Positions 1 through 42,395 of a DNA stretch of 42,395 nucleotides are shown one piece after another; position 1 is the first letter of the stretch; each line of letters begins with the position of its first letter. The DNA is taken from assembly GCF_006345805.1 (NCBI RefSeq), contig NW_021835102.1, positions 1 through 42,395 on the forward strand, given 5' to 3'. Made by a program: the position numbers and the translations under genes. This DNA comes from Octopus sinensis. Taxonomy: Eukaryota. The notes below the pieces were generated by a model. It had not been told where the DNA came from and made no database searches. It saw only the letters and a program-made list of their open reading frames with translations.

Positions 1-221
1 TATCTTCCCCGATCGCCGTTCCTACCCACTCCTTTCTTCTTATTGTTTTTATCGGTCCGACGAAAAGTTTTCCAATGTTTTCAAAGGGCAGAACGGAAAT
101 CTTAAGCTTTTTCCTTCTTCTTACGCTATCTTTTGTATCGAACTTCTGTCTTTACATAATAGTAATATGTTATTTGTGATTGCAGATCAATGTATAACAA
201 GAACAGCAACAACAACAACAG

Positions 222-270
<49 letters not shown>

Positions 271-324
271 AACTACTACTACTACTACTACTACACTACT
301 ACTACTACTACTACTACTACGACG

Positions 325-370
<46 letters not shown>

Positions 371-371
371 T
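222..371. repeat. (CTA)n microsatellite
   Basis: Near-perfect CTA/ACT run; explains the poly-T/Y/L ORFs at 167-546. Confidence 0.97.
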
Positions 372-442
372 TCGTAATGCTGTTGCCGTAACAACAGCTA
401 ATGCTGCAACAACTACTACAGTTAACATTACTAGTACTGCTA

Positions 443-1278
443 TTATTACCTCCGCCTTAGCGAAGGTGGAGGTAATGTTTCCAGTCGCGTTTGTTTGCTT
501 GTCCCTGGACAAAATATCCCAAGGACCGCTGAATGGATTTGGATGAAACTTTCAGGGATGTTTATCCTCGTGACTGGCACGAAATGATTAGATTTTGGGA
601 TCGATCCGGTACCGGATAAGGATTCTGGATTATTTGTCATATTTATTTTATTTTACATGATTACGATCTTACGTTAACTTTCAAGTCTTTCTCAATTATC
701 TCCTTTTAGGCATTAACTATTTTGAATGGTGAACTTGTTAACTTTGGCTTGTATTAGATAAGGATAAACTATTTATTACTGTTACTAAGGCAGCTGAGCT
801 GGCAGAAACGTTAGCACGCCGGACAAAATGCGTAGCCGTATTTCGTCTGTTGTTACGTTCCGAGTTCAAATTCCGCCGAGGTCGACTTTGCCTTTCATCC
901 TTTCGGGGTCGATAAATTAAGTACCAGTTACGCACTGAGGTCGATGTAATCGACGTAATCCCATTGTCTGTCCTTGTTTGTCCCCTCTGTGTTTAGCCCC
1001 TTGTGGGTAGTAAACAAATATATTTATTACTGTTACTAAATTTTCTACAGGCATCTTCACATTCCATGACTATCATTGGGATCGATCAAGTATTGGACAA
1101 GAATTCTGGATTATTTTTCCGTTTTTTTTTCTTTTTACTTAATTTTTGAGAGTGGTCGGGTTCATTTTTTATGTTTGTGAGAGCAGATATTCTCATTTTA
1201 AAAATCAGCTTTGGCTAATGGTTGAGGAGACGTTGGTGTTGCCTTGGCGGAGGTTTGCGCTCTCTGAGTGCTCTTGTT
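443..1278 (+). mobile_element. Non-autonomous Helentron-type (HINE-like) element, interrupted by a SINE
   Basis: 5' palindrome ATTACCTCCGCCTT-AGCG-AAGGTGGAGGTAAT (445-476); 3' subterminal inverted copy GGCGGAGGT (1246-1254); terminal hairpin GCGCTC-TCT-GAGTGC (1257-1271) then TCTTGTT; internal repeated unit GGGATCGATC...TTCTGGATTATTT at ~597 and ~1078. Confidence 0.65.
789..1020 (+). mobile_element. tRNA-derived SINE family A, full length, tail type 2
   Basis: Head GGCAGCTGAGCTGGCAGAAACG, B-box-like GAGTTCAAATTCC, core GCCTTTCATCCTTTCGGGGTCGATAAATTAAGTACCAG; perfect 19-bp TSD TATTTATTACTGTTACTAA at 770-788 and 1021-1039. Confidence 0.92.
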
Positions 1279-1317
1279 AATACTATTAATAGTACTGCTA
1301 TTACTAGTAGTATTGAA

Positions 1318-1346
1318 GGCGGTGAGCTGGCAGAATCGTTAGCACG
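1318..1346 (+). mobile_element. SINE family A 5' head only
   Basis: GGCGGTGAGCTGGCAGAATCGTTAGCACG is identical to the head at 3201-3229 and is joined directly to a different repeat. Confidence 0.8.
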
Positions 1347-1994
1347 AATGAGGGTTGTTTAAGGATAATGAACGAAACACTCGTCTTTCGAGAGGTGATG
1401 TATTCAAATCTCAAAAGAATCCCTCTCAACTCATGGCTATGATGCACCCCAACTGCTCCTACTCGTGTCAGAGATGGGGATTTGACACGTTCCATAGCTC
1501 ACTTACATAGACACTTATATTCACACGGATTAATTTTTCGTTTTACCTATATATTTGCAAACAACCATTTTTTGCTACCTTTTATTTGTGAGCATTTGGC
1601 TCTACTGTATTAACTTTGCAGTAATAAAGGTATATTTGTTAAAACAGAAAGACTACATCCCTTGCTCTATTTCTATACCTATTGGAATCGTGCCATGCAT
1701 ACGCATCGTAACATTTTCTCATACTGAACAAAATCTCTTACTAAATTGGTGTTCCAACTGCAGATCACTCATTCAACACCATCAACAACAATGTTCTCGC
1801 TTACCTAACTCTCCCTACTAAACACATATCGTCAGCCACTAAAGAACATATTCCAATGGTTAAGGTCAAACAACTGATAAACAAACGTGGTACACAGCAG
1901 AATATTTGCTGTAGCTCATCTTTCATACTAAGACAAAACATGTACATGATGATAATTCCAATCAATTAAGATCCGAAGCCATGAGAGCCAGTGC
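1347..1994 (-). mobile_element. Non-coding (TAA)n-associated interspersed element, partial, split by a 346-bp insertion (1477-1822)
   Basis: 1347-1476 and 1823-1994 are colinear with 3660-4130 (GGGTTGTTTAAGGAT...AAGAATCCCTCTCAACTCATGG...CAGAGATG / CACATATCGTCAGCCAC...GCCATGAGAGCCA). Strand inferred from the truncation pattern of the copy at 4743. Confidence 0.75.
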
Positions 1995-2047
1995 TTTTAA
2001 CAGTCAAAGCTCTTTTAACAGTCAAAGCTCAAAGCCGCGGCCATGCA

Positions 2048-3057
<1,010 letters not shown>

Positions 3058-3121
<64 letters not shown>

Positions 3122-3149
3122 CATTATTATCATTATTATATTATTATTA

Positions 3150-3199
<50 letters not shown>
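3058..3199. repeat. (TTA)n microsatellite
   Basis: Direct reading. Confidence 0.97.
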
Positions 3200-3200
<1 letters not shown>

Positions 3201-3413
3201 GGCGGTGAGCTGGCAGAATCGTTAGCACGCCGAGCGTAATGTTTGGCGGTATTTTGCCCGTCGTTTCGTTGAGTTCAAATTTCGCCGAGGTCGACTTTAC
3301 CTTTCATCCTTTCGGGGTCGATAAAAAAAAAGTGCCAGTTGAGTACTCGGGTTGATATAATCGACTTATCCCTTGCCCCGAAATTGCTGGCCTTGTGCCA
3401 AACTTTGGAATCA
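3200..3413 (+). mobile_element. SINE family A, tail type 1
   Basis: Head, B-box and core as at 789-1020; tail CCCCGAAATTGCTGGCCTTGTGCCAAA. Confidence 0.9.
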
Positions 3414-3445
3414 TTATTAATAGTGTTGTTGTTGTTGTCATTATT

Positions 3446-4141
3446 GAGTGAAAGAGTTGTGCATGTCATCAAAATGACATTGAGGTAAAATATACAAAGC
3501 CCAGCATACCCATCGTGACTACTCGTCTCATAAGGGTACACTAGGCACATGCATCACAACTATATGTGCGCGATATAGTGATCTCATATCAAGATTAACA
3601 GCGCATGACCTTGCAGGTGGGACCCAGTTAAAATTTTCTTCAGGCTGAGTAGTGATACTCAAAAGGGTTGTTTAAGGATATTGGACGAAACACTCCTCTT
3701 TCCAGAGGTGAGTAATTCAAACCCCAAAAGAATCCCTCTCAACTCATGGGTATGATACCCTCCCCTCCCCACTAATCTTGTTCGTGATCAGAGATGTACA
3801 TATCTCCAACCACATAGGGACACGCTCAAATGGTTAAGGCCCAACAACTGACGAGCAAATCTGCGGTCTCTAGTAAGTATGATCGCCGCTACAACCTAGC
3901 TTCAGCGGAGGGCCCACAAGGAGAGGTCGATTGAGCTCGGTACTCTCCAACGCTTGGCCACTCCCGCATGCAGGTCGCTTTCGAGGCAAACTCAACTCAT
4001 GGGCAGTAGGAAACCCCAACGATGGTCCCAGGGCAGAATATTCATTGTAGCCCATCTTTTACACCAGGACAAAACATGTACATGTTAACAATTCCAATCA
4101 GTTAAGATCAGGAGCCATGACAGCCACTACCTGGTATTACA
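3446..4141 (-). mobile_element. Non-coding (TAA)n-associated interspersed element, near full length, with a 165-bp insert (3869-4033)
   Basis: Begins (TTA)GAGTGAAAGAG on +, ends at the (TTA)n array from 4142; homologous to 1347-1994 and 4743-4885. Confidence 0.8.
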
Positions 4142-4320
<179 letters not shown>

Positions 4321-4332
4321 AACTACTAGTGT

Positions 4333-4512
4333 AAAATGCTAAGCGGCATTTCGTCCGTCCTTACGTTCTGAATTGAAATCCTGCCGAGGTCAACTTAGCC
4401 TTCCATCTTTTCGGAGTCGATAAAATAAATACCAGTTGAGTACTGGGGTTGATGTAATCGACTTATCTACTTGCCCGAAATTTCAGCCCTTGTGCCTATA
4501 GTAGAATGGATT
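4333..4512 (+). mobile_element. SINE family A, 5'-truncated
   Basis: Core GCCTTCCATCTTTTCGGAGTCGATAAAATAAATACCAG and tail CCTTGTGCCTATAGTAGAA. Confidence 0.85.
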
Positions 4513-4519
4513 AGGAGCC

Positions 4520-4731
4520 GTTGGTGTTAAGGAGTCCAAATGCGTGAGCTCTCTTTTGTTCCCCTTACAGTGGAACCCCACCACCACCACCACCACAATT
4601 GGGGAAGCATATTGTTGGTTTAATCACTTTGTTAATCGTTGTTTGTTTGCTGTTTACACGTTTAACATCCCCTTGTCTGTGTATCGTCTTCTTTGTTTTG
4701 TGTTCATTCCTGGTGGCCAATAAATAAAGTA
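4520..4731 (+). mobile_element. Probable Tx1/L1-type 3' UTR fragment
   Basis: Ends TGTATCGTC...GGTGGCCAATAAATAAAG-(ATT)n, matching the 3' end at 35160-35255. Confidence 0.5.
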
Positions 4732-4742
4732 TTATTATTATT

Positions 4743-4885
4743 GAGTGAGCGAGCAGAGCATGCCATCAAAGTGACACTGGGGTAAAATATACGAAGCCCA
4801 GTATACCCATCATGACTACCCGTCTGATAAGGGTACACCAGGCACATGCATCACAACCATATGTGCGCGACATGGTGATCTCATA
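4743..4885 (-). mobile_element. Truncated copy of the non-coding (TAA)n-associated element
   Basis: Homologous to 3446-3588; (TTA)n on both sides. Confidence 0.85.
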
Positions 4886-4892
4886 TTATTAC

Positions 4893-4943
<51 letters not shown>

Positions 4944-4958
4944 CATCATCATCATCAT
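4886..4958. repeat. (TTA)n/(TCA)n microsatellite
   Basis: Direct reading. Confidence 0.95.
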
Positions 4959-4959
4959 C

Positions 4960-5150
4960 GCTTTATGACAGGTTATGTTGGAGCTCCTGGAGACTTGCAT
5001 GCGTAGCCAGCTCGCTACCTGCAGCCTATGGTACCATGCTATCCATTCTTTTCAGCTACTTAATGGTGTCCTGATTATTTTGGCCGTGCCAACGAGGCAA
5101 ACCTTTTGTAACAGTTCTACTGGGCACTCTATTCCAATTTCCTTTATATT
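4960..5150 (-). mobile_element. R4/Dong-like LINE 3' end (RLE C-terminus and short UTR)
   Basis: Minus-strand peptide IKEIGIECPVELLQKVCLVGTAKIIR, the typical end of R4-clade ORFs. Confidence 0.75.
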
Positions 5151-6700
5151 GATAATGATAATAATGATAATGAAATTATTGTATACAGTGCTCAGGTGCA
5201 CCACAACTTGTCAAAAGTGCGTATAAAGCATATGCAGTAATGTACAAATGTCTGGAAAGTGAACATAGTATGAGTCAGATACATGCTTGCGTGTGTATGG
5301 AGGGGAGAAAATCAGGTGTAGCGTTGGCGAATCTCAGGAAGCATCGAAGTTATGAAGGATGCAGTGCTCCAACTAACAACTGATGCCGGCAGTTTGTTCC
5401 ATGCTTCAGCAACTCTTAGCGTGAAAAAGTGTTTCCGAAAGTCATGGGAGCTGTGCTGTTTTCTGACTTTGTAAACATGTCCACGGGTGTTAGACAGGTG
5501 GATTTTGAAAAGGTGCTCAGAGTTGTTGTTTGTAAGATGGTTAATAATTTTATGGGTGTCTGCCAAGTCAGTTGCCAGACGTTGGAGTTTCAATGTATCC
5601 ATGCCCAGGGAAGTAAGACGTTCAGAATATGGCAAATTCCTGACGGAGGGTATTCTCTTGGTTGCACGTCGCTGAACGATTTCCAGACGATTAATATCCT
5701 GGGCAAGATAGGGGTTCCAGACCGGTGATGCAAATTCCAGGTGAGGTCGCACCATAACTATATAAAGCCGTAGATAGATAGCCGGAGAGCGGCTCACAAA
5801 GGACTTGGCAATTTTAGCAATGTGTTTTGTCCAACTGTCGATGTGTTTTGTCCAAATCGCTGTCGACAATAATGCCCAGGTCACGTTCACAAGAAGACTT
5901 TTTGAGATTAGTGTTGTGGAGGGAGTAAGTAGACGCTGGGTTTTTCCTCTCAAAATGGTGGTGCATTTGTCAGCTTGAGTTGCCAGTCCATGATCCACTG
6001 CTGCATTGTGTCCAGGTCTGATTGCAATAAATATCTATAGTGTACAGGATCTGTCCTCTTTATTTCGAGGTACAGTTTGATGTCATCTGCATATTTCAGC
6101 ACTGTGGCATTCTTTAAGTTGGCATCTATGTCATTAACATATGCAACAAATAAAAGGGGGCCAATAACAGATCCCTGTGGTACACCAGATATCATCTCAT
6201 AGGGTGAAGAGTGCTGTTCTAGAAGTGAGACAACCTCTTTTCGGCCGATAATGAAGGACTTCAACCAGTTATAGAGATCATCTCTTACACCCATTGCAGA
6301 GAGTTTCACCATACGTATTTTGTGTGGCACAGAATTAAAAGCCTTAGCAAAGTCCAGGTAAACAACATCCACCCAGGATCCACGATCAGTGATTCGGGTA
6401 ATGTCCTGAAGAAACCCGATGAGTTGATTACAGCAGCTGGAGTTAGGAAGAAATCCAAATTGTGATGGCTGGATGAGGCTGTGAGACTTCTAGAAGTTCC
6501 AGAGGGTTTCTCTGACACAGGATTCCATCAGTTTGACGATGCAGCTAGTAAGACTAACGGGGCGATAGTTGACAGATGATGTGCGGTCACCTTTTTAGAA
6601 CAGAGGGATAACACTGGCAGTTTTCCACTGTTCTGGAGTAACACCATTGTCAAAACAGAATTGAAAGAATAGTGAATAGTGAAAGTTGGTTTAGAAGAAA
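5151..6700 (-). mobile_element. CR1/L2-group LINE, 5'-truncated, decayed reverse transcriptase ORF2
   Basis: WKTASVIPLF*KGDRTSSVNYRPVSLTSC; YLDFAKAFNSVPH; GVPQGSVIGPLLF; YADD; RPHLEFASPVWNP...VQRRATK; FFTLRVAEAWNKLP; (ATC/ATT) tail at ~5150. Confidence 0.92.
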
Positions 6701-6860
6701 GTACCCACCGCGTTTGATGCCTTCTGATGCGGATCCCAAGGACCCAACAATAATTGGGACGATCTTCACCTTCTTCATTTTCCATAGCCGGGCTATTTCG
6801 TACTTAAGAGGGTTGTCTCTATCTTTTCGTCTTCTTGAATATTCGTGGGTCAAAGGGGCA
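6701..6860 (-). mobile_element. R4/Dong-like LINE RLE fragment (upstream part of 4960-5150)
   Basis: ORF track 6650-6853: LKYEIARLWKMKKVKIVPIIVGSLGS; abuts (TTA)n at 6861-6958. Confidence 0.8.
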
Positions 6861-6896
6861 TTATTATTATTATTATTATCATTATTATCATCATCA

Positions 6897-6957
<61 letters not shown>

Positions 6958-6958
6958 C
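6861..6958. repeat. (TTA)n microsatellite
   Basis: Direct reading. Confidence 0.97.
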
Positions 6959-7019
6959 AGAACCGTTAGTGCTATAGCTACGTCTACTATTACTAATACA
7001 TCAACATTATATGTAAATC

Positions 7020-7273
7020 GCCGCCGCCGTCATTATCATCAACACCGACATGTTCATTAACACTATCAATTTTCTCATTATAACCTTCAGCATTATCACG
7101 AACGATAACAGCAACAACAACAACAACAACAACAACAACATCATCATCATCATCATCATCATCAATGCTGCAAACTACAAGCAACACCAACAACAACATG
7201 CGCAAAAAATAATCACAACAGCGACAACGATGATATCAAGCACAACAACGAACGCTACACTACCACTGCCACC

Positions 7274-7305
<32 letters not shown>

Positions 7306-8030
7306 CAGCAGCAACAACAACGGTCAAAAGATGTTTTGAAGTGCTTTATGTTGTTCTTTATGTTATCATTAATCAGAAACTATAAAATTACAATTGCACC
7401 ACAATGTCTGCTAGAAACTTTTGAACCATAATACCCCTCTCTGTCTTTCTCTCTCTTTCTCTCTCTCGCTCTCTCTCTCCCTACTCTCTCTCCTTCCCTC
7501 TCTCTCTGTCTATCTATTTCAATCTACTTCTTTTACTTCCTCCTCTTTTTTTCTTGTACCCCTTCTTTTGCTTCTTTCTCACCTTTTCCTCCCGGTCTCG
7601 TCTTTCTTCTCCAACTCCTCCTCTTCCACCTCTCCCTACTCTCTCTCCTCTTCCTCCTCCTCCTCCTACTACCACTACTACTACTTCTACTATTTGCTTC
7701 CTTTTTACCCCCTACTTCTAATTCTTTCTCTTTCTTTTTACTTCCATTTCTTTTCTTCCTCCATTTCTTCTTTTCCTTCTTCATCTCCTCGTACCCTCCT
7801 CCTCTCCTCTGGCTCTCGTCTTCCATTTTTTCTCAACTTTTTCCTCTTCTCCTTCTACTCCTCCTACTACTACTACTATTAGTTCTTTTCCTCTACCTCT
7901 ACTTCGTCTTCTTTTCTTCCTTTTCCATTGTTTCTTCTTCTTCTTCTTCTTCTTCTTCTTCTTTTCTTCTTCTTCTCTTCTTCTTCTCTTCTTCTTCCAC
8001 CGCTTCTTCCATTTCTTCATCTTCTACTCG
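7020..8030. repeat. Compound low-complexity block: (CAA)n, (CAT)n, (CCA)n, (CT)n, then ~500 bp of polypyrimidine (CTT/CCT)
   Basis: Direct reading. Confidence 0.9.
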
Positions 8031-8084
8031 TCGCCCTTCTTAGTGCTTCGAGTAAGCTATTATAAATTGCATTGACTTTTTTCT

Positions 8085-8320
8085 GCATTTTACGTCCTGA
8101 GTTCGAATCTCACGGGGGTCAAGTTTGTTATTTATCTTCTCAGAATCAATAAATAATGTACCAGTCAGATATTAGTGTCGATTTACTTCCCCGGCATTTC
8201 AGGCCATCTGTCTCTGTAAGAAACAATCATTACGGCAGCTGGTATCTAATTTTGTTCTTTTATTTTGTGAGTTCAAATTCTGTTGAAGTACACGTCAAGT
8301 ACTGGGGTCGATGGAATTAT
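8085..8320 (+). mobile_element. Two highly decayed SINE family A remnants
   Basis: CTGAGTTCGAATCTC...GGGGTCAAGTTTG...AATAATGTACCAG and GAGTTCAAATTCTG...AGTACTGGGGTCGATG. Confidence 0.55.
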
Positions 8321-8484
8321 ATATGTTCTGCTGCAGGAATTATGTGGTCTGCTGCAATGAACAAAAATTGCCATTCCCCTCATCTTTTTCCTCACCCTCT
8401 TCCTCATCATCACCATCACCTCCATCATTAACGTCGTCATCATCGTTGTCTTTATCATCATTATCATCATCCTCATTATGTGGT

Positions 8485-8810
8485 GAATCAGGAAGATGTT
8501 TTCCTTCAGTAAATTTGAAAAAAATGGTGCGAGTGAATGGATATAATTTCACCATGGACCTGTAGGTTACATAATGACAGACAGGAAGCACTTTTCTTTG
8601 ATAGTCAGGGCGACATTGCATCTGTGTGGGGCCTTGAGTGACCCTCAGTGAAGGTCTCCCTCTCTGAGTTCTGTTTATTTATCCTGTTGACTTTTCTGAT
8701 CTTAATCTTTTTAATTATTCTCGATTCCGCGTAAACCTCCGCACTTTTTGTAAACTGTCTCTGTAATGTCCACTTAATTCGTATCCCTCGAGGTAAATAA
8801 ATGAAATAAA
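8485..8810 (+). mobile_element. Tx1/L1-type LINE extreme 3' end
   Basis: SKFEK...VRVNGYNFTMDL* parallels SKFVERW...GKGPILSVHL* at ~34950-35010; ends CCCTCGAGGTAAATAAATGAAATAAA. Confidence 0.55.
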
Positions 8811-8849
8811 CATCACTATCGTCGTCATAGTCAATTTCGTCGTCGTCAC

Positions 8850-8880
<31 letters not shown>

Positions 8881-9185
8881 GTTGTTGTTAAAATTATTGC
8901 TATTATTGTGGTAGTTGCTACTTGCCGTAAATGCACACATGTCTCAGAACTTTGCTTAGAAAATATTTTCTTCCGCATCTAATGGAATTTTCTTTTCACC
9001 AAATAAAGGCTTCGGAGGCTTCTGAAATTATCCATTCTATCATTCTATTATTTTGTTATTTGTTTCAGCCAGAGCCTGTACACAACACCGTTGTACATAT
9101 GTTGGGACGCCACCATTGTATACATTTTATTGCAATCAAGCATTTTCCTTTGTTTTATTGATGGTTCAATATCGCCATTCCTGTA

Positions 9186-9596
9186 AGGCGGCGAACTGGT
9201 AGAAACGTTAGAACACCGGGCAAAATGCTTAGCGATATTTCGTCTGCCGTTACGTTCTGAGTTCAAATTCCGCCGAGTTCGACTTTGCCCTTCATCTTTC
9301 GGGGTCGATTAAATAAGTACCAGTTACTCACTGGGGTCGATATAATCGACTTAATCTGTTTGTCTGTCCTTGTTTGTCCTCTCTGTGTTTAGCCCTTTAC
9401 GAGCAATAAAAGAAATAAGAAACATTAGCACGCCGGGCGAAATGCTTAGCGGTATTGAGTTCAAATTCCGCCGAGGTCGACTTTGCCTTTCATCCTTTCG
9501 AGGTTGATAAATTAAGTACCAGTTGCGTACTGGGGTCAATCTAATCGACTAGTCCCCTCCCCCAAAATTTCGGGCCTTGTGCCTAGAGTAGAAATG
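9186..9596 (+). mobile_element. Head-to-tail SINE family A dimer (tail type 2 unit plus tail type 1 unit)
   Basis: Two cores in tandem (9186-9418, 9419-9596); 18-bp TSD AATATCGCCATTCCTGTA at 9168-9185 and 9597-9614 encloses both. Confidence 0.9.
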
Positions 9597-10516
9597 AATA
9601 TCGCCATTCCTGTAGTAACTGGAGAACTTGTAGGTAAGAACGGTGATAGTAGGAAAGACACATCTCAGATATTTTGCTGTCGCAGAAGCAGACTTTGAAA
9701 AAGATAGAAAAACCAAAAAAAAAAGAAATTAATTAAATACACATAAGTTTGAAAAAAAATTAGGTATCAGAAAAGCTTTGCAGCAAATTCAAATTTAAAT
9801 GGCAATAATAAAGGTGCCTAGAACAGCAACAACACATTTTTTTAGTAGCACAAGAGCCAAAACGAGTTACCAGACAATGCAAATGAAAGCATGTGAAAGA
9901 AGCATGTTACAAAAGAAAGTACCTACTTACCTGATGTGTGTATTCTGAAAGGCCTTGAAAAAAAGTGACAAATTTTCATTTTTCAGGGGAAAAAAATAGT
10001 TTCAATATGCCACTAATGTGTGACGAAATAAGGGGAGAATATGGAAATATGTGGTTGGTCTTTGAATCCGAAAGTCAGCTGGAGAGACAGTTAGAGATGG
10101 TATCCCATACGCCTGTCCACGGGCGGGTTTCACAGTATATGGGCGAAAGGAGGGCTTGTGCCTTGTTTTAAAACCGAGAAGCAGAAAGACAAACACAGTA
10201 CGTGTATCAGAAACCTTCTCATAGACGGTATTTGAGATTAACAAATACGAGAGTCACCATAAAAAAAAAGTATTGGGGATATTTTGGAGTTATACATGGT
10301 TGGGTGGGATTTTTAAGATACACATGACTCTACAAGACGACAAAACGTTTCCAGAGTTGTACTACGTATTGGATGCTGAGAGAAAAGCTTTACAATTAGC
10401 TATTCAAAGCAGAATGCTCAACTGCCACACACATGGTAGTGTACGTCTTGTAAGAATTTTAACGCGAAACAGGCGGGAGAAGCGAAGAGAAAGTACGGTA
10501 GTAGCGGAGCATTTTT

Positions 10517-10673
10517 TATCTATTTCTTTACTACCCACAAGGGGCTAAACACAGAGAGGATAAACAAGGACGGACAAACGGATTAAGTCGATTACATCGA
10601 CCCCAGTGTGTAACTGGTACATAATTCATCGACCCCGAAAGGATGAAAGGCAAAGTCCACCTCGGCGGAATTG
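10517..10673 (-). mobile_element. SINE family A, tail type 2, 5'-truncated
   Basis: Reverse complement of the core and tail of 789-1020. Confidence 0.88.
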
Positions 10674-10689
10674 AGCATTTTTTATCGTT

Positions 10690-10875
10690 AATTTGTTTCA
10701 GTCATTAGACTGTGGTCATGCTTGAGCACTGCCTAGAAGGATTTAATAAGCCTGGTACTTATTCTATCGTTTTCTTTTCGCCGAACCGCTAAGTTACGGG
10801 AACATAAATACACCAACTCAAGTTGCTAAGCAGTGGTGAGGGAGAAACCCAAACCCAAACACACACATGTGTGTG
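10690..10875 (-). mobile_element. SINE family B, 3' half
   Basis: TTTCAGTCATTAGACTGTGGTCATGC...TACTTATTCTATCG...GCCGAACCGCTAAGTTACGGG matches 33950-34080. Confidence 0.8.
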
Positions 10876-10885
10876 TATTATAAGA

Positions 10886-11243
10886 TATAATTATAAGGGC
10901 ACTGGAATGCCAGCGCCTATCCGCTAGAAGTAGATGTCAAATATCTACAATCCACTTTAAATTTGTTCTCTGTTTATAATCCCAGGTCGAATGCGAGGTA
11001 ATGAGCAAGATTTACAAAATTTCGGATAATCCCTATATCTTAAGATTTCATGCTCTGTAATAAAAATTACTTTGCAATCCTCAGTAGAGATATACCGACT
11101 AATATATAAGCGAAAAATACATACACATACCGATAAATCTACTCGTACAGATATTAATATATACATACATTGGATTGCAGGTATTTGACATCTACTTCTA
11201 GCGTATAGGCACTGGCATTCCAACGCCCTTATTCATAATTATA
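10886..11243 (-). mobile_element. Fold-back mini-element with hammerhead (PLE pseudo-LTR-like)
   Basis: About 70-bp inverted arms at 10886-10954 and 11171-11243; HHR in the spacer. Confidence 0.7.
11030..11090 (-). ncRNA. Type I hammerhead ribozyme
   Basis: Minus strand: TCTCTA-CTGAGGA-TTGC...GTAAT tttt ATTAC...GCAT-GAAA-TCTTAAGA-TA|TAGGGA. Stem I 6 bp; stem III is the palindrome ATCTTAAGAT; base of stem II non-canonical. Confidence 0.7.
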
Positions 11244-11385
11244 CTTTTATAATCATATACATAAAAATTAATTTTACCTATATGATCATTTTTTATACGG
11301 TAGCCACTGATAAAATCATCTTAATGATTATATCCTCAATTTATAATTATATACATACATACATACTTATATATATATATATATT

Positions 11386-11440
<55 letters not shown>

Positions 11441-11444
<4 letters not shown>

Positions 11445-11866
11445 CCAATTAAGGACTGAACACGAAAAGTGGACAGTCAACATGCTAGATATAGACGTCA
11501 AATCGCCATTCTCCACAAAAGATTATGTTCTCAAATCAAACTCATCACAAACCCAAGCAATAAACAAGTGAAAATATACGAAATACAATACTTATCCATG
11601 TACTGACCGTTTTTGCATCTAGTTCAGCAAATTGCATTTATAACGGGCCATGCTGACGAAGGCTACAGGTATCCTTGCGGATAATAATAGCCGAAACTGA
11701 TCAGTACATGGATAAGTATTGTATTTCGTATATTTTCACTTGTTTATTGCTTGGGTTTGTGATGAGTTTGATTTGAGAACATAATATTTTGTGGAGAATG
11801 GCGATTTGACGTCTATATCTAGCATGTTGACTGCCCACTTTTCGTGTTCAGTCCTTAATTGGTATA
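11441..11866 (+). mobile_element. Fold-back mini-element with intact hammerhead (PLE pseudo-LTR-like), recent
   Basis: 166-bp inverted arms at 11441-11606 and 11701-11866 with 2 mismatches seen; flanked by (TA)n. Confidence 0.85.
11648..11711 (+). ncRNA. Type I hammerhead ribozyme, intact core
   Basis: CCATG-CTGACGA-A-GGCTA...TATCC ttgc GGATA...TAGCC-GAAA-CTGATCAG-TA|CATGG. Stem I 5 bp, stem II 5+5 bp, stem III is the palindrome ACTGATCAGT; predicted cut after 11706 (GUA). Confidence 0.88.
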
Positions 11867-11944
11867 TATAAATATTTAATCTTCGGATTCTTTTTTTGAT
11901 ATGCTAGACCACTGGTTTTAATTGATAAATATTGATTTCTACCC

Positions 11945-11955
11945 TTAATTAATTT

Positions 11956-11995
<40 letters not shown>

Positions 11996-11996
11996 T

Positions 11997-12045
<49 letters not shown>
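11945..12045. repeat. (TA)n microsatellite (another at 11350-11442)
   Basis: Direct reading. Confidence 0.95.
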
Positions 12046-12046
<1 letters not shown>

Positions 12047-12774
12047 TTTAGAGATAGTAGGTCCCTTCATCCCACCATATGAAAGAATTTTAATTTAATT
12101 TAATACTTACTACTTATATCTCGGCTACACGTGTTTCTTGAGGTTCATTTCCGCTTCCTTAACCACGCCGTGTTTTGCAGGTACCTTTCTTAAAATATAA
12201 CCCCAATCATCATGCCTCTACATCACTTTATCACAGTTTGATACTAAAAACTATATTCTAATGTGTATGTGAAAATAGGTTCGCCAGACCTTACTGTACA
12301 AGCCATAATTTAATTCAAATAGAAAATTACAAATAAAAATAAAAATAAAAAATACGAATAAAAATAAAAAATAAAAATTTACAAAAACTATGTTCTCACG
12401 TAACTTATGTCTATAAATATAAAATTAATAATATATAGGGATAAAAAAAATAAAATAAAATATATACTTGTGATGATATAAAATGATATAAAATGAAAGG
12501 AATGGCAAATAAATATATTCGAATAAATATGGAAGCGATGATGAATAAATATTTTCGAATAAAAACTATAGTACGAATGACAAAATGCCAAAAGAAAATT
12601 TACAAATGATACGAATGATAAAAATTAAAATTTTACAAAGTAAACATAAATTAAGTGTAACGTAAAAGAATATGTACAAATCACCGTTGACTCCATTGTC
12701 CTACTACGTCTTAATTTCGGCTTGACATCGCAAGGTCCGGTGAACGACTACACTCCCACGTACTTCCTCTCTAC

Positions 12775-13182
12775 GGTTTGTGCACATGCTATGTCTTGCA
12801 TCCTCTCTAGCCCCCGCTTTCCTTACAGTTTCTAGTGTAGCACTTTCGCTATCTGATAGTGTCGCCACAACTTGTTGTTGTTTTGGGCAGGTCTAGGGCA
12901 TTCGTTCGTGATATGGGTAATGTTTCATCCTCTCTATTGCCGATGCGGCACAGCGGAGACACTTGCACATTCCTAAGGTTGCCCTCCAGTTTTTGGCCAA
13001 AGCTTGGTTTTGCGCTACCAATAAAGGGCTCTCGGTCTCTTTTTTAGTGTTCCTTTCATCGGCCAATCCTATCTATTCTTTCCAGCAACTTCTGTTGAGG
13101 CTATATAGTGTAGTCCATTCTTGCATAATTCTTCTTCAAGTCCTTTTTGTGCTTCTTCCCTTGTTTTCCCTTTTGTTGTTCC

Positions 13183-13184
<2 letters not shown>
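12775..13184 (-). mobile_element. R4/Dong-like LINE internal fragment (zinc-knuckle region)
   Basis: LKKETES...AQNQAL; SPLCRIGNREDET; LWRHYQIAKVLH*KL; 5' end abuts (TTA)n at 13185-13270. Confidence 0.72.

Positions 13185-13270
<86 letters not shown>
13185..13270. repeat. (TTA)n microsatellite
   Basis: Direct reading. Confidence 0.97.
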
Positions 13271-13273
<3 letters not shown>

Positions 13274-14678
13274 CATTTGCGCAGCTTCTAACGCTGCAAG
13301 AGTACTACGGTGTTAGCTCTTCACTACCACTGAACTAAGGTAACACCCCTTATTTTTTCAGCACCATCTGGAATATTCAAGCGGTCCCAAGCAATGCTGT
13401 AAGTGCTCCATCCTTATTGCAGCCCCTATCTGTTCCGTGTACTGCTCAAGACTTTTACTCAAGGTTCCCAGGGCTCCGACAATTATTAGTACTACTACCA
13501 CCTTTTTCAGCGACCACAACTGCTTAACCTCCTAAGCTAACCTATTATATCTATCAACCTTTCTTTCTTCCAAGCTAACCTATCATATCAATCGACTTTT
13601 CTTTCTTCCTTATCGCATACCATGTTGCCAGTTAGGCATGATATATCTATTATCTCACATAGTTTGCTTTCTTTCTCAGTTAACACTATGGTTTCCTATC
13701 ATCTATCTCCAGGTCGTACTGAATCATAAAATCCCATACGATCTTTGCATTATTATTTTCGAGGATGCCTTCGGGTTTATGTTCCTACCACGTTTTTGCT
13801 CTGTAAAGTCCTTATTTGTTGCAAAGTGTCCAATGGACAATCCTTGCTATGTTGTCATGACGTCTCGTATATTCTTTTGAGGCTAGTGGCGTACATTGCC
13901 TGGTAATATGCCATACGGTTTCACCATTTTGTCTACAAATTCTCCACTTATCACTTTCTGATGTGTTGTCTCTTCTGCATTTGATGTAATTGGTTCTTAA
14001 TGCTTGATTTTAGGCAGCACAGATTAGAGCCTCCGTTTCCGGATTTAAATCCTTTTTAATCATCCATAGCCATCTTTTTTCTTAGTCTGTCTTATTTTCA
14101 ACCTCCCTATGAAATTGTCTATGCATTCTTTTCTTTATCCACCTATTTTCAGTTTCATCCATTCTCAAAAGTTTGTACAGCGCTTTATCTTTGAAATCTT
14201 CAATCCTATACAAGCCTGACCTTCTTACTTCCAATAATAGCAATTCTGTGGCATTTTTACATGATGTGTTCGCATCCAATCAGTCCTCTTCTCTTTCTTT
14301 TTCTTTGTACATACAGTCTGTCTCTTTCAATATTGGGTGGAGTATCCCATATCGAGTCAGCAATTTCTTTGTCGTACTGTCTAAGATGTTTATTTCGTCT
14401 ACTGTCCATGCGATTACCCCTGCTCCATATCTAAGAAGTGAAACCGGCCAGGTGTTTATAGCTTGAATTTTATTCCCTCCGTTTAATTCCGACTTAATGA
14501 TCGGTCTCAGTCTGCACAAGAACTCCACCTTAAATTTTTCTGTCATTTCTTTTCCCATCAATTTATCCATTTCAAATATCCCCAAGTACATATAGCCCGT
14601 CTCTTCTATCTGCTTTATAACCTTGCCCGACGGTATCGCTAGCCCGTCCATATATTTGATTTTGCCTCTCTTCAAAAC
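13271..14678 (-). mobile_element. R4/Dong-like RLE LINE, 5'-truncated: RT thumb, CCHC knuckle, RLE and ~85-bp 3' UTR
   Basis: YLGI...RLRPIIKSELNGGNKIQAINTWPVSLLRYGAG...LTRYGILHP; WRICRQNGETVWHITRQC...RRHDN; IIVGALGTLSKSLE...CLGTA; (TAA)n on both sides. Confidence 0.92.
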
Positions 14679-14763
<85 letters not shown>

Positions 14764-14804
14764 CATTATTATTATTATTATTATTATTATCATTACTATT
14801 ATTA
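14679..14804. repeat. (TTA)n microsatellite
   Basis: Direct reading. Confidence 0.97.
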
Positions 14805-14805
14805 A

Positions 14806-15010
14806 GGTGATGAGCTGGTAGAATCTTTAGGACGCGAAGCAGAAATGCTTATGATCGTTTCATCTGGCTACACATTCTGAGTTCAAATTCTGCCAAGATA
14901 AACTTTGACTTTAATCCATTCAGGGTCAATAAAATAAGTACTAGGTTCGTTGTGATCGACTTGTCCTCCTCTCAAACCTTCAGGCCATGTGCCTATAGTA
15001 TAAAAGATTA
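14806..15010 (+). mobile_element. SINE family A, diverged
   Basis: AGGTGATGAGCTGGTAGAATC head, GAGTTCAAATTCTG, tail GGCCATGTGCCTATAGTATAAAAG. Confidence 0.8.
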
Positions 15011-15399
15011 TTATCATCATCACCATCATCATCGTCATCATCATCTTCATCCTCATCACAGTTGCCCATCGCTACCCGTCTGACTATCTAAAATGGCAGT
15101 ATAAATGTAAATACGAATTTCTTTACGTCCGAAATATAAAATGAAGTTTTTAAACTTTCTGCATTGTTAAAAGCTTTTCTTAGTTCTAATTTCATTTATC
15201 ATTCTACTATACTACAATGCTTCAAGCGATCTACAACTCTCATCATAATTGCCTGTACTATTTCTAATTTGAAGATGCATAAAAGTAGTACCCTCTTCGT
15301 ATGCATACATTTGAAAGTTCACCATGATCAACGACTAATGCTCAATGTTACTAACAAAATGAAAAAGACTAAAATGATAATTGTTCAAATTTGCTGAAG

Positions 15400-16140
15400 A
15401 TCTTAGCAGTGATATCGTTGGTTTTAAGTTTGATTTGATTTGCCTCCTACACTCTTAGAAACTTGCTGGCTTCCTGAGTTTCAAGTTCCCAAAATTCTTC
15501 ATTCTTTAACGGTTCCAATACTGCCTTGTTTGCTTTTTGTTTTGTTTTGTTTCGTGTTTTTTTTTCTTTTTTTTTTCTTGCTGCCTCTTATGCTGATGTG
15601 GCCCTGACACATTTTTTGTGTTCCGAATACCATCCTTATATCTTTGCCGATCGTTTGGACTGTTTCTCGAATACCGATTCCCTAGAGTTATTTGATGTAA
15701 CAAACAGCTCCAATTTATCCGCCAAGAATAAGGCACCTCCTTTCATTGTGTTGCCAGATGTTTTCTCAACTCTCGGACTCATTCACTCAACGATACCAGT
15801 TCCATATAAAAGAGTAGAGCAACAATGAATCCCCAAGTGGAATACCATTGTTAATTTATAGCTTATTTCTGATGAGGTTCTCTCCCTTGAGTACATTAAG
15901 ATCGGCCTCGTCCTATATTATACCGTTTCATTCTGCTATCCTTGGTTAAATGCAAGGTATTTATTATCCAGCCATGTGATATCCTCTCCTATACTTTCTT
16001 ACAATATTTTCTTTCTCCCGCATAGACCCAGTTTTTTCTTCGATTTTCCTCATCATAAATCGATCCTGGCACTCATAATCTCCTATCACACCTTTCCGTT
16101 CTTTTGGCAAGCCAGTTGCAGTGATTCTATACACACGCTT
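15400..16140 (-). mobile_element. Old R4/Dong-like RT fragment
   Basis: Decayed LPKERKG (cf. LPEEQKG), GIPLGDSL (cf. GIFQGDSL) and TVQTIGKDIRMVFG (cf. DIGMxFG), in the expected order. Confidence 0.6.
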
Positions 16141-16254
16141 GACGTGTCGTGAATAGCAATCAAATTCATTCCAAATTATATTGTATTCTTTTAGAAATGG
16201 AAGGACACTTTAGATAATGAAGTTCTAGATATACTGAATTTGTATATAAAACAT

Positions 16255-16565
16255 GATGCTTGGTCTGATAGATTTGGATTAACCAGGGGCTAAGCGACAA
16301 AAATAAGGAAGAACACATTTAAAGATGTAGTCCTTATTATACTTTACCTGAATACAAAATGTAGGATGATCATGATGGGCAGACCTTTGACCATAGGTCT
16401 GTTGGGTCATAACTGAAACGGGGGTAACACAGCAAGGAAGGATAAATTAAATAAGGTACTCCTAGATACACAATGCCTGGCTGAAAGATAGTGTGATCAT
16501 AATTAATCTTTAATCATAGGTCTACTGGATCAGGGCTAACCTGGGGTTAAAGAACATCAACAATA
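16255..16565 (+). repeat. Three degenerate tandem units of ~125 bp
   Basis: Recurring (CCTTTRATCATA)GGTCT...ACC.GGGG.TAA at ~16261, ~16385 and ~16505. Confidence 0.4.
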
Positions 16566-16629
16566 TAGACTTTCCTCAACTAATGTTTATGAATGGAGAC
16601 ATAAACTAGTTCTCGTTTGTTTATTGCAG

Positions 16630-16747
16630 TCTAGGCGCATTTTGTTGATCATTATCAGGATAGTGATGGGATTGTTTACCATGTGTTTGAGGCAGTTAGG
16701 TGTGTTGAACAGAAGGAGATGGCTAGAGTGAAGTTCTAGTTATCTTG
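16630..16747 (+). other. Possible non-coding exon
   Basis: TTTGTTTATTGCAG acceptor and TTG|GTGAGT donor; all three frames contain stops. Confidence 0.2.
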
Positions 16748-16751
16748 GTGA

Positions 16752-16752
<1 letters not shown>

Positions 16753-16843
<91 letters not shown>

Positions 16844-16878
16844 TGTATGTATGTATGTATGTATGTATGTATGTATAT
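16753..16878. repeat. (TA)n/(TATG)n microsatellite
   Basis: Direct reading. Confidence 0.95.
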
Positions 16879-17506
16879 AGGTGCGTAAGTTAATGTGCGT
16901 TGTTTATAGTGTCAACAGAAAATTGTAATCTTATTGCGTCACCTCTTGTGTTATCTTTATTGTTTTTGCCACAAGATGTTTTTCAGAGTAATGTAAAATG
17001 CGAATAGTGTTATCTAAATGCGTATTACGTTGATGAGTTTCTGCCAGTTATATTTTAAACCGTTTCTATTTCTATTGTGTCGACGCGTCTCATTAGCTTT
17101 GAAGTGATGCTTGTGGTAGATATGGAATGGAACCTGACTTTAGCTATGTTATGTGGTCTTCACCACTGCTTGGTTAATAACATAAAATTTATGTAGAACT
17201 CAATTTATGGCTATCTTTTCTGCATGCGGTTTCAGTGCTTGTAGTTAACTGAGTCTAATCAAAATAGTACAAATGTTGTGAACAAAAACTTCTATTACGA
17301 CGTTAAGAAGTATGGACAGTAATAATAGATGGTATGTAGGCTAAAAACTGTAGAACATCTGTAAATAGCAAATGTCACCTGTTTGGTGAAACCAAGTGGA
17401 TTCTGTTATGTACGACTCGAAATCACACGCTGAACTTAATATCAGCGTAAAGTAAGTCCAAATTGGAGATTTAAAACCAATGTTTTAATAGTAGTATGCA
17501 TTCTCC

Positions 17507-17558
<52 letters not shown>

Positions 17559-17562
<4 letters not shown>

Positions 17563-17798
17563 TAGAGAAAAGCCACTATTATATAATTCAAACAATGATA
17601 GACGTAAAAAAACATATAGAAAAAATAAAATATATGATAAAACATTTACCTAGATCACAATAAAGTACATAATAATAAACGGTGTATAATAAACAGTATC
17701 TAATTTCTCTAACTTATATATATATATATATATTTACATTAAAAATTTGATTTAATACTAAATTGAATTTTTCCCTGTAAGTTTGGAGTTATACACCC

Positions 17799-17800
<2 letters not shown>
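17559..17800 (+). mobile_element. 3' tail of the HHR-bearing family at 20156-20490, with its upstream part inverted
   Basis: 17701-17800 is the reverse complement of 20156-20250 and ends in (TTA)n; 17559-17700 is colinear with 20240-20375. Confidence 0.75.
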
Positions 17801-17872
<72 letters not shown>

Positions 17873-18052
17873 TATGTTTGACTTTTGCTTTAAAAAATAA
17901 ACTATGCAGAGCCAGAAATCCGGGATCTGGAATTATCCAGTAATTTTTTTATCTTTTTGTCTTCTCTCCTGGTGGTGTATGAACATTTAATGTTGTTTTC
18001 GAGTCAAGTTTTGGCTGCTATTTCCAGCCTGATGGTATCTCTTAGATACCCT

Positions 18053-18105
<53 letters not shown>

Positions 18106-18107
<2 letters not shown>

Positions 18108-18200
18108 GACGGGCTTCTTTCAGTTTCCGCCAACCAAATCCACTTACGAGACTTTAGTTGGTCCAAGTAAAGTAGAAGACGCTTACCATGCAGCCATGCT
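18106..18200 (-). mobile_element. SINE family B fragment
   Basis: ACGACGGGCTTCTTTCAGTTTCCG...AAATCCAC matches 34190-34230. Confidence 0.75.
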
Positions 18201-18736
18201 AGTTCCTATGTGTGTGTATTTATATCTTATATTCAAAGACCAGCTGAACATACAAGAACTTGGTTGCTCCGGTTACTAATGCCAGAAGGAATAAAGAAAC
18301 GGTGCCCACTAATTGGTTGACGGAATTAACGACTGTCCTTAATTACCCGATTATCAAAAGAATTTTCAAGTATCCAGTTTAATAGGAGTGTAACTAATGT
18401 GGTAGTGATATAACTTAGTTTGTAACCCTATGAAATATGTAACCATGCAGCAGGTGTTACAACGACAAGCTCAAAACATGTGGTTTACCGTATGTCGTCT
18501 TACAAATATGAAAGTTCACAAAGTTTACCTTAACAGAAGATGCAGGGCGAAACAGACTTGACAGCAAATCTCCCAAAATTGCTTTTTTTTAATATTCATA
18601 TATTTTGCAGCTACGTCTGGTCTGTAGACATTGATCCACCCCACAAGTGATGGAGGTCTGTATCAACTGGTGAACATTTGTTTTACATATGGCAGAGAAT
18701 CTCTTTATGACACATAATATATTTGTACACTCAAGA

Positions 18737-18750
18737 ATGTGTGTGTGTGT

Positions 18751-18811
<61 letters not shown>

Positions 18812-18830
18812 TGTGTCTGTGTGTGTGTGT
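18737..18830. repeat. (TG)n microsatellite
   Basis: Direct reading. Confidence 0.95.
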
Positions 18831-18859
18831 TGTTGTTTGTGTTACCAATTTCGACCATC

Positions 18860-19083
18860 CGCAAAATCACAAATATTATTTAATTTGCTTTGCGGTAGTA
18901 ACTGTTTCATCGAAAGCGTATCTGGTTGTTAAATGCTGGAAATACGAAAGTAGAAAAACAGCTAACAACTGATAAAGGGTCGTTTTTTTTTGTGTTGTTT
19001 GTCTTGTTTCCCATTTGTGCCTTTCGTTGTTCGAAAAAATAGTTCATGTACACGTTTCGTGACGTCCTGTGCCCATACATGCA

Positions 19084-19085
<2 letters not shown>
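18860..19085 (+). mobile_element. Decayed copy of the GACGTCCTGT-ended, TA-associated repeat (see 21828)
   Basis: TTTCGTTGTTCGAAAAAA...GACGTCCTGTGCCCATACATGCA-(TA)n is the reverse complement of the 21828-22080 family. Confidence 0.65.
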
Positions 19086-19116
<31 letters not shown>

Positions 19117-19220
19117 CGTGTAGATGTAAGCATGTACATATACGTATGTATGTATGCATATATATATATATATCATTTATATTATATTCTATTATATTAT
19201 ATTATATATATATATATATA

Positions 19221-19260
<40 letters not shown>

Positions 19261-19265
19261 TATTA

Positions 19266-19312
<47 letters not shown>

Positions 19313-19371
19313 TTCCTTTTGGGGTTGGTTTGCAAGATTCTTTATGTGAGTTCATGTGTTGAAGCATATTT

Positions 19372-19595
19372 TGTTTTGTCTGGGGAGAGTCATTCTCTTT
19401 TAGTGTCTTATTATTTAACACACTTACTGATTAAGTTTCCACTCATTTACTTATTTATTTTTCCGGAAATTTTCAATTGTCTGAAAAGGTTGGAAGACGC
19501 AACCAAAATTTTAGAAAAAATAAATAAATGAGTAGAAATTTTACCGGTGTGTGTGTTAAATAATAAGGCACTAAAAGAGAATGACTCTCTCAGAC

Positions 19596-19600
<5 letters not shown>
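19372..19600 (+). mobile_element. Fold-back mini-element with decayed hammerhead
   Basis: About 85-bp inverted arms (19372-19460, 19515-19600); spacer CTGAAAA-GGTTG gaagacg CAACC-AAAA. Confidence 0.65.
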
Positions 19601-19669
<69 letters not shown>

Positions 19670-19696
19670 CTATTATATATATATATATATATATTA

Positions 19697-19729
<33 letters not shown>

Positions 19730-19732
19730 CTG

Positions 19733-20088
19733 AAGTGCAAGCGTGGCTGTATGATAAGAAGCTTGCTTCCCAACCACATGGTTCCGGGTTCAGTCCCGTG
19801 AGTGGATTTGGTAGACGGAAAGTGAAAGAAGCCTGTCGTGTATATATATATGAGTATATATATTTATATGTGTGTGTCTTTGTGTCTGTGTTTGTCCCCT
19901 CTCACCATCGCTTGACAACCGATGTAGGTATGTTTACATCGCCGTAACCTTGTAGTTCAGCAAAAGAGACCGAAAGAATAAGTACTAACCTTACAAAGAA
20001 TAAGTTCTGAAGTCGATTTCTTCGATTAAAAAACCTGTAAGGGTGTGCCCCAGCATGTCCGCCGTCAAATGACTGAAACATGTAAAAG

Positions 20089-20089
<1 letters not shown>
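19733..20089 (+). mobile_element. SINE family B with internal deletion
   Basis: tRNA-like head GTGGCTGTATGATAAG...GGTTCAGTCCC, internal (TA/TG)n, tail CCCCAGCATG...AAATGACTGAAAC. Confidence 0.88.
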
Positions 20090-20155
<66 letters not shown>

Positions 20156-20156
<1 letters not shown>

Positions 20157-20490
20157 GGATGTATAACTCCAAACTTACAGGGAAAAATTCAATTTAGTAT
20201 TAAATCAAATTTCACAATATAAATATATAATATTTATAAGTTAGACAAAAACCACTATTATGCAATTCAAACAATGATAGACATAAACCAAATCATAAAT
20301 AAAAAATAAAATATATTTTAAAGCATACAACTAGATCACAAAAAGTACAAAAATGAATAAACAATATATAATAAGTAAAAAGACTACGTACGTTTCATGG
20401 CTATAATTTAAATTCGAATTACAATTAAATTTATATTTAATCGAAAAACAATTCAATTTAAAATTATAGTCACTCCTCAGGTTAACAATA
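20156..20490 (-). mobile_element. PLE pseudo-LTR-like element: HHR plus AT-rich tail ending at (TTA)n
   Basis: HHR at 20381-20486; the tail is shared with 17559-17800 and 32260-32405. Confidence 0.72.
20381..20486 (-). ncRNA. Type I hammerhead ribozyme with long AT-rich stem II
   Basis: CTGAGGA-GTGACTATAATTT...AAATTATAGCCAT-GAAA-CGTACG-TA|GTCT. Stem III is the palindrome ACGTACGT; stem I is weak (2 bp). Confidence 0.7.
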
Positions 20491-20747
20491 ATAACAACAA
20501 TAGTTAAATAAATAATCAAATAGAATTAAACAATATTTCTTGAAATAAAATCATGATTGTTCTTATAGAAGAAACTCCATTAAATAAATTTGAAACTTAG
20601 AACATTAGGACCAGTTGCCTACAATTATGTTAAATATTAAAGGTTAAAAAAATAGAGTAAATAGATTGAAAGATGTATTTATCTGTGAAGATATAATTTA
20701 GCTTTAAGAAAAAACATTTTTATATGTTGTATATTATATATATATTA

Positions 20748-21022
20748 TCTTTTATCTTTTTCTTTTGTCAGTCAATGGACTGAGGCCATGCTGGGGCACA
20801 GGCTTGAAGAATTTTTAGCCGAATGATTCGACTCTAATACTTATTTTGTTAAAGCTCGGCACGTATTCTATTGGACATCTACTTTCCAAACCGCTGAGTT
20901 AGGATCATGTAAACGCACTAACACAGGTTTCACGTGATAGTGGGAGACATCAAGTACAAACACACACACGCACACATATACACATATATGTATACGCACG
21001 CACACATGCCGACGCGCGCAGA

Positions 21023-21061
<39 letters not shown>

Positions 21062-21069
21062 ACACACAT

Positions 21070-21106
<37 letters not shown>

Positions 21107-21276
21107 CGACGGGCTTATTTCAGTTTCCGGACCGACCAAATTCACTCACAAGTCTTTGGTTGGTCTGAGACTAAAATAGAAGACACTTGCCCACTTGTCC
21201 AAGTTGCAAAGGAGTAGAACTGAACTTGGGAGCTTGCGGTAGGGAAACAAACTTCTTACCACACAGCCACACCTGA
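20748..21276 (-). mobile_element. SINE family B, full length, diverged, with expanded internal (CA/TA)n
   Basis: Colinear with 33926-34353. Confidence 0.85.
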
Positions 21277-21637
21277 AGCTCTTTACAAATACATATATCA
21301 CGTAACATACAAGATAAATTCTTCATATATTAAAACTCAACCTCAACAGGAAGTGTCAGTTAAGCTGCAATTAAGCCCAACCGCACTTGAGAAGGGAAGA
21401 CAATCTCGAGATATCAAGTATTTTCCAAAACTGATACGCCAGTACAGCAGAGGAAGGATCATTGTCGGGAGATAGGAATAAGAACTTGGACAAGTATTTC
21501 CGTCATCAGATCGATACTTGTCCGACCTTATCACCAATAGTCAAAGGCGAGTAATTTGCATAAATAATCTTAGTAATTTGCATAATTTAAACAAAATGGG
21601 CTAAGGGAAATAACTCAAAGTGACCAGTGGCATGAAT

Positions 21638-21670
<33 letters not shown>

Positions 21671-21753
21671 ATGTGATATAATATAAATAATATATATATA
21701 TGCATATATACATACATATATGTACATCCTACATATATATGTGTGTATATAGA

Positions 21754-21787
<34 letters not shown>

Positions 21788-21827
21788 CTATGATATATAT
21801 ATATATATATAATATATATATATATAT

Positions 21828-22250
21828 GCATATGTGTGTACAGGACGTCAAAAATAGCCTGAACAATATGAGAAACGAGAACATATAAAACAAAAATATG
21901 GAAAACAAACTTTTTTCGAGCAACGAAAGAAACAAATAGAGAAACGAAACAGATAACATAAAGAACATTCCCTTCATCAGTTGTCCCCTGTTTTATCAAC
22001 TCCGCGTTTCGAAGATAGGGACAAGACGAGACTTCGTTAAAACAGTCCTCCCCGCAAAGCATTTTATATAAAATTTGAGATTTTTTGCAGAGGGTTAAAG
22101 TGGTAACAAAAACAGGACAGTAAGAACAAAACAGTAAAACAAACGGTGAGGGGTGTGAAGTGGTGAACGCTGTAAAAAAGAGCTTTGAGAAGAGACAGGC
22201 AAAAGCACGTCTTATCTTAAGAAGTGGAAGATGCTTATATACAAACATAT
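21828..22250 (-). mobile_element. TA-associated unclassified repeat ending GACGTCCTGTAC-(TA)n
   Basis: Second, shorter copy at 22344-22512 and a third at 18860-19085. Confidence 0.75.
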
Positions 22251-22286
22251 ATGTATATACCCTACGTTATATGTATAATATATATA

Positions 22287-22324
<38 letters not shown>

Positions 22325-22343
22325 ATATATATATATATAGTAT

Positions 22344-22512
22344 GTGCATTTATGGGTACAGGACGTCAAAAAAACGTCAACAAAATGGAAACCAGAACAT
22401 AAAAACAAAACCTGGAAACGAACTTTTTTCGAACAACGAAAGAAATAGAGAAACGAGACAGATAACATAAAGAACATTCCCTTCATCAGTTGTCCCCTGT
22501 TTTATCAACTCC
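22344..22512 (-). mobile_element. Second, truncated copy of the 21828 repeat
   Basis: TACAGGACGTCAAAAA...AAGAACATTCCCTTCATCAGTTGTCCCCTGTTTTATCAACTCC shared. Confidence 0.8.
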
Positions 22513-22516
22513 ATGT

Positions 22517-22745
22517 ATGCATAAGTGTATATAACCATAGGTAATTATACACTGAGAGGAAAACCAGTAAGTGGTTTCCTTGCTAGCTGAAAGAAAGTGT
22601 CAGATCTTCACACCACGAAAATACATTCTCATGGGCCTATGGTTATACACACTTATGTATAAAAATAACTTACACTCAACGGACAATTATTACGCATGCT
22701 GGCCACTGGTATTGATTATTTTTAATATTTTTTACCCTTGGTATA
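22517..22745 (+). mobile_element. Short fold-back element with a possible HHR remnant
   Basis: 25-bp inverted arms at 22517-22541 and 22636-22660 (2 mismatches); CTGAGA followed by hairpin GGAAAACCA gtaag TGGTTTCC. Confidence 0.45.
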
Positions 22746-22999
22746 TATATATATATATATACACACAGACACACACGCAAACACATTCATATATATATAC
22801 ATATATATATACATATATATATACATATATATATATATATAAATATATGTATATATATATATATATAATATATATATATATATGCATATATATATATATA
22901 TATACAATATATTTATATATATATATGTATATATATATGTATATATATATGTATTATATATAATATATATATAGATATATCAAATATATGTATATATTA

Positions 23000-23043
<44 letters not shown>

Positions 23044-23069
23044 ATATATATATATATCTATGCATATAT

Positions 23070-23365
23070 ATTTAATGTAGGATAAAATTTTGTCGAAAAA
23101 ATTTTAATCAATGGCCCGCATATTAAAAAATACCTTTAACGGTTAAAATTATAAACACCTTATAAATAAGGGCAAACGAAAAAATTTCTAATGCCAAATA
23201 TGCTGAAAGTTGGACATAATTGTCCATTAACCATATAATTTTTCACAATACACACGCTACTCGAAAAAAAGCCGACAGAAATTTCTAAAAAATTCCATTA
23301 TTACCATATCGAACCGATTTCAGGGTTAGTTCGTAAGAACCCTCCCTCGTCAGTGATAAATAGCC
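23070..23365 (-). mobile_element. PLE pseudo-LTR-like element: HHR plus AT-rich tail into (TA)n
   Basis: HHR at 23301-23359; bounded by (TA)n and (GATA)n arrays. Confidence 0.6.
23301..23359 (-). ncRNA. Type I hammerhead ribozyme
   Basis: TTATCA-CTGACGA-GGG-AGGGTT cttacgaact AACCCT-GAAA-TCGGTTCGA-TA|TGGTAA. Stem I 6 bp, stem II 6 bp, stem III ATCG/CGAT; 3-nt insert after A9. Confidence 0.75.
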
Positions 23366-23461
<96 letters not shown>

Positions 23462-23530
23462 ACAGACAGGCAGACAGACAGACAGACAGACATACAGACA
23501 GTCAGACGGACAGACAGACAAACAAATAGA
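23366..23530. repeat. (GATA)n/(GA)n/(GACA)n compound microsatellite
   Basis: Direct reading. Confidence 0.95.
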
Positions 23531-24361
23531 TAGATAAGTGTACTTTTATGTGTATATATGTTTATACATGTATAGAGTGAGAACGATAAATGAGTGTTGT
23601 ACAGATATATGAGTAAACTTAAATGTACATACGTACACGTATATATGTGTACGTGTTGTGCTACGCTTATATATATATGTATATATGTATGTATAAATAC
23701 ATGTACGCAATGTATGTATGTATCTATGAATGAATGTATGTATGGATGCATATATGTATGTATGAATAGATGGGTGAATGGATGGATAAATGGATGAATG
23801 GACGAATGGACGGGGATGGATATATTGCGCAGAAGTTCACCGTGGTTTGTTGTTGTTACTGCTGCTGCTGTTGTTGTTGTTGTTGTTGTTACTGTCGCTG
23901 TTCCCACATACCTAAGAGATCTGGCAGCAAGACCCCGCCTTTTTTTTTCCACCCACGTATCCCTAGACATCGCCTGTGGTCTTTCATTTCCCCACCAATG
24001 CCCATGGCACGGTAGAGAAGTAAAAAAGAAAAAGAAAGGTGTTTATACACGAAATGGTTCCTGTTTATTTCAATATACGTTTACACAGACACACTACATT
24101 TCTGCCAACGCACGTTTGACCATATGTCTGTCTGTCTGTCCCGCTCTGTGTCTCTCCACCTCTCTTTCTACTTCTCCTCAGATACGCACACACATACATA
24201 TGAACACATGCACACGCTCACATACATTTGTATATATATGTATATGTATGTATCTATGTATGTATATATATATACAGATGTATATATATATATACGCATG
24301 TATATCGTATATATATATATATCTATAAATATATATATAATATATATATATATATTATACG

Positions 24362-24437
<76 letters not shown>

Positions 24438-24559
24438 GTATGTATATTCCCTTCTACTACGTACTAACATCAACATAGCTGTCCTTCTGATTAGACTGTG
24501 TGTATCTGTTTACTGTGATTGTTGTTGTTGTGTTGTTCTTGTTGCTGTTGTTTGCGGGA

Positions 24560-25255
24560 CTAAATATGCTGTCGTATTTAGAAAGAACCCTCTACCTTCT
24601 GAGCTCAAATCGCAACGAAGTCGATATTTGGCGTTCCCCTTTCCAAAGGTCGTTAAAATAAATACCAGTCATACACCAGGGTTGATTTTAAATAAACAAA
24701 CGCACTGTTTCCATTTCTGGTCTTTCGCCTGGAAACAATAGACAGCCAAACAAAGCTCATTGTTATATTTAATTCATGTCCGTAGCGTTAGGAGATCAAA
24801 TAACGCCAACGAGTTTAAATACTGCTTTTATTATTTTGGGATTCGAAAAAACGGGTGCGTTGGCAGAATCGCTAGCACACCGGGCAAAAAGCTTAGCGAT
24901 ATTTCGTCTACACGTTCTGAGTTCAAATTGTACTGAGGTCGACTTTGCCTTTCATCCTTTCGGGATCGATAAAAAAAGCACCAGTTGAGTACTAGAGTCA
25001 ATGTAATCGACTATTTCCCTTACCACAAATTTCAGGCTTTTTGCCTATAGTAGAAAGAATTGTTTGGGGAGTCGAAGAAGCTGGTGAGCTCGCAGCATTG
25101 TGTCCATTCTGAGTTCAAACTATGCTGAGGTCGGCTTTGCCTTTCATCATTTCAGAAACGATAAAATAAGTACCAGTTAAGCACTGGGATCGATGCAATC
25201 GACTGACCCCAGTCCTTTAAAATTTCAGGTCTTGTTCCTATAACAGAAAACGAAG
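24560..25255 (+). mobile_element. Cluster of three SINE family A copies (~24560-24710 decayed, 24853-25062, 25078-25255)
   Basis: Repeated GAGTTCAAA...GGTCGACTTTGCCTTTCATC...GATAAAA...ACCAGTT cores. Confidence 0.8.
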
Positions 25256-25499
25256 ATTTTGGGACCCGATAAAATATAGTATGTCTGATTCGATCTAGAG
25301 TTTATGTATTAGAATCATTGTGTTGTCTGTGGCTTTTAAAATTGATCTCTTGTATTAGTGTTCACGAATTTGGTTCCTGTCACGCAACCATTCAGTACCT
25401 CAGAACCACGTGTTAAAACCGGCATTAGAAATGTGTTGATGGCTTAGATAGTGTTGTTGTGGACATGAGTCTTAATTTTTTACTCTTTCAACTTACATT

Positions 25500-26640
25500 G
25501 TTACTCTCAGACACCTTGTACTCAAACACACATAAAGAGTTTTACGGAGCTCTGTCTATCCCCACTCACAATCAACTCTAACGCCCCAAGTGGAGTTTTG
25601 ATCCCTACTCTCTTCCTTCTTTGCATCAATGATATATTTAATGTTAGGATCCAACACAAGCAACAACGCTCATTCTTATGCTGGGTTTCCCAGTCTTTCT
25701 CCAATCGGCACTATCCACATGGAACCTTAAACTTCACTCGCCAGAGCTGCATTGATTTCATAAACAGAGGCTTTGACAGCATCCTTCAAATGGAATCATA
25801 CTAAGCTTGTCTCTTTTAACCGCAGATATCTCGAGCACTTCTCGTATTAAGAAACCATGACACTATACATGAGCAGTACTCAGTTAGAGTTCTTACAGTC
25901 GCTCAAAATGCTGGGCTTCACTATCACCGAGGATCTCTCCTACTAAAAGCCCATCCTTAGCACAGCTAGAACAGCATGAAAATATTTCAGCTCCCAACAG
26001 CTGCTGACACGCTGCAAGGTTGAAGGACACCCACAATGAAGTGCTGCTCCCATATTTGGGACGATGCTGCTGTTACACACCAGATATCCCCGATTGCATC
26101 ATTCAAAGAAAAGCCAGTCAATCACTAGAGGAGAAGCTCTGTTTTATGAGCTGCAGGCCTGCTCTCTCATTCCTCTCTCTTTTCTTTTCTACTCTCGGCA
26201 CAAGGACCGAAACTTTTGGCGAGGAGGCCAGTCGATTAGATCGAGCCCAGTATGCAAATGGTACTTAACTTATCGACCCCAAAAGGATAAAAGGTGAAGT
26301 CGACCTCGGCGGAATTTTAACTCAGAACATGAAGACAGACGAAATACTACGAAGTATTTCGTCCGGCGTGCAAACGTTTCTGCCAGCTCGCCGCTTTTTC
26401 CCCCCTCTCTTTTCTATCGCTACTTTAATGCCCTCTATTCTATCAGCTACCGTACCTCAACCACCCAGACATCCTCAAGCCACACGATGTTTCTCCTCTG
26501 AACATATCCCTCTTGAATGTTTCCCCCGCCAAAGTCTTTTTTCTGGTGTTGACCTGTAACAATCATACTCACCCGCCTTGGAGGGTCTGCAAATGTGATG
26601 GGCCATGCTCCTTACTCCAGACTCAACTGTAAAAACAAAA
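25500..26640 (+). mobile_element. Decayed non-LTR retrotransposon RT to 3' end (CR1/L2/Jockey-like group, clade undetermined), split by a SINE
   Basis: PTLFLLCINDIF; LKMLGFTITEDLS; KYFSSQQLLT; CCSHIWDDAAVTH; continues after 26395 (TTCTATCGCTAC = FYRY) to an A-rich end at ~26640. Confidence 0.7.
26184..26394 (-). mobile_element. SINE family A, full length
   Basis: Reverse complement of head GCGGCGAGCTGGCAGAAACG through tail CCTTGTGCCGAGAGTAGAAAAG. Confidence 0.88.
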
Positions 26641-26775
26641 TTTATTCTTAAATATATGTAGTGTGGGACAGACCGGCTCCCGTATTATTTCTTCCCCTCC
26701 TCGGTTCAGAAACTATCTGCTTCACTATATGACTCGCCTTAATGTCAAAGAACAATCTTTTCTAAACTGTTTGAG

Positions 26776-26982
26776 AACGCTGAGGCAACTCATAAGCCGT
26801 GGACCATACGGGTAAAGAATTTTAGGTCATTTTTTGAAAGGGAGATGGTCGATGAACCTGGTTCTCACACTCCCTATGTAGCATTGCAAATCGGGAACTA
26901 TATGAAGAAAGTAGGAGCCAGATTCACACATTTTATTCGTCAAATCAAAGTTACTGAGTGCAACATAAGATATAGTCCAGAA
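26776..26982 (+). CDS. Candidate phase-0 coding exon, product unknown
   Basis: 207-bp stop-free frame (NAEATHKPWTIRVKNF...CNIRYSPE) between CTTTTCTAAACTGTTTGAG and GAA|GTAATT; no homology recognised. Confidence 0.22.
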
Positions 26983-27315
26983 GTAATTTCCTTTGAATAA
27001 ATCCAATAAATATATCTAAGAGGTTAGAGCTTACAGTCCTGTAAGTGAGAACTTTATAACACATTTTCATGAAGTTTTTAATGAAGTTTTCTATAATGCA
27101 TTGGTTGGAGGACTGTAAGAATTGAAAAGGAATCAGACGAATAGATTTTATTAATAAAATTAGATTGTTTATAATTTATAAAACTTGTCGAATACCATGG
27201 TAAAGAAAAATATTTAAATATTTATAAGAATACAGACTCTAATTTGTGACTTATAGACAAGGAGGGAAGCAAAAATTATTACTAACACATATATGTTTAT
27301 GTATGTATATATATA

Positions 27316-28204
27316 TTAGGGCTGTCAGATAAATGTGGCATTTCTTGACCAAAAATTATTTGAACTATCTTTGTGTTTTATGATATTTTTTGGTAACACT
27401 ATTTTTCTTTTACATCTTTTGTTTACCTCTTTTTAGATTTATGATGATGGAGAACCAAATAAAAAGAAAATGAGCATTTTCGATGTCTGGTTCTCTTCAC
27501 TTTCAGTCAGGGTTCCAAAGCTGTCAAAGCCTCTCGAGATATTTCGTGCAGTGTACGAAGAAGTGGTTGTTACTGAGAGAATTGCACAGAAATGGTTTTC
27601 ACACTCCAAGGATGGGAGAGGAAATTCGACATCACAGATTCTCTGTGTTCCCGCAGATCTGATCAATTCTATGAGGGTCGATTGGACAAACTCAACCATG
27701 AAGATCTGCGCCAGTCTACTAGGGAATTGGCCCAGCAAGTGAGATGCGGTCACAACACCGTCGCGCGTTAGGTAAAGTCACTCGATAAGTAAAGTCCTAA
27801 TGACCCGAACGGCAACACAGAGTGCCTCTTCAATACCAGAACACTCGCTCCCACATCGATATTTTCACAAAAAAATACCATTTAGTTGCTTGGTTGGAAG
27901 TTCTACCGTACCCACTGTATTTTCTTGGTAGAATATCTTCAGATAATTATCTTTTTCGGTCGCTCTCCAGCATTCTGTAAGACGTTTCATTCAACAGAGA
28001 CATTGGGAAACTAGTTGACTGTTCGGAAGAAGTTGAACAATGTGGAGAATATACTATTGGCTGATCTTCTTTTATTTTTTTTTTTCTTTTACTTGTTTCA
28101 GCCATTTGATAGTGACCATGCATCACATTTGTTAAAATTGTTGATAAAAAATAAGGATTAAAATAAACGGAAAATTAAAACGAACGAATTTATCTAATCC
28201 ACTG
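27316..28204 (+). mobile_element. Mariner (DD34D-type) relic, internally deleted
   Basis: Decayed KENEHF...QGSKAVKASRDI, STRELAQ and LGWEVLPYP...SDNYLFRSL; weak TIR match CAGATAAAT / ATTTATCTA; SINE-B tail stub at ~28080-28125. Confidence 0.75.
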
Positions 28205-28723
28205 GATTTATCATAGAAATTCTTTTGAATTGGGAAAAAAAGACTGGTTTAACAGAATGCTTAGCAGTACACTAGTTTCAAGACATAACGGCTGCAATTA
28301 TCAAACTGACAAATACATGTATGTATGCATGTATGCATGTAAGAATGCACGCATGCATGTACGAATGTATGTATGAATGGATGGATGGATCAGTGGGTGT
28401 ATCAATGTATATATGCAAACATATATACGTATGCATTATGCGCATATATATATATGCGTGTGTAAGCATATATGTATGTATGGGTGAGCCTTATATGTAT
28501 ACAAGGTGGGCCAAAAGACACGCAGCAAAAACATTTGACTTTTTATTATATTACTATTATTATTATTAATTTTGTTCGTGGTGAACAAGTACGCGTGTTT
28601 TCACAATTTTATTTCTTTTATTCAATTTTAAAACAAATTGCTTAGGAAATGTGCAACATATTAAATGAGCTTTTAAGATTGGTTCGTGACTTTTGGCCTA
28701 GCCTGAATATGTGTGTGTGTGTG

Positions 28724-28787
<64 letters not shown>

Positions 28788-28813
28788 TATGTACACACAC
28801 TCACATACACGTA

Positions 28814-28889
<76 letters not shown>

Positions 28890-28892
28890 GAT

Positions 28893-28939
<47 letters not shown>

Positions 28940-28955
28940 CTATATATATATATAT

Positions 28956-29265
28956 TACGGAGATGTACTTGCATAGTAAGTGACCCGATCAGAGATCGTG
29001 TGCTGAAACAAAAACAATTGCAGCGTGAGAGGTGTTTTATAAGCCATTTAAAAACACGCAAAAACCGTTAGATTCACTTCAGCATTTAAATTTGATTTGC
29101 CAAAATAATTTCGTCGCATTAAGATCGCGACCTGATCAAGGTTTTGTCAGTGATCAGGCTGCGGTCTCAAAGGAACGAAAATATTTTGGCAAATTAAATT
29201 TATATGTTGAAGTGAATCTAAAGGTTTTGTGTGTTTTTAAATGGCTTATAAACACCTTCAACGTA
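28956..29265. mobile_element. Long palindromic (fold-back) element between TA arrays
   Basis: About 108-bp arms at 29030-29138 and 29151-29258 around a 12-nt spacer, plus an unpaired ~75-bp 5' segment. Confidence 0.75.
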
Positions 29266-29278
29266 TATAGGTATATAT

Positions 29279-30345
29279 GATTTTGATTTTGATTTTGATT
29301 TTTCCAGTTTCAGCTAATGAGCTGTGGCCATGCTGGGGCACCGCCATTTGGTTTGCTACACGGTTTTACCTCACGGATGCTTTTTAGCAAACGCCATCTG
29401 ATGCATGAGAGAGTTCGATGCAGCTGCCCTCATCTGCACCTCCTGCCGTGAAGTTGGTTCATCCGGGACACCTGACAAGAAGAGATCCAGTTTTCATTTT
29501 AAAGACATCTGCATCCACCCCATGCAGGTCTCTTAGGTTCTTCGGAGGATATTGAAGAGCGTGGGCCTCTGAAGCCCAGGCTATCACAATATCTTGTCCT
29601 ACATCTTGATGGCAAATTGGAGTCCTTGGTACTACGCAGTGGCGTCCGGTTCTGGCATTTGGTGACTCTCGATGCCAAAGTCTGGACAAGACCTTCCAGG
29701 ATCTTCCAGATATATATTATGGCATATTTTTCGCCTACCTCCAGGGAATAGAGCTTTAATCTCCTGAGTCTCTCCAGTAGCTCATATGCTGCACAGAGGC
29801 TATCTTCTTCTTCGGGTAGCTTCGTTGGATCGCCTCAAGTTCTGTGATCAACTTGACACTGGATGTGGACCATAGCTGAGAGCAATAGTCAAAGTGGCTT
29901 AGGACAAGTGTCTTCCAGAGGACCATCATGGTTTCTTGTTCTCTTGTTCTAAAGGTTCTAAGAATCCATCCAGCCACCGTCTACATTTCATTGTCAGTTT
30001 AGCAACATGTACATGAAAGGTCCGTCATCACTCATGTGAATACCCAGGTCACGCACTGATTGTGCCTCTGGGATTGCAATCCCTCCAGGTCCAGTGTATT
30101 CATTGGGTATTGCATTCAGTTTGCATGCTGATAGTATAAGCTTGAAACTTTTCAGCATGAACTGCATGTTATTCTTTTCAGCCCACTTGTATATTTCGTC
30201 CAGCTCACATTGCAGGTGCTTAGTGTCTTCAGGGTTCTGTATTCCTGTGAAACTTTTGTATCATCTGCATAACTTGTGATCGTGGCTCTCTGCGTGGCTG
30301 AGGGCATGTCTGAGAGGGCCATTATGAATAGTAGTGGTCCCAAAA
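29279..30345 (-). mobile_element. CR1/L2-group LINE, 5'-truncated, with (AAAATC)n tail
   Basis: [13 protein letters not shown]...SYADDTK; GWILRTFRTREQETMMVLWKTLVLSHFDYCSQLWS...LEAIQRS; 3' end GCCCCAGCATGGCCACAGCTC...CTGAAAC. Confidence 0.92.
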
Positions 30346-30346
30346 C

Positions 30347-30395
<49 letters not shown>

Positions 30396-30453
30396 TTTTT
30401 GGGACCACTACTATGTCTGAGAGGGCCATAGAATAGTAGTGGTCCCCAGAAAC

Positions 30454-30467
30454 ATATATATATTATG

Positions 30468-30498
<31 letters not shown>

Positions 30499-30572
30499 TA
30501 TATATAGATATATATATATATATATTATATAATATATATAATGTATATAATATATATGCATATATATATATG

Positions 30573-30652
<80 letters not shown>

Positions 30653-31009
30653 GTATATATATATATATAATAAAATATATTATAGATATATATACATATA
30701 TATATATAATATATTATATATATACATATAATATATATCATATATATATATATTAGCATATATAGAATATAATTATATATATATATAACATATATAATAT
30801 ATAATATTACATATATATAGATATATACATATATAATATATACATATATATATACATATATATTATACTACTATATATATTACATAGATATATAAATATA
30901 TACATGTATATCTATAATATATACATATATATATATTATATATACATATATATCTTATATATACATATATATATACATATATATATATATATGTGTGTGT
31001 ATATATATG

Positions 31010-31042
<33 letters not shown>

Positions 31043-31055
31043 GTATATATATATG

Positions 31056-31087
<32 letters not shown>

Positions 31088-31301
31088 GTATATATATATA
31101 TATATATAATATTATATATATATATATATTAATATATGTTATATATATATATATATATATATATAATGTATAGATATATATATATATGTATATATATATA
31201 TATGTGTATATATATATATATGTATATTTACATATATATATGTATATATATATAATATGTATATATATATATATGTAATATTATATATATATATGTATAT
31301 G

Positions 31302-31340
<39 letters not shown>

Positions 31341-31460
31341 CCCATATATACATATATATATATTATATATATATACATATATATATATGATATATATATA
31401 CACATATATATATATATATATACATATATATATTATATACATATATATAATATACTATTA

Positions 31461-31517
<57 letters not shown>

Positions 31518-31558
31518 CTATACATATATATATATATATATATAGATATATATATATA

Positions 31559-31589
<31 letters not shown>

Positions 31590-31786
31590 TCTATATATAT
31601 ATATACATATATATATATTATACATATATATATATATACATATATATATATACATATATATATATATACATATATATATAATATATATATAATACTACAC
31701 AAATATATATATATAATATATATATCTATAACCATATATACATATAGTTATAATACATATCTATATATATACATATATATATATAC

Positions 31787-31821
<35 letters not shown>

Positions 31822-31889
31822 CTATATACTATATATACATATATAATATATATATATATATATATCCATATATATATACATATATATAA
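30454..31889. repeat. About 1.4-kb degenerate (TA)n array
   Basis: Direct reading; source of all I/Y ORFs at 30463-31958. Confidence 0.97.
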
Positions 31890-31890
31890 T

Positions 31891-32013
31891 TTTTTGATTT
31901 TGATTTTGATTTTTCCAGTTTCAGCTAATGAGCTGTGGCCATGCTGGGGCACCGCCATTTGGTTTGCTACACGATTTTACCTCACGGATGCTTTTTAGCA
32001 AACGCCATCTGAT
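31891..32013 (-). repeat. Near-identical duplicate of the LINE 3' end at 29281-29403
   Basis: 123 bp with one substitution seen (CACGG vs CACGA). Confidence 0.9.
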
Positions 32014-32259
32014 ATATATATAACACTCTTTATCTTTTATTAAACTTTTAATACTTTTGATATATAAAAAAAATAAAATAAAAATAAATATAAATAAATA
32101 AATTAATTAATTAATTAATTAATTAATTAATAAAATAATATATAAATATAAAAATATACATACATACATATATATATATTTGTTTATATATATAAAATTT
32201 ATAAGTTTAAATTATTTAAATAATTTTTTATTTTTAACTTTTATATTTCAAATTAATTT

Positions 32260-32405
32260 TATGTATTGGCTTATGTTTTTCACTGTTTGATTTGCCTAAT
32301 AGTGGTTTTATCTCTAATTTAATATAATATAATATATTTATACTATAAAATTGGATTTAATCCTAAATCTCATTTTTCCCTGTAAGTTTGGATTTATTCC
32401 CTAAT
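32260..32405 (+). mobile_element. 3' tail copy of the 20156-20490 family
   Basis: TAATAGTGGTTT...CTCTAAT...TTTTTCCCTGTAAGTTTGGA...CCCTA-(ATT). Confidence 0.7.
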
Positions 32406-32439
32406 ATTATTATTATATATATATATATATATATATATA

Positions 32440-33653
32440 AAGGGTGCAGACAGTATTTGAGAATATGCATTTTTGGTCGTTATTTTATTTGACTAGTTTT
32501 TATTGAATAACAATGACAAGACCTATGGTTACTAATGAAATGAAAAGGTATGCTGTGATTGTGGCTTTGAAGGCTAAGTCTGGTGATTTAGAAATACCTC
32601 ATTTTCTGAAAGTTGTAAGATCTTTTGTCCACAAGATTCAGTGTGAGTTAGAGAAAGAAGATAGAAGCGTATTACCTGTATCAAAACGTAAAAAACATTA
32701 CAAACGCTCTGATTCTATCGGGTCACCTGAATTTATTCAGGAAGTTAAGCAAAACACTGAAGACAATTCATGAAAATCAATGGAGTCAATTGCAAAAAAT
32801 TTCGTGTATCAGAAATGTTGTGGCATGAAGACATCAGATACAAATCTCACGAGGGGAGGAGAGGTCAATTCATGTCAGGAAAAACAAAAGAAAACCGTTT
32901 AATCAGATCCAAAAGACTTTCGAACAAACTTTAAAATCCATCGAAGATGATATGATTTGACTTTTCTCAGATGAGAAAAACTCTGACCAGGACCAGAAGA
33001 CTAACAGAAGAAATGACAGATGGCTAAGTGCAGAACTTTCTGAGATTCCAAGTGTAATGCACACAAAATTTCCTGCAAGTGTCATGGTTTTGGGTGCTGT
33101 TAGCAATGAAGGACATGTGATGCCACCTCACTTTTTCCCGCAAGGCCTTAGGGTGAATGCTGCTGCGTATATTGAGGTTCTGGATAAAGTTGTAAGGCCT
33201 TGGATCAACAGTGTATGCAATGGGAAGTCATGTCTTTCAACAAGATTCTGCAATATCACACAAGCCTCAAATGACACAAGGATGGATGGCCGACAACTCG
33301 CATGATCACATCACCCGCAACAGTTAGCCTCTTAATTTTCCAGATCTCAATCCACCGGACTAATATGTCTGGAGCATCGTTGGGGAAAATGTAAATGAAC
33401 ACCCACCAAAACATCAAAGATTCTTTGAAAGCCGCCATTGTCTGATATAAACAAGGACCACTTAATCCGAGCTTGTACACGATTTCGACCCTGCATAGTG
33501 ACAGTTATTGACGCTCATAGTGGTTTTATTGAATGAAATTATTAAATTGATAATTCATTTTTATGTTTATGTCATTTTTATAAAGTTTTTTTCTTTTATT
33601 ATATAAGCGTTTTTTAAACCATAAATCTGTCCTCAAATACCGTCCGCACACTA
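32440..33653 (+). mobile_element. Tc1/mariner DD37D (maT-type) transposon, near full length, pseudogenised
   Basis: TIRs AGGGTGCAGACAGTATTTGAG / CTCAAATACCGTCCGCACACT with TA flanks; FSDEK, HTKFPASVMVLG and FQQD (33244) to PDLNPPD (33358), with exactly 37 codons between the last two Asp; stops and frameshifts. Confidence 0.9.
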
Positions 33654-33656
33654 TAA

Positions 33657-33740
<84 letters not shown>

Positions 33741-33925
33741 TATATATAATATATATATATATACATATTTGTCTATACATCTAAAAACTTGGTGAACAAC
33801 AGCTGAATGAGAGCTCGTTGTCAGGGTAATCCTAGATTTGTGGGGTTTCTTGACTGGCCCTAGTTGGAAGTTCTTGTGTATCAGAAGGACTCTTTCATTC
33901 ATGTGGCCACATATTTTGTATACGC

Positions 33926-34353
33926 TTTTACTCTTTTACTCTTTTACTTGTTTCAGTCATTTGACTGTGGCCATGCTGGAGCACCGCCTTTAGTCGAGCT
34001 AATCGACCCCGGGACTTATTCTTTTCAAGCCTGGTACTTATTCTATCGGTCTCTTTTGCCGAACCGCTAAGTTACGTGGACGTAAACACACCAGCATAGG
34101 TTGTCAAGCGATGTTGGGGTGACAATCTCAGACACAAACATATACACACACACAGATACATATATATATATATATATATACACATATATACGCCGGGCTT
34201 CTTTCAGTTTCCGTCTACTAAATCCACTCACATGGCTTTGGTCGGCCTGAGGGTATAGCAGAAGACACTTGCCCAAGGTGCCACGCAGTAGGACTGAACC
34301 CGGAGCCATGTGGTTGGTAAGCAAGCTACTTACCACACAGCCACTCCCACGTC
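33926..34353 (-). mobile_element. SINE family B, full length, well preserved
   Basis: tRNA-like head (GTGGCTGTGTGGTAAG, GGTTCAGTCC), CCTTGGGCAAGTGTCTT CORE-like segment, internal (TA/TG)n, tail CAGCATGGCCACAGTCAAATGACTGAAAC-(AAAAGAGT)n. Confidence 0.93.
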
Positions 34354-34593
34354 TATACTATATGTACTTTTATATCTTTTCCGCCCTTCTTTTCACTGCC
34401 CACCACTTCATCTTTTATGTAAACACCCACACAAATTGTAGGCTGTCCGATGTGATGTCCCCTTATTTATGACGCTTTGCCAAATAAAAGAAAGCATTTT
34501 TGTTTTTGCTGTGTATACGTCTCTCCTTTGTTTTATTGTATTCTGTGTATACTTTCAATTTCTTTTTATCATTTCAGTGTATGTAGCCCCAGT

Positions 34594-34782
34594 GAAGGCG
34601 CGTAGCTTAGTGTTTAGGGTATTCGGTTCACCATCGTAAGGTCGTGAGTTCAATTCCCAAAAACATATTGTGTCCTTGAGCAAGGCACTTTATTTCTCAT
34701 TGTTATACTCAGCTGGCAAAAAAGAATTGCACTTATAACTCAAAGGGCCAGCCTTGTCACTTTCTGTGTCTGCTGAATCTCC
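34594..34782 (+). mobile_element. tRNA-SINE family D, 3'-truncated
   Basis: A-box TAGCTTAGTGT, B-box GAGTTCAATTCC, then TTGTGTCCTTGAGCAAGGCACTT. Confidence 0.75.
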
Positions 34783-35255
34783 ATTTATTTGTCTGGTGGC
34801 TGTAGCGAAAGATGTAGTATGGTGGACCCCGTTTGAAAGGGCTAAAGACAGACACTTTCCTCTTTGGTAAGCCCTCATCAACTTTTTCAAGTTTCACCCG
34901 AAAAGGAAGTTGAGGGTGAAGAGGGAAGTGTTGGCTTGTAGCAAGTTTGTTGAAAGGTGGGTGAATGTTGGAAGAATGGCCAGTGGGAAAGGACCAATTC
35001 TGAGTGTGCACCTGTAAAAAAAGAAAAGAAGAGAAGGGCTCTTGCCCTGTCGTTCAGATACCCATGGTTTTTGTGGGTTTTTTCCACGAGGACCTTAAAG
35101 CGCCTCCCCCATTGGGAGTTTAATTGATTCCACTTTTTTGTTATTACATTGTATACACGCGAAAACCCATTGTATCGTCCTGTTTTTGTCTTTTATGTTG
35201 TTGCATGTCTTTCACTGTTTTGTATGTGAGCCCTTGTGGCCAATAAAGGAATAAA
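34783..35255 (+). mobile_element. Tx1/L1-type LINE 3' end (second subfamily)
   Basis: FICLVAVAKDVVWW...FFKFHPKRKLRVKREVL...KFVERW, homologous to 2530-2700; ends GCCCTTGTGGCCAATAAAGGAATAAA-(TTA). Confidence 0.78.
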
Positions 35256-35424
35256 TTATTATTATTATTGTCGTTGTTGTTGTTATTATGACAACCATTA
35301 TTTACAGCATTAGATAAATTCTTAGCTTTCACTCTTTACAGCCTCGATTTCAGATTTCTTCAACCAATGTTCTCTATTTCTTGTGGTTTGATATTATTTC
35401 AATGGTCAAATATATATATTATAT

Positions 35425-35460
<36 letters not shown>

Positions 35461-35461
35461 G

Positions 35462-35512
<51 letters not shown>

Positions 35513-36008
35513 ATATATATATATATATATATAAATATATATATATATAAATATATATTACTTTTGAATATTTTTTGTTAGCTGTTCATTCTTCGTGAAA
35601 AGTTGTAGCTGGGTATATTTGTGTGCAGCATCGATACATTTAAATTCCGGAATGACACGATCTTGCAACAGATTATGAAACGCTCAAATTCATTTCTTTT
35701 CCCCATCTCGTTCATTATACCTTTCTCGCGAGATAACCCCGCCTCTGTATTATTATCCTTTTGTACTAACCTACGTTGAGAAGACGAGCAGCTATCTGTG
35801 GTCTTACGTATCTCTTGCTACCTTTTATCAATTGCTTGTTTCAACCATTAGACTGCGGCCATGCTACAGCACTACTTTGAAGAATTTTTACTCGAACTGA
35901 CTGACCTCGCTCCCACCCTAGTACACTTTTTAAAAACCTAATACTTATTCAACCGTCGTTCATTGCCAACCCGTTAAGTTACGGGGACGTAAACACACCA
36001 AAACCGGT

Positions 36009-36176
36009 CTTTTTTTAAGAGATGAGGAATTATGTACATTATTTACATTATTTACATTTGACTCCATAATTCACTCCATAATTGCCCACGGGCATATGGT
36101 GTAGTGTTTAAGAGCGCGAGCTACTAGCCCCTAGATTCCGAGTTCGATTCCAAGTACTGGCCTGAACAACAACAAC

Positions 36177-36208
<32 letters not shown>

Positions 36209-36359
36209 CATTGAAAAATACCTTGGGAATGAGAACCCAGGTTAGAAATTTCCCCAAGACACATGAAGAAGGCTGGAGGGTATATCAGCCGAAACGTTGT
36301 GTTAACAACAAACAAGATGAGGACAAACATCCATCGAATGTAAATAATGTAAATAAAGT
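36009..36359 (+). mobile_element. tRNA-headed SINE with hammerhead-bearing PLE-type tail and inverted 5' tail copy (family C)
   Basis: 14-bp TSD ACACCAAAACCGGT (35995-36008, 36360-36373); A-box 36097-36107 and B-box GAGTTCGATTCC 36140-36151; internal (AAT)n; HHR 36258-36303; 20-bp perfect inverted repeat 36039-36058 / 36337-36356. Confidence 0.85.
36258..36303 (+). ncRNA. Minimal type I hammerhead ribozyme, C3 mutated to A
   Basis: GACAC-ATGAAGA-A-GGCTG gagggtatat CAGCC-GAAAC-GT-T|GTGTT; stem III reduced to the palindrome AACGTT. Confidence 0.78.
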
Positions 36360-36617
36360 ACACCAAAACCGGTTTGTCAAACGGAGTGGGGTACACTCAT
36401 GCACACATAATTTTGCTTTCAAATTTTTTTTGTTTTTTTTTTAATTATATCTGTTTTGTTGCTATAAAAATTTATTGTTTCAATGTCGTCTGCTTCTGCT
36501 TGTATTTTATAGTTTTCTAGTGTCCAGAGAAGCGTATTTGTTTTTTGTTTTATTTTCCCCCATTTCTTTATTACATTTTATGGTGATTTTATTGCAACCA
36601 TATGAATAAATATATAA

Positions 36618-36827
36618 TGTTTGTGTGTCTGTTTGTCTCCCCAACATTACTTGACAACCGATGCTGGCGTGTTTACGTTCCCATAACTTAGCGGTTCGGC
36701 AAAAGAAACCGATAGAATAAGTACAAGGCTTCCAAGGAATAAGTCCTGAGTTCGATTTGCTCGACTAAAGGCGGTGCTCCAGCATGGCCGCAGTCAAATG
36801 ACTGACACAAGTAAAAGAGTAAAAGAG
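36618..36827 (+). mobile_element. SINE family B 3' half
   Basis: Matches the reverse complement of 33926-34130; tail (AAAAGAGT)2. Confidence 0.9.
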
Positions 36828-37688
36828 TAAGTATGCGGATTGTTGTCATAGTAGCGACGCTAAAGCACGCAGAGCGAAACCGCTCGGCAAAGACTTACCT
36901 TGGACTCTGCTGTGCATCAGCACTAAGTTCTGTTGTAGCTCACTTCCGTTGTTTACAGCAGTGCTTTGAAGTAACGTGGTCGTCGCATTGAACATGACAA
37001 AGTTGTCATGGTGATACCTGCTCAGAGGCCTACGTAAAGTTGCAGAAAGTGTATGGAGAGGAGTGTATGAGCCGCACACTAGTGTACGAGTGGTTCAGAC
37101 GTTTCCAATATGGCCGTAAATATGCTGATATTGACGAACGTTCTGGGGGACCGGCAATCAGTAGAACTTAGAAAAACATTGCAGATGTGCGTGGAGCTGT
37201 GAGGGGAAATCGTCGAATCATCATCCATGAGTTATCAGAGGATGTGCAGATTAGTTTCGGTTCAGTTCAGTCTATTATCACTGAAGATTTGGGTATGAGA
37301 CGCGTGTCTGCTAAGTTTGTGCCAAAACTGCTTTCAGCTGACCAAAAGGACACTCGAGTTTCAGTTGCACAAGATCTCCTTGATTGTGTCGAGAACGATG
37401 AAAACTTTTTGAAAACTCTGCGTAGGCCTGTGAGCAGGTATCGCCAATCTTTTGGCAAAATTTGATGTAGATTCTCTGCTCATTTTTCTGTCATGGTCAA
37501 TGCGACAATCACACGCTACACACCTTCTTTCCAAGCACTGCTGTAAACAGCAGAAGTGAGCTAGAACGTTAAAACTTGGTGCGCATGCATAGCAAAGTTC
37601 AAGGTGAATCTGTGCCGAGCGGCTATATTCTACGCGCTCTAGCTTCGTTATTATGGCAACAGTCCGAATATTTATTGATCAGATCACA
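36828..37688 (+). mobile_element. Non-autonomous mariner derivative: N-terminal HTH region between long inverted arms
   Basis: VRGNRRIIIHELSEDVQISFGSVQSIITEDLGMRRVSAKFVPKLL; arms 36828-37041 and 37413-37688; terminal TA at 37689. Confidence 0.85.
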
Positions 37689-37978
37689 TATAACGTTTCG
37701 AGAATAGTTTTTCGTCAGATAGTAGAAGAAAATACCGAGAAGAAGAAAAAGAAGAAAGAATAGGAGATAAGATCAGAGAGTAAAGATATGAGAAATGCAT
37801 GTGGGTTGCTTACATGATCGATAAATAACTGGACAGAAGTCGGAGAGAAAAAAATGTAGTTTTCGTAGGTAGAAGAGTGCACAATTGGTCTGTATGTGTG
37901 CGCGTGTGTTAGGTTGTGTGTATGTTTTGATACATGCATTTTGGCCCACCCTGTATACATACATACATAGATACATAC

Positions 37979-38040
<62 letters not shown>

Positions 38041-38045
<5 letters not shown>

Positions 38046-38353
38046 TTTATTTATGCGCCCTTTTGAAGCCTAGCCAGGGTCATGGGCCGGTTTCTATGGC
38101 GTATATGTTCCCCCACTCCCCCTAGCTGGACGGGACGCCAGTCCATGGCAGCGTTACTCAAGAAAAAGGAAGAAAGAGTGAGAAAAAGTTGGGGCGAAAG
38201 AGTACAAGGGTCGCCGCAAACCCCTGCCGGAGTCCCGTGAGGCTTTAGTTGTTTTCGCTCAATAAACACACACAACGTCTGGTCTGGGAATCGAAATCGC
38301 GAACCCCCGACCGCGATTCCGCTGCCCTAACCACTGGGCCATTGCGCCTCCAC
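38041..38353 (-). mobile_element. tRNA-SINE family E, full length
   Basis: Minus: GGAGGCGCAATGGCCCAGTGGTTAGG (A-box), GATTTCGATTCC (B-box), ATGGACTGGCGTCCCGTCCAG domain, A-rich tail. Confidence 0.85.
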
Positions 38354-38959
38354 ATATATGTGTGTGTGTGTGTGACTCACGCATACATACATATAGCTTT
38401 ACACACATGTAAGCATATTACTCTGTGTGTGAGTATGTAATTTACAGGCCTTGTGCCAAAGTTCAAAGCCATTGTTTGTGCTGTTCCTGTTGTTATTGTT
38501 TTCGTGTCTGGCGTGTATACACGTTTAGCTTCAAAGGTGTTGCTTAGATTGTTATATTTCACACTTTATTTAGTGAAAAACGAAAACAAAAACAAAAAAC
38601 ACTCCGTTTTTTTTTGTTGTTTTTTTTTTCACTCTATGCGGTTGAAAATGTTTGTCTTCATAGTTGTCTTTAATTTCTACCAGACGTATAACTGTAACCT
38701 TGACGGTAAATTAGCAGGTATTCGTACCAACGGGGATTGCAACGGTAAAAATATAAGTTACCATTCCCAATATTTTTCAAACACAAACGCATATTGGAAA
38801 AAAGTGACAACATGCGCTAATTAACCAAACAGATTTTTTTTTTTTATTTACTAACATCCAACTTTAACAACTAAAAAAGAATATATGCTGGAAATATTAA
38901 TTTAAACGAGAAAAAAAAACTGTAAAAAGATTAATGACAGAACCAACAGCAAAAACTGA

Positions 38960-39800
38960 TCTCTTGCCAAAGCTGTAGGTGATCGGGTGTTCCTTGTTAT
39001 GGTCTATGGTCTAGCTCTTGGGAAAGGAGTGAATTTAGAATAGGCATGTCGAGAGAGACAGTGCCTTCTTGGAATTTATCCAAGAAATAGCAAGGGAGAA
39101 AGCAGCTAACAGTTTCCATGTGCCCTCGAAAGCGTAGTTGGAAGGAACTTTGTCTGGTGTGTGTGGAAAGATGTATGCTTCATTTACAAAGTCAGAGCAT
39201 GTAAAAAAATGTCGGGTCCTAAGGATCGAGAATGAGACAAAGCTGGTGCGGTATACGCCAGCCTATAGATGGCGTCGCAGTACATCAGGATTAAGATGAT
39301 GAAGGAATGACAGAAAATATTGCTGGAGATGGTGACCTTTAGCTTATCGTTGCAGTAGTGGCAGGTAGCGAGCTATAAAAATATGTTGTCAAGCAGAGTC
39401 TGTACGGAAAGGTCATGATGACCTCGAAGACAACAAGGGCACCCCAGAAAATTACCCCTTTGTAAGAGCGATGATAAGGTCAGTGAGAGTAGTCGTGGCG
39501 CAGGGTAGAAGGTCTAGTTGTTACATGCGCGACTGTAAGGGCCATTTGAGATCCCTATATAAAAAGAAATAAATGTTAAAAGTCAACGGCAGATATCAGT
39601 AACTAAGGTAACAACGGCAGAGCCCTAAATCGGAGATCAAGATTACTATTACAGCTGATGCTACGTATGAATACTAGGTGACCCCCAAAACACTTTATGC
39701 CTCAGGAACCACTGGACCGATGATGTAAGTCAGATTAGGGCGCGACTAAGGCCAAATATGCTCATGGGCAATTTCAGAGGAGCAAATTTGTAGAAGGTAA
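38960..39800 (-). mobile_element. Very old non-LTR RT 3' fragment, resembling 25500-26640
   Basis: Decayed SVLGVT and FLPCYFLDKFQEGTV in the expected order; many stops. Confidence 0.45.
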
Positions 39801-39959
39801 TCGAATCGCAAAGTATCGAACTCATTGGTCCTTATGTTGGGGTCGGAGGTGAGGAGAGGAGATGCACTTATTTAACTTAATAAATTTTTAACCCGTTTAT
39901 TTATATTTTATATTATGCTTCTTTCCCAGCTCCCGCCTTTTGCGGATTCTCTCCCCACT

Positions 39960-39972
39960 CTACCTCTCTCTT

Positions 39973-40013
<41 letters not shown>

Positions 40014-40088
40014 GTCTCTCTTTTTCGATCTCCCTCTTTCTGTTTAATTCCATATATACACTCATATGTGTGTGTGCGTGTGTGTGTA

Positions 40089-40159
<71 letters not shown>

Positions 40160-40342
40160 TAGTGACAGAGAGAGAGAGCGGAGAGAGACAGTCATATATA
40201 TGTATATACACACGCATTATGTATATTTGTGTGCGTGTCTGTTAGTTCGCCAGATGTTTTTGCGACCTTTCGTCAGGCACATTTAGTGTTGTACGCATGG
40301 GTCCTTGTGGCTAATAAAATCATTAGTATTATAATTATTATA

Positions 40343-40375
<33 letters not shown>

Positions 40376-41088
40376 GATGTGTTTGTCGTTGTTGTTGTTG
40401 TCCTTATAGTTTGTAGCTGTTGTTGCTACTGTTTGTGTTATTTGTCTCGGACTTCGTATTTTTGGTTTTTCTTTCGTTTTATACATATAAATATATATAT
40501 ATATATGCATGTATGTTTGTATGTATGTATGTATGTATGTATGTTTGCTTAGTAGATCCCTTGTTTTGTTTAGCTTGTTGGCTTACTTTGTTTGGTATTC
40601 TTTCCGTCTATTGCGGTGATTTAGCATCTTTACTCTCTCTCTCTCTCTCTCTCTCTAACTCTCACTCTCCCGCTATCTCTCCATCTCTCTCTCCCTCTCT
40701 CTATCAATCTATCTTTTTTTCTCCCTCCCACTGTCTCTCCTTCTCTGCAAACTTATGATAACTATCAGTCTGACACGATGCCTTAAGTTCAAAAGTGTTT
40801 CGTTTGCTCTTTTGGCGACATATAAATCTATCTTTACTGATGCTAGCAATGATCAAATGGGCAAATATATCGATTCAAATTACTTAACTTTACGTTTCAT
40901 TTGACTCCCCTCCATCCACCTGACACCCGTTTCTTTCTTCTTTTCCTTCATCTCTTCCTATCGTCGTCTTCAACTGTTTTCTCTTGTTTACTTTTTTCTG
41001 CCATTTTTTAAATAATTCTTTGCGTTTGATTGTTTCATAAATCCATTCAGTACAATACATAAACACACCCAAACATACGCATACATAC

Positions 41089-41148
<60 letters not shown>

Positions 41149-41189
41149 ACGTATACATATACAAACGTACGTACACATGTATATGTATG

Positions 41190-41259
<70 letters not shown>

Positions 41260-41513
41260 TATGTGTATTTATTTATATGGCTGCTTGTCTGTTGTCTCTA
41301 TGTGTTTATATAATTTCTTTGATTACAGTTTAAACAGACATCTATTTACATACATATATGCACACATACATAAACATACTCTGGTACTATATGCGTGTGT
41401 GTATATGTATGCCTGCGCGCGTGTGTGTGTCTGTGTGTGTGAAAGAGTAAAAGGGAAACAAAAAGACAGCATGTGTGTGCGCGTGTTGCACTTTGGGGGG
41501 GTCATTTTACCTA

Positions 41514-41551
<38 letters not shown>

Positions 41552-41743
41552 TACATATATATGCATATATATATGTATGTATTTACACATACACACACAC
41601 ACATATATATATATACAATATACACATATATGTATATTAAGTATACAACTATATATATAACTATATATACAACTATATATATATAATTTATATTAAATTA
41701 TATATATATACATATATATGTATATATATATAGATAGATAGAT

Positions 41744-41801
<58 letters not shown>

Positions 41802-41821
41802 CAAGATCTACATACACACAT

Positions 41822-41869
<48 letters not shown>

Positions 41870-41976
41870 CCGACAATATTCGCATATACATATATATATA
41901 TGAATATATATGTGCATACATATATACGTGTAAACATACATACATGCATACATGCATGCATACATACATACATACA

Positions 41977-42010
<34 letters not shown>
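39960..42010. repeat. Dense compound microsatellite block: (CT)n, (TA)n, (TTA)n, (TATG)n, (GATA)n, (CATA)n
   Basis: Direct reading, interspersed with short unique stretches. Confidence 0.9.
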
Positions 42011-42012
<2 letters not shown>

Positions 42013-42395
42013 TACATACGCACTATCGCGTACGCCTTGTACACCGCGTACTCACACTGTTCTTTATTATTCCTGGACATGGGTGTAGGTTCTGTATCTG
42101 CTATATCTATATATTCATGTAGCCTCTCTTTGATTAAGGTTTAAACAAACATCTAAAAGATATTAGCTGGTCATTATTTTCCTTCCCTTTTAGTTGTCGT
42201 CGACACTGGTACTGTTTTTTCTTGTTATTTTCTTTATTTTGTTCCTGGTTTTTTTTTTTGGTTTTTTCTGTGATTTCCCCCCCCCCTCTGTTTGTTTTTT
42301 TGTTTTTGTGTTTTGTGTTTTTGTTTTGTGTTTTTTTTTTTTTTCCCTTTTCGTTTGTTTCTGAATTTTTCTTTATTTTTTTGTGCAGTTCTTTG

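What the first reader, a model, noticed from the sequence alone, without database searches (positions are those of the whole stretch)
11441..11866. Young fold-back element with an intact hammerhead in the loop
Seen: 166-bp arms differing at only 2 positions, and every canonical core nucleotide present with a GUA site. The inverted arm begins exactly at the centre of the stem III palindrome (ACTGA|TCAGT, 11700/11701). Inference: the inversion arose by fold-back priming at or near the ribozyme site, linking self-cleavage to integration, and the copy is recent and probably catalytically competent.
Basis: partly seen in the sequence, partly recalled or inferred. Interest (0 to 1): 0.9.

Follow-up and report, generated by a model that had tools for sequence, protein, structure and literature searches.

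The report
Penelope-type hammerhead retroelement with inverted partial copy
A young, roughly 510-base insertion in an octopus (TA)n microsatellite carries an intact hammerhead ribozyme motif of the minimal kind known from Penelope-like retrotransposons, joined head-to-head to an inverted partial copy of itself; this layout is already known for those elements, so the find is a good new example and not a new mechanism.

Summary
Arms 11441-11606 and 11701-11866 differ at two positions. The spacer carries a complete hammerhead core with a GUA site. Perfect arm identity stops at the centre of the ACTGA|TCAGT palindrome.

The motif has one extra A between A9 and G10.1, a G10.1-C11.1 pair, a 5-bp helix I, an enlarged helix II and a palindromic helix III. 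These are the published hallmarks of minimal hammerheads from Penelope-like elements (PLEs). Rfam's hammerhead models do not detect it.

The window is octopus DNA and holds three more motifs of this architecture, with compensatory changes. One belongs to a homologous, older element 400 bp away. That element has the same layout, but its inverted copy ends about 80 nt from its ribozyme site. A third element has a 29-nt inverted copy.

So the inversion breakpoints vary. In E the inverted arm also runs 6 nt past the predicted cleavage site. Fold-back priming at the ribozyme is therefore not supported.

The best reading is a non-autonomous PLE-type unit with the inverted 5'-truncated copy typical of PLE insertions, in their typical (TA)n target. 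Cleavage as a monomer or within the fold-back RNA is unlikely, because such ribozymes work as dimers. No PLE gene or further family copy could be retrieved.

The parts
11348..11444 (.). Left (TA)~50 microsatellite flank, the presumed target.
   Evidence: TRF; sequence.
11441..11606 (-). Left arm R': an inverted, 5'-truncated copy of the unit's 3' part. Its sense strand is the minus strand. Its inner end is TACTGA, the complement of TCAGTA.
   Evidence: 166 nt, 2 mismatches at 11473 and 11521, I1.
11607..11647 (+). Leader of the forward unit, the 5' part of the 94-nt spacer. It is unique sequence, not a decayed palindrome.
11648..11711 (+). Minimal type-I hammerhead. Helix I 11648-52 with 11707-11; core CUGACGA 11653-59; unpaired A 11660; helix II 11661-92; GAAA 11693-96; helix III palindrome ACUGAUCAGU 11696-705; predicted cleavage at 11706/11707.
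   Evidence: Direct reading; descriptor scan; dimer cofold; model search and pair counts.
11701..11866 (+). Right arm R: the 3' part of the forward unit. It holds the box ATTTGACGTCTATATCTAGC at 11804-11823 that is shared with neighbour N.
11867..11955 (+). Unique 89-nt stretch between the right arm and the right (TA)n. It could be a PLE 'tail' or the 3' end of the unit, or part of the target.
   Evidence: no significant similarity to R or N.
11956..12043 (.). Right (TA)~45 microsatellite flank.
   Evidence: TRF.
10889..11232 (-). Neighbour element N, an older homologue with the same layout on the minus strand: inverted partial copy 11232->11166, spacer 11165->11090, degenerate hammerhead 11089->11031, R 11035->10889.
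   Evidence: I4, arms 88% complementary; 13.7 bits, E=0.13; R_E versus R_N: 63% identity, z=4.6, 0 of 1000 shuffles.
23302..23358 (-). H3: a third hammerhead of the same architecture. The core is complete, with G.U at 10.1-11.1. It heads a unit of about 300 nt lying between (TCTA)n and (TA)n.
   Evidence: (19.5 bits, E=0.0025).
36259..36302 (+). H4: a fourth, loop-less minimal hammerhead (GAAA-CG-UU) that lacks C3. It lies between 29-nt inverted arms 36033-61 and 36334-62.
   Evidence: (18.8 bits, E=0.004).

Best explanation
The feature is an insertion of about 510 bp in a (TA)n microsatellite of an octopus genome. It is made of a short non-autonomous retroelement unit of about 260 nt: a 41-nt leader, a 64-nt minimal hammerhead and a 155-160-nt 3' region R. 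This unit is joined head-to-head to a second, inverted copy that contains only R plus 6 nt.

The hammerhead is the 'minimal' type carried by Penelope-like elements (PLEs). The layout is the one described for PLE insertions: an inverted 5'-truncated copy at the 5' side, both copies sharing the same outer 3' end, and a microsatellite target.

Inferred mechanism. A PLE reverse transcriptase/endonuclease supplied in trans cut both strands of the AT-rich target. It primed cDNA synthesis from both 3' ends on the same site of the element RNA. One cDNA ran to the RNA 5' end and the other stopped early. The two were then joined at 11606/11607.

The ribozyme is a passenger or processing motif of the element RNA that works, if at all, as a dimer through its 10-bp palindromic helix III. 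It did not create the inversion.

Shown here: the anatomy, the hammerhead class features, homologous elements with different breakpoints, and the energetics.
Inferred: trans-mobilisation by a PLE, two-strand priming, and weak activity of this copy.
For: Host: the LINE reverse-transcriptase ORF in the window has its best hits in Octopus sinensis and O. vulgaris. Window repeats are 85-94% identical to an O. vulgaris locus. PLEs are annotated in O. vulgaris (PMC13282606).

Hammerhead class. [quoted passage not shown] All are present at 11648-11711. The RNAcofold minimum-energy dimer is the double hammerhead with a 10-bp intermolecular helix III, at -50.4 against 2 x -21.5 kcal/mol.

Family. A model built from E alone finds three more motifs in the window (E = 0.0025, 0.004, 0.13) and nothing below E = 0.5 in 41 kb of other octopus DNA. 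On the four aligned motifs, 60 of 60 cells pair and 13 of 18 pairs show changes on both sides. Slid controls pair at 29-39%.

Architecture. N is homologous to E over the whole of R (63% identity, z = 4.6). The hammerhead-to-box distance is similar, 97 against 93 nt. N's inverted copy is only about 66-70 nt. H4 has 29-nt inverted arms.

Target. (TA)~50 and (TA)~45 flank the insert.

Literature. PMC8557442 describes the inverted 5'-truncated copy, the tail and the (TA)n bias. PMC11167929 shows that a PLE protein cleaves and extends both target strands, and that hammerhead mutants do not affect insertion.
Against: No PLE reverse-transcriptase or GIY-YIG ORF lies in the window. No autonomous partner with this hammerhead or R was retrieved, so the PLE link rests on motif class and insertion architecture.

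No further copy of the E family could be found outside the window.

There is no partial tandem (pLTR) arrangement here.

Perfect identity ends exactly at the palindrome centre. The prior for that is about 1/260 for that exact base, or a few percent for any hammerhead landmark, and the model leaves it as coincidence.

E-N homology is weak outside the box and the hammerhead. The leaders are not significantly similar.

The pair counts were made on an alignment fitted to the model.
Confidence: 0.6

Rival explanations
1. One reading: the inversion arose by snap-back or template switching at the helix III palindrome, at or near the ribozyme site. On this view the hammerhead (its cleavage or its palindrome) is mechanistically tied to integration.
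For: Perfect arm identity ends exactly at ACTGA|TCAGT, 11700/11701. The palindrome forms a stable 10-bp intermolecular duplex. Identical cDNAs could also anneal there. The exact coincidence has a low prior probability.
Against: Snap-back at the palindrome predicts arms that meet at it, not a 94-nt one-sided spacer.

The arm includes 6 nt upstream of the cleavage site, so a self-cleaved RNA end was not the template end.

N and H4 have inverted copies ending about 80 and 32 nt away from their hammerheads.

Inverted copies also occur in PLE clades without hammerheads (PMC8557442). Hammerhead-dead PLE RNA inserts normally in vitro (PMC11167929).
Confidence: 0.12
2. A fold-back or MITE-type DNA transposon with long terminal inverted repeats, moved by a transposase with TA or AT-rich target preference. 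Its internal region happens to contain a captured hammerhead unit.
For: Long inverted arms, small size, no coding capacity and TA-rich flanks. E and N share a subterminal 20-nt box at similar offsets in all four arms, which could be a transposase-binding site. Tc1/mariner fragments lie in the window.
Against: The inner roughly 90 nt of E's arms are homologous to sequence that is single-copy in N. Arm extent is therefore not a conserved terminal repeat but a variable duplication.

The unit is polar (leader, hammerhead, R) with the hammerhead at a fixed distance from the 3' end in both elements.

No target-site duplication can be read in (TA)n.

To my knowledge no DNA transposon family carrying hammerheads is known (own knowledge, not tested here).
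Confidence: 0.12
3. The inverted arm is secondary: either a post-insertion inverted duplication (replication template switch or repair) or an assembly artefact at a hairpin-prone, microsatellite-flanked site.
For: The arms are nearly identical. Such structures are known to trouble assemblies (PMC8557442).
Against: Two mismatches between the arms, an asymmetric unique spacer and unique flanks on both sides do not fit a chimeric-read palindrome. The same layout recurs in N, with 12% arm divergence, and in H4.
Confidence: 0.06

Closest known systems
Minimal hammerhead ribozymes of metazoan Penelope-like elements (Cervera & de la Pena 2014, PMC4209133)
   Same: Type I topology. An unpaired nucleotide between A9 and G10.1. 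A G10.1-C11.1 pair. A 5-bp helix I. An enlarged helix II. A short palindromic helix III that predicts a dimeric active form. Occurrence as scattered single motifs, sometimes near inverted partners.
   Different: Helix II here is unusually long: 5 bp, a 4x4 internal loop, 5 bp and a tetraloop. No PLE ORF or pLTR context was found. I found no paper describing hammerheads in cephalopods in the paper library.
Insertion architecture of Penelope-like elements (Evgen'ev & Arkhipova 2005; Craig et al. 2021, PMC8557442; PAc in vitro system, PMC11167929)
   Same: An inverted 5'-truncated copy abutting the 5' end, both copies sharing the same 3' end, a (TA)n/AT-rich target with no readable target duplication, and a possible one-sided extension.
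   Different: The element is a unit of about 260 nt with no ORF and no partial tandem. The one-sided stretch is 89 nt rather than 30-40 nt.
Metazoan non-LTR retrozymes (Cervera & de la Pena 2020, PMC7229834; proposed PLE derivatives in bioRxiv 10.64898/2026.07.22.740005)
   Same: A small (170-400 nt), AT-rich, non-coding unit with one type I hammerhead. Likely dependent on a PLE in trans.
   Different: Retrozymes are tandem arrays with canonical hammerheads and make circular RNAs. Here there is a single unit plus an inverted partial copy, and the hammerhead is the minimal PLE type.
L1 5'-inversions by twin priming (own knowledge: Ostertag & Kazazian 2001)
   Same: An inverted segment created during target-primed reverse transcription from the second nicked strand.
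   Different: Twin priming inverts a different, more 5' part of one RNA. Here both arms are the same 3' part, implying two cDNAs started at the same RNA site.

Membership tests
Hammerhead ribozyme (type I) | Conserved core C3 U4 G5 A6 N7 G8 A9 / G12 A13 A14 / A15.1-U16.1 / H17 | tested here: met
   All positions are present at 11653-59, 11693-96 and 11705-06, with one extra A at 11660.
Hammerhead ribozyme (type I) | Three helices around the core, with helix I open | tested here: met
   Helix I 5 bp, helix II 5+5 bp, helix III 3 bp as a monomer or 10 bp as a dimer. Compensatory changes across four motifs.
Hammerhead ribozyme (type I) | Match to the curated Rfam hammerhead covariance models | tested here: not met
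   No hammerhead hit at gathering score or at E<=10, even in a 111-nt search. The same holds for H3 and H4.
Hammerhead ribozyme (type I) | Site-specific self-cleavage | not testable with these tools
   Needs in vitro transcription of monomer, dimer and fold-back constructs.
PLE-type minimal hammerhead | [quoted passage not shown] | tested here: met
   A11660. The other three motifs can be aligned with A, G or U at that column. For H3 this is ambiguous.
PLE-type minimal hammerhead | G10.1-C11.1 pair; helix I of 4-5 bp; enlarged helix II | tested here: met
   G11661-C11692; CCAUG/CAUGG; 10 bp of helix II in two blocks.
PLE-type minimal hammerhead | Palindromic 15.2-16.2/loop 3, allowing a dimeric helix III | tested here: met
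   ACUGAUCAGU. The cofold minimum-energy structure is the double hammerhead. N has UCUUAAGA and H4 has CG.
PLE-type minimal hammerhead | Lies in the pLTR of an element encoding a PLE reverse transcriptase with GIY-YIG endonuclease | tested here: not met
   No such ORF in the 42-kb window. The source genome could not be searched.
PLE insertion architecture | Inverted 5'-truncated copy adjacent to the 5' end, sharing the 3' end | tested here: met
   E 166 nt, N about 66-70 nt, H4 29 nt.
PLE insertion architecture | Microsatellite/AT-rich target | tested here: met
   (TA)~50 and (TA)~45 flank the insert. The 3' end of H3 abuts (TA)n.
PLE insertion architecture | Partial tandem forming pseudo-LTRs | tested here: not met
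   No direct repeat of any part of E.
PLE insertion architecture | One-sided 30-40-bp tail | tested here: inconclusive
   An 89-nt unique stretch lies on one side only, at 11867-11955. Its origin is unknown.
Non-LTR retrozyme | Tandem repeats, each with a canonical type I hammerhead | tested here: not met
   A single forward unit with no tandem copy. The hammerhead is of the minimal type.
MITE / fold-back DNA transposon | Conserved terminal inverted repeats with a fixed target-site duplication | tested here: inconclusive
   Inverted arms are present, but their extent differs between the homologous E and N. Any target duplication is unreadable in (TA)n.
MIR1435 microRNA precursor (Rfam RF03926) | Score at or above the family gathering threshold | tested here: not met
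   69.3 bits against a threshold of 94. The match follows the long hairpin, and MIR1435 is a plant miRNA family (own knowledge).

The most novel reading that the evidence does not exclude
The palindromic helix III of PLE minimal hammerheads is a preferred joining point for the inverted copy. Two routes are conceivable. The element RNA may often end in loop 3, so the polymerase jumps templates there. Alternatively, two identical cDNAs may anneal through the palindrome. Either way the hammerhead would have a structural role in building the unexplained inverted architecture of PLE insertions. In addition, the resulting 166-bp hairpin RNA could feed small-RNA or ADAR pathways in cephalopods.
Probability: 0.1. 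Interest if true: 0.65.

Novelty: new member of a known kind. Interest (0 to 1): 0.3.

Why it matters
The window shows that octopus genomes carry PLE-type minimal hammerheads that curated RNA models miss, four of them in 42 kb. I found no paper describing cephalopod hammerheads.

It also gives a clean, young example in which the two copies of a PLE-style head-to-head insertion can be read base by base: same outer ends, different inner ends.

That is useful raw material for the still unresolved PLE integration mechanism. It is also a caution for repeat annotation, since such insertions look like MITEs or microRNA hairpins. It does not reveal a new kind of element or a link between self-cleavage and integration.

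Tried and rejected
Rfam:
- The whole window at gathering score gave no hit.
- Three local E-value searches around E, H3 and H4 gave no hammerhead hit.
- The only notable match was a sub-threshold MIR1435 hit that follows the long hairpin. I rejected it.

Other copies of E:
- blastn and nhmmer within the window found only the two arms and a weak hit to N.
- Exact look-up of 10 ORFs in and around E found none in the protein collection.
- A protein search with the 45-aa arm ORF gave no candidate.
- DNA pattern scans of metagenome and viral contigs found nothing. A looser pattern gave 5 hits, which look like chance matches without helices I and II.
- Two octopus loci fetched through LINE proteins (41 kb) held no copy and no model hit below E = 0.5. 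That second result served as a negative control.

A PLE gene nearby:
- Pfam on 10 ORFs found only a LINE RVT_1 domain and a weak Mos1 HTH.
- Inspecting stop-to-stop frames over 7-17 kb showed nothing PLE-like.

Ideas rejected:
- The spacer is a decayed continuation of the palindrome.
- The 89-nt right-hand stretch is a third copy of R or is related to N.
- The leaders of E and N are homologous (not significant).
- H3 or H4 share their 3' regions with E (not significant).
- H4 has a tRNA-like head (no ARAGORN or Rfam support).

Supplements of the key papers were not held as text, and one paper (PMC522041) was not held at all.

Full report
**1. What is in the sequence.**

Positions 11441-11606 and 11701-11866 are reverse complements over 166 nt, with two mismatches at 11473 and 11521. 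The repeat finder reports 185-nt arms at 96%. That figure comes from running outwards into self-complementary (TA)n and inwards over 7 poorly matching bases. As RNA the element folds as one long hairpin, -303.5 kcal/mol, z = -39.

The element lies between (TA)~50 at 11348-11444 and (TA)~45 at 11956-12043. An 89-nt unique stretch (11867-11955) separates the right arm from the right microsatellite.

**2. The hammerhead.**

Read directly from the sequence, the spacer and the first bases of the right arm give these parts:
- Helix I: CCAUG 11648-52 with CAUGG 11707-11.
- Core: CUGACGA 11653-59.
- An extra A at 11660.
- Helix II: GGCUA/UAGCC, a 4x4 internal loop, UAUCC/GGAUA and a UUGC loop.
- GAAA at 11693-96.
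- The palindrome CUGAUCAG.
- U16.1 and A17, so the site is GUA|C at 11706/11707.

A relaxed descriptor scan finds this site and no other in the window. The chance rate is 0.003 hits per window (1 hit in 300 Markov-1 random windows).

Rfam's hammerhead models do not report it at any threshold tried. The literature explains why. Cervera and de la Pena (PMC4209133) describe 'minimal' hammerheads in metazoan Penelope-like elements. [quoted passage not shown] All of these features are present here.

The same paper reports no detectable cleavage for single motifs, and only weak cleavage for dimers or for constructs with an extended helix III. Consistent with this, the minimum-energy cofold of two 81-nt copies is the double hammerhead with a 10-bp intermolecular helix III, at -50.4 against 2 x -21.5 kcal/mol. 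In the complete fold-back RNA, enforcing the hammerhead costs about 21 kcal/mol.

**3. Where the window comes from.**

A LINE reverse-transcriptase ORF at 5312-5998(-) has its best hits in Octopus sinensis and O. vulgaris. Window repeats are 85-94% identical to an O. vulgaris locus. PLEs are annotated in O. vulgaris (PMC13282606).

**4. Relatives inside the window.**

A covariance model built from this one hammerhead was run over the window without filters. It finds three further motifs:
- 23302-23358(-), called H3 here: 19.5 bits, E = 0.0025.
- 36259-36302(+), called H4: 18.8 bits, E = 0.004.
- 11031-11089(-), in neighbour N: 13.7 bits, E = 0.13.

The same search over 41 kb of other octopus DNA gives nothing below E = 0.5.

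On the four aligned motifs, every one of 60 cells forms a standard pair, and 13 of 18 pairs show changes on both sides. Partners slid by 1-3 columns pair in only 29-39% of cells. The alignment is fitted to the model, so these counts lean towards the structure.

Only the studied copy has the full core together with G10.1-C11.1. H3 has G.U at that pair, H4 lacks C3, and N has lost the pair.

**5. The neighbour N decides the interpretation.**

N occupies 10889-11232 and was first seen as a second inverted repeat (I4; arms 88% complementary). Read on the minus strand, it has the same order of parts as the studied element (E) has on the plus strand:
- an inverted partial copy (11232->11166);
- a spacer;
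- a hammerhead (11089->11031);
- a 3' region R (11035->10889).

R of E and R of N align over their whole length at 63% identity (z = 4.6; 0 of 1000 shuffles; better than any of 86 control segments). They share a 20-nt box that occurs only in the four arms. The box lies 97 nt (E) and 93 nt (N) from the cleavage site.

N's inverted copy covers only the last 66-70 nt of R, so it ends about 80 nt 3' of the ribozyme site. The inner half of E's arms is therefore homologous to sequence that is single-copy in N.

H4 likewise sits between 29-nt inverted arms (36033-61 and 36334-62). The right arm starts 32 nt 3' of the hammerhead. H3 has no inverted copy and lies between (TCTA)n and (TA)n.

So the inverted copy recurs, but its length is variable.

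**6. What it is.**

This anatomy is what the PLE literature describes. Insertions are often preceded by an inverted 5'-truncated copy. Hammerheads lie in the terminal repeats. Some clades insert into (TA)n, so no target duplication can be read. An extension may be present at one end only (PMC8557442).

In vitro, a PLE protein cleaves and extends both strands of an AT-rich target and starts reverse transcription at a defined internal RNA site. Hammerhead-dead RNAs insert normally (PMC11167929).

I therefore read the locus as a non-autonomous PLE-type unit of about 260 nt, inserted with a second cDNA that started at the same RNA site on the other strand and stopped earlier. Trans-mobilisation and two-strand priming are inferences. 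No PLE ORF is in the window, and no autonomous partner could be fetched.

**7.

Three points from this locus argue against it:
- Snap-back at the palindrome would put the palindrome at the centre of symmetry. In fact it lies at one edge of a 94-nt spacer that shows no trace of former symmetry.
- The inverted arm contains the 6 nt upstream of the cleavage site, so a self-cleaved RNA was not its template end.
- The two other elements with inverted copies have breakpoints elsewhere.

The exact coincidence with the palindrome centre remains unexplained. I treat it as chance (about 1/260 for that base, a few percent for any hammerhead landmark). I keep a palindrome-assisted joining step as the novel case, at about 10%.

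**8. Age.**

Two differences in 166 nt give a Jukes-Cantor distance of 0.012. The calibration quoted for octopus TEs is a distance to consensus of 0.09 at about 25 My (PMC13282606). This corresponds to roughly 1-2 My, with wide Poisson error and assuming no gene conversion. N, at 12% arm divergence, would be roughly ten times older.

**9. Limits.**

No copy of the family outside the window could be retrieved. The breakpoint argument therefore rests on three elements. The PLE assignment rests on motif class and architecture rather than on a shared sequence with an autonomous element. Read support for the assembly could not be checked.

Noticed in passing
window 10889-11232 (minus strand): A second, older inverted-repeat element right next to the finding. 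It is homologous to the finding over its 3' region and carries a degenerate hammerhead with a different helix III palindrome (UCUUAAGA).
   Followed up: yes
window 23060-23365 (minus strand): A unit of about 300 nt that starts with a near-complete hammerhead (23358->23302; G.U at 10.1-11.1; 4-bp helix III with a 3-nt loop). It lies between (TCTA)n/(TCTG)n and (TA)n arrays. Its 3' region is unrelated to E.
   Followed up: partly
window 35995-36373: A loop-less minimal hammerhead (36259-36302, lacking C3) inside 29-nt inverted arms. The whole is bracketed by a 14-nt direct repeat, ACACCAAAACCGGT (35995-36008 and 36360-36373), which may be a target duplication inside a SINE copy. The stretch 36085-36160 looked tRNA-like by eye, but neither ARAGORN nor Rfam supports that.
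   Followed up: partly
L007 12990-13027 (minus strand), O. vulgaris: A weak model hit (10.8 bits, E=0.93) with the loop-less minimal hammerhead layout (GAAA-CG-UU) but U at position 6. It may be a decayed motif of the H4 type in another octopus genome.
   Followed up: no
window 35965-36008, 36657-36700, about 10760-10810: Copies of a short repeat (GCCAACCCGTTAAGTTACGGGGACGTAAACACACC...), probably an abundant octopus SINE. Two of them lie in inverted orientation around the H4 region.
   Followed up: no
window 5312-6372 (-), 14280-14675 (-): Frameshifted LINE reverse-transcriptase remnants (RVT_1, jockey-like). Best hits are Octopus sinensis and O. vulgaris proteins.
   Followed up: partly
window 27470-27742 (+), 37187-37465 (+): Short ORFs resembling the N-terminal HTH of Mos1/mariner transposases. 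The first has only a weak Pfam HTH_48 hit; the second had no Pfam hit and is judged by eye.
   Followed up: no
window 30000-32000, 40000-42395 and many other places: Very dense microsatellites ((TA)n, (TATC)n, (TGTC)n, (AAT)n, (CA)n). GC content falls to 0.165 in 30-32 kb. Most long 'ORFs' in the window are translations of these repeats.
   Followed up: no
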